Positions 1 to 64,000 of a stretch of DNA of 64,000 nucleotides are shown here, piece after piece. The position numbers and the translations under genes are program-made. Origin of the DNA: Macrostomum lignano (lineage: Eukaryota); assembly GCA_002269645.1 (NCBI GenBank), contig NIVC01000282.1, forward strand, positions 372,001 to 436,000. The letters are read 5' to 3'. A model generated the notes under the pieces. It made no database searches. It was not told the origin of the DNA and saw only the letters and a list, made by a program, of their open reading frames with translations. The stretch's first letter is position 1. Each line of letters starts with the position of its first letter.

Positions 1-129
1 CACTCGGGATTCTTAAATGACCTTGAAACACCCACTCAGGATTCTCAAATGACCTTGAAACACCCACTCGGGATTCTGCAATGACTTAAAAGCATTGGTT
101 TTTGTAACATCTAAAACTCTAAAACACAC

Positions 130-3076
130 CTGGCATACTCCTTAGCCATGATAGCCTCATTAACCGCCTTAGTCCGCTGAACGCAGTCCATGAGGTTCAA
201 CCGCACAGCCTGATTGGCCTCCAAACTGACAACGGTTGACGGCAAGTCGGGATCTGCGCGGGCGTCAACCAACGCCAGGACGGCTTCAGCAGCCATCCGG
301 CAGCCCAGCAGGCGATCGAAAGCCGACGGCGCGCCGCCGCGCTGCACGTGGCCGAGCACGGTGATCCGGGTGTCGTAGTTTAGGCGCTGCACAATGGCGT
401 CGCGAACCGAAGCGGCGCTAATCGGCGAACCTTCCTTATCGATGGCGCCCTCGGCCACGATTACAATGTTGAGCCGCTTGCCGCCCTGGGTGCGAGCCTG
501 CGGGGTGGAAGGTCGGTGTGAACACACGCGGGCGACTGGGTATTGGGCCTGACACACTGTAACCCATCAGCTGCTAGCACAAGACCTGACCTGACCCACC
601 ACTAAGGTAATTAACCAGATAAGCTGACCCACCAACCAGCTGATCTGATTCACCAAGGCAATTAACCAGCTGACCTGACCCACCAAAATAACTAACCAGC
701 AGACCTGACTCACCAAAGCAATTAACCAGCTGACCTTACACACGAACCAGCTGACCTGACCCATGAACCAGCTGACCTGACCCACCAACAGCTGACCTGA
801 CTCACCAACCAGCTGACCTGACCCACCAACCAGCTGACCTGACCCACCAACCAGCTGACCTGACCCACCAACCAGCTGACCTGACCCACCAACCAGCTGA
901 CCTGACCCACCAACAAGCTGACCTGACCCACCAAGGCAATTAATCAGCTGACATGACATACCAAGGCAATTAAGCAGCTGACCTGACCCACCAAGGCCGC
1001 AAACAAAGCAACCAACCTTGCTCAGATGGTTGCACATCACGTCGGGCCAATCGGGCGCCGGCGGCTCCTCCGGGATGAACAAGAAGTCAGCCTCGCAGCA
1101 TAGGGCGGACACCAGCGCCAGGTAGCCGCAGTGCCGGCCCATCACCTCCATGACGAATGCCCGCTGATGGCTCTGAGCAGTTGTTACAATGGCGTCGCAG
1201 GCCTCCATAATGCGATGCAGGGCGGAGTCTGTGCCAATAGTCATATCTGTGCCGCAGAAGTCGTTATCAATGGAGCCGACCATGCCAGCAATGTGCAGCA
1301 GGCCGTAGTCCATCCTCTGTCGCTCGGTGATGGCGCCGGACCTGTGCAGATCTTCTAGCAGAGCTGGCCACTCGCGTCGGAATAGGTCCGCGCCTGGAAG
1401 GCAAGAACGCGATGCACTTTATATTTTTGCACTCTTTAATTTAAATGTTTAGGCATTGATTTTTTATTTTAATGATACTCTGGATTTCTGGGAATCTGGA
1501 AATTCTGGGATTCTTGAATGTCCTGTGTTTAATTAAGCTTCCTGTGATCATGAGTGTCGGAGATTCGGGCTTCAACAATTAAAGAGGTTAGAACAAAGAC
1601 TTTAGGAATTTCAGTAAGGAGTATATTAAATATTTATAACTGTGGCGTTTTTGCCCCGGACATTATGAACTCTTAGTGTTTTGCGTATGCACCTTCCCTT
1701 TGTCTGAATCACTGCGTGTCTGTCTGGTTCCAACATCTCTCTCTGTCTGTCTGTCCGTCTGCGTGTGATCACCCCATTGTCCGTATCTCTCTGTCTATGT
1801 GCGTCCCACTCATGCCTTCCCTCTACGAAGCTCGGGGCGTACCCACCCCAAATATACTTCCTTAAAGGTGCCTCCCACTCCGCTTGGGAAGGGCACATCT
1901 TTTCCGGTATCGCAATTCTCAGCTCAGCAGAGCAAACTAATTCGTGCAACAAGCCAGCCTTTGCCTTCAAAGTTATTACAATAACCTAAATGTTAGCATT
2001 TATAATTTTTGGGTAGTCTAACTTTAGATTCGGATTCTGATATAAAAGGAATAAGGAATTCAAGGACTGTGTTGAAGTTACTAGATATGAACATCAGGAT
2101 TTAAGCATCTAGAAGTTGACAAGCCGTAGAATCAAGATTAGAAAGTTTTGAATTTCCCTCACCTGTCAGCGAGCCGTCGCCTCCAATCACCACCAGGTTA
2201 TTAATACCGCGCCTAACTAAATTGCGAGCCGCTAAAAGGCGCCCTTCGCGCGTACGGAATCGCGCCGACCGAGCCGACCCGATAATGGTGCCGCCCAGCT
2301 GGGTCACATTGGACACCGAGGCCCACGTAGCTTCGCGGATCATCTCGCGGTTGAGCGGCGGCTCTCCGTCACCGATCATGCCCTGGGTGGGTAACGGCGA
2401 GAGCGACAAACTTATACTAGCTGAAGTTTTGACGATAGAATCAAGTTGTCTACGGCCAGACTACTTGCTAATGTCTATGGCCAGACTACTTGCTAGTGTC
2501 TATGGCCAGACGATTTGCTAATGTCTATGGCCAGACTACTCACTAATGTCTATGGCCAGACGATTTGCTAATGTCTATGGCCAGACTACTTGCTAATGTC
2601 TATGGCCAGACGATTTGCTAATGTCTATGGCCAGACTACTTGCTAATGTCTATGGCCAGGCTACTTGCTAATGTCTATGGCCAGGCTACTTGCTAATGTC
2701 TATGGCCAGGCTACTTGCTAATGTCTATGGCCAGGCTACTTGCTAATGTCTATGGCCAGGCTACTTGCTAACGTCTAGGACCAGGCTACTTGCTTATGTC
2801 TAGGCTATGTTCCTTTTATATCTATGACTAGGCTGTGCCTATTTATGTCTACAGTTAGGCTATGGGCTTATTTCTATGACTAGGCTTTGTGCCTATTTCT
2901 ATCCATTATGAGTAATTTGCCAAACAAATTACCTCGTATCCTTCATAAACCAAATAGACTCGAAATCCGCAGTAGATGCCCATTCTAACTGTGGCTCGAA
3001 TTGCCGGATTCATGCCCTGCGAGTCGCCGCCAGAAGTGAGCACAGCCAGGGCGGGACGTTCACCCTGTGGCAGCAT
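130..3076 (-). CDS. PFK: ATP-dependent 6-phosphofructokinase, 5' part (gene continues past the left edge)
   Basis: Four exons read on the minus strand with GT-AG sites and consistent phases: 3076-2933 ([33 protein letters not shown]...EGYE), 2382-2163 (GMIGDG...[10 protein letters not shown]...[13 protein letters not shown]), 1393-1017 (...[26 protein letters not shown]...[12 protein letters not shown]), 497-130 (...IVAEGA...[20 protein letters not shown]). TSGGD, GGDGS, SIDND, MGR and GHVQRGG are PFK hallmarks. Confidence 0.96.
570..1000. repeat. 21-bp minisatellite in a PFK intron
   Basis: Tandem CCACCAACCAGCTGACCTGAC units; explains the GGSGQLV-repeat ORF. Confidence 0.9.
2450..2800. repeat. 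25-bp minisatellite in a PFK intron
   Basis: Tandem CTACTTGCTAATGTCTATGGCCAGA units, decaying to about 2880. Confidence 0.9.
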
Positions 3077-5203
3077 TCTGAGCAGTGTCTCGGTACAGCC
3101 TGCCAGTTTTGATCAAAATATCATTGCTAGATTGGGTGCAATGTTTTTTTTATTGGGCTCAGATTTTCTTGACAGAAGCAACAAATCAAAATATCTTAGA
3201 CCAATTTTTAAACATCTTGTCTAAAAATGGTAATGATAAAAATCAAACTTCTGTGAGTGTTATAAGGCAGTAATTTTATAACCAATCATGTCACAGAAAA
3301 TTTGTAATTTCTTTAAGAATTAGGTTTCAATTTCTAGCTGAAATCCTATTAGAAAAAATAATTATAGAAATTCGATAAAAATATGGCAGCACTAAAAAAC
3401 TTTGGATCTAGTTGAAAACAAGATCAATGACTATTGATTAAAAGGATAAAATGAAAATTGGTTTGGTTAAATTATATAGCAAAGATTGCAAGGATTATTA
3501 GAAATTGGGAATTGAAATTGAATAAAAAGGCTATCATTTTCAGAGCTAAAAAGCAGTCTAAAAACATGTTAACAACAATGCATACCTCCAACTTCAAATG
3601 CTAAAATGAGTGCAATAATTTTAAATTGTCTGTTGTTGAATTTTACAAAAATATTTGATTGAATGCAAAAGACAGAAATTAACCATGCAATAAAACAATT
3701 AGTGAGTCACTATTTATTCTAGCATCCTACATTTTTCTTTCTACTTTTAATAAGATGAAAGCCAGTAATAATAATATCAATTTAAACCAATATTAGTATA
3801 AGTACTTTTTAATTTAAAAACTATTAAAAAAGTAATTATAAACCTGAAAAAACATTTTTACAATCTAGAAATGACTATATTTGCATATACAAAACTAGTT
3901 TTTTACAATAAAAATCATTTATAGTATTTTACAAAATACTTACATGATCTTCGACTACCACTGGCATGTACAAAAAGTGAACCAGCCATTTATTTCTTTT
4001 ACATGCAAAAGAAATAAGACTTTTATTAGTGATGTGCAAACTATACCAAATATTATTAAATGCCATGTATTTCATATTCAATGAGATTGAGAACTGACAC
4101 AATGCAAAGCAATTGGTGGTTTGAGTATGGTAAATAGAGTAAAGGCTTATTTACACTGCAATCAAATGAAAGACCAAATCACATCATTTGTTTGACTAAA
4201 GAATTTTTAAATTTTTATGTGATCACTTGAAATCTTAGCTAACTTAGAAAATTTTTAAATTCAGCAACAAAGTTAATAATACAAAGGCTTAGTTGATCAA
4301 CTAGAATGCTATACATTGGTTGCTTGCCTTTTATACAACATGCCAAGTTGCACAATACACAAAACTCAAATCAAACCATTCTATTTAAACAACTTTCAAT
4401 ATAGTCTGACTGTCACTTCAAAATTGACTGGTTATCACACTAGTTATGTTATTAACTAATTTATTATTTTCCATCACATGAGCCAAAAGTTGCAAACTCT
4501 GGCCCGCAGGCCAAATGTGGACTATAAAGCCTCTTCATCTAACCTTTGCAGTCTTTTGAAACTGCACAATAGCAATCTGGCCTATTCAATGTTTGATACT
4601 TCTTAGCGCTCTTCTCTTGTCTTGTCTCTTCTTTGCTCCTCCCTTTTTTCTTTTCTATTCTCCTAGTCTAATTCATCTTTCCTCTTGTCTTATTTCCTTT
4701 TTGCTCCTTTATTTCCTCATCTTTTCTTTCTCCTATCTTCTTTCTTTTTTATTCTTTTTCATCTCCTCTTTCTTCTAGACTGCAATCATGATCTAGAGTC
4801 TAGGTTCTTTATCTAGCCCTTGGAATAAAAAAGTTTGCCAACCCTTGACATAAGCAAAATGAGTAAGTGTATAAAAACAATGCCTGTTGGTTGCTGCTAG
4901 GATCCCTGATAAACAAGGTGCAACTGCAAGAAAATCCTATTCTATGGGCTTACAATGATGCCAACCTTTGGTATCATGATAGGGCCTAATCAAAATATAA
5001 AGAAAGGAAGATAAAAAAGTATAATATGCTAGGTTTTTTGTTAGGCCTAGCTTGCATCATATGCGAGTTATATCAACAAGAGCCTTGGCTTTGCCTTCTT
5101 TACATTAGTATAGACTATAGACTAGTATTAAATTCAAAGCACAAAATAGTTTTTTCAAACTTGCTGAAAATATGTACAATTTAGTCCTAGACTTAGCTGG
5201 AGA

Positions 5204-5415
5204 CAGTAGCGCAACTAGAAATTTTTTGAGAAGGCAGATTCTGGAGGGTAAAGTCCTAAGAGGGAGGGGCAGAAGGGTGGCTTTGTTTTTGGCAAAAATT
5301 TGCTTGGTCCCCCCTTTGACAATTGACTCTGTTTTTTTGGATTTCTACCTAATAAGGGGGGCAACTACCCCCTGTACCCCCTAGGCCTACTCTGCCCCCT
5401 CTAGTTGCACCACTG
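5204..5415. mobile_element. hAT-like MITE, family A copy 1
   Basis: TIR CAGTAGCGCAACTAGA / TCTAGTTGCACCACTG; flanks GCTGGAGA and GCTAGAGA (7/8 match, degenerate 8-bp TSD); interior is homologous to 23964-24150. Confidence 0.75.
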
Positions 5416-7445
5416 GCTAGAGATATGTGCATATAGTATTTCTCATGCAACTAATTGAAAAACTTGTATTACCCTCCTCTAAACCTTAGCCTACCTAATC
5501 ATTCTTCTCTCTTAGTATATCCTGTATATGTCTAATGATTACAATGTGAGTGCTTGCGATCATTCATAAAAGTCAGTTGATGGCATGAAAAACTGAGGTG
5601 ATTGTCAAAGATTTTTTAACCATCAACTGAAATTTTGTGTGATCACTTAAAAATTGGCCTCATTTGATTGCCTTAAGCATTCACACAGTCTCCACAATTC
5701 ATCAAATATGATTTTTTTAAATACAAATAAAGTAACTTTCAAAATCTCACTGCAGTCTCTACTGATAAGATTTATTATTGAACAATATAGGTCCTAGTAA
5801 TATAGCAGGCCTATAGTCATGTGACTTATGAGTCATGTTATACATTATAGGCCTTAGTAGGCCTAACATAAATGTGGCATAACCATTATAGCCTTATAGT
5901 TATATTATATCTTCTAAATATACTAAATCTTGAATATATATATTAAATAAATAAATAATACTGCACATACATAGGCGCTAGTGGCCTAATATATAAGATA
6001 TGTAGGTAAAGGTATTTGTAATGTAGCATCAGCTGCCGTTCGCCGTTCGCGTCGCATTATTGGCGTACTGTTGCCGCGCCGCCGAGCTTATTTGAATTAG
6101 CACATGCTGGCACTTGAGGTGAGGGTTAATTTTTTTAAATAGTTTTAGGTAAGTGGTTTATCATTGCGCGCAAAAAATGTTTTTTTCTTAGCTATTCTGA
6201 AAGGATATGAAAATACAATTTAAAATCAGAGGTCATTAATTGAATTTATCGAAATAGTTTGTTTTATTCATAGAAGATTTATCATCGTTCCAATTCAAGC
6301 GTTGACAAGCAAAGTTCTCGAGTGCACAAATTCGCATATATGCTACATGTATGCCACATCTAAACGAATATACGAAGTAATACAGAAAATAACAAGGATG
6401 TATCCCCCCGTAAAAGCTATGGGAGGATATGCCAATGCTTTGTCCCCCCGCTGCCCCCACTTTGCTAAATTAAGTGCCTGGCTGTGGTCCCAAAATAAGT
6501 ACTACTGCAATTGCGGCGCAAAGATGAGTGCCTGCGGCGCCAATGATCGATTGCCTGCTATAGGATCGGGAATTCACTGGTATAGGAAATTCTTTTGAGA
6601 ACGGTTCGTTTAAACAGAGCAATTGGCGAGGCAAGCAATTAGATTACAGATAAGACAGAAAAAAGCCGAGCCAAATAAAATAGTTAGTATAGAAGGCCGC
6701 AGTCGGGTAACCAACAGAGACCTAGCAAAATAAAAGTCAAGTTCACAGCGTCCTCCATCAGATTACAAAGGCGAGGCGGTGAGTCGAGAGAGGTGAGTGA
6801 CAGGCGAGAGGCAGCGGACTGGAGAAGAGCCACTGAGGGCGGCACGTACCATGGGCTGCGGGAGGGGAGCCGCCTGAACGCCTAAAGTACATGTAAGCAG
6901 TCAACTCCGATAGACGGGCGTGGCCGAACTGAAGATTGTGCGGAAAGTGCAGTGCAAGACTCCAAGACTGCGCAGGAGCTCTCCCAATCGCTCGAGCTCA
7001 ACCAACGCAAGTAACCCTGCATGTGTAAAGTCAAAACCAGAAAAAGCGGTTTCAAATTGTTGATGTACCCCTTGCCGTGGCTATAACCACGTGAAATCCA
7101 CCCCGCCTGCGGCAGGGGACAAAATTGTAAAATATTATAAAATAGATGAAGCCTTTGGCCCCAAGCGGTCAACTTTTGTTCTTGGTATAGCTTTCCGCAA
7201 TTATTCCATTTAAGTTCATTTGAGCTTCGAGACAAGCAAAAAGGAGCCAACCACGGTCTCGATTGTACATGTAAAGACGTCCCAATTAAGCAGCAAACGA
7301 TTCGCTAGACGAGTAGACTAAAATCGGATAGGAAGAGAAGAGGATCTTTTACACTTTTGGCTGCAAAATAAGTGCTAAAAACACCGATTGCCAAAATAAT
7401 GTGTGAATTTAGTCCTGTATAATTCTTGGCAATTGTGCCCCCACC

Positions 7446-7598
7446 CAGGGGCGTAGCCAAGGGGGGGGGACACTGGGGACATGTCCCCCCCGGAAAGGCA
7501 AAAATTTTTTATTACCTTGTTTTTTTCTTCCATCGCTAACATCGGAGACGGATTTATGGCTCTGTCCCCCCCTGACGCGAATCCTGGCTACGCGCCTG
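7446..7598. mobile_element. hAT-like MITE nested in an older element
   Basis: TIR CAGGGGCGTAGCCA / TGGCTACGCGCCTG; flanks CCCCCACC and CCACCACC; the surrounding sequence matches the uninterrupted element end at about 19000-19093. Confidence 0.65.
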
Positions 7599-8319
7599 CC
7601 ACCACCATAAAATCCATGGCGACGCCCCTGGCTACTGCATGGTTTCGGTTTCGACGACCACCGAATATTCCTTTGGTCTCGACTAAATCCATTCGGCGGT
7701 CTCGATCACTTCGATTAGAGAAACGAACCAGCACAGGTAAAACATTAACAGCAGAGTGTAGTTACGTCCGGAGTCAGCAATGCTTTCTCACCACCCCTCT
7801 AACCACTCTGTGACCTTCGCTATATTGAGCAAGTTCAAAATAACACAGAAGTAAACTATACATGTAATAATTTGGAAGAAGTCTGTCCATATATGAAAAA
7901 GATAGGGAATAACAAACCGCCAATGCAGGTGCGAACATCAGGATTGACAGCCATCTCCGGCTTATCCCACTGGTTCAGTCCAATTCATATACCTATGATC
8001 TTTCGGTCTTGTAAATTCTAGCTTTTATACAATTTTCGTAGACTGATCTAGTGGATTGCTTCTATACGCTTTAGAGGGCTTACAGTCGAGATCGCGGTTG
8101 GCTTTTTGTTATTTGCTTTTGACTTAAATAACTCACGTTGAGACGATTACTGAGACTGATCTCTCTAAAACGCCGAGTTGAGCCACTCGGGCTGAGGTGT
8201 CGGCGTCGCCTATGTATACATTCTCCTCCTTTTCCCGGTGAGGCTATGGAAAAGTAAGTCCGAGGATGCATTTCTCAGGCCGAGGCAAAGGTCGATCTAT
8301 TTGTTACATACAACTATAG

Positions 8320-8672
8320 CAGGACTGAGAACTATTTCTCAGGCCTCGTTTAGGGAATGAGAAATGGTATATATTCCCCATTTATTTTGTTGTCTAGCGG
8401 GCAAAAGCAAGAGGTGTCTCGTTTATTGACCGAGGCGAAGCCGAGGTCAATGATCGAGACACCGAGTGCTTTTGGCCCTAGACAGCTAAATGAGTGGGGA
8501 ATATGATATGTATCCCCCGTTCGTTGTCTATGGTTGTTGTCTCGAATTTATCAGCCCGCGGGGCAGCGGGAAATAAATGATTTATTCACCTAGGGAAATA
8601 AATGAAAACATGCGTCACATAGACACTCGCCCGGGGCAAAAGGGGGATACATGGTTCTCAGTCCTCCTACAA
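8320..8672. mobile_element. Palindromic non-autonomous element, possibly Crypton-like
   Basis: Central TTGACCGAGGCGAAGCCGAGGTCAA with imperfect inverted arms (about 8375-8500) and an outer inverted pair AGGACTGAGAAC / GTTCTCAGTCCT. The family assignment comes from recall of the motif only. Confidence 0.4.
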
Positions 8673-9174
8673 CCGATAAATTACCATAGAAGTTGTTGTT
8701 CCTCAGGAAAAGGATGAGACTGGGAAAGAGGCGAGAAAATGCACTTTTTGTAGGTGAATTTATATTATAAACTTTCTATGCTTTCATCCCCTGCCTCTGG
8801 AGAGGTGGATTTCGCGCAACATGTATAGCATGACAGATTCAGGTGCTCCCGATGCTCCTCCCCGCTGGCGGTCTCTTCGACACGCGCTCGATAATCTTTT
8901 TTCGCTTGGCTGCCTTCGCGTCGTCAACCCCGGCCTTGCTCAACTGGCTGCCTCGCCTTTGTCTTACTCTTTAGTAGCTGCTTGAAATGGAGTAGCTGTT
9001 GCTGCCATCTTGTCATTATTTGCTGCATTCCACTGCGGCCTCTATATTTTTGTGTGGGCTTTCCGACCCTCTATTCTCAATTGCCTCAGCCTTCTTTTTG
9101 TGGGGGCCCATCACAAGAAAAATCACATCGTCGAAAACTGATTTAGCAACCACCATCACAACCTCGAAAAGTCA

Positions 9175-9600
<426 letters not shown>

Positions 9601-10393
9601 AAATCTAACCAAATAGAGGATTTCTGATTTTTGCACGTTTACGTACATGCGCGTTTTAGCTAATCAGAACTTCGGTTTAGTTGAACAGATTTTAACAAAA
9701 TTGGTCTCATTTAAATGCTGAATATATTCTTCTTAGCTAGCTCACTACTGAATGAACATTGTATTCTGTTCAAAAAGCTATGAGCTTGTGTTGACAGAAG
9801 TTTTGAAAACAGACATTTTTTGAGTTGCTTGTTTAGGCCGTAAAATGAACCTTTTGCGGTTAAAATTTACCAAGGAAAAATCAAATTACAACTTTTTCTA
9901 ATACTAATAGTTTCAAATATTGAATTTGTAACGAATCTGTCAGAACTGACCCACAGACTAGCTCGTGATTGCTTAAAATTCAATGATTTTATTCATTGCA
10001 GATTTTAATCAGTTATAAGATGAGACCGACTGAAAAGGAAGTTACTCCTATACTTGAACTTGCAAACAGATTGCGTAGAAACTTGCCTATGCAAATTCTC
10101 CCTAAACTTAAGATAGGGAATTCCAAAGATAAGGGAATTCTCATGATAGGGGATTCCAAAGATAGGGGATTCCCAAGATAATGGATTCCAAAGATAGGGG
10201 ATTCCAAAGATAAGGGAATTCAAAAACTTCAGAGAGGCCTATATACGAGTAGTTGACAGAAGATAAAGGTTTTGGAACGAGTTTTGACTTTGAGTTGGAG
10301 TGGGGTTTGAGGTTAGGTTTACGAAGTTGTTAGAAAATATGAAAATAAGTCGATAATAAACTTTCAATTAAAACATTCAGATTTCGAGCAAAC

Positions 10394-13300
10394 ATGGCCC
10401 GGTCACAAGCTACGTCACAAGAGGGCCTGTTTTTCTCTTCCGTGGCCGAGGACAATAGCACAAGTGTCGATGCTCTCCTACGCGGCGTTGATGTTAACAC
10501 GACAGACCAGGATGGTCAATCTGCTCTTCACGTTGCTGCTCAGAAAGGCTCAGCCCATATGATCAAGCAGCTGCTGGATAAATCCGCTAACTATGAGCTT
10601 TCTGATAGGCATGGAATGACGCCACTGATGTATGCCTCACAGGGAGGTCATATCGATGCGGTGAAGCAACTATTTTCAAAAGACGTCGATGTAAGAAGAC
10701 GCACAGGTAACGGAGAACCCGCGGTATTCTTCGCGCTGATGTCAGGGCACATAGACATCGCTGAGATGCTAGAAAGCAAAGCAAGTTGCCTAAAAGGGTT
10801 GCCAGAACAGCTGAGAATGTCGATTCTTGAGAAAGCTGTAAATCACAACCAAAAGCCTGTGGTTGACTTTATGATCAAGCACAATTGCCTTGATAGTGAA
10901 TGCAATCACAGGAATCTGCGACGACTTGCTTCGCTGGCCTGCAGCAATGAGAACTCGAGCGTCGAGTTGCTCAGCTTGTTTAAAGTTAAGTTCGATCAAC
11001 CCGGTGAAGATGGCAGCAGCATTCTGTGTCGCGCTGTCAAGATTGGGCTTTACGATAAAGTTGATTACATTGTGAAAAATGGCTGCGATGTTCGGCACCA
11101 TTCTAAATGCGTGCAGGAAGCCGTCCAACATGACAGGCTGGAAATACTGAAGCTTTTGCTCAGTCAAGGTGCTCAAATGTACGCCATTGATAGTGAGGGA
11201 TATTCTCCTCTTCAACGGACAATTCTTAATGGGTCGGTTGAAATGTTTCGTTATCTTTTCTATCAGCAGAACTGCTCAACTGCGAGCCATCCGAGTCTGG
11301 GCTCCCTTGCTCTGATTGCTGCTACAAAGACAAAAGATAATCTCCTCAAGAAAAGTTGAGGAAATCCTGAAGGAGATGATTCAGGGAGAAATACCAGTTG
11401 ACGAGCCGCACCCAGACACACGCGATAGTCCGCTGTTGGCTCTCTGTCAGAAAGGACCTATCGAGGCAGTTTATTTGCTTCTTAAGAACCAATGCAACGG
11501 AAGCGCCAGAAACAAAGACGACATCACTCCTGCGTTGCAGGCAACTAAGTGCAAAAACGAAAACATTCTGCGGCTACTAGGAGATCACAATGCTGCTCTG
11601 GACATCCCCGATAAAAATGGGGAAACGCCGATAATGCGTGCTGGTCGTGACCAGTCGCTTTCGATTGTACGCTATTTGGCTAAACACAGTTGCAGCCTGC
11701 ATGGCAAGGATGCGTACGGCATGACCATTGCTCACTATGCTGCAAAGGAAAACAATTTCTCGATGCTCAAGTTTCTTCAGGAGCAAAAGACTCCTATAGA
11801 CGTACCAGATTGTCGAGGAGTGACGCCTCTGATGGTTGCCATAGACAATTGGAAACAACCGGGCGGCATGGAAATCTTCAAGCTGCTCGTCAGTGGCCCT
11901 GAAGCTCTGAATATTAATCAGCGCGACTGGAATGGAAAATCTGCAATTCAACATGCAGTTGGTAACGGACAGCTTGAGCTAGTGCGATTTCTTAAAGCCA
12001 ATGGCGCCGATATTCTCACGATCGACCATGCAGGAAACACACTACTACTGGAGTCTATGATGAAGGGGAATTTCGATATTCTCTCAACTTTTCTGATTGA
12101 TTCTGGGTGCGATCTGCATGCGTCAAATGATGAACAAGAGAGTCCGGTTCATTACGCCTGCAAGCAGCAAAGTAAAAGTTTGTTGATGTCAATGTTAAAT
12201 AGCCAGGTGCCAGCTGATACTAAAGACAAGAAAGGTATCACGCCTTTTATGATCAGCTCACATGGTAACGATTCTCTCGTTTTGACACTGAGATAAAAAA
12301 AAAATGACGTTGCCGATGTGAACAAACGAACTTTAAAAGGTAGAAATGCCACTCATATGGCCGCTCTGAGTGGCAGCCTCAAAGTTTTGGAATCTTTTCT
12401 GATGTTTGGATGCGCGTTCGACCAAGAGGACAATAACGGAGACACGCCACTGATTCTAGCCTGCTCGGCTGCAAATGATCCACACGAAGTAGAGAGGCCG
12501 AAAATTGCCGGCTATTTAATCAAGCACGGCGCCAACCCCAACGCGGTAAATCGCATCGGGCGGACAGCGATTCACTACGCTTGCGAGTTCGGATCTCTGG
12601 AATTGATTGGCGTTTTGCTAGAAAAGGGTGCCAATTTGAATGTTCCGGATGCAAAGTTAGTCACACCTTTTATGCTAGCCGCCATAAAGCAAAATCTAAA
12701 TGTTTTAAAATATCTCGTTGAGAAGGGAGCGAATTCCAGCATATTCGATTCTTGCGGAAGAACAGCCTTGCACTACGCAGTGGAAGGAAAGAACGATGAA
12801 GTGATAAAGTTTCTCGTTACCAAGCAGGAGCTGGACCCAAACGCTGTTGACAGCTTTGCAATGTCCCCAGTGATGATTAGCATTAAGGTCAACTCGAAAT
12901 CTACACTCGATGAACTAAAGGCCTGTGGCGCATGGCTATGGGAAGAATTCAACGACCAGGAACAAAACCTGGCATATTTTGCCTGTTCGAACAGCAACTT
13001 TGAACTGCTAAAAGAGCTAAAAAGTTGTGGGATCTCATTGTGGGAGCAAAGGATTCGATGGCACGAGGAACAATAATGGAACAACTTTGCTTCATCGCGC
13101 AGTGAAGATGGGCGATGCAGAACTACTAAGAAGTCTAGTCAATCGCAAGAATGAACCGCGGTATGAATTCCTGAGCAAAATAGTCAATCATCAGGATGAT
13201 TTGGGCAACACACCGCTTCACATAGCCATCAGAATGCAAAGACTGGATATGGCCGACCTGCTTTTTGAGTTTGGTCTGCGCACCGACGTAAGAAACCTCA

Positions 13301-15054
13301 AGGGCTTCATGCCATTTCATGTTGCGGTCAGCTGCAACAAGCTTGTACTTGTGCAGTGGTTCTATGAAAAACAGGAATCTCCTTTCGACCCGGAACAAGA
13401 AGAACCGGCTGGAACAATTTCACCCCTCCATTTGGCTGCAATTAGAGGGAATATCTCTATATTTAAGTACCTGGAAAGCAAAGGTTTCAAAAATACAAGA
13501 AAATGCAGTAATGGCAACAGCTGCGCCCACTATGCGGCAATTCACGGAAATCTACCAATTCTGCAACACATTGAAGCAGAGAACTACGAAGTGATGTCGC
13601 AAAAGAATAAAAGAAACCTGACGCCATTTCATTACGCAGTGCTGCATGGAAACACGGAAGCCGCTCAGTTTCTGTATACTTTCGTGATGGGTGGTACCTT
13701 TCCGGAAGATATCGTGCACTTTGCTGTTCTCGAAGGCCACCAGCATATGGTGGAATGGCTTCAAAAGCGTGGTGTAAATAGCTACTATGAATGCCCTGTA
13801 ACGGGGAAAACATCGTTGTGGTACGCCTTTGCGTCTGGGAATTCTCACCTTGTTGAGGGACTCCTCCCTCGAGAAAACCTTGAAGTCTTGACCAAGCACG
13901 ATGACAGCTTAGCTCATGCCGCAGCGCGCGCAAATCATGCTCACTTGCTCCGTCTGCTCAAAGCAGGAGACGCCCAGCTGGACAATGTAAACAAAGATGG
14001 AAACACTCCAGTGCTAGATTGCGCTCAGCTTGGAAACTATGAGAGCCTGAAACTACTGCTCGAATTGCAGTGCAACATTCGCAGGGTTAACCTACGGCAT
14101 CGGTCGATTGTCCATCTTGCCTGCATCCTTGGCATGCAAAAGACACAAAACCAGGAGCAACGATTGAAAATTCTGCAACTAGCATTTAATGAGCGCCTAG
14201 ATATGGACGTCGCTGACAGTCAGGGCAACACAGCATTGATGTATGCGAGCCACTATGGACTTCAGCAACTAGTCAGCTTCCTTCTGGACACAGCGCGCTG
14301 CGATCCTAACGCCTCAAACAAGAATGGCACCACTGCAGTGCACCTCGCCACTAAAGCTGGCCACACGGAAGTTCTTAAAATTCTTGACAAAAGAAAAGCA
14401 AACTTGCAGGCAACAGACAGCAGCGGAACCACGCCCATAATGATCGCTGTGTACTACCAGAGACTCGAAGCGCTGAAGTATCTCCTGGAAACCAACTTTG
14501 TGGAGGGAGCAGAGGACACTCGTGGCAGGTCATTGAAAACTCTGGCCGCATTTACTTCAAATGCGATTAGGGAACAGCTGGAGAAGAAAGCAGTGCAGAT
14601 TGACCCGATCGCCCAGCAACCTGAGTAAGTTTTTTTGCCTATAATTCAAATTCATACTCAACTGAGCAGTGAAAAAATTGCAACCATAGTAACTGCATAG
14701 TAACACTAACTTACTATTTGTAGCATACTGCTAGAAAACGGAGTCGGCTTCGACATTGACACGGAGCTGTGCGACCACCTGGAATTTCAGGCGCAAAGCA
14801 ATGTAGACGAAAATGAAGATCCAGAGATTCTACCGGACGAGTCTGTCGCGTGAGTTGAAGGTCGTTTGATCATTGCTCAATTTTGTTTGATCTGTTTACT
14901 GACTGCCAGCAATAGTGATCTAAAAACATCGGTTTCTTTCAGAGGAACCAACAATTACATAATCCCGTGTCGAACGGGCGTCAGTCAGGGTCATCAGACA
15001 ATCGACTCGGTTTCCGTGGCCCCAATTGACCCTTCCGTTCTCGAGGATCCCTAA
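10394..15054 (+). pseudogene. Large ankyrin-repeat protein gene (~1,490 codons), disrupted as written (pseudogene or assembly errors)
   Basis: Continuous ankyrin motifs (SALHVAA, TPLMYA, TAIHYAC, TPLHIA, TAVHLA) across four ORFs. Exon 1 is 10394-14624 (donor GTAAGT), exon 2 is 14724-14849 (branch CACTAAC, TTTGTAG acceptor), exon 3 is 14943-15054; phases are consistent. Disruptions: +1 shift at about 11355, in-frame TAA at 12294-12296, +1 shift at about 13050. Confidence 0.8.
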
Positions 15055-15239
15055 GGGTGCCAATCGATGCAAATCATATTTATCCTGCAACACAAGCGTA
15101 ACTTTGCTACGGACTCAGTGACTTTGATCTTTAAGCATCAGAGTTTTTTGACGGTATCTATATTAACTTTGTCGTTTTGATTGAAGCAATGAGTTTTAAT
15201 TGACAATTGCATCAAAATTCAGACAGATAGAGGCACTAA

Positions 15240-15742
<503 letters not shown>

Positions 15743-16841
15743 AGGTTAAAGGTTTTATTAGCTTTTTCAGAAAATATTTACTTTTATCGACTTTTTTCGC
15801 ATATTTTTCTCATTCGAATACATCGATCGTCTCCTAATTATGAAAATTCCGAAAAATCTATAATGCGTCAGTAAATTTCTAGAAGCCACTTCACTTTACT
15901 GTCCAATGAACCCTCTGCCTAATTTTTCTCTTTGTCTCGATTTTAAGCTCAAGCCGGGAAGTTTATAAATTTTATCAGTATAGTTTTTATGCTTCATTTT
16001 TTACTAATCTAAAAATTTTGTTTATAACTGAGCTATACACAATGTGGCGTTAATTAGAAGATCTTAATTTAACTTGATCTTTTCTTCAAATTCGTTTAAA
16101 AATAGCTGTAGAAAAAAACTTCGCGACTAAATTTCCCAAAATTTCTTATACGTGTAAGAACTATACTTAATGACTTAAGTACATACAACTTTCTATTAAT
16201 TTTACTGCTTATTAGAGTAGGATGAAAATGCTCTGAAAAAATTAATTAACTTCGTTTCGACTTAAAATTATGGATCGCAGTAAATTTGATTTTTTTACGT
16301 CATAAATAAATTTGTGACTCATTGTGCTTCGATGACCAAATATCTGCAGCATCTATCTAACTACTGACTTCTACCTTTGACTACTCAACAAAGTTTATAA
16401 ATTTGTTTTATAAGTTTATAAATAAGTTTATAAAGCTTCGTTTATAACTTTTATCTAAATACAGTCTCTTCATTTAAGCATGTTTGATAAACTTACTGTA
16501 CCTACAGTACATGCCAGTACAATGCATACGGTCAGTATATTTTTTAGGTAGCAAAGCATTGACGAGGGGTTTTCCCATAATTAAAGTTAACTAATTAACG
16601 AATCGATCGAGCTTAATAGAATTTTTAAAAAGCAACAATTTTTTAGATAAGGCCGTAGCAATAAACAGATCCAGACTGATTGAAACCATGTTAAAATGGT
16701 GCATGCTTTTACCTAACCAATGCAACGGATGTCTGGGATGATGCCAGTTTCGGAATGCACGTTTGTGCGTTTCGAACGACTAAGTAAGAAATTGGAAATT
16801 AAAATTTCAAAGCCCTAGCTTTGTTTAAAAATCACGGGTCG

Positions 16842-17543
16842 CCATCACAAGCTCGAAAAGTCACAAGCTCTAAACCTAACCCCAAACCCTAACCCTAAGG
16901 CACAAGCTCTAAACCTAACCCTAAACCCTAACCCTAAGGCACAAGCTTTAAACCTAACCCCAAACCCTAACCCTAAGGCACAAGCTCTAAACCTAACCCC
17001 TAACCCTAACCATAAGGCACAAGCTCTAAACCTAACCCCAAACCCTAACCCTAAGGCACAAGCTCTAAACCTAACCCCAAACCCTAACCCTAAGGCACAA
17101 GCTCTAAACCTAACCCCTAACCCTAACCATAAGGCACAAGCTCTAAACCTAACCCCAAACCCTAACCCTAAGGCACAAGCTCTAAACCTAACCCCAAACC
17201 CTAACCCTAAGGCACAAGCTCTAAACCTAACCCCAAACCCTAACCCTAAGGCACAAGCTTTAAACCTAACCCCAAACCCTAACCCTAAGGCACAAGCTTT
17301 AAACCTAACCCCAAACCCTAACCCTAAGGCACAAGCTTTAAACCTAACCCCAAACCCTAACCCTAAGGCACAAGCTCTAAACCTAACCCCAAACCCTAAC
17401 CCTAAGGCACAAGCTTTAAACCTAACCCCAAACCCTAACCCTAAGGCACAAGCTCTAACCCTAACCCCAACCCTAACCCTTTTCGAGCTTGTGATGGTGG
17501 TTGCTAAACCTTTTCGACGATGTGACTTTTCAGGCTTGTGATG
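16842..17543. repeat. 39-bp telomere-like (CCCTAA-variant) tandem array between inverted termini
   Basis: About 16 units of CTCTAAACCTAACCCCAAACCCTAACCCTAAGGCACAAG (16862-17480), flanked by CCATCACAAGCTCGAAAAG and CTTTTCGAGCTTGTGATGG. Confidence 0.85.
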
Positions 17544-20339
17544 TGACTCCAATTATATCACTCGCTAGAAAGGCTTGTATGTATAATTCGTTTTCAGAGA
17601 ATGCCGTCGTCTATATGGCCCAAATGGAACTGACTGCGCAGTAAGCGTCTGGGGATCGTTCTGACCATATAGAATTCGCATTAAAATTGGCTGGTTTCAC
17701 ATGTATGTTTCGCAGAATAAATATATCGATTAAAATTTCGATCTGGACTGAGAAACTATATCTGGACATCCTGGCTTGTAATTTATACTTTGTTAAGCGA
17801 GTTAATTACTATTACAATATCTGTGCTTACAAGTTTGTCAAGTGACAGCTGAACGTCCCTGTTGCTAATTTAGCTCAAGGCTCACTATATGTATTCGTGC
17901 AAAGTCGATTTCTTGAATTATGCTGGCTATAGAGAACCATTGATAACAGTTAAAAAAGGTACAGCTCGTATCATCCAATGTGATAACTAAATATATAATT
18001 AGCCAAGCCAAGGTTGTTGAATGTAATTGCTACACAGCCCTGCAGTGTCCCATGCAGAGTTACATCATCAGCTGCTGTTGGAAACTGCTGAAAGCCAGCA
18101 GCAGGCCGACATAAAAGCCGGTCATCTGCACAGCCAGTCCTACAGTCCACCAGTCGGGAGCTAGCAGCACATTCTTGAAGATGATGCTGCCACCGCTCTT
18201 TGTAGTCATCTCTGTCGGCGGTGGCGACGTTGAGTGGGACGGTGACGTGGCTGTTGACGTACGAGTAGACTCGCCATTGCATGTAATTGCAGCTTCTAGC
18301 ACTGCAATGCGATGTAGGTGCATAGGTAGGCGGCATATTAGTCAATTACATACTGTAGATACGGCTACAGCCACTCTTTACTGTGACAACCGGTGGTTGG
18401 CCTTCAAGGCCGTTAATTGCACGATCAGAGCCAAGCCGAGATTCCAATTTAGCCCCAAATTAATTTGACTGCACTTGGAATCGAGCCTGGGCCGCTGGCA
18501 CATCAGAGCGCCGCGTTAAACCTCTAGGCTGCCCCCCCCCCCCACAAATGAACTCCAACTTCCAGGTACGCTTTTAAAAGCTTAAAATTTCATTGGATTC
18601 AAAAATTCTATCCGCTGGAAACTGTTTCAAACCGACGAAAAATATTGATGTAAATTAACTACAGTTCTCTGGCAAGCTAAAACCTACATTACAGAACTTT
18701 AGGTAAAAAAGCTACCAGCTCGAGGGGTTCTAGTTACGTCCGCTTCAGTGGCTGGTGTACATACATGTACGTACATGTACGAGCATACGTCTTAACGGCC
18801 ACGTTTACATACAGGGGCATCACGTTGACATGCCGCCCCCCCCCGTATGGGAGAACATGCCCCAATGCTTTGCCTAAGCCCTAAGCCCACCGGCCTTGTG
18901 ACCCGTTGTGAAATCAATAATTTTGTTTAAAAATAGCGCTTATGGCGACAAAATGAGTCTCTGTCTGCGGCGCCAGAATGAGCGCTAACAACGCTGATTC
19001 TCAAAATAATTTATGCATGCTGGAATTTAGTCATGTACATGTAGAATTCTTGGCATTGTCCGCCACACCATAAAATCCAAGGCGACGCCCCATGGACGGG
19101 CTATATGTACTCTTAAAGAGACGTCAAAAAGAGACCCCATTGTATAGCAGAAGCTCCATAAACGGTTCATTCCGCACCTTCCAGAGGATGAAAAATTTTA
19201 CATGTAGATTTAAAAACCTTTAAAATATGCGCGATTGACCCTTTAAGTCTTGGAGACATATGTACATGTACATGTACCGCCCTAAAATATACCACACGGG
19301 TCGGGCTGGTCTCATTACTTGCTCCCGCATTTCAGGCAAAGCAATACGCTGTACGCAGTACTCACCCAAGAGGCTCACTCCGAGGAAAAACATTCTCCGT
19401 AGATTCATCATTATCAGGTTTCAGGTTAGTTATTATGCAGTAGCCTACAGCGCAAAGGTATGAATTAGCAGTATAAGATGTGTCTAACTGCAATCCAAAT
19501 GCGATCGCGATGAAGGTTTTGATATAGCATTGAAGCTGATGAACTGTTTACATATATTGGATGATTTCGACCGTAAGTCAGTTAAAATTAGCACCATTTA
19601 TCTAATTTTATTCCTCATGAGGGTATGCGGATCGGAGAAGCCAGTTTTGGAGTATTTTAAGATCTTAACTTTAAATGACATTTTCTTGTATGCTACCAAA
19701 GCCGCAGGAAGTCAATCTGCTTTTACTATAGAAAGATAGAATTTATCGATTTTTAGCAAAGGCTAGCTGAAAAATTACACTAAAGAGACGGGGGCAGCAG
19801 AAATTTGGCCGGAACTCTCCTTGGAATGTCGATCTTCGGTAGCAGCAAAGAAAAGATACCTGTGGTTCGTATAATCCGTTTTATTGGATTTTCAGGCTAG
19901 GCTATAGCATCCATAATCCTGTGAACAGTTATCTTGTGCAGAGTTAAACATCCGTAAACTTTGCCAAAACTGGGGTGGCGCGAAAATCTCTCGCAAAACT
20001 GCTTTTACGTACTCTTGGCACTACATGTAGGGGGTAAAGTTATTCTTCTCTTTGTATCGCTTTAGCCAAGCACTAGCAATCTAATGTCCCCCTTCGGGGC
20101 GCCCAATATGCAAGGAGCAAAAATTATTCACGCAAATCCATTAAAAAAGCACATTTTCTTGACAACCGATGCCTTCTTCAGTTTTATAAATTACCTTATT
20201 CGAGTAAAATCGTCATGAACAAAGATGTTTGCTATGAATCTCTTTTTTAAATAAAGTCACAGAATTACACAACAAAATTAGCCTTCACAAAAATAGCAGG
20301 CCTGCATTCCCCCAAGACGAAAGTACTCCCATATACATG

Positions 20340-20922
20340 TAGCAAGCATCCCCCAGACAGCAAGCATCCCTTAGATAGCATGCATCCCCCAGACAGCAAG
20401 CATCCCCCAGACTGCAAGCATCCCAGCATCCCCCAGACAGCAAGCATCCCCCAGACAGCAAGCATCCCCCAGACTGCAAGCATCCCCTAGACAGCAAGCA
20501 TCCCCCAGACTGCAAGAATCCCCCAGACAGCAAGCATCCCTTAGATAGCATGCATCCCCCAGGATAGCAAAAGCATCCCCCAGACAGCAAGCATACCCCA
20601 GGATAGCAGAGCATCCCCCAGACAGCAAGCATACCCCAGGATAGCAGAGCATCCCCCAGACAGCAAGCTAGCATCCCCCAGGATAGCAAAAGCATCCCCC
20701 AGACAGCAAGCATCCCTTAGATAGCATGCATCCCCCAGGATAGTAAAAGCATCCCCCAGACAGCAAGCATACCCCAGGATAGCAGAGCATCCCCCAGACA
20801 GTAAGCATACCCCAGGATAGCAGAGCATCCCCCAGACAGCAAGCTAGCATCCCCCAGGATAGCAAAAGCATCCCCCAGACGGCAAGCATCCCCCAGGATA
20901 GCAAAGCATCCCCCAGACAGTT
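20340..20922. repeat. 18-21-bp minisatellite
   Basis: GCATCCCCCAGACAGCAA and GCATCCCCCAGGATAGCAAAA units. Confidence 0.9.
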
Positions 20923-21913
20923 TGCATTTGACCGGATTCGCTGCTCTGCCGACGCACTCCTTGCCCGTATAGCTATACAGAAATCGAGAAATCGACGTTG
21001 AGCTTGTTTATCGAGTCTATCGACGTTTGGATGCTGCGTGGTTTTCGCACAGAACCTATAGGTAAAGTACGCTCGTACATTCTGCATGGATATAAATGTA
21101 CTGCATGTAAAATACACGTTCCCAAGCACGCATTATGTATATGCTCGTATAAACATGTACCTAGCTATACTTATGTAAGTACCTGTACGGAGGTACATGT
21201 ACGTTCTTCGAGGGTAGTCCGATCGGCCAGAGGGTGGAGTTGTTCCAGGGGGTATATTCGAAGGCATATTCGCGGGGAGCCTTCCGAAGCGTTCCCCTGT
21301 CATAGGAGCGTATTTGCGTCAATGCACATCGACATACATCATGTAAACGCGATTTAATTGCATTGGCGCGCGCAGGCTGGTGATGAGGACGCACTTTCTT
21401 CCAAATCCCGCGCTAGCACATAGGCTCTAAACTTACTAGCCTACTAACAGTGGGCAATGGGCATTTTTATCATTTTTCTGCGAATTGTCATAGAATCTAT
21501 ACTAGATATAATGTTTGGTCATACTAGTAGTCATAATAACATAGGCGCAGCTTTTTGGGTCATAAATCATCGCTTTCGAAGCTGGTCTGACAGCCACCTG
21601 CGCCTCACTCAGTGTTGAGGCGGGCGCCAGATGGTCTGAGAGGATGCGAATGATAGCTTTTTTCTCATCATTTTGACAGGCCATCAAGATTTATGAGGTG
21701 TTCGGGTTCACTCAAGCGTGTGACAGCTTTGACAGCTATGCGTTTTACCCCTAAAAGTACTTTGGGATTAGCATTTAGCGATTTCTCTTCATTATCTTCA
21801 CTTTCTATTTAATAAGAGCTTTCTAATGTATATTTTTTCATTAATTTTTGTCAATTCTACGCGAAAAGTCATAAATCATTTTGTTGCGATTTTGATTGAT
21901 TTATGGCCGCACC

Positions 21914-22620
21914 TGTCATGTTTTTACGACCCCGAGGGAACTGATAGGATCTCCCGGTCACGTGATTCTGGGTGGCAACAAGCTTAGCCAATCAGAAAAT
22001 TCGACGCTCATTTTAACAAATCGGCTCAGCCAATCAGAATCGACGTGTCCCATTATAACAAACTGCGGTCCAGTTGGCAGCTATTTAAACCGGTGTTTTT
22101 GGCCCGCTCGGAGGGCACCCTTCCTTTCCAGGTGCTACCCTTCCTTCCGGGTGCTACCCCGCCTTTCCGGGTGCTACCCCTGCAAACCTTCTTGCGACCG
22201 GGTGCCACCCTTGGCCCCACCGGCCAGGAATTGACCGTCGTTTCTTGATCCCCGGATTGCGACTTCCCCCCATCATCATCAAGGACGAATCCCCCCGGTC
22301 ATCAGCAGTGAACATCAAAGTTAAGACCATCACCTGCTAGCTATCTGCGAAGACTGTGACAGCATCATCCCGAGTCTACAGCTGCGAAGCATCGAGCCGA
22401 TTCGGTCACTGTGGATTACCTGGTCTCCGGCTGTTGAGTTTCTGATTGGTTGGGTGAGAGGCTGCCTAGACTTGCTTGATTGGGTGATTCCTTATCTGTC
22501 CCCTGTTTCAATAGCTGGATTAGGCGCACACTTTTGCTCATTTTGTTCAGTAGTGCTGTAATCGAGGCAGAAGTCATTCAATAATACTGCTAGTAGTCTA
22601 AAACTCCAATTCAATCTGAA
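21914..22620 (+). mobile_element. Possible LTR-like remnant
   Basis: Begins TGTCATG and contains internal short direct repeats (CCGGGTGCTACCC) and CCAAT-like boxes. No partner LTR or TSD was found. Confidence 0.2.
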
Positions 22621-23963
22621 GGTGAAGTGACCTAAGGAGAAGGTTAAATCTAACAGTTATTTTTATCGGTTTTATTTCTTTGTTTGCCGATGGCTCAGAT
22701 GAGTAGCTAAGCTAGTAGGCGCCGGTCACAGTGGACCAATGGCAAGGCAGTTCTCAGTCGATCAATCTATCAAATCAGTTAGCGAAATTGCCAATAGTGC
22801 AGAATCGGCTCCAGAGATGTACTCTGTGCACTCTAGGTTAGCCAAACGGCTCGGGTGATGAATCATGCGGTCTCTGATGTTCGAGTTAGCCTATCATCAG
22901 CGCTAGGAAAGGCTGGTTAGCGCGTTGAAGGCCAAAAGTACAATTTCTCGTATTTAGCAATGTAATAGTACATGTAGCTACCCCATAGTCTCGCCACTGC
23001 AAGAATCCCCTGCACAAGTCCCCTCTGTACCTGCATGGCCAATGCGATCTAGTCCCAGCAGTGTCCTTTCTCATCGGCTATGACTTCGAGATTGACAGCA
23101 AAAAGGCACTAGTTGGCAGGTAAGTGCAAAGCCCCTTCTAGTCGGAAGCCCGATTTCGAGAGTCCCGGTGTGGTGAGCCAGGACGCACGGGCTGGTGGCA
23201 GCGAGTTAGCTAATCTGCGGATTAGCTAATTTCTACCTTCAAAATTCTCCCTGCTTGTCTCTCGCTGTCCCTCTCTTAGCTATAGGACCTAGACTGCTCG
23301 CCACACCACACGATCAAGCTACCATGGGGCTGACCATCTGACAGAATTCATCAATTGCCATGCACAGCTGGTATCTTCACTTCACACTTCATCATTACTT
23401 CACAGAGCATCTGCGAAGTGATAATGAACTCGCGCTACTTGCATAGGCGCGCAATTTTTGGTTCGAGGTGGCACAAGAGCGCAAGAAGCAAGGGAGCCTA
23501 TCGAATGAAGACGAGTCGGATCGACCTACGGCGACTATGTTGTACAGAAAGTCCGATAGTGGAACTCTCCTGTGAGTTACCGTTTGCACAAATAAAGGTT
23601 GCTTAGGACGCGTCGTTGACAATGCGGTCTTCTAAGGGTCGTTGGGCACAGTCACGATGTTATTCCCAAAGGAGAAAAACGTTTTTCTACTCAAAGCTAT
23701 ACGCTGAAGCAGCAAGCGGCAAAATTTAGTAATTTTTCCATGCCAGCTGTATAACAAGGAGACTCGATCATTGGATTGGCAAAAATTACATGTATATACT
23801 CCATGCAATTAATACACATGTATTGTATCTGGGTGCGCCTTCGCTATTATGCACTTCTAAAACTTTGCGTCTGCGCGTTTATGCAATCAGTGCGTGCCTA
23901 TATGCTATTGCGCTAGCTACTAATATTCCCCAATGCGCGCTTATGCCAGTGAGCTTACAGATG

Positions 23964-24150
23964 TAGTAGCGCAACCAGAAATTTTTTGAGGGGGAGGCGG
24001 ATTATGGAGGGTAAAGTCCCGGGAGGGGGGGCCGGGGCGGAGGGGTGGCTCTGTTTTTGGCGAAAATTCACTTGGTCCCCCCTTTGATTTTTTTGGGTCT
24101 CCGCCTAAGTAGGGGGGGGGGCGACCGCCCCCCCTCTGGTTGCGCCACTG
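23964..24150. mobile_element. hAT-like MITE, family A copy 2
   Basis: Homologous to 5204-5415; right TIR TCTGGTTGCGCCACTG; GATGTAGT occurs on both sides, with the left TIR apparently missing its first 4 nt. Confidence 0.75.
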
Positions 24151-24170
24151 GATGTAGTAGTCTTTTATAC

Positions 24171-24907
<737 letters not shown>

Positions 24908-26092
24908 TTTTCTACATGTAGTCGGTCTTCGTAGCGAGTTTTTGTAGCGAGTACCGTGCATCTCTAGCGAATGCGTGTGTATTTAAGCGTGCAATATATT
25001 GGAACCTGGTCTGTTTGTAGTCTCTACCGAGTACAGATCGTGTATGCTATAGTACAGTGCAAGAGGGGCTGTTGGCCATGCAGCAGAGCAGTCAAAATAG
25101 GCCAGGAGAGAGCTAATCGCTGGGCCACACTGCACACGCCACACACGCGCACTGCGCGTAGCTACAGCTTGGACGTGACATAAAAATCTACATCGCATCT
25201 ATGTAGGAGACGTAGTTAGAAATCCTACAGGGCCTATATGTATGCATGGGCGTACACTTCGTACAGTATATCCAAGTCCGAGAGCAAGTAACATGCTTCC
25301 TCACGTTTAAACAAAGAAAAAGTAATGGTTTTGCTTATTGAAACACGATTTTTTTCGAAAACAACAGTCAAGTTTTCTGATGTTATAATTAAATCATTTT
25401 TATATCGTTGTATTTGTAGAACATCTTTATTTCAGTTGTAGGTGTTAATGTTTAATGTTTAAATGAAAAATTAGCCTTCTTTTCGACCACTTAAATAATC
25501 AATGACTGAATGCAGTACTTACCTAATTTCTGAAAATGCCTGTTGCACTTTACAAGTTCGAAACGATTAAGACGTGTAGTTTTGTTGTTTATACAATTAC
25601 AAATCATTGACTGTTTAATATATTATAACTGCTGACTTGATGAACAGTCGATTGCTATATTGTAGAATTTGTAGCCTAACCATTAGTAAAGTAATAGGCC
25701 TAGTACTAAAAACTATTTTGTGAACAAAAAGCAGTGGCTCAAAAAGTCAAAGGCCAAAAAGGGGCAGGATGAAACCCCTAACTATGCAGGAGATACCAAG
25801 CAAATTTGGACCAAAGTTCAGCTTGCCCCCATTTAGGGTCTTCAATTCAATCTTTAAAACACTGCAACTGCAATCTCCCTTGGCCATCACAGAATTTATT
25901 ATTGTGTCACTGCAAAACCCAACAGAATAGTAGGCCTAACCAGTTTAGATTTTACGAAATTGAGTCATATAGCCTTATATATTTTAACCAACTTTTTTAT
26001 CTGAAAAATGTAGTAAAATTCCTAAATATAATAGGCCTATATAATAAATAAACCTTTTGAATTAGCCTATAATCTTTTTCTATTAAATATAA

Positions 26093-26684
26093 GGCAGTGC
26101 TTATCCCCACGGTACCGTAGGAATAATTTCTGTCTTATTCCAACGGTACCGTGGGGATAATTTTCTGCTTATCCGCACGGCACACTGACGAGATAGCTGC
26201 CTATCTTCTACATATGCCGTGGGTTCATAATTTAGTTTAGTACTTACGGTTTGAGTGCAATATAACAACATAACTTTGCTTGGCTATTATTTTGATAGAA
26301 GTAAAGATTTAATGGCCTTTTTACGCAAAAAAACACTTTTTTGTATTTATGACGTATGATTTAAGATGAATTGCTCTAGTAATTGTTTATAATCTAAGAA
26401 CTTTTAGCAACTAGTCTAATCCCGACATCCCCGAAAAGTCCATTGCCGCTGCTTCTGTAGACTTCTTACTAGACATGTAAATTCTCAATTTGTTTGTATA
26501 GATTATTGCATTGCTTCAACAATTCACCCATGCGGATAAGCAGAAAATTATTCCCACGGCATATGTAGAAGATAGGGCAGCTATCTCGTCAATGTGCCGT
26601 GCGGATAAGCAGAAAATTATCCCCACGGTACCGTTGGAATAAGACAGAAATTATTCCTACGGTACCGTGGGGATAAGCACTGCC
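26093..26684. mobile_element. MULE-like MITE
   Basis: About 130-bp TIRs starting GGCAGTGCTTATCCCCACGGTACCG; perfect 9-bp TSD TAAATATAA (26084-26092 and 26685-26693). Confidence 0.9.
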
Positions 26685-27119
26685 TAAATATAAACATATG
26701 AATAATGAATTAAGTCTATTTTCTATTTATTAAGTAAGTTTACAGTCATTGATATCAACAACTATGCTTTGTTTGATAAATTAGATTATTATAAAGTATA
26801 GACTACAATTATTAACATATGTAGTTTGCAAGGAGAAGCATTTTCAATTAATTATAGTAACAAGGGACAAGCCAAAAAAGTCTAAAAATACTAACTAAAG
26901 TATAAAATATAATTATATAATATTGTTTTATTTTAAGATGGTATATTTTTGCTTTTTGGAAGATTTTAAATACTATTACACATATCAAAGCAATATATTT
27001 TTATTTATACTATATGACTATAAGAAGGCAAAGAGTCATATCTATTTGATTTTAATTAACTCTTTTAAGCATACAAGCTATACATAGTTTATATCTATAT
27101 GCAAATACATTTAGAACTA

Positions 27120-27500
27120 TTAAATTTGTCTATCACATAGGCTTGTCATCTAAACATATTGCAAGGGGCTATCATAGGCTTATAATATAGGATGTATCAA
27201 ATAGGCCTGTCACACAAAGTATATCACTTTGGTCTGTCATACAGAATGTATCATAGAGACCTATCATACAGGGTATTATCACATGGGTCTGTCATATAAA
27301 ATGTATCTTAGAGGCCTATCATACAGAGTATATCACATGGGTCTGTCATACAGAATGTATCAGAGGCCTATCACATGGGTCTGTCATACAGAATGTATCA
27401 GAGGCCTATCACATAGGGTCTGTCATACAGAATGTATCAGAGGCCTATCACATAGGGTATATCACATGGGTCTGTCATATAGAATATATCATATAGGCCT
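27120..27500. repeat. Degenerate minisatellite
   Basis: Repeats of GTCTGTCATACAGAATGTATCAGAGGCCTATCACATGG. Confidence 0.75.
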
Positions 27501-27711
27501 GTTCTCATCATCAAGTAGTGTACAATCTATTGGCAAATATGCACTCAAAATTTTATAAGTATACAGGTAGACTTGATCCCTGATGCACTGTCTTATTTTA
27601 TTCTAATAGGGAGTCTGAACTAATACTACTCACTAGTAACAATACTAATGCTATTTATTATATCTATCACTAAAAGTAACAACAGTACTACATTTTAATT
27701 ATTTTTTTCAG

Positions 27712-28420
27712 TCGTCCCCCTGTCAGAAGTTTGCCTGTGCCATACAGGACTGTCTGGCGCGTAAGCCACTTTTCTTATCATCACACAGATACTAAAATAG
27801 AATAACTAGATTAGCCACTCAGGCAAATATGCTTAGTAAAAAGGCTTTCTACTTTCAGTTCAGTAGCAAAGAAGAATATATAAGCTATTTTATAAAAAAG
27901 AAAGGCAGCTGAAATGACTTTGATAAGTTTAGAAGCCCAAGCTTGCAGGCGTAAACAGCTTGCTAATTGGTTCAGCAATAATGTACATTGGCCAGTCCAC
28001 TGAAAGGCAATAAAAATTGGGTGGTGGGAGGGGGTAGTGTGGAAAGGCTCGTTTCGAGGGTTTAAGCTGGGGGTAAGAGCCAATAAATGAGCCTTGGCTT
28101 TAAAAATACATTAAAATGCTTCTGTTTAACTTACTACTGAACTGAACTCACACGCTAATGTGCTGAGTGGCCCATCTAGTTACTTAGTGCATTATATGCT
28201 GTATTTGAGCTTTTCAACAGGTCACAACTACAACCCGGAGGAGTGTCGCTCGGCTATGCAAAATCTGATTGATTGTTGCGCCAGATTTCGTCACGTACGG
28301 CAGAGCTGCTGCGAGCTGGGAGGCGGTAGCTCTTCAGCTGCTGCTAATCCTGTTTCTCAATCGGCTAAGTCTTCTACACATAGACAGGATTCTGCTGGGG
28401 TATCTTCCTATAGCCAATGA
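27712..28420 (+). CDS. CMC4: Cx9C motif-containing protein 4 (CMC4 / p8-MTCP1NB-like), start codon not in these exons
   Basis: Exons 27712-27760 (TTTTTTTCAG acceptor, GTAAGC donor) and 28221-28420 splice to SSPCQKFACAIQDCLARHNYNPEECRSAMQNLIDCCARFRHVRQSCC..., the PCQKxACxIQxCL...C...L..CC pattern of CMC4. Confidence 0.85.
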
Positions 28421-28599
28421 GAAAGATGTGTATTAATTGTCGAGATTTTAAAAATTGTTTGTCTACTAATTATAAGTCCGATGCTTATGGCTTAATAGTT
28501 GCTTAAAAATGTACTTACTTGTGTGATCGTGGTTGGGCTTCATTTAATTATTGTCAATGGTTTTTTCATTGTTTTGTCCATTCTTAATAACGTCGAAGT

Positions 28600-29100
28600 T
28601 TCAAGTTCCGATTTGACAGCTTCGAGTCCCGATTTGACAGCTGCAAGTCCCGATTTGACAGCTTCAAGTCCCGATTTGACAGCTTCGAGTCCCGATTTGA
28701 CAGCTGCAAGTCCCGATTTGACAGCTGCAAGTCCCGATTTGGCAGTTTCAAGTCCCGATTTGACAGCTTCGAGTCCCGATTTGACAGCTGCAAGTCCCGA
28801 TTTGACAGCTTCAAGTCCCGATTTGGCAGTTTCAAGTCCCGATTTGGCAGTTTCAAGTCCCGTTTTGACAGCTTCAAGTCCCGATTTGACAGCTTCGAGT
28901 CCCGATTTGACAGCTTCAAGTCCCGATTTGACAGCTTCAAGTCCCGATTTGGCAGCTTCAAGTCCCAATTTGACAGCTTCAAGTCCCGATTTGGCAGTTT
29001 CAAGTCCCGATTTGACAGCTTCAAGTCCCGATTTGGCAGTTTCAAGTCCCAATTTGACAGCTTCAAGTCCCAATTTGACAGCTTCAAGTCCCGAGCTGAC
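28600..29100. repeat. 21-bp minisatellite
   Basis: TCAAGTCCCGATTTGACAGCT units, followed by inverted partial copies near 29170-29218. Confidence 0.9.
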
Positions 29101-29409
29101 AGCAACTTTTTTTTCGCGGAAATTTAGGTGGCTTAAAAATCTTTTTTTAGGGTTCTGAAGTCTTAGCTTCGAGTCCCGATTTGACAACTCGGGACTTGAA
29201 GCTCGGGACTCGGGACTTAGCCTATTTAATAAATTTATTCTGAAAGTCAAGCATTTATTTCATACCAAAAATCGTTTTATTCGTGTAGGTTTTCTTGTAA
29301 AATTCACAAGCTGCTTATAAATACATAATAGTTTCATCAGATAAAATTTAAGTTCTTTAACACTTGTGCAGCTAAAGTTTTATAATTTATTTGCATATTT
29401 CCATTGTCT

Positions 29410-29985
29410 CAGATCCTCAGTTGCTAAACCACAGCCACCCTCCAGATCCTCAGCTGCTGGGCCAGCCTCCCAAATCCTCAGCTGCTGGGCCAGCCTCCTA
29501 AATCCTCAGCTGCTGGGCCAGCCTCCCAAATCCTCAGCTGCTGGGCCATCCTCCCAGATCCTCAGTTGCTGAGCCAGCCTCCCAGATCCTCAGTTGCTAA
29601 ACCACAGCCATCCTCCTAGATCCTCAGTTGCTGGGCCAGCCTCCCAGATCCTCAGTTGCTAAACCACAGCCATCCTCCTAGATCCTCAGTTGCTGGGCCA
29701 GCCTCCCAGATCCTCAGTTGCTGGGCCAGCCTCCCAGATCCTCAGTTGCTGAGCCAGCCTCCCAGATCCTCAGTTGCTGAGCCAGCCTCCCAGATCCTCA
29801 GTTGCTGGGCCAGCCTCCCAGATCCTCAGTTGCTGAGCCAGCCTCCCAGATCCTCAGTTGCTGGGCCAGCCTCCCAGATCCTCAGTTGCTGGGCCAGCCT
29901 CCCAGATCCTCAGTTGCTGAGCCAGCCTCCCAGATCCTCAGTTGCTGAGCCAGCCTCCCAAATCCTCAGCTGTTGGGCCAGCCTT
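29410..29985. repeat. 28-bp minisatellite (same unit as 34270-34510)
   Basis: GGGCCAGCCTCCCAGATCCTCAGTTGCT units. Confidence 0.9.
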
Positions 29986-30041
29986 CTAGGTTGCCAGTCA
30001 AGCGCTGCAATCGCACAATCCTAACAATTGTTTTTCCCCAG

Positions 30042-32088
30042 CCAAAGCAACGCGAATCAAAGCAGCAAGCCTGGCGGCTTCAGAAGCGCCAGCAGTCTGA
30101 GCTCAGTGAGCTGGCGGATGCCCAGCAACAGCAGCCGCAGGGGGAGGCAGGCTCAGTCTGCTCCGTGTGCGGCTGCGACAGGCCAGCGGGCTGCCATTAC
30201 GGCGCGGTGACCTGCCACGCCTGCAAGTCGTTTTTCAAGCGCACAGTGCAACACTCGCTGGCCTACGCCTGCATGCGGCTGGCCCGCCACTGCGCCCTCG
30301 TGTCCGAGCGGACCCGCGCCTGCGGCTACTGCCGATTCAGGAAATGCCTTCGCGTCGGGATGCGGCCCCAGCTGGTTAGGTCGTTGAGCGACTGTGTCAA
30401 CGACGATCAGGATCAGGCATCGTCTTTGGCCTCATCGACCACCACCGTCGCTGCCGCAGCCGCCGCCACTCCGTCTGTGGAAGCCGCGGTCTCTGCAGTT
30501 GAGGCCGATCTGGTCGAGATTGAGCAGTTCACCATTGATCAGTCCGGCCTGGACGGACTGCCATTGGAGGAGCGGGTCATCCGGTGCGTCACTCTGGCCT
30601 GTGACGGATTTTTAAGCTCTCTGATTGTCTGGGCCAAGCGAGTGTCTGGCTTCAATCAGCTGATCATGCAGGACCGAGTGGCCCTGATACAGCGCCGCTG
30701 GATGGTGGTGATGATACTGGGGATGGCCCGCAGTTCGCATCCGTACACGGACACGCTGCACTTTTGTAGCAATTTCCAGCTGAGCGAAGAGCAGGTAAGC
30801 TAATTGCATTCAATATTTTTATCTATCAGCTTTTCGATCATATCTTCAACCTGTCAATTTTGGTACCTTGTAATCTTATCAAATTTGTCAGCTAATCAAA
30901 TCTATCAACCTTTTCAACCTATCAACAAATCTATCAACCTTGACAACCTATCAATCAAGTCTATCAATCTTGTCAACCTATCAATCAAGTCTATCAACCT
31001 TGAAAACTGTCAATCAAGTCTATCAACCTTGTCAACCTATCAATCAAGTCTATCAATCTTGTCAACCTATCAATCAAGTCTATCAACCTTGAAAACTGTC
31101 AATCAAGTCTATCAACCTTGTCAAACTATCAATCAAATCTGTCAACCTTGTCAACCTATCAACCTTGACAATTATCAATCAAGTCTATCAAGCGTGTCAA
31201 CCTATCAATCAAATCTGTGAATTCTGCCAACCTATCAATCAAATCTATCAACCTTGTCAACCTATCAATCAAGTCTATCAACCTTGAAAACTGTCAATCA
31301 AGTCTATCAACCTTGTCAAACTATCAATCAAATCTGTCAACCTTGTCAACCTATCAACCTTGTCAACCTATCAACCTTGTCAACCTATCAACCTTGTCAA
31401 CCTATCAACCTTGTCAACCTATCAATCAAGTCCCAAGCGTGTCAACATATCAATCAAATCTGTGAATTCTGCCAACCTATCAATCAAATATATCAACCTT
31501 GTCAACCTATCAATTAAATCTATCAACCTTGTCAACCTATCAATCAAGTCTCAAGCGTGTCAACCTATCAATCAAGTCTCAAGCGTGTCAACCTATCAAT
31601 CAAGTCTCAAGCGTGTCAACCTATCAATCAAATCTGTGAATTCTGCCAACCTATCAATCAAATCTATCAACCTTGTCGACCCATCAACCCAGGCGAACAG
31701 CTTCCGCCTGCCCCGCATTGACCCCCGCGTGCGCACAATCTGCCAGCGCTACACGCAGCTCAACGTGACCCCACTGGAGACAAATCTCTTAAGCTACGTT
31801 TTGTTCCTGGAGAGCAGCTGCTACTTTGATTGGGCCAATCAGGCCGCCATTGAAGAGCTGCAGCTGGGGTACCTTCGCAGGCTCCGTCAGGCCTGTCGCG
31901 GCGGAGTGCGCCTGGGTGTCCTGCTGCAGCTGCACAACGACTTGATGGCAGCCCAGCTGCTCGCTCTCGGCTACATGGACCGGACACTTAACCTTGAGGG
32001 CCGGCCACTGCCGCCGCTGGCTAATGAAGTTCTACAGCACGTGCTGGCGCTCGGCCTTCCCGTCAGCGAGCCCCACAGATACTTCTGA
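30042..32088 (+). CDS. Nuclear hormone receptor, divergent, ERR/NR3-like; start codon not in these exons
   Basis: Exons 30042-30794 and 31693-32088 (phase 0, about 382 aa). Two C4 fingers (CSVC...CHACKSFFKRTVQ...CMRLARHC...CGYCRFRKCLRVGM). The LBD has WAKRVSGFNQLIMQDRVALI and WMVVMILGMARSSHPYTDTLHF, resembling ERR [20 protein letters not shown]. Confidence 0.9.
30830..31690. repeat. Compound minisatellite filling the nuclear-receptor intron
   Basis: CAACCTATCAATCAAGTCTATCAACCTTGT-type units. Confidence 0.9.
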
Positions 32089-32089
32089 T

Positions 32090-32230
32090 CCTATATCCTC
32101 AAATAGTCTGATCCCATATCTCCTAGATCCCATATCCCCTGATAGTCTGATCCCATATCCCCCGATAGTCTGATCCCATATCCCCCGATAGTCTGATCCC
32201 ATATCCCCCGATAGTCTGATCCCAAATCTC
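32090..32230. repeat. 23-bp minisatellite just after the receptor stop codon
   Basis: GATAGTCTGATCCCATATCCCCC units. Confidence 0.8.
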
Positions 32231-32719
32231 CAGGTAATTTCTAGCTATTCTGACTCCAAGTTCTTTTTTTAGATCCCAATTCTAATATTATTATCGAAAT
32301 TGTGGAAATGTTTAGTAACTGTTATTTGCAGGTATGTCAGAATTCTTTTTATGTACCGGTAGTTACTACTCATAATTTCTTCTAGTTTTATTTTTCTAAC
32401 AGTTACCAATGTCAAAAGAACAGTTTTTATTGGTGTCGTTGTTGTGGTAATGTAAATACCGTATTAGCATATTGGTTATTTGCTTTTAACTCCTGTTATT
32501 AATGCTGCAGGAGTTGTTATTGTTGCTGTAGTTCGAGTGTGAATCTTTCTACAGTATTTTAGTGTCGTGCGACTTCTCTGCTAATGCTATCTGTTGTTTA
32601 CCGATTGTTGTGAGCTGCCATACTTTGAGGCTGTGTGCATTGATTTGTACTTTTACTCATAATTTTGCCGCGATGCACGGGCAATTTCTGTGTGCTGCCA
32701 TCCCATCTCTATTCCTCGT

Positions 32720-32990
32720 GTTCTGCTACCCCCAACCTACCCCCAACCTCTATCCCTCTGTGTGCTGCTACCCCCAACCTCTATCCCTCTGTGTGCTGCT
32801 ACCCCCAACCTCTATCCCTCTGTGTGCTGCTACCCCCAACCTCTATCCCTCTGTGTGCTGCTACCCCCAACCTCTATCCCTCTGTGTGCTGCTACCCCCA
32901 ACCTCTATCCCTCTGTTGTGCTGCTACCCCCCAACCTTTATCCCTCTGTGTGCTGCAACCCCCAACCTCTATCCCTCTGTGTGCTGCCAC
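32720..32990. repeat. 31-bp minisatellite
   Basis: CTACCCCCAACCTCTATCCCTCTGTGTGCTG units. Confidence 0.9.
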
Positions 32991-33334
32991 CCCACTCCGA
33001 TATCTTTCGGTACCCTTTAAGCTTCTCTATTTGAATTTTAAGCTGTGAATATGCCTGTCTACTTTGCTTTTATGTTTTCTTGTAGGTTTCTTGACTTACT
33101 TTCTGACTCTGTAGACCATAATGTGAAACTATAAATGAGTAAATATCTCATATGAAAAACTGGATTCTTTTTTTTCAATCTGTATTTAATACAAACAATT
33201 TCTAAATAATAATGTGTGCAATTGAACCACTATATTTAAATGGAATTTGCTTTGAAACCTCTTTTTAGAAACAAATTTTTTTTTATAAATTAAATTCTAA
33301 GTCAGCTGTATCTAGATGGTAGTATATGGAACAT

Positions 33335-34110
33335 GTGAAGTGGCAGTGTGGGGGAACAGGTGAGATGGCAGTGTGGGGGAACCGGTGAGATGGCAGTGTG
33401 GGGGAACCGGTGAGATGGCAGTGTGGGGGAACAGGTGAGATGGCAGTGTGGGGGAACAGGTGAGATGGCAGTGTGGGGGAACCGGTGAGATGGCAGTGTG
33501 GGGGAACAGGTGAGATGGCAGTGTGGGGGAACAGGTGAGATGGCAGTGTGGGGGAACAGGTGAGATGGCAGTGTGGGGGAGCCGGTGAGATGGCAGTGTG
33601 GGGAACCGGTGAGATGGCAGTGTGGGGAACCGGTGAGATGGCAGTGTGGGGGAACAGGTGAGATGGCAGTGTGGAGGAACAGGTGAGATGGCAGTGTGGG
33701 GGAACCGGTGAGATGGCAGTGTGGGGAACCGGTGAGATGGCAGTGTGGGGGAACCGGTGAGATGGCAGTGTGGGGGAACAGGTGAGATGGCAGTGTGGGG
33801 GAGCCGGTGAGGTGGCAGTGTGGGGGAACAGGTGAGGTGGCAGTGTTGGGGAACAGGTGAGATGGCAGTGTGGGGGAACAGGTGAGATGGCAGTGTGGGG
33901 GAACAGGTGAGATGGCAGTGTGGGGGAACCGGTGAGATGGCAGTGTGGGGGAACAGGTGAGATGGCAGTGTGGAGGAACAGGTGAGATGGCAGTGTGGGG
34001 GAACAGGTGAGATGGCAGTGAGGGGGAACCGGTGAGGTGGCAGTGTTGGGTAACAGGTGAGATGGCAGTGTGGGTGAACAGGTGAGGTGGCAGTGTGGGG
34101 GAACCGGTGA
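33335..34110. repeat. 25-bp G-rich minisatellite
   Basis: GTGAGATGGCAGTGTGGGGGAACAG units. Confidence 0.92.
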
Positions 34111-34125
34111 GATTGCAGACTGCAG

Positions 34126-35254
34126 GATGACCAAACACCCCTGCAATTTAAGTTGCGGATGTCGGCCAATCAGCAACACTGGGAGGCGCTGCGGCGGGAG
34201 CGTCAGTTCCAGCGCCGGGCCTTTGCGCAGCAGCAAATTCAGGTGCGTTCGGTCTGGTCGATTTTTCTGATTGTCTCCCAGATCCTCAATTGCTGGGTCA
34301 GCCTCCCAGATCCTCAGTTGCTGGGTCAGCCTCCCAGAGTGTCAGTTGCTGGGCCAGCCTCCCAGATCCTCAGTTGCTGGGCCAGTCTCCCAGATCCTCA
34401 GTTGCTGGGTCAGCCTCCCAGATCCTCAGTTGCTGGGTCAGCCTCCCAGATCCTCAGTTGCTGGGCCATCCTCCCAGATCCTCAGTTGCTGGGCCATCCT
34501 CCCAGATCCCAGGCTGTAACATTTGATTTTGTCAACATTTGCCTGGTCAATTTATCCACATTATACAGCTAGATAGCTAGCATTGCTGAGTCAAACTTGC
34601 TATTCATATACATCTATTTGATCAGGCCGCCGGCTCGGACCCGTCAATGAAGGGCACCTTGGACAGCGAGTTGCGCGCCCAACAGCAGGCTTTAGACGCG
34701 GCGACCAGGCGACACGCCGAGCTGACGGCCGACGCTGCCGCCACCGCCAGTGGCGCCGACGCGACTACCCAGTCTTCGGCTAAGCTGCCGCGCCGCTTCA
34801 CGGTGGGTTGCTGAATTATACTACTTAATAGGTTCTGCTTGTACTACTAATTGGTCGTCTTAAATGTGTTTTCTGATCGCAAGCGTAGGGTCCTCACTAT
34901 TTGGGTCCGGACGATCGGCTCATGCGGTAAACGCAGCTGACTCTCGCGCCACGACTAAGGTTCGAGGTTCGATTCTGTGCACGGCTACATTAATTTGAGA
35001 CTCGTGCAGGAAACTTGAACAACCCCCAAGGAATAGAGTGTACACATGCCCGACGGTCAGGGCCTCTGTGTATGAGTGCGTGCCTGTGTACAGTACTGGT
35101 GCGCTTGTATGTGCTCAGGATCAGCGAAATGGGCAGAATCACCTCAGCACAGAGAAGTGGCAAACTGTGCTACTAAAAGTAGAAACATAGGCTTTTATGC
35201 AAATAGTTATTAAATTTTCATTTCCAGTCGATCAACTACGCCCAGCAGTGGTGA
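34126..35254 (+). CDS. Small hypothetical coiled-coil protein (about 95-106 aa)
   Basis: Exons 34126-34242, 34626-34802 and 35228-35254, all phase 0, give DDQTPLQFKLRMSANQQHWEALRRERQFQRRAFAQQQIQ|AAGSDPSMKGTLDSELRAQQQALDAATRRHAEL...KLPRRFT|SINYAQQW*. GC-rich islands with GT-AG sites; in-frame ATG at 34159. The 5' end is uncertain. Confidence 0.6.
34270..34510. repeat. 28-bp minisatellite (same unit as 29410-29985)
   Basis: GGGCCAGCCTCCCAGATCCTCAGTTGCT units, inside an intron. Confidence 0.9.
34905..35210 (+). mobile_element. tRNA-derived SINE-like element
   Basis: Head with an A-box-like TCGGCTCATGCGGTAA and a B-box GGTTCGATTC at tRNA-like spacing, but the anticodon and acceptor stems do not pair. 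It is followed by a unique body ending in an AT-rich tail. Confidence 0.5.
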
Positions 35255-35729
35255 CCGATGTGCGATGAATCTCTGAAGCCGTGACGGACGAGATCGAAAA
35301 TAAAAGCATGACAGACTAAATTGCTTATTTTTTGTTCATTCCTAAATTCTTTCGCTAAATTGCTCGTAAAATCAGTTTTTTTGCAACTTTTCTCATCTTT
35401 TGTTGTATTTATTCTCTCTAATTTTTATACGATATTTTCATTATCTTTTATTATCTTTTCCTAGCCGCTTTTTGGACTAGCTGCTCAAATTTATCCACTG
35501 AATTCAATGAATGCTCAACTGCGCTTCACTGTTTTTGCTACACTCTGCTTTGTTAAGCAATTTTTATGGTCAGCTTTTACTATGATTTTTTATTGATCAA
35601 GTACAAACTAATAAATATTGCTTTTATAGTGCTTTATCTTTATGTTCATAGAGTTGATTGAAAACACCAACATTTGCGACAAGGATAGCCTGAATTGTGC
35701 TTTTTCATCTTATTGACCTTGGAGGTCAC

Positions 35730-36140
35730 GCTGATCGAGGGAGGTCAAATTAATCTGAAGGAGGGTCATATAGAGATGAGGAAGGTTATATTAATCTGAG
35801 AGAGGTCACATTGATCTGGGGGAGGTCACATTGATCTGAAGCAGGTCATATTAATCTGTAGGGAGCTCATATTAATCTGAGGGAGGTCATATAGATCTGA
35901 GGGAGGTTATATTAATCTGAGAGAGGTCAGTGGTCACATTGATCTGGGGGAGTTGGTCATTGATTATTATTGATAAGGAGGTCACATTGATCCCGGGGAG
36001 GTGGAGGTCATGTGTATCTTAGGAAGGTCACGTTGATTTGAAGGCGATTACATCAATCTGAGGAAGATTGCATTAACCTGAGGGAGGTCACACTGATCGG
36101 AGGAAGGTCACACAGATATGATCGAGGGAGGTCACGCTGA
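35730..36140. repeat. Degenerate ~20-bp minisatellite
   Basis: GGGAGGTCACATTGATCTGA variants. Confidence 0.75.
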
Positions 36141-36324
36141 TTTGAGGGACGTCACTCACGCCAGTCATGGGTCGCTTAACCTATCGAAGAGTAATAAAGC
36201 TGCTGAACTTTTGGGAAAGGTAGTACAAGCGGTTTTGTACATTGTAGGCAAAATTAATTGAGTTAATGGTCATGGCGATGGCCCGTAGGTAAGTACAGTA
36301 GTTTGCTGAATTGGTACACTCGTA

Positions 36325-36641
36325 CAGTGGCGGCGCAGTATCTCTGATTAGGGGGGGGGCAGTAGTTAGGTGGTCACCCCCCTTCCCCTTAGGTGGTAAC
36401 CCCCCTTCTAAGAAAGTAAAAAATTACGAACAAATTATGACACACTTCTTACAAAATGAATGTACAACACAAAATTTCTTATATAAAAATGCATTTTTAA
36501 TCATTGATGCAAGTTGCATAACAGGGGGTGACTATCTGCCCTCCCTTCCTTGGGTCTTTTTGAGATGGTGGGGTAGTCACCCCCCTTGAGGCAGTGACCT
36601 GTGGTCACCCGGGGGCAGCTGCCCTGCGCTGGCCGCCACTG
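36325..36641. mobile_element. hAT-like MITE
   Basis: TIR CAGTGGCGGC / GCCGCCACTG with a perfect 8-bp TSD CACTCGTA (36317-36324 and 36642-36649). Confidence 0.9.
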
Positions 36642-36843
36642 CACTCGTAAGATAGATTCTAATTAAAGTTTTATTGGAATTTCTGGGTCGATTATTTCGG
36701 CACTGATCTATTACCGGGAATAATATTACTATTGGAATATCTATGATTGTGGGGCCTGTAGTAAGGCTCACTGTTTTCGGGCGTCATCGCCACTTAACCT
36801 TCATTTTCCTATTGACAATAAATAGTTTATTGGAGGTGGAGGA

Positions 36844-37779
36844 TGTGATCGAACCCTGGAAACGGGGCCAACCCTGGATGAACCGGCAGTCTCGGGTCGG
36901 GTCGCCGTCCCTTGCGGCCTTAGTTGCACTTTAAGCTGAGCGACGAGAGTGAATTGAGCGAAGGCGGGCTGTGTGGGGGAGCAAATGAAATAATCCAGGG
37001 TAGGCCGCGTCGGCTCGGACCCTGGATGTGTAATGGGCATGCCAGCGTGTGTTAGTTAGTTAGTATGGCCCTCTCCTCACTCTCTGACCCTGGGCGTTCC
37101 AGCCGCCAAATTCTCTGCCCCGCTCTGGAGTGGAGGGGAGGCGGGTTAGGAAAGTAGAGTGCGCCAGGACTCCTTCCTCTCTTTCCCCCTTCTGCCCGCG
37201 CAGTCCTCGCCAGTCTGTTATGAACTTCTGGTCCGGGACGATTTTCATTGGCTTCGGGCCTCTAATTCTTTTCCTGCCCCTCTGCCGTCAAATACGCGCG
37301 CGCGCAGTTGTTCGGTTAGGCTTGGACTTCTTTTTACCTCCCTACCTTTCTCTCCTGTCTTCTCTTTTCTCGTTTTCTTTCCGTGTCCAGGCCCCGCTGC
37401 GCCTCTAAAAATTACAATTAATCACGAACCAGCCGCCCCTCCTTTTTTCTGTCTCTGCTCTCCGTATTTTCTTTCGCCAGCCCCAGCAGGCCGTCCCACC
37501 CACCCCCTCTAGTTGAGACAGACAGAACTTATTCTTGCATTTACGAGCCGCCCGGTCGCTTTTTTGGTCTCGACTTGAAAGTAACAGACTGAGAGGCCAG
37601 TGCACGGCAGGACAGGAGAGACGAGGAGCGGACGAGAGACAGAAGAAGATAGCTCTCAACACTGGCCCGATCCGTACTCGACAAAATAAAAGCAAACCGA
37701 GCAACAAACAAAGATAGACAGACGGAATTAAGAAGCAATGTTTGTATCGAATAATTGACCGCTTAAGATTGACTAAACA
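36844..37779 (+). mobile_element. Possible LTR remnant
   Basis: Purine tract GGAGGTGGAGGA immediately before TGTG; AATAAA near 37685; ...AAACA followed shortly by TGGTG. No partner LTR was seen. Confidence 0.3.
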
Positions 37780-38067
37780 ACTCTGGTGCAGAAATTCTAG
37801 TATTAAAACAACAAGCTTCGAGAAGGCTTTTTATTAAATCAGTTCCATTATTTGCGCCAATCAATAAGTGTGTTGCTGTAAGTAAATTTTGTTTGTCTGT
37901 TAAATTGGCATTCGTTGTCGCATCGTTTTGGCATTGGGCCAGCAGTTAAAAAGGAGTGCGTCTTGATTGACCAGAACTTACTTAGCGCTAGTATTCAAAT
38001 TGAAATTGGTTCTGTTATTATGATGCATACAAACAAAACCAACTTCTCGCATTTGACACAGATTTTT

Positions 38068-38465
38068 ACGTATTAAACATTCGCCGACACTTATTCAGAC
38101 ACTTCTACAGACACTTTAGTTTCTGTCGTACGAATCGTAGGAACAAGCATTAAATTTGTTTATTCCTAACAAACTATCAGTAAAATGCTTTATTTTAAGC
38201 TTTTTTTGCTTTATTTTATTAAATATGAATTAGGAAGTGTCCTGGACAAATTTAACATTCTTCTTCACGTGAAGAGAATCTATGCAGAATAACAAATTTC
38301 ATGATTCATATTTAATAAAAAAAGCAAAAAAAGCTTAAAATAAAGCATTTTACTGATAGTTTGTTAGGAGTAAACAAATTTAATGCTTGTTCCTACGATT
38401 CGTACGACAGAAACTAAAGTGTCTGTAGAAGTGTCTGAATAAGTGTCGGCGAATGTTTAATACGT
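38068..38465. mobile_element. MITE with ~160-bp TIRs and a 9-bp TSD (MULE-like)
   Basis: Arms 38068-38230 and 38304-38465 are near-perfect reverse complements; TSD CAGATTTTT (38059-38067 and 38466-38474). Confidence 0.9.
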
Positions 38466-39049
38466 CAGATTTTTTAATCTTAAACTTTACCTGTGGCTGT
38501 GACTGTACGAATCACGCCAGAAAAAACTCGCACCCTTTTAAATGTGGCTAATTAAGGCAATTATTCAACTGCTTGGCCGTACCCCGTACGTACATGCGAC
38601 TTGTGTTAGCCCTGATTGTTTGTTATAATTGTTACTTCCATTGTTTTATTGATTATTCTTAAAGCGTTAAAAAGGCCTACTTTACTGAGCTTTATAGCTA
38701 GCAAGCTGGAACCCGAGTCATTAATTAACTCATTTCTGATTTCTGAATATTTCAAATTTCAAATTTTTTAGAACATTATATTACATTATATTTATAAAAT
38801 AACGATCCGATAGCACGGAGTCGTAAACATGGGTGTATTAAATTAAAGAAAAACTCAAACCCGACTACAGACGGAGATAAGATAAGCCTGTCAAATGAAA
38901 GATATTCGTTTTTTCCTACTGTTTCAAATCTTCGTCAGTTGCCCTCACTGACACTTCATGTACAAGCTTGACTATGTCCTTGCTATTGCTTCGAGCTATA
39001 CTGCTGATGGCAGATCGGGTTATGGTTTTAAGTTCCAGTTTAAGTCTCC

Positions 39050-40040
39050 AGTGGTCCGCCCTGTTCTTTTCCGCTCTTCGTCTGCTCTTTTTTCGCTCCC
39101 CGGTCCGCCCTTTTCTCTCCCCCCCTGGAAGTCCGCCCTGTTCTTTTCCGCTCCCTGGTCCGCCCTGTTCTCTCCCCCCCCCCCGGTAGTCCGCCCTGTT
39201 CTTTTCCGCTCCCTGGTCCGCCCTGTTCTCTCCTCCCCCCTGGTAGTCCGCCCTGTTCTTTTCCGCTCCCTGGTCCGCCCTGTTCTCTCCTCCCCCCTGG
39301 AAGTCCGCCCTGTACTTTTCCGCTCCCTGGTCCGCCCTGTTCTCTCCTCCCCCCTGGAAGTCCGCCCTGTTCTTTTCCGCTCCCTGGTCCGCCCTGTTCT
39401 TTTCCGCTCTTCGTCTGCTCTTTTTCCGCTCCCCGGTCCGCCCTGCTCTTTTCCGCTCTTCGTCTGCTCTTTTTCCGCTCCCCGGTCCGCCCTGCTCTTT
39501 TCCGCTCTTCGTCTGCTCTTTTTCCGCTCCCCGGTCCGCCCTGTTCTCCCCCCTTGATGGTCCGCCCTGTTCTTTTCCGGTTGCCCCCGGTCCGCCCTGT
39601 TCTCCCCCCCCCCTGGTGGTCCGCCCTGTTCTTTTCCGCTCCCTGGTGGTCCGCCCTGTTCCCCCCCCCTCCCTGGTGGTCCACCCTGTTCTCCCCGCCC
39701 CCTGGTGGTCCGCCCTGTTCTCCCCCCCCCCCTGGCCCCTGGTAGTCCGCCGTTCTTTTCCGCTCCCTGGTCCGCCCTGTTCCCCCCCTGGTAGTCCGCC
39801 CTGTTCTTTTCCGCTCCCTGGTCCGCCCTGTTCTCCCCCCCCCCTGGCCCCCTGGTAGTCCGCCCTGTTCTTTTCCGCTCCCTGGTCCGCCCTGTTCTTT
39901 TCCGCTCCCTGGTCCGCCCTGTTCCCCCCCCCCCTGGTAGTCCGCCCTGTTCTTTTCCGCTCCCTGGTCCGCCCTGTTCTCCCCCCCCCCCTGGTGGTCC
40001 GCCGTTCTTTTCCGCTCCCGATCTGCTCTTTTTCCGCCTC
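39050..40040. repeat. CT-rich compound minisatellite upstream of MEK
   Basis: GGTCCGCCCTGTTCTTTTCCGCTCCCT-type units; explains the ADQGAEKNR and similar ORFs. Confidence 0.9.
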
Positions 40041-40221
40041 CCTCATGGTCCGCCCAGTTCCTCCACCCCAGCTGGTCCCGACCAATTTCTCCGCCCCTGA
40101 ACCGCCGTTGCAGTTGAAGCCCAGATCAAGTTCAATCGATTCATAAGCCAATAAACAGCTTCAGCTTGCATTCCGAATCCTTGCCAATCCCAGGAAGCGG
40201 ACACAGCCAGACGCAGTCCCG

Positions 40222-43200
40222 ATGTCATCAGACCAACCGGCGGCCCCGCCAACGGGCAGGAAGAAGCCGGTCAACCTGACCCTGACCGCTACGGTAACCA
40301 TAGCAACGCCGTCGCCCAGCTCATCCTCGGGACCGTCAGATTCAGCCGCCTCAACGATCACGTCGTCGTCGGGCGCATTGGCTTCGGGCGCAGCGGCGTC
40401 GGAGTCAATAGACGCCAGCGCGAAGCTCAACGACGATGGCGCCGAGCTAGACGCCAGCCAGCGAAAGAAGCTGCTCGAGTTTGTGCAGCGAAAGCGCGCA
40501 ATTGCCGAGCTGCGAAACGACGATTTCACCGACATAGTCGAATTGGGCAGCGGCTCCTCCGGCGTGGTGCAACGAGTGCTGCACCAGCCCACGGGCCAAG
40601 TGATGGCCAGAAAGCTCATTTATTTGGAGATCAAACCTACTGTGCGATCGCAGATCATTCGCGAGCTGGAGGTGAGCAATGAGCATTGGCACTGAGCACT
40701 GAACATTGAGCATTGAGCACTGAGCATTAAGAAATGAGAACTGAGCATTAAGCATTGAGTACTGAGCATTAAAGCATTGAGCAGTGAGACCAACCCACCG
40801 AAATCAATGTCTAACCCACCCAAATCCATCTCTATCTTACCCAAACCCGTCTCTAATCACCCAAATCAATGTCTAACCTACCCAAATCCATCTCTAACCT
40901 ACCCAAATCCGTCCCTAACTTACCCAAACCCGTCTCTAACCTACCCAAATCAATGTCTAACCCACCCAAATCCATCTCTAACCTACCCAATCCCTCTCTA
41001 ACCTACCCAATCCCTCTCTAACCTACCCAATCCCTCTCTAACTTACCCAAACCCGTCTCTAACCTACCCAATCCCTCTCTAACTTACCCAAATCCATCTC
41101 TAACCTACCCAATCCCTCTATAACCTACCCAAACCCGTCTTTAACCTACCCAATCCCTCTCTAACCTACCCAATCCCTATCTTACCTACCCAAACCCGTC
41201 TTTAACCTACCCAATCCATATCTAACCTACCCAAATCCCTGTCTAACCTACCTAATCCCTCTCTAACCTACCCAATCCCTCTAACCTATCCAATCCATCT
41301 CTAACCTACCCAATCCCTCTCTAACCTACCCAATCCCTCTCTAACCTACCCAATCCCTCTCTAACCTACCAATCCTACCTAAGACTTACATCTAACCGTC
41401 GTGGCTACTCAATCTCAGTGTAAACCTACCAATTCACACGGTCAATCCCAAATTCCAGGTCCTGCACTCCTGCAAAAGTCCCTACATCGTTGGCTACTTC
41501 GGCTCATTCCTAGCTGACTCTTCCGCCACCATCTGCATCTGCATGGAGTACATGAACGCTGGCTCCCTGGATCTGGTGCTCAAGCAGGCTGGCAGATTGC
41601 CCGAACCGATTGTGGCCAAGATCACCCAGTCCGTGCTTCGAGGTTTGGTTTATCTGCGACAGATCAACTGCTTGCACAGGTAGGTGGGCGGAGTGATGCC
41701 TAATTAGTGTTGATATCTTGGATTTCCTATTGGGCGATGGCCGTTAAAGAAGATTTCAGATGAAGCAAATAGAGAAGCTGGAGACTGTGGTAGAGCAATG
41801 AAATTACGGATGATGCACAGGAGTGCTGGGAGAATTCAACAGCCTAGGATCAAGTAGGACGAGGAATTGACCTAGGACGATTTATCAACCGACCTTCAAC
41901 TCCAACAAAGCAGCTCCGTACGCCGCTGCCCCATTTACAGAGACGTGAAGCCGTCCAACATTCTGGTGAACCTCGATGGCGAGTGCAAGCTGTGCGACTT
42001 CGGCGTGTCCGGCCAGCTGATTGACAGCATGGCTGACAGCTTCGTTGGCACCAGATCGTACATGGCGCCCGAGCGGCTGAACGGCGAGGAATATTCCATC
42101 CTGTCAGACATCTGGTCTCTCGGCCTGAGCTTGATCGAAGTTTCCACCGGGCGCTACCCGATCCCGGAGCCGGACAGCCGGGATTACACCAGCGTTTTCA
42201 GCAGCGACCGCCAGCAGAACCTGCTGGACCACCGGGAGGCCGCTGTGCAAGGGAAACCGCTTAAAGGTAAGGGCTGAGACATTGGAGAGTGGGGTGCATA
42301 CATGCGCAACCTTGGGAATCACCCAGGCCGTTTCTATTGGCAACACACACATTTAAGTCGCTATTGGCTGAGAGCAGTCACGTGACTACTATTCCGTTTA
42401 ATAGCGACTTACACGTGTGTTGCCAATAGAAACGACCGGGTGAATCCCTAGGTTGCACCCAAGCATGGTGGGGTGGGTGAGGGAGTGAGGTGGGTGAGGG
42501 AGTGAGGCGGGTGAGGGAGTGAGGCGGGTGAGGGAGTGAGGCGGGTGAGGGAGTGAGGTGAATGAGGGAGTGAGGCGGGTGAGGGCGTTAGATGGGCGAG
42601 GGAGTGAAGTTTGTGAGTGAGTGACGCGGGTGAGGGAGTGAGATGGGTGAGGGAGTGAGGCGGGTGAGGGAGTGAGGCGGGTGAGGGAGTGAGGCGGGTG
42701 AGGGAGTGAGGCGGGTGAGGGAGTGAGGCGGGTGAGGGAGTGAGGCGGGTGAGGGAGTGAGGCGGGTGAGGGAGTGAGGCGGGTGAGGGAGTGAGGCGGG
42801 TGAGGGAGTGAGGCGGGTGAGGGAGTGAGGTGAATGAGGGAGTGAGGCGGGTGAGGGCGTTAGATGGGCGAGGGAGTGAAGTTTGTGAGTGAGTGACGCG
42901 GGTGAGGGAGACGGTTGAGGGAGTGGGGTGGTTGAGGGAGTGAGGTGGTTGAGGGAGTGAGGTGGTTGAGGGAGTGAGGTGGTTGAGGGAGTGAGGTGGT
43001 TGAGGGAGTGAGGTGGTTGAGGGAGCAAGTGTTAAAGGAAGAGCTGACGTGCATTAACTTTAATATGCAAGGATATGCAGCCGATACAAATTCTACCCCT
43101 AAAAAATTGCCCGCTCCCAGGCATGAGCGACTCGCAGACCGGGCCCACCCAGATGGCAATATTCGAGCTGCTTTCCTACATTGTCTACCAGCAGCCGCCG

Positions 43201-43389
43201 AAGCTGCCCAGCTTCGCCTTCAGTGAGCAATTCTGCGAATTCGTTGACTGCTGCCTGCGCAAGGATACAAAGGAGAGAACAAGGCTAGCGGGCCTGCAGG
43301 AGCTGGAGTTCCCGCGCATGTACGACTCAGACGAGGCCATCTCGCTTGGGTCCTACCTCAGAGCGCTGTTAAAAACTCCATTGAAGTAG
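40222..43389 (+). CDS. MAP2K1: Dual-specificity MAP kinase kinase MEK1/2 (Dsor1-like)
   Basis: Exons 40222-40671, 41459-41679, 41941-42266 and 43121-43389 with consistent phases. D-domain [96 protein letters not shown]. Confidence 0.96.
40672..41395. repeat. TGAGCA-type and 20-21-bp (CTAACCTACCCAATCCCTCT) minisatellites in MEK intron 1
   Basis: Tandem units start right at the donor and fill the intron. Confidence 0.9.
42296..42467. mobile_element. Palindromic MITE, family B copy 1
   Basis: Inverted arms GTTTCTATTGGCAACACAC / GTGTGTTGCCAATAGAAAC; a second, inverted copy is at 49759-49933. Confidence 0.75.
42470..43025. repeat. 17-bp G-rich minisatellite in MEK intron 3
   Basis: GGGTGAGGGAGTGAGGC units. 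Confidence 0.92.
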
Positions 43390-43648
43390 CGGCCGCTTGG
43401 ATTTTGTTAATTGTGTATGTTAATGAAAGTTGCTGCCTTTCTTATATATCTTGTTTTATAAAAATATGATACCATTTTGCCGAATGGTTTCACAGTTTCT
43501 TGTCCCGCTTTTCCCATGGACAGCTGTAAGCAGATGGCGAAATTTTCACTGGAGTTCAAAATGCATTAGTACTGAGTTCCCGACATCTTCTGGACTAGCT
43601 ATTTCTCCTGAACTGCTACCGATAACAGGCAGTCAATCAATTTTTTAT

Positions 43649-43821
43649 CAAGGACCACTAGCAGCATATCCTGTAGAGTACGCATTCTGACACACCTATT
43701 GGCCAGAAATTATGCCGTCCATAAAACTTCTGTAGAGTCAGGATCAACAGTTAAAATCGGCCTCCAAAAAATTTCCACAAATCACGAGTGTAGCGTCCTG
43801 GTATACTGCTAGTGGTCCTTG
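43649..43821. mobile_element. MITE with CAAGG termini and an 8-bp TSD (P-superfamily-like)
   Basis: TIR CAAGGACCACTAGCAG / CTGCTAGTGGTCCTTG; TSD TTTTTTAT (43641-43648 and 43822-43829). Confidence 0.8.
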
Positions 43822-45840
43822 TTTTTTATAAGAGGCAGGGTTATGTGTGCATCCTGGCGCACTTTAAGCGACATTGTCACACGACCGGCGAGAGGCATTG
43901 CTGCCCATTCCACCGACTCCCCTGAGCAGGCACACACTCACACAGGAGTGTACAGCGGCCCTAACGTTTGAGCATTTTGCCGTTGTCTAAATTTACTGCT
44001 TTTAATTTTTTCTCACGATCTACTTGTGAACCAATATTGGGCGAAGCACACGCTTGGTCCCTATGAAACTTGGAAGTCCAGAAGGTGAGACAACTGTCAG
44101 TCTTCTCCTACTGCTTCGGTCGTAAAAAGCCAGGGTGACCAGGGATAGCCTTAGCAATTCGTTGCTGCTTCATTGGGTTTCGGATTTTAAACATTAGTTC
44201 TGAGTAGCCATACCATACATGTAGCGCTTATATTAGAGTTTCTGTGGAGTTTGAAAAAATTTAAAAAGTCCCATTCTATACGTACTACTCTATTGTTAGT
44301 AGGTGATGTGTTCTAACTTGTTAGGCTATTTTAAATAAAACAAAATATAATTTGTCACAAACGAGAGAGCAAAACATTGGGCATCGAAGTACTTTTAAAG
44401 AGAAAATTGGATTGTAATTGGTTTTCAGTGTCATCTCTTAATTTGCAATGCCCCAGTATTTTAACAATTGTTTCTGGCTCAGTACAATGCACACTTGCTT
44501 CTTTTAAGTTTAAAAGTGCCCCCCCAGCATATACCGCAGCTCTTTTGTCTGTCCGTGTCCAATATCTATGCTTTATTCAGATCTTTGTCCGTAGAGAGAT
44601 TGAATAGTTTTTATCCGATTTGACTAACAATTTCCTTTCTTCTTTAAAATTGCAGCTTTCATTTGCTGGTTATAATTGTAAAAATTTTATGCCAATCGAT
44701 GACTTCTTCGTAATTTTATCATCAAATTCGTTACATTGATCTGAGCTCCAATCGATGCTAAATGTTCCTACATTAATCCTAATGCACTACCATATGAGAT
44801 CCATATTCAGTCATTGAAATATGACCACAATATGACGCCATAGATTCCAATTGTCAGCAAAGAATTTTCTGCATATATTAACTCAAAATAAACTTCAACA
44901 ATTTCAGTAGTGCATAGCCCTGCAATGAATTGTGCTTATTGTTACTGTGTTTGACAAAGCTAAATAAGAGAGAGTACAATTTATATTTTATTAAAATTAT
45001 TTGATAAGACGGAAATTGACAATTACTATATAGTATGGACTATGATTTCTTAGAAATGAGCAGGAGGACCCTAGCTGTAAAGCAAAGGAACTCATATTTA
45101 TCGAATCTAGTGCTTTTAGTGCATTCAAGACTGATCAAAGTCCATTCAAACAGTGAAAAAGTAGCAGATTTTTCACAGAGATCATGTAGCATTGATCGAG
45201 CTAGGACTGCATGCGCCTATTATACATGTACATGTATTGGCAGCTCTGTGTAGAGGCGAGAGCGCTAGAATGGTGCCTTTGCTTGTCGGGGTACGCTGAC
45301 TCTCGTTTGATAGCGCCACTAGCACCTTGCGACAAAAAGGCAGGTACTATACAGAGTTGACGAGACAGTAGACGCGAATAAGCAAGTAGAACAGAATTCC
45401 ATTCCTCTCGGAGTTCGATGATTGATTCGGCTAGAGATGCCGCCCCCTCGATCGCAGACTTCATTGCACGAACTCCGGATCGCGCGGCAAAAAAAGCAGC
45501 TGTTCTCGCTCCACGTTCCAAGAGACTTGACAGCCGATAATTGTCTTTAAATTGTTCGTGTAATGTGTACATGTATATCATGTACATACATATTGTAGAT
45601 GTATATTTTGTTTAAACGCATATAAAGAGATCATCTCATGTATACTGTGCACTGCGTCAGAAGCCACGTCGAGTGTAGTGTACGCGGTGAATGCCTACTG
45701 CCCATGCCTCCGTTTCATGTACTTAGTGTTTTTATGTTTCACGCTTTAATCATTCTTTAATTCCTACTTATAATTAGGTTTATATCCTTTAATTTTTATA
45801 TAACTCCATGAATCCAGCAGTCAGTCAGCAAGGACTTTTT

Positions 45841-48212
45841 CAGGGACTACTTAAACTATAGACGGGAAACTGCATGGCCAGATCATGCAGAAAATAGTTG
45901 GGAGGCTGGTTTTTTCTAGCGCTCCCTAGAATTTATTATTGAACGTAGAAAGCTGGTTTTTCCGCCATCCTGTACAGAATTTATTCCTCTACAAGATGCA
46001 ACAACTTAGTTTTTATCAAGCTTCATTTTGAGAGGAGCGGTGAGCTTCTTTGTACAGTACCCCCTTTTTCATGGTGTTTTAAATAGAGAATGTCATAAAA
46101 ATCTGCCGTCAGACGGCTTTTTGTCTATGGTATAAAACGCATCACTATAACACTTGTGTATCAATTGATCATGCAACGAAGGCTTTGCTTTAGTCTGCCT
46201 GATGACTAATAGAGCCTTATATGTACATGTAGCTCGTATATATGAATGAAGAGCTTAGCTAAAGGCGAAAGAAACTCTAGCAAACCAACTTTTTTTGAGC
46301 TAAGCTCACGAGACTCCCGTCGAGTGGATCATCAACGCAGAGCTACCCGGACGGGATGTAGCGAGGCTGCGGCAGCTGCTAAAGCGCAACGAGAACTTGT
46401 TCGCCAAGCTTGAGTTCGACCTGGACACGACGGAGCTGCTACAGCACCAGGTCGAACTGGAACCGGGAACTCGGCTGCACCGGCAAATCCAAGCAGCGTC
46501 ATCTGCCTGTGCGAGATCAGGTGGATTAGAAAGATCGTACAGATGCTGGACAGCGGCATCATCGAGCCGTCGTCGTCGCCATGGGCGAGCAACCTGCTGG
46601 TGGTCCGTAAGAAGAACGGCGCAAAATGCACGGACTGGCGGCAGCTGAATGCCTGCACGGTCAAGGACGCGCACCCGCTGCCGCACATGCAGCAAGCATG
46701 AATGCTCTGGTCGGGTGCTCCTGGTTCTCCACCATCGTCGGCAGGGCTACCACCAGGTGAAGGTGGCAGAAGAGGACCGGTTTAAAACTGCCTTCTATTT
46801 ATTGAGCCGCGGCCTTTGACGGGCTTTGGTATTTGCAATGCCCCAGCGAACGTTCCAGCGCGGCTGATGGAGCTGGTGAAGTCCGGTCTGTCCTGGACTC
46901 CGTGCTGACTTACATCGACGACATCATCGTCTTCAGCAGGACCTTTGACGAGCATCTGGTGAGACTTAGGCGTGTTTTTTAACGGCTGCGAGATACGGGT
47001 CTCAAACTGCACAATGCGAAGAGCGTGCAGTTCGGCCATCGCCGGGTACTGTACCTGGGACACCTGATCAGCGAGCAGGGTATTGCACCGGACCCCAGCA
47101 AGTTTGAGGTCATTCGCAGCATCCCTAGTCCAAAGTCGGTCAAAGAGATGAAGCGGTTCCTCGGGGGGTTCTACCACCGATTCATCGAAGAGTTCAGCCA
47201 GACGGCTAGAGACCTGCGTGAAATCGAGACTTCGCATCAACCGACGACTCCGAGCAAGCTCACAGTAAAAGAAAATTGACCGAAAGAAGCATGCAGGCGC
47301 GGGGAGCTCTGATTCCTCCGATTTCCTGGAGATGGTTTCCAGGGGAAAGCTGACATAGCGGCCTGAGTGGCTGTTTCCATTTTCTCGTCTATCCGCTCCG
47401 CCAGCTTTACACTGCATGCAGTCTCCAAGCTGTGCCTCTCGTGTTCATAAATTTTTTCTGAGCATTGCCGAATACTTAATTTCTTTTCTGGTCACGACTT
47501 TCCAGCAACTGCTGTCTCAAGCGACTGTCGAATTGCTTTTTTGAAGACCTTGTCCAGCGCTACAAGACCAAAGACCAAATTCGGCTGTCCACTGTCAATG
47601 TGCCATGAGTCGAGACTGACTGACACGCGATATCATGTAGAGGTTTATAATACATACGAGCGTATTTGTGAAATTTTGAATGCCTATATGTCCACAAAAT
47701 ATACCTAGCAATACGTACGTACAGTCACCGACTGCGACTCTGTGAAAAAATCGTCTTCTGTTTTTCCTTTGCTCTTTTCCATTGCCCCCCCCCCGCCGCG
47801 TGGCTCGGTTTCAGAGTAATTGCAGAGCAGCTTTCAGAGTAATGACAAGAATTTATTTTGTTATTCAAGGCTAATTTTTAGACGACGCAGCGAGGCGGCT
47901 ACAAACTTAACTGAATAGCGATTGATGCTTGTGCAGAAACCCTAGCTAGACATTTCAATAAAGCATTTGCGGTAAAATTTTCTAGATAAAAGGGGGCTCC
48001 TGTACAAAAAAGCTCACCACTCCTCTCAAAATAAAGATCGACAAAAACTAAGTTGTGCATCTTTTAAAGGGATAAATTCTGTACCAGATGGCGAAAAAAC
48101 CAGCTTTCTACGTTCAATAACGAATTCTAGGGAGCGCTAAAAAAACCAGCCTCCAACTATTTTCTGCATGATCTGGCCAGTTTCCCGTCCCTAGTTTAAT
48201 TAGTAGTCCCTA
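45841..48212. mobile_element. 2.4-kb element with ~230-bp TIRs enclosing retroelement sequence
   Basis: 45841-46069 and 47988-48212 are reverse complements (AGGGACTA...AAAATAGTTGGGAGGCTGGTTTTT...AACGTAGAAAGCTGG). No TSD was found. Confidence 0.8.
46320..47230 (+). pseudogene. Decayed Ty3/Gypsy pol fragment (reverse transcriptase)
   Basis: Across frameshifts: MLDSGIIEPSSSPWASNLLVVRKKNG, DWRQLNACTVKDAHPLP, YHQVKVAEEDRFKTAF, YIDDIIVFS (46911), YLGHLISEQGIAPDPSK, KEMKRFLG. Confidence 0.92.
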
Positions 48213-49758
48213 GTTTAGGAGAATTGGAGTTGGCAGATCTAGCTACGATTGTGAATTTGTACAGGAAGAATAATACTTATGATAAGTTAAATTTATATCT
48301 AAAATTTAGCCTTGGGGGTTATCTGTATTTTTAATACTAAAACACTATTTCCGTGTGAAATATACTGGTAAAACATGTATTTGAATTTGTTTTATAGAAA
48401 TAAAATGTTAACGTAGTTTAATTGAAAAAGCCGTGAATACACCGACAAACAAAAAGGTGCTAGGCCTAATTATGCATCAGACAAATGCATTACTTGTTTC
48501 TTTTATTTGGCGATTCACAATATTTTACACTTTCTGTATTGAATTCAATCTCACTCGACTGTTTTTGAATTCTAAGCCCATTCTCAAAATTTCAAGAATT
48601 TCTTGAAATGACCTAAAATTAAACTAGAAAATTAAAAAAGAGAAAATTAAACTAGATAACAACTTATTCGTCCCGTCACCGGACAAATTACAACTGCCAA
48701 ATTAAAAAGGCCAAGTCTCGAAATTCAAGATCGAGATTGAGTACTTGGTCGGACTTTATGCTATGGCCAATGCTATGAGTTTAAGTGGTTTAACCTAGAC
48801 AAAATGTTTATTTTATTAGCTTTCTAGCCTTTCAATGCTAATCACTAATCAATCAAAATTATGACATCATCATTATGTAGTACAATTTATAGACTTCTTA
48901 TACTCTAGGTAGGCCTAGGCCTAGATAAAATAGTTTCAGTTTCAATAGGCTATATTGCAGAAGATGTATTATATACTAGAAAATTCCAGTGTACAAATGC
49001 TTAAGCTGGTGTATAAGGAAGAATTAGGCCCTATTATAACTTTTTGATCATTGCCAATGACATTGGCTTACAATTTTTAACAAGGCCTATACATGTTCAA
49101 GCTTATGGCATATTGTACAAAAGCATTGAAGTATGTGTCTTAATTGCATAAATTATGCTAAACAATCTTTTGCTATAATATTAATAAAGTTAATTTCAAA
49201 ATTAAGACAATAAATTGAGTTTTTAAATAATATACTAAACTTTTTTACAGTTGCTACTAACTTGGAAAAATATAACTAAATCAATAATAATATACATAAA
49301 TATTTTGTTTTAGGCCTACTAATTATTTTTTCTTTAAATGATATTAAATAGTTTCATTTTTGCAACAATTATTTGCTGCATCTACTGCTTGTTACATAGG
49401 TCATATGCTTTTTAGTCTTGCAATTTTAGTCATTAGTGACATACAAAAAAGTTACTAGAATACCTTATTGGTTAAATTCCTAGTAGGGCCTATACTAGAT
49501 AGCTAAATACTTTTTAGCATACATGTAATACAATCTACAATAAGTTAATAGGATTATAATTTATTTCCAAATTTCCATGTTTTTCATAGTGTAGACACTG
49601 CAGATTTGAAAATTAAGCTTTATTTTTTTATAGCTTAAAGCCTAACCCACATTCCCGAGTATGCTATTCTGTGAAGGTTATTCCCAGGCACAACTGGGTC
49701 TGGTCTGGGGCCAGCGTGTACCACATGCGTGGCATGCGCTGCGTGCCTGTATAGCATG

Positions 49759-49933
49759 CATGCTTGGGCACAATCTAGGGATTCACCTAGCCATTTCTAT
49801 TGGCAACACATAGATATAAGTTGCTATTGGATGGAATAGTAGTCATGTGACTGCTCTCAGCCAATAGTGACTTACATGTGTGTGTGTTGCCAATAGAAAC
49901 AGCCAAGTGATTCCCAAGGTTACATATGTATGG
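49759..49933. mobile_element. Palindromic MITE, family B copy 2 (inverted)
   Basis: Reverse-complement match to 42296-42467, including the central GAGAGCAGTCACGTGACTAC region. Confidence 0.75.
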
Positions 49934-51197
49934 AAAATCTGAAGTATTTTATATACTTAAAGTTTAACAAGTCCAAATTTATGTGTTTCCTAAGTATTTT
50001 CTTTTTTGTATTATAAGATGGGGGCTGGCTTTATATTACTATATCATAATATGTTCTTTTTTAATATTAATAATAGTGTTTCTTCTTTTCTTTGGCTCAA
50101 ATTCATTTAGTTGATTTTAGCTTTTTTATGAGAAATATAAAATTGTTATTACGTCTAAAGCTTTTTCAACATTGTGACATTGCTTTGAAATCTTAGCAAT
50201 TCCCTTAATTCCACCCATGAGTCTTCTATGGTTTACATGGTGATTATTCTATGGTTAAACCCTACCTTTAACCCTAACACCTTAGGAAAGCCATCCTAAG
50301 CCATCCTTAGGAAGTTTATCTTAGTAATACTGCTTTCAGACTCAACATCTCAGAATCCAGATTATTTCAGAAATGAGTCTATTCTTGATAGGCCCTATTG
50401 GAATAAATGTTGAAAACCTGCAAATGTGTGCTTTAGAAAAGAGTCAAACTATTTTATTGCGCTTTAGGATTATTAAAGATGTTCCGTTTTGTCGAAATCA
50501 AAATTTGCTAACTTTCCAAAATTGAAATTGAAATTTTCCAAAATCAAAATTCAGAAAAACAAAGTTTAGTATGACCAAAACACTCACTTTTTTACTTTCA
50601 ATTTACTGCTAATGCAAAACAGAATACATGTATATGTAGCAGAAATAAGTTTTTTAGTGACTTTTTTAGTCACTTCCAAAATTTTTACTTCTAATTTTTT
50701 TGAAATCGAAATTTGCTCTTAAGAATTCAAATTTTGGAAAATGAAATCAAAATTTTGGAATTTTTCTAAGCTTTATAAATTATGAGTGTATAGGCCCCTT
50801 CCACAGAGGTATTAGACCCCTTTCCATGTATACATATTTGATAGAGCAGCAGCCTGCAGGAAAGGGCAGTGCACTCCGGGCCTGTGCGCGCACTGCACTT
50901 TAGAAAAATTTCAAAAGTGTGCTGGACGCCGTCTGCAGTTTTACAACTTTTTCCTATAGGGTTGACAGGGTGATTCTTTTATAATTTTAGCCCCAGCCCT
51001 GCCGAGTCACAGCATTTCAGCTATTCCCCCTGAGCGCAAGAACTTCAGAGGTTTCCTCTAACTAGCTGAAATATCTCAGCGTCTGTCTAAATATCCTGAT
51101 GACATTTGGTATTTCTGTTGCCATAGATAATTGTATAAGCATGTGCAAGTTTAACAGCTAAGTCTTTGTAATTTGAATTTATGTACAAATATCAGAG

Positions 51198-52499
51198 ATG
51201 TCGCTGCAATGGACAGTAATTAGCTGGTTTGTCTATGCGGAAGCGGCCCTGGTGCTAATCATGTGCCTGCCAGGGGTCAGCGTTCAGCGCTGGCGCAGAA
51301 TTCTACGCTCGCGCTTGTTGCGCAAATTCGACTCGTCTGCCTACGTATATTTTAATGTCTTTTTCGGCCTTCTAATCCTATTGCTAATCGACGCTTATAG
51401 AAAGATGCGTCAGCACGCGCTCGAGGAGTTGAGCATAGATGAGCGAGTTAATCCGCACGGATTTGCGCTGAGTAGGATGCGAAAATTTCGTTCCCAGGTC
51501 AATTTTACTTTGTCAGCCGGCGCTTTGCTGCTCTGGATTGTGCTCAAATGGATGGTGAGCTCGCTTATTGGCCGAGCGTTTCTTGAGCAGGTGAGCGGAC
51601 AGATAGTCGGCTGCTCGGCTGCCAAACATTATCCATACGTACTCAGTGACAATCCTCCACCACAACTCACGCTGTCACGCGGCACAAAAGTTCAGCAAAT
51701 GTCTACGAGCTAATGCCAGTTTCAGTATCGTGTGCAGGAACCGCGAGAATGCAAAATTACTGTCACTTGTTGTGCCACCCTGATCACCAGCCGGTAGATA
51801 AACTCTTGAAGCAAGACACTTAGTAGACACCTAAATCTGCATTGCTTCAGTTCGCCCAACTGTAAAATGGGTTACCAGCATTAGCTGGGGTAATTACATG
51901 TAAGGGTGTGTGGCGACCCCCATCCCAGTCCTTCCACTGAACAGCTGATGCTTCACGCAATAGCTACGGCTGAGCTGTGTGTTGCGCATCTGCCCATTAG
52001 GGCAGGTGTAATCACTTATTATTATAGCCCCCATGCCCCAATTGCGCTGGTGTTTGGCTATGGCAGCATTTGCGCATTTCTGAATCATCGATGGCATGCA
52101 AACTTTTGGGGCGTGTAGCAGCTTGGGTTTGGAGGGAGGTGGCTTGGCTGTTGCTGAGTACATTGTTGGGCCTCGTGTCGCAAATTGCATCATCCATTGC
52201 GTCATCCGGGGTTGAGATATGAGAAAAAGTTGACCACTGGTTTTGGGTTAGAAACTTTAACATGTTGCTGATTGTTAATATATGCATGTTTTACATCGTG
52301 CATGAATAGCATGAAGCGAATAAACTTACTCTCAATCTCTCCGATTACCAATGCTCAGGACTTGTCTATTGAACGTGCCAAGGTCAACGATTTGCAACGG
52401 AAACTTGACGAAGCTCAGCGGAAACTGAGCAGCACTTTAGCAGCTGGTGTCGTTAACGGATCCGTCTCTGATGACGGTAGTGATAAGAAGGCCGATTGA
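51198..52499 (+). CDS. BCAP31: B-cell receptor-associated protein 31/29-like ER membrane protein, short form (~177 aa)
   Basis: Exons 51198-51590 and 52359-52499. MSLQWTVISWFVYAEAALVLIMCLPGVSVQRW..., three hydrophobic segments, KFRSQVNFTLSAG, coiled-coil tail and C-terminal KKAD (KKXX ER-retrieval motif). Confidence 0.9.
51725..52025 (+). mobile_element. CORE-SINE-like element in the BCAP31 intron
   Basis: CTTGAAGCAAGACACTTA...GCTTCAGTTCGCCCAACTGTAAAATGGG resembles the MIR/CORE block (GGCAAGTTACTTAAC...CTCAGTTT...CTGTAAAATGGG); ends in a (TTA)n tail. Confidence 0.5.
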
Positions 52500-52649
52500 A
52501 AGACTCCAAATGGTGCTGCAATTTCTATGTTATATTTTATCTTCTATTCTAGTTATCTACTTTATTGTTAATAGTAATATTTATATTCCAGATTTTATTT
52601 CGATTATAACTTTATCTCTGTCTCATCAGGAGCTGAGTTTGTACTCGTA

Positions 52650-53090
52650 GTGTGTACATTAGACCCTTCCGAACCCCTCTCGTCCCTCGGTGTGTACACC
52701 AGACCCTTCCTAACCCCTCTCGTCCCTCGGTGTGTACACCAGTCACCAGCCCCTTTCCAACTCCTCTCGTCCCTCAGTGTACACCAGACCCTTCCCCAAC
52801 CCCTCTCGTCCCTCAGTATGTACACCAGACCCTTCCCCAACCCCTCTCGTCCCTCAGTGTGTACACCAGACCCTTCCCCAACCCTTCTCGTCCCTCGGTG
52901 TGTATACCAGACCCTTCCCCAACCCTTCTCGTCCCTCAGTGTGTACACCAGACCCTTCCCCAACCCCTCTCGTCCCTCAGTGTGTACACCAGACCCTTCC
53001 CCAACCCTTCTCGTCCCTCGGTGTGTACACCAGACCCTTCCCCAACCCCTCTCGTCCCTCAGTGATTCAGTGTGTACACTCGACCCTCCC
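52650..53090. repeat. ~41-bp minisatellite between BCAP31 and TRAF
   Basis: GTGTACACCAGACCCTTCCCCAACCCCTCTCGTCCCTCAGT units. Confidence 0.9.
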
Positions 53091-53559
53091 GAACCCCTAT
53101 TATCTCCAAGAAACCATTCAGCACATTTACATTCGTGTATATATTCAAGTTTCGTGAATGATTTTTTATTATTAATCAGTAATCAGGTGGTGCTACAATA
53201 TTCGCAAATGTAATTTAAGTCTTACTGTATTAATTCAATATCGTATATTGTAATGATCTTTTAGTCTCTCGTTCACCTTCGACTTTGAATTTTTATTATA
53301 GTCATTACAAAAATCATTCTAGCTGTGCTAAGCTTTTTCATTCGCCTGGCTGCTTACTTGCGCTTTCCCGACATATTTATGGATTAAAAAATATACAGGC
53401 TAGAGTTGGATTAAAGCTGCTAATTATTGCCCTTTGGTTTTGTGGTGGTTTTATTGGTGTGCATGGAAACTGTGAAACCAGCTTTTGCTGCTTATACAAA
53501 CTTAGCTTCGCATTTCTGTCATCAGTGAATAATTTAGCTGATTTTAGTTAAAGAAAGCA

Positions 53560-55429
53560 ATGGCCGAAAGCAGTCAGCTGCAGATGGGCTACAAGATCGG
53601 TGGCATAGACAAGCTGGAACCCAGATACAAGTGCGCCCACTGTCACCTGCTGCTGAGAGAGCCGATGCAAGGAGACTGCGGTCACCGCTACTGCAGGAAC
53701 TGCGTGCAGCTCAAGTTCAACGAGGCCAAGCAGAAGGGCGAGCCGTCTCTCTGCCTGGAATGCGACTCAAGCGACAGCGACAGGGCAGAAATTTCGCCAG
53801 ACCGAACCTACCCTGACATGGCCATCAAGAGGGAGATCAACAAGTCGCTGAAAGTGCAGTGCCCGAACTGTCCTTGCGACAAGGTGATGCAGGTAAGGGA
53901 GCTGGACGATCACCTTCAAGAGTGCAAGTTCAGGCCCGAGCCTTGCGAGCTGTGCGGAGAATTGGTTGCTATGCAGAGTCTGGCTGAGCACAAAGAGCAG
54001 AAATGCCACAGAAGACTTGTGCCCTGCGATGTGTGCAAGGAGCGAGTAGCCTTTGAGTCATTGGATGAGCACAAGAGCTCAACTTGCATTGGCAGTACAG
54101 TGGAGTGCGAGTTCTGCTTGGCTCGCGTCAAGGACAACGAAGAGGCCAAGAGCTCTCACTGGTTGGAGGAATGTCCGGTCGGGTGGCACACCGGACAGTG
54201 TCCTTTCGGGTGTCCTGAAATGTCCGAGGGTTGGGAGAAGCACCGGGTACAGCACCAAGCCACCCACATTGACAGGCTGCTGGCCTTGTCAAAGCGGCAG
54301 CAGCAGCAGCAGGCTGATCCACCAGAGCAGAGCCTCGTGCCCGTCTTCAGGGGTGCAGCGGCGGCGGCAGCGGCGGGAACTTCAGTGCCGGCCTCCGAGT
54401 TGACTGGGTCCGACTTTGAAGAGCTGAGCCGGCTGAAGGAGAAGGCGGCTGCCTTGGAGTCCAGGATGAAGTCCATGGCGCTGCCCACAGACTTGGCGAA
54501 GATGCTGAAGGACCTCCAAGGCAGCATCGTGCAGGGCGACAAGGTGAAGGAGCTGCTTCAGGTGATCAAGGAGCAGTTCGACAACTGCTACGACAAGATC
54601 AGGCAGTACGAGCTGCGGATGCAGAAGGACTTGGAGAAGAAGCTGGACATCGAGCGGAAGCACCAGGAGCTGGTGAAGCTGCTGGCCTACAAAGAGATGA
54701 AGATTCTCGACCTCGAGAGGCGCGTTGAGGTTCTTGAGCACGCTGGCTACGACGGGGTTCTTGTGTGGAAGATCACGGATGTGCGGCGGCGCAAAGAGGA
54801 GGCGCGGGAGGGCAAAGTGTGCTCGATCTACTCGCCTCCGTTCTACACGGGCAAGGCTGGGTGAGTTTTGACTGACGCTTCCACGGGTTCGAATTCTCTC
54901 CAATCCGCCCCTCAATCCGCCAATCCACTCCTCAATCCGCCAATTCGCCCTTCAATCCGCTAATCCGCCACTCAATCCGCCACTCAATCCGCCAGCGCCA
55001 ATCCACATCTCAATCCGCCAATCCGCCCCTATCCACCCCTTAATCCGCCCCTCAATCCACCCCATTCGCCCCAGCTACAAGATGTGTGGACGACTCTACC
55101 TGAACGGCGACGGCGCGGGCAAGAACACGCACATCAGCCTCTTCTTCGTGATCATGCGCGGTGCCTTCGACGCCTTGCTGCCGTGGCCCTTCGCCAAGAA
55201 GGTCTCCATGATGCTGCTGGACCAGAACTTCGACGAGCACGTGATCGACGCCTTCAAGCCGGACACTTCGTCGTCTTCGTTCAAGCGGCCCAGCACGGAC
55301 ATGAACATCGCATCGGGCTGCCCGCTGTTCATGCCGCTGGCCGACTTCGAGAACGGCAGTCGCGGCTACGTCAAGGACGACGCCATGTTCATCAAGTTTA
55401 TCGTGGACAAAAGCGACCTGCCTACTTAA
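53560..55429 (+). CDS. TRAF3: TNF receptor-associated factor, TRAF2/3-like (~551 aa)
   Basis: Exons 53560-54860 and 55075-55429. RING (CAHCHLLLREPMQGDCGHRYCRNC...CLEC), TRAF zinc fingers, coiled coil and MATH domain (WKIT...SPPFYT..GYKMCGRLYLNGDG...HISLFFVIMRG.FDALLPWPF...SGCPLF). The TRAF3 versus TRAF2 assignment is approximate. Confidence 0.95.
54890..55070. repeat. CAATCCGCC-type short tandem repeat in the TRAF intron
   Basis: Repeated CAATCCGCC / CTCAATCCGCC. Confidence 0.85.
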
Positions 55430-55974
55430 AGTACGAGCGTGCGAGAATCGAGTTTAAATACAGAAAAACTTTGCTAGTGATTATTCCGACTAAATGGACG
55501 TAACATTAAGCACCCCACCAGCAACCGCCAATTCCCGCGCCTCATCCGTGTGTCACCGCCTGCTCACCGCGCGTTTTGCGGTCGCAGCACACGTGTACAC
55601 AGGAGACCCACAGGCCAGGCCACCTACCTGTCAGCCAGCCAGACCAAACTGCTCAAAGCAGGGTGCTCGCTGACCTTGAAGCCTAATTCTGATTGGGCAG
55701 CACATCGCCAAGTTATTCAAGGTATCCAAGTTATTCGAGCATTTGTGCAGCTTTATGTGCGACATGTCTTCATTAATTTCATCTGTAGCAGTGAGCTGGC
55801 TCATTTTATTTGACTGCTTAGTGAGAATGCTTGAGAGTCTCTCCTAACAGCGTTTATTTATCAATTTGACGCTTTTTCAGGTTGATTGTGTCGCTCTTTA
55901 TAAATATGAGCACGTCTGCAAGTGCCTAATTTTAGTATGAAATTTATTGTAGCTCCTAAAAGTCATGCTGCTTA

Positions 55975-57830
55975 AACTCCATATGATCAGACAGTCCATA
56001 TGATCAGACACAGTCCATATGATCAGACAGTCCATATGATCAGACACAGTCCATATGATCAGACACAGTCCATATGATCAGACACAGTCCATATGATCAG
56101 ACACGGTCCATATGATTAGACACATCCATATGATCAGACACATCCATATGATCAGACAGTCCATATGATCAGACAGTCCATATGATCAGACAGTCCATAT
56201 GATCAGACACAGTCCATATGATCAGACACATCCTGACATCCATATGATTAGACACATCCATATGATCAGACACAGTCCATATGATCAGACACATCCATAT
56301 GATTAGACACAGTCCATATGATCAGACACATCCATATGATCAGGCACAGTCCATATGATCAGACACAGTCCATATGATCAGACACAGTCCATATGATCAG
56401 ACACGGTCCATATGATTAGACACATCCATATGATCAGACACATCCATATGATTAGACACATCCATATGATCAGACACATCCATATGATTAGACACATCCA
56501 TATGATCAGGCGCATCCATATGATCAGACACATCCATATGATCAGGCGCATCCATATGATCAGACACATCCATATGATCAGACACATCCATATGATCAGA
56601 CACATCCATATGATCAGGCGCATCCATATGATCAGACACATCCATATGATCAGGCGCATCCATATGATCAGACACATCCATATGATCAGGCGCATCCATA
56701 TGATCAGGCGCATCCATATGATCAGACGCATCCATATGATCAGACACATACATATGATCAGCCACAGTCCATACGATCAGACACATCCTGACATCCATAT
56801 AATCAGACACATCCATATGATCAGGCGCATCTATATGATCAGACACATCCTGAAATCCATATGATTAGACACATCCATATGATTAGACAAATCCATATGA
56901 TCAGACACATCCATATGATCAGGCGCATCCATATGATCAGACGCATCCATATGATCAGAAACATCCATATGATCAGACACATCCTGACATCCATATGATC
57001 AGACACATCCATATGATCAGAAACATCCATATGATCAGACACATCCTGACATCCATATGATCAGACACATCCATATGATCAGAAACATCCATATGATCAG
57101 ACACATCCATATGATCAGACACATCCATATGATCAGACACATCCATATGATCAGACACATCCATATGATCAGAAACATCCATATGATCAGACACATCCTG
57201 ACATCCATATGATCAGACACATCCATATGATCAGAAACATCCATATGATCAGACACATCCATATGATCAGACACATCCATATGATCAGACACAGTCCATA
57301 TGATCAGACACAGTCGATATGATTAGACACATCCATATGATCAGACACAGTCCATATGATTAGACACATCCATATGATTAGACACATCCATATGATCAGA
57401 CACAGTCCATATGATCAGACACAGTCCATATGATTAGACACATCCATATGATTAGACACAGTCCATATGATTAGACACATCCATATGATCAGACACATCC
57501 ATATGATCAGACACAGTCCATATGATCAGACACAGTCCATATGATCAGACACATCCATATGATCAGACACGGTCCATATGATCAGCCACAGTCCATACGA
57601 TCAGCCACAGTCCATATGATCAGACACGGTCCATATGATCAGACACATCCATATGATCAGACAGTCCATATGATCAGCCACAGTCCATATGATCAGACAC
57701 AGTCCAAATGATCAGACACAGTCCATATGATCAGACACAGTCCATATGATCAGAGACATCCAAACGATCAGACACGGTCCATATGATCAGCCAAAGTCCA
57801 TACGATCAGCCACAGTCCAAATGACCAGAC
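55975..57830. repeat. 18-bp minisatellite (~1.85 kb)
   Basis: TCCATATGATCAGACACA variants; explains the MDVSDH, MIRHIH and CLIIWM ORFs. Confidence 0.95.
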
Positions 57831-58419
57831 TCCATTTGGTCACTATATACATGCAAGGCTTTTAAAAAGCGTTAAATTTCCGGAAAGCTCCAATTTCAAT
57901 GCTTGTAATTCCAAATTCCAAAAGTTTGAAGCCGGGTAAAGCTGCTTTATAAAGTGCACTTTTTGTTAATTGAGTCTTCGCAGTTAGAGAGCAAATAACA
58001 AGTTACCAAGTAATTTACTTGTAGTGTTTTAAATTGCCACTCAAATATACTTTGACAATTTTCATCAATAATAATGCTACGAGTAGTACGTTACGATATG
58101 TGTACCTTTATTCAGTTGCTTGTTAGGAAATGTTGCCTTGTCATAATTTTAGTCGTATTACTCACTACTCGTATTGCTCGTATTAATCCTGTAGACTACA
58201 CTTCATTATTTAGTTTAAATACACAGTTTTAGTGTGAAAATATTTACATTTCATTGACAAACTTTTTATTGCTTTCTTTCATTTTTAATTGCGCGCAATA
58301 TAGAGTTAGATATACAACAATATTTTTACATGTATTATTAGGGCACATTCAATGCCCAATATCAATAGCTGATGAATGATAAATATGATCAATAGCGGTG
58401 ATCAGACAGTGAGCGGGCT

Positions 58420-59840
58420 TAGTAACCAGGTGCAGTGATAGACAGTGAACAGGCACAGTGACCAGATGCAGTGATCAGATCAGACAGTGAACAGGCACAG
58501 TGACCAGATGCAGTGATCAGATTCGACAGTGAACAGGCACAGTGACCAGATGCAGTGATCAGATCAGACAGTGAACAGGCACAGTGACCAGATGCAGTGA
58601 TCAGATCAGACAGTGAACAGGCACAGTGACCAGATACAGTGATCAGATCAGACAGTGAACAGACACAGTGACCAGATGCAGTGATCAGATCCGACAGTGA
58701 ACAGGCACAGTGACCAGATGCAGTGATCAGATCAGACAGTGAACAGGCACAGTGACCAGATACAGTGATCAGATCAGACAGTAAACAGGCACAGTGACCA
58801 GATACAGTGATCAGATCAGACAGTGAACAGGCACAGTGACCAGATACAGTGATCAGATCAGACAGTGAACAGGCACAGTGACCAGATGCAGTGATCAGAT
58901 CAGACAATGAACAGGCACAGTGACCAGATCAGACAGTGAACAGGCACAGTGACCAGATACAGTGATCAGATCAGACAATGAACAGGCACAGTGACCAGAT
59001 ACAGTGATCAGATCAGACAGTGAACAGGCACAGTGACCAGATCAGACAGTGAACAGGCACAGTGACCAGATACAGTGATCAGATCAGACAATTAACAGGC
59101 ACAGTGACCAGATACAGTGATCAGATCAGACAATGAACAGGCACAGTGACCAGATACAGTGATCAGATCAGACAATGAACAGGCACAGTGACCAGATACA
59201 GTGATCAGATCAGACAATGAACAGGCACAGTGACCAGATACAGTGATCAGATCAGACAATGAACAGGCACAGTGACCAGGTGCAGTGATCAGATCAGACA
59301 GTGAACAGGCACAGTGACCAGATGCAGTGATCAGATCAGACAATGAACAGGCACAGTGACCAGGTGCAGTGATCAGATCAGACAGTGAACAGGCACAGTG
59401 AACAGATGCAGTGATCAGATCAGACAGTGAACAGGCACAGTGACCAGATACAGTGATCAGATCAGACAGTGAACAGGCACAGTGACCAGATACAGTGATC
59501 AGATCAGACAGTGAACAGGCACAGTGACCAGATACAGTGATCAGATCAGACAATGAACAGGCACAGTGACCAGATGCAGTGATCAGATCAGACAGTGAAC
59601 AGGCACAGTGACCAGATGCAGTGATCAGATCAGACAGTGAACAGGCACAGTGACCAGATGCAGTGATCAGATCAGACAGTGAACAGGCACAGTGACCAGA
59701 TGCAGTGATCAGATCAGACAGTGAACAGGCACAGTGACCAGATGCAGTGATCAGATCAGACAGTGAACAGGCACAGTGACCAGATGCAGTGATCAGATCA
59801 GACAGTCAACAGGCACAGTGACCAGATGCAGTGATCAGAC
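58420..59840. repeat. 42-bp minisatellite (~1.4 kb)
   Basis: GATCAGATCAGACAGTGAACAGGCACAGTGACCAGATGCAGT units. Confidence 0.95.
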
Positions 59841-59905
59841 GCGGTGCTCATAGGCACAGTGCTCAGACCCGGTACTCGGACGCCCATCCCGCAGACCCCC
59901 TGAGC

Positions 59906-62900
59906 ATGTCCGGCAAAGAATCGGACAGCCGCTCCGGCGCCAGCTCGTCAGGCGGCGGCGGCGGCGGCAACCCACCCAAGAAGCGCCGCATGGACTCGGA
60001 TTTCTCAGGCGAGGCTGCCGCGGCGGCGACGGCCCATTGCGATTCTTCGTCGTCTAGCTCCTCGGGCGGCTCCTCGTCGTCATCGACTTCTTCATCGTCG
60101 TCGCCGTCGTCAACCTCGGCGGCTTCGTCGGCCTCGGGCTCGCCAGCCTCCGACGCCTCGGCCGACAAGAATGTCGTGTCCTCGTCTGCCGCTTCCGGCG
60201 CCGCCGCCGCCGCCGCCCCGGCGGCGAATCACCCGGCGGCTGCGTCAGCTTCCTCCGCCATCAGCTGCAGCTCGGACTCGGCCAGCATCCAGCATCATCA
60301 GCAACAGCAGCAACCGTCTGCAGCCGCGGCACAGTCAGTTGAACACCTGGCCAGCACAAGTCGCAGCGGCGTCAGCGGCGTCAGCGCCGGCCAGTCGGAA
60401 ATCCGGCGGCCCAACAAGCGCAACGGCAAAGGCGAGACGCCGCTTCACAAGGCGGCTAAACGGAACGACTTGCGCTACGCTAAGCAGCTGCTGGCAGCTG
60501 GGGCGGACGTAAATGCGCAGGTGCGTCGAAGCTGCTCAGATGGCTTTTTAGGACTATGCAATGAGAATAACGGGCGGATGCAGTTGTATACAATTGCTAT
60601 CTCTACGTGAATCTCTTGTGATCTCAAGTTCCATAAGGCTTTCCAAAAGGTTCATCAGCACCAAGAATATGCCTAACCTAAACTTTGCAAGCCTATAAAC
60701 CTAAACTTTGCAAGCCTATAAACCTAAACTTTGCAAACATATAATCCTAAACTTCATAAACTTATAAACCTAAAATTTGCAGGCCCATAAACCTAAACTT
60801 TGCAGGCCTATAAACCTAAACTTCGCAAACCTATAAACCTAAACTTTTTAAGCCTATAAACCTAAACTTCGCAAACCTATAAACCTAAACTTTGCGAACA
60901 TATAATCCTAAACTTCACAAACTTATAAACCTAAAATTTGCAAGCCTATATATAAACCTAAACTTCGCAAGCCTATAAACCTAAACTTCGCAAGCCTATA
61001 AACCTAAACTTCGCAAGCCTATAAACCTAAACTTCGCAAGCCTATAAACCTAAACTTCGCAAGCCTATAAACCTAAACTTCGCAAACCTATAAACCTAAA
61101 CTTTGCAAGCCTATAAACCTAAACTTCGCAAACCTATAAACCTAAACTTTGCGAACATATAATCTAAACTTCATAAACTTATAAACCTAAAATTTGCAAG
61201 CCTATATATAAACCTAAAATTTGCAAGCCTATATATAAACCTAAACTTCGCAAGCCTATAAACCGAACTGCATTAAGCGATGGCATTCAAGCCGCAGCTA
61301 AAAATGCCGCTCCCTCCCTCCCCTCTGCAGGACAATGCCGGATGGACTGCGCTACACGAGTGCGCCATCCGGGGCCACGCCGAGCTCAGCCGGGCGCTGC
61401 TTAAAGCCGGCGCCAGCCCGCATCTGCGCGGATTGGGCGGCGACACGGCGCTGCACGACGCGGCCAGGCAGGGCCACGACCGGGTCTGTCGCTGCCTGCT
61501 GCGCCACGGTGCCCGCACCGACTGCGCCAACGATGCCGGGCAGACACCGCTGGGCCTGGCCAGCAGCGACGCTATCCGTGACCTGCTGCTTGCCGGTGAG
61601 ACACATTGTAGCATTGATCCGCCCCCCCCCCATTGTAGCATTGATCCGCCCCCCCCCATTGTAGCATTGATCCGCCCCCCCATTGTAGCATTGATCCGCC
61701 CCCCCCATTGTAGCATAGATCCGCCCCCCCCATTGTAGCATTGATCCGCCCCCCCCATTGTAGCATTGATCAGCCCCCCCATTGTAGCATTGATCCGCCC
61801 CCCCATTGTAGCATTGATCCGCCCCCCCCCCCCATTGTAGCATTGATCAGCCCCCCCATTGTAGCATTGATCCGCCCCCCCCATTGTAGCATTGATCCGC
61901 CCCCCCATTGTAGCATTGATCGCCCCCCCCCATTGTAGCAATGATCCGCCCCCCCCCATTGTAGCATCGATCCGCCCCTTGTGGCCTATCCGCCCCCATC
62001 CATCCGCCATCTTCTTATTTCTCATATCCTCCTGTTCTCCTAACCTGATCCTAAAATTTTATCTCCCTCTCCTCAAATCCCAAGGAACCCTGGCTGGCGG
62101 AGAGACCAGCGGCACTGACTCGAGTCCCGACTGCGTGCGTGGCTCCGCCGATTCGTCCACTAGCGGAGCTCGCGCCGCTGCCGCCGCTGCTGCCGCCGCT
62201 GCTGCCGCCTCCGCTGCCGATTCTTCAGATGCCGCCGCCGCCGCTGCCCCCGACCCGCTGCCGTCGTCCAGCCAGCAGGCGGCGCTGCCGTCTCTGGCGC
62301 CATCGGCCGCCGCCGAGTCCACCTCCTCGATGGACCATCGTCGGCAGCATCAGCAGGCGGACACGTCGACGCTAACGGCCAGCGGCGGCCCGTCTGCTTC
62401 TTCGGCTCCGCCGTGGATCGCGCAATCCGCCGCGGCCGCTTCATCTTCGCCGTCGCCGCCGCCGTCGTCTCCAGCGGAGCGGCAGTTGCTGGACGCAGGC
62501 AGGAACCGCGAGGCCGCTGATGCTGAACAACTCGACGACGGCGACGCTTCGCCACCAACACCGACGCCCGACGCGGAGCTGCCGGCCTCCAGCGACCGCG
62601 GCGGCGTTGGCAGCGGTGTCAACGAAGACGAGGAGGACCGGTCGAGGAGCCCTGCGCCTCTGCCGCTGGCTGTGCCGCCTTCGCTGCCTCAGGCGTCGGC
62701 GCCGCCTCAAGCGTTGCTGCCTCCGCCGTCGCTGCCGCCGCAGTCGATGCTGGTCGCCGGAACCGACACTGACGCTGTGTCGTCGTCGAGTGCCGGTCGA
62801 TCCACTGGCCCACTCGGTGGCGCATTGTCGAGGCCTCTGCCAAGTCAGCAGCAGCTGCCCCAGTCGCAGACGCCCTCTGTCGACATTCAAGAGGTGGAGT

Positions 62901-63847
62901 CTTCGTCATCAACATCGTCAGCTGCTGCTACCGGTGCCGCTGCTTCGCTGATGCAGCGAGCTTCAGGTAGCCAAGAGGACTCGCGCGTGAGCTCCAGCTC
63001 GCCCGCTGTCACTGCCGCGACCGGTTCAGCTGCTGGTGGAGGCAAGAAATTCTTCCAGCAGCGCGTTGGCCCCGGCTCCGTGTCCGGCGGCCCAGCTTCC
63101 CAGTCTGCCTCATCCGGCGACTTTCACCAGCAGCAACAGCCTCAGCTGCCGCATCGACAGCCGCAGCACCAGCGAGATCCCTACGCCTTTGACGACGAGG
63201 AAGATTCCATGGCGACATCTGCCAGCTCGGTGGCGCCCTGTGGCAGCGGCTCTGGCGTCGTTGGCGGCGGCAGCGGCGTCGGCGCCATCCCGCTGAAGAT
63301 GCGCCTGATGGCCGCTGAATCTTCGTCCTCGCTGCGCCATCAGCAGCCTCCGCAGCTGGCGCCTCCTCCGGCCTCCTCGTCCTCGGTGATGGACGTCAAA
63401 AGCCACGACGATGCCGGCGCGCCGTCTTCGTCTGCCGGCTCCGGCGTCCCAGCGCAGCAGCGACTGCCGCGCTCTGCTGAAGCCGGCGAGGATGACGACG
63501 GCGAAGGAGGCTCCTCTCGGCAGCTGGCAGCCAGCGCCTCCGCTGACTCGCGGCCCGCTGCCAGCCGTCGAGCTGCTGCTGGCGACGTCACTGACGTTGC
63601 TGCCGCCACCGCCAGTCGTCCAGTCGATGATGCCGGCGCTTCCGACACGGCCGAGGCGTCCAACGATGCCACCGCGGCCGCCTCCACAGCCGATGACGAG
63701 TCGGAGGCTGGAGGCCGATCCCGGCGCCGCTCCGGCTCGGCTGCCTCCAAGGAAGCGTCGGCGACACCGCCTGGCTCAGATGAGGACAGCATGCGGGTGC
63801 CGCCGCTGCGAATCCGGCTGCCGCCCGACGTGTCAGAGATGCAACAG
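59906..63847 (+). CDS. ANKRD11: ANKRD11/12-like ankyrin-repeat chromatin cofactor, partial (continues past the right edge)
   Basis: Exons (59895)59906-60520, 61331-61595 and 62085-63847 with consistent phases. NKRNGKGETPLHKAA...GADVNAQ|DNAGWTALHEC..RGH...GLGGDTALHDAA..GH..VCRCLLRHG matches the ANKRD11/12 ankyrin block. NLS-like PPKKRR and RVPPLRIRL motifs lie in low-complexity sequence. Confidence 0.85.
60670..61265. repeat. 23-bp minisatellite in an ANKRD intron
   Basis: ATAAACCTAAACTTCGCAAGCCT units. Confidence 0.92.
61600..61975. repeat. 24-27-bp minisatellite in an ANKRD intron
   Basis: CATTGTAGCATTGATCCGC(C)n units starting just after the donor. Confidence 0.92.
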
Positions 63848-64000
63848 GTGAGGGCCGCCCGCGTGTGACCTACGTGTTGCGAAATGTATAGCTTTTACTT
63901 ACTAAAGGCAGCAGACAGACCTTAGACAATAGCCTAAGAGGCGAATCGCATTTCGCATTGATAACAACTCCATTTAGCCTACTTGAGTTAGTAGCAAGTA

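What the first reader, a model, noticed from the sequence alone, without database searches (positions are those of the whole stretch)
27700..35254. Operon-like cluster whose genes may get their start codon from a spliced leader
Seen: CMC4 and the nuclear receptor each begin at a strong acceptor (TTTTTTTCAG|TCG TCC CCC TGT at 27712; TTTTTCCCCAG|CCA AAG CAA at 30042) in phase 0, with no in-frame ATG before the conserved domain. Adding one AUG gives MSSPCQKFAC..., about the normal CMC4 N-terminal length, and MPKQRESKQ.... The third gene (34126) and TRAF (acceptor 12 nt before its ATG) also sit in frame with an acceptor, though both have their own ATG. The gaps between the three co-oriented genes are mostly minisatellite, leaving little room for promoters or first exons. 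Established: flatworm spliced leaders end in AUG, which can act as initiator Met. Inference: a polycistronic unit resolved by SL trans-splicing, joining a mitochondrial Cx9C protein, a nuclear receptor and an unknown protein.
Basis: partly seen in the sequence, partly recalled or inferred. Interest (0 to 1): 0.72.

Follow-up and report, generated by a model that had tools for sequence, protein, structure and literature searches.

The report
Flatworm genes borrowing the spliced-leader start codon
In this Macrostomum lignano scaffold a CMC4 gene and a nuclear-receptor gene have no start codon of their own and almost certainly take it from the AUG at the end of the trans-spliced leader, a mechanism already documented in flatworms, so this is a clean example rather than a new kind of thing.

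Summary
The window is Macrostomum lignano Mlig_3_7, scaffold NIVC01000282.1 (window position 1 = record position 372001).

CMC4 (27712-27760, 28221-28420) and a nuclear receptor (30042-30794, 31693-32088) each begin at a pyrimidine-tract CAG in phase 0. Neither has an in-frame ATG before its conserved domain.

The published M. lignano spliced leader ends in ATG. About 30-39% of genes are trans-spliced and about 15% lie in operons whose spacers are inflated by repeats.

- **CMC4 annotation:** GenBank marks it 5'-partial, starting exactly at 27712. That pipeline cut 5' ends at peaks of leader-containing reads.
- **CMC4 paralogues:** two copies have no ATG codon anywhere in the ORF, yet evolve under constraint.
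- **Receptor paralogues:** the acceptor CAG is replaced by ATG in the same frame. Their annotated CDS starts after the next in-frame AG, 6 nt downstream.
- **Spacers:** 1621 nt and 2037 nt, with 566 and 849 nt outside tandem repeats. Both pass the published limit of 1 kb after subtracting repeats. The CMC4-receptor spacer has no plausible splice donor.

No RNA reads could be examined, so the polycistronic transcript remains inferred. The in-frame acceptors of gene 3 and TRAF are no more than chance would give. Verdict: a new member of a known kind, of modest interest.

The parts
27700..27711 (+). Trans-splice acceptor of CMC4 (tatttttttcag). It matches the published M. lignano SL acceptor motif [T/C]TNCAG.
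   Evidence: Conserved in both paralogous loci. The GenBank 5'-partial CDS begins at the next base.
27712..27760 (+). CMC4 exon 1 (SSPCQKFACAIQDCLA, then one base of the next codon). It holds no ATG. The donor is GTAAGC.
   Evidence: Pfam CMC4 E 2e-12. P0009 is 100% identical.
28221..28420 (+). CMC4 exon 2, with the TGA stop at 28418-28420.
28600..29103 (+). 21-bp minisatellite (24 copies) in the CMC4 3' region and spacer.
29228..29233 (+). The only AATAAA between CMC4 and the receptor. It is the candidate CMC4 poly(A) signal.
   Evidence: The role is inferred.
29434..29984 (+). 28-bp minisatellite (19 copies) just upstream of the receptor acceptor. Many of its units read CCTCCCAG, which is acceptor-like.
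30030..30041 (+). Trans-splice acceptor of the nuclear receptor (tgtttttccccag). In paralogues L001 and L002 the CAG is ATG.
30042..30794 (+). Nuclear receptor exon 1 (PKQRESK..., DNA-binding domain and first part of the ligand-binding domain). An alternative in-frame acceptor, AAG (30045-30047), would put the exon start at 30048.
30894..31687 (+). 30-bp minisatellite that fills most of the receptor intron.
31693..32088 (+). Nuclear receptor exon 2, with the TGA stop at 32086-32088.
33328..34118 (+). 25-bp minisatellite (32 copies) that ends 7 nt before the gene 3 acceptor. Smaller arrays lie at 32084-32228 and 32737-32993.
34126..34242 (+). Gene 3 exon 1. The acceptor is ctgcag. Its own ATG at 34159 is in frame with the acceptor. 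An out-of-frame ATG sits at 34127.
34626..34802 (+). Gene 3 exon 2.
   Evidence: The same exon structure is seen in UniProt A0A1I8H9G5.
35228..35254 (+). Gene 3 exon 3, with the TGA stop at 35252-35254. An AATAAA lies at 35299.

Best explanation
CMC4 and the nuclear receptor are SL-trans-spliced genes of Macrostomum lignano whose genomic ORFs lack an initiator codon.

The 35-nt spliced leader, which ends in AUG, is joined at the acceptor in phase 0. For CMC4 this is 27712. For the receptor it is 30042 and/or the next in-frame AG at 30048. The leader's terminal AUG then becomes the initiator Met, giving MSSPCQKF... and MPKQRESK... or MQRESK....

The three co-oriented genes (CMC4, the receptor and orphan gene 3) most likely form one repeat-inflated operon. 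In that reading, transcription starts upstream of CMC4 and trans-splicing resolves the precursor.

Shown here: the gene structures, the lack of any ATG, the acceptor phase, the annotated 5'-partial boundaries, purifying selection, and the spacer composition.

Established from the literature: the leader sequence, the frequency of trans-splicing and operons in this species, and leader-AUG initiation in flatworms.

Inferred: that a leader is actually joined at these exact sites in this copy, and that the genes share one primary transcript.
For: (1) Organism and leader. The receptor protein is 99% identical to M. lignano PAA84904.1. The window is identical to NIVC01000282.1 over the 20,709 bases compared (window 17712-38420). 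The leader ends in ATG. About 30% of genes are trans-spliced and 15% are in operons, and repeats inflate operon spacers, with a 1 kb repeat-adjusted threshold.

(2) GenBank BOX15_Mlig011155g1 (P0009, 82 aa, 'partial') starts at exactly 27712. In that annotation, 5' ends were cut at peaks of leader-containing reads and ORFs were called by TransDecoder. A 5'-partial ORF that begins at the base after the CAG therefore implies a transcript 5' end there.

(3) The receptor CDSs PAA84904.1 and PAA66082.1 are also 'partial'. They begin at CAA, directly after the AG of CCAAAG.

(4) There is no in-frame ATG before either conserved domain. CMC4 in L001 and L002 has no ATG codon in the whole ORF, yet shows 4 synonymous to 2 non-synonymous codon differences. 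The receptor shows 9:4 and 8:2.

(5) In L001 and L002 the receptor acceptor CAG reads ATG in the same frame. This is either a genome-encoded Met at the predicted position or an imprint of leader-bearing RNA reads left by Pilon polishing. Either reading supports Met-Pro-Lys-Gln.

(6) The CMC4-receptor spacer has 0 GTRAG motifs. It has 4 donor-like sites against 17.7 in shuffles. It has no phase-0 ATG-plus-donor candidate against 4.1 expected. An acceptor with no donor upstream is the stated condition for trans-splicing.

(7) The non-repeat spacer lengths are 566 and 849 nt.

(8) By the naming convention.g1 and .g2 are genes within one transcriptional unit. The receptor in L001 is Mlig028721g2 and CMC4 here is Mlig011155g1.

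(9) Cheng et al. 2006 found the leader AUG in frame in 28% of S. mansoni trans-spliced mRNAs and required by more than 40 cDNAs.
Against: - No leader-containing read, long read or precursor RNA could be inspected. The 5' ends are inferred from CDS boundaries in GenBank.
- The receptor and gene 3 are not annotated in GenBank on this scaffold. The submitted annotation dropped transcripts that overlap repeats.
- The transcript-name prefix is also shared by transcriptional units clustered at 95% identity. The 'g2' tag is therefore only suggestive.
- Spacers of 1.6-3.1 kb could hold promoters.
- Weak donor-like candidates exist upstream of CMC4.
- Gene 3 has its own ATG, no homologues outside the species, and near-neutral substitution.
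Confidence: 0.72

Rival explanations
1. Each gene is trans-spliced and uses the leader AUG, but the cluster is not an operon. Each gene has its own promoter in the unique spacer sequence and its own outron. About 60% of trans-spliced M. lignano genes are monocistronic.
For: Only about 40% of trans-spliced genes are assigned to operons. The spacers are 1.6-3.1 kb and vary in length between copies. They keep 330-nt and roughly 330-nt unique AT-rich segments that are 90-98% conserved between copies. Nothing here shows a precursor RNA.
Against: The repeat-adjusted distances of 566 and 849 nt fall under the published 1 kb operon threshold. The receptor in L001 carries a .g2 tag. Gene order is kept in all three copies, although that is expected for recent duplicates.
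Confidence: 0.22
2. The genes have conventional, cis-spliced 5' exons that carry an ATG. These exons lie further upstream and were missed by both the reader and the annotation.
For: Parasitic flatworms often share acceptors between cis- and trans-splicing. Thirteen weak candidates (donor score 3 of 6) exist in the 5.7 kb upstream of CMC4.
Against: The genome-guided, RNA-seq-based annotation found no such exon and left the CDSs 5'-partial at the acceptor. No candidate exists at all in the CMC4-receptor spacer. There is no conserved block resembling an exon upstream of CMC4. Paralogous CMC4 copies keep the same acceptor.
Confidence: 0.04
3. The ATG-less ORFs are decaying duplicates (pseudogenes) in a polyploid genome, and the acceptors are incidental.
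For: M. lignano carries many duplicated regions. Three copies of this locus exist.
Against: All three copies keep intact ORFs. Synonymous changes exceed non-synonymous changes in CMC4 and the receptor. The exons are 97-100% identical. The genes are in the expressed-transcript-based GenBank annotation.
Confidence: 0.02

Closest known systems
Flatworm mRNAs that use the spliced leader's 3'-terminal AUG as initiator Met (Cheng, Cohen, Ndegwa & Davis 2006, J Biol Chem 281:733; called 'slORFs' in PMC9851317)
   Same: The leader ends in AUG. The acceptor is in phase 0 with an ORF that has no usable AUG of its own. The predicted N-terminus is of normal length for the family.
   Different: That work was done in Schistosoma mansoni with cDNAs and translation assays. 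Here the case rests on genome sequence, annotation boundaries and paralogue comparison in the free-living M. lignano. The M. lignano papers I searched for AUG or start-codon terms say nothing on use of the leader AUG. I did not look further.
M. lignano operons with repeat-inflated spacers (Ustyantsev & Berezikov 2021, PMC8629364; transcriptional units of Wudarski et al. 2017, PMC5730564)
   Same: Adjacent genes lie on the same strand. The downstream genes start at SL-type acceptors. The spacers are mostly tandem repeats, and the repeat-adjusted distance is under 1 kb.
   Different: The published mode is about 100 bp after repeat subtraction, whereas here it is 566 and 849 nt. Operon membership of this locus was not looked up in their tracks because they are not available to the tools.
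C. elegans operons resolved by SL2 trans-splicing
   Same: A polycistronic precursor is cut into monocistronic mRNAs by 3'-end formation plus trans-splicing.
   Different: M. lignano has a single leader with no specialised SL2. Its spacers are kilobases long and rich in repeats rather than about 100 nt. The nematode leader does not supply the initiator AUG.

Membership tests
Leader-AUG-initiated (slORF) flatworm mRNA | The organism has SL trans-splicing and its leader ends in AUG. | tested here: met
   The organism was identified as M. lignano. The published leader is ...TTGCATG.
Leader-AUG-initiated (slORF) flatworm mRNA | The acceptor is in phase 0 with the ORF, with no stop between junction and domain. 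| tested here: met
   Met for CMC4 at 27712 and for the receptor at 30042 and 30048.
Leader-AUG-initiated (slORF) flatworm mRNA | There is no genome-encoded in-frame AUG that could yield a functional protein. | tested here: met
   The first ATG is codon 29 in CMC4 and codon 78 in the receptor, both inside the domains. CMC4 in L001 and L002 has no ATG at all.
Leader-AUG-initiated (slORF) flatworm mRNA | Leader sequence is found joined at the site in RNA. | not testable with these tools
   Only indirect evidence exists: GenBank 5'-partial CDS boundaries at the acceptor from a pipeline that cuts at leader-read peaks.
Leader-AUG-initiated (slORF) flatworm mRNA | Translation starts at the leader AUG. 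| not testable with these tools
   Established for S. mansoni only.
M. lignano operon (criterion of PMC8629364) | The genes are adjacent, on the same strand and not interrupted by an opposite-strand gene. | tested here: met
   Only repeat-derived ORFs lie on the minus strand in the spacers.
M. lignano operon (criterion of PMC8629364) | The repeat-adjusted intergenic distance is under 1000 bp. | tested here: met
   566 and 849 nt after subtracting TRF arrays only.
M. lignano operon (criterion of PMC8629364) | The downstream gene is SL trans-spliced. | tested here: inconclusive
   For the receptor it is inferred from the partial CDS start in paralogues. For gene 3 there is only a CTGCAG motif and no annotation.
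M. lignano operon (criterion of PMC8629364) | A polycistronic precursor transcript exists. | not testable with these tools
   The only hint is the locus tag Mlig028721g2.

The most novel reading that the evidence does not exclude
The paralogues record an evolutionary toggle between a leader-donated and a genome-encoded initiator.

In two homeologous copies, the receptor's acceptor CAG has become ATG at exactly the codon the leader AUG would occupy. A path CAG to AAG to ATG would destroy the acceptor and create a start codon in a single step. Trans-splicing then appears to move to the next AG, which is again in phase 0.

If real, this shows selection keeping every usable acceptor in frame with the leader AUG. 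It would also give a natural allelic series for testing how flatworm genes gain or lose dependence on the leader for translation.
Probability: 0.3. Interest if true: 0.5.

Novelty: new member of a known kind. Interest (0 to 1): 0.33.

Why it matters
It gives two clear, conserved-gene examples in the transgenic flatworm model M. lignano of proteins whose only possible initiator is the spliced leader's AUG. One is a mitochondrial Cx9C protein and the other a nuclear receptor.

There are practical consequences. Gene predictors and GenBank leave such genes '5'-partial' or extend them wrongly; for example, UniProt A0A1I8H9X9 starts FPQPKQ. Reporter or rescue constructs for these genes need an added ATG or a trans-splice acceptor.

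The CAG/ATG difference between homeologous copies, if it is real, offers a simple test of how dependence on the leader AUG evolves.

It does not change the picture of flatworm gene expression.

Tried and rejected
- **No transcript-derived proteins beginning with Met:** the protein collection holds only NCBI and UniProt genome-derived models for these genes. No assembled transcript with a leader was available.
- **Gene identifiers:** Mlig011155, Mlig028721 and Mlig007341 were not found in any paper or in the held supplements.
- **Leader sequence:** no intact copy in the window or loci, so there is no SL RNA gene here.
- **RNA genes:** Rfam and ARAGORN found nothing in the window.
- **Gene 3:** no Pfam family and no homologue outside M. 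lignano among 1.84 billion representatives. Its function stays unknown, and its coding status is weak.
- **Pilon/RNA-seq polishing artefact for the ATG in L001 and L002:** considered but not settled.
  - For: the assembly was polished with RNA-seq. The changed bases match the leader's last four bases, CATG. No Met-initiated model from the older ML2 assembly turned up.
  - Against: the same change is absent at the CMC4 acceptor in all three copies. The annotated CDS start fits a real shift to the next AG.
- **CMC4-receptor fusion by cis-splicing from the CMC4 exon 1 donor:** rejected, because it is the wrong phase and supplies no ATG.
- **Conservation profile as a detector of hidden exons:** uninformative. 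Divergence between copies is mosaic, about 90% upstream of 30040 and 97-100% downstream, including introns and spacers.


Full report
**What the window is.** A locus fetched through the CMC4 protein, NIVC01000282.1:389712-410420 of assembly Mlig_3_7 (GCA_002269645.1), is base-for-base identical to window 17712-38420. Window position 1 is therefore record position 372001. Two further scaffolds carry collinear homeologous copies of the same gene order: L001 = NIVC01000356.1 and L002 = NIVC01001592.1.

**Checking the observation.**
- **CMC4:** The gene is 27712-27760 plus 28221-28420. Exon 1 follows tatttttttcag. The reading frame is closed by TAA at 27646 with no ATG in between. The first in-frame ATG is codon 29, beyond the first Cx9C helix. 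The Pfam CMC4 match begins at residue 4 of M+ORF.
- **Nuclear receptor:** The gene is 30042-30794 plus 31693-32088. Exon 1 follows tgtttttccccag. The frame is closed at 29946 with no ATG in between. The first in-frame ATG is codon 78, inside the zinc-finger domain.
- **Gene 3:** The gene is 34126-34242, 34626-34802 and 35228-35254. It follows ctgcag, and its own ATG (34159) is 11 codons downstream, in frame.
- **TRAF:** There is a ttttag 12 nt before its ATG at 53560.
- **Spacers:** They are 1621 nt (65% tandem repeat) and 2037 nt (58%).

The description is accurate. For CMC4 and the receptor, a strong acceptor in phase 0 inside the short open stretch before the domain is unlikely by chance, roughly 0.004 jointly given one such site per 666 nt. 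For gene 3 and TRAF the in-frame acceptor carries no weight. The prior is 1/3. For three other genes in the window with their own ATG, the nearest upstream CAG I picked by eye is out of frame.

**What is known for this organism.**
- M. lignano has one 35-nt spliced leader, CGGTCTCTTACTGCGAAGACTCAATTTATTGCATG.
- Between 30% and 39% of genes are trans-spliced, and about 15% are assigned to operons.
- The authors showed that operon spacers are inflated by repeats. They used a repeat-adjusted threshold of 1 kb.
- In the Mlig_3_7 annotation, transcriptional units were cut into genes at peaks of leader-containing reads and at poly(A) sites (the TBONE pipeline). ORFs were called with TransDecoder. 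Transcripts that overlap repeats were removed before GenBank submission.
- Names of the form MligNNNNNN.g1/.g2 denote genes within one transcriptional unit.
- The leader AUG can serve as initiator in flatworms. It is in frame in 28% of S. mansoni trans-spliced mRNAs and required by more than 40 cDNAs (Cheng et al. 2006, as summarised).

**Evidence that these two genes use the leader AUG.**

1. GenBank's CMC4 entry on this scaffold (BOX15_Mlig011155g1, 82 aa, 'partial') begins at exactly 27712 with SSPCQKF. A 5'-partial ORF starts at the first in-frame codon of its transcript. The transcript model therefore starts at the base after the CAG. That is what a cut at a leader-read peak produces. It is not what an unprocessed or cis-spliced transcript would give.

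2. The receptor entries in L001 and L002 are also 'partial'.

3. The CMC4 copies in L001 and L002 have Val instead of the single Met, so the whole 82-codon ORF contains no ATG. Even so, the copies differ from the window by 4 synonymous and 2 non-synonymous codons. The receptor shows 9:4 and 8:2. These are constrained genes that cannot start on a codon of their own.

4. The CMC4-receptor spacer has no GTRAG motif. It has 4 loosely donor-like sites against 17.7 in shuffles. It has no ATG-containing open segment ending in a phase-0 donor, against 4.1 expected, with 2% of shuffles as low. The acceptor thus has no cis partner, which is the condition for trans-splicing quoted. Upstream of CMC4 there are only weak candidates (donor score 3 of 6), fewer than in shuffles.

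**An unexpected detail at the receptor acceptor.**

In L001 and L002 the sequence is tttttcccATG|CCAAAG, where the window has tttttccCCAG|CCAAAG. Two adjacent substitutions turn the acceptor CAG into an in-frame ATG. That ATG sits at exactly the codon the leader AUG would occupy. In those two loci the GenBank CDS starts at CAA, immediately after the next AG (CCAAAG|CAA), which is again in phase 0.

- **Reading A (real substitution):** The acceptor was lost and trans-splicing moved 6 nt downstream, giving MQRESK.... Supporting points are that the CMC4 acceptor shows no comparable change in any copy, and that the annotated start fits the shift.
- **Reading B (artefact):** The assembly was polished with Pilon using RNA-seq as well as genomic reads, and CATG is the leader's last four bases. 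Leader-bearing reads that cross an SL|CCAAAG junction could therefore have overwritten CA with AT. Consistent with this, no Met-initiated model from the older ML2 assembly turned up.

I cannot decide between the two and put them near even. Either way the site is tied to a Met-Pro-Lys-Gln reading. In the window copy, the first AG after the pyrimidine tract (exon start 30042) is the expected site, with 30048 as an in-frame alternative.

**The operon.**

Points in favour:
- The three genes are co-oriented, with only repeat-derived ORFs on the other strand.
- The non-repeat spacer lengths, 566 and 849 nt, pass the published criterion.
- Spacer length varies between copies through minisatellite copy number (1621/3098/1621 nt and 2037/2638/2958 nt), while the unique parts persist. 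This is the behaviour the M. lignano authors describe.
- The only AATAAA between CMC4 and the receptor (29228) lies after the first minisatellite. That leaves about 240 unique nt before the receptor acceptor.
- CMC4 here is '.g1' and the receptor in L001 is '.g2'.

Points against, or missing:
- No RNA that spans the gaps could be examined.
- The name prefix is also shared by transcriptional units clustered at 95% identity.
- The distances are well above the published mode of about 100 bp.

I put the operon at about 0.6. Use of the leader AUG I put at about 0.85 for CMC4 and 0.8 for the receptor.

**Gene 3.**
- It has no Pfam match and no homologue outside M. lignano in 1.84 billion representatives.
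- It shows 3:7, 1:2 and 2:6 synonymous to non-synonymous codon differences.
- It is an orphan under little constraint.
- If a leader is spliced at 34126, its AUG would add 11 residues (MDDQTPLQFKLR-MSAN...). It would also pre-empt an out-of-frame ATG at 34127, which is absent in L001.
- Nothing shows that this happens.

**Verdict.** Both mechanisms are already described for flatworms and for this species, and the genome's own annotation pipeline implicitly treats these genes as trans-spliced. This is a new, tidy member of a known kind. The CAG/ATG difference between homeologues is the only element that could be of wider interest.

Noticed in passing
window 57961-57990, minus strand: A fragment, TCTCTAACTGCGAAGACTCAATTAAC, matches the interior of the M. 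lignano spliced leader (17 nt exact, about 22 of 23 overall). It lacks the 3' TTGCATG and a GTAAG donor. Sm-site-like AAUUUGG motifs follow it. It does not fold better than shuffles (z = +0.9) and has no Rfam hit. It is probably a relic of an SL RNA gene or of a retroposed 5' end.
   Followed up: partly
L001 9992-9994 and L002 9992-9994 (equivalent to window 30039-30041): The paralogous copies carry ATG where the window has the acceptor CAG, in frame with the receptor ORF. This is either a real acceptor-to-start-codon change or a Pilon/RNA-seq polishing imprint of the leader's terminal CATG.
   Followed up: partly
L001 6154-6896 and L002 7631-8373 (CMC4 copies): The only Met codon of the window's CMC4 ORF (codon 29) is GTG in both paralogues. 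Their whole 82-codon ORF therefore has no ATG.
   Followed up: yes
window 29434-29984 and 34275-34509: The same 28-bp minisatellite (GCCAGCCTCCCAGATCCTCAGTTGCTGG) lies in the same orientation in two places: just upstream of the receptor acceptor, and inside intron 1 of gene 3. Many of its units read CCTCCCAG, a strong acceptor-like motif, so the array offers many decoy acceptors.
   Followed up: no
window 26080-26680: About 600 bp are present only in the window copy and are absent from L001 and L002. The segment is bounded by 34-bp repeat arrays that are reverse complements of each other (26098-26174 and 26597-26679). It looks like a MITE-like insertion about 1 kb upstream of CMC4.
   Followed up: no
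window 25000-36000 compared with L001 and L002: Divergence between copies is mosaic. Upstream of about 30040 the window is roughly 90% identical to both L001 and L002, and those two are nearly identical to each other there. Downstream identity is 97-100% including introns and spacers, and L002 is closer to the window than L001 is. This suggests recombination or gene conversion among homeologous copies.
   Followed up: partly
window 34890-34975 (gene 3 intron 2): A G+C-rich segment has a tRNA T-arm-like GGTTCGATTC motif and may be a tRNA-derived SINE. ARAGORN calls no tRNA here.
   Followed up: partly
window 30156-30360 (receptor DNA-binding domain): The P-box region reads C-H-A-C-K-S-F-F instead of the usual C-E-G-C-K-G/S-F-F. 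The best hits outside Macrostomum are only 31-33% identical (NR4A, USP/RXR). This is a divergent, lineage-specific nuclear receptor with a 41%-identical paralogue in the species.
   Followed up: no
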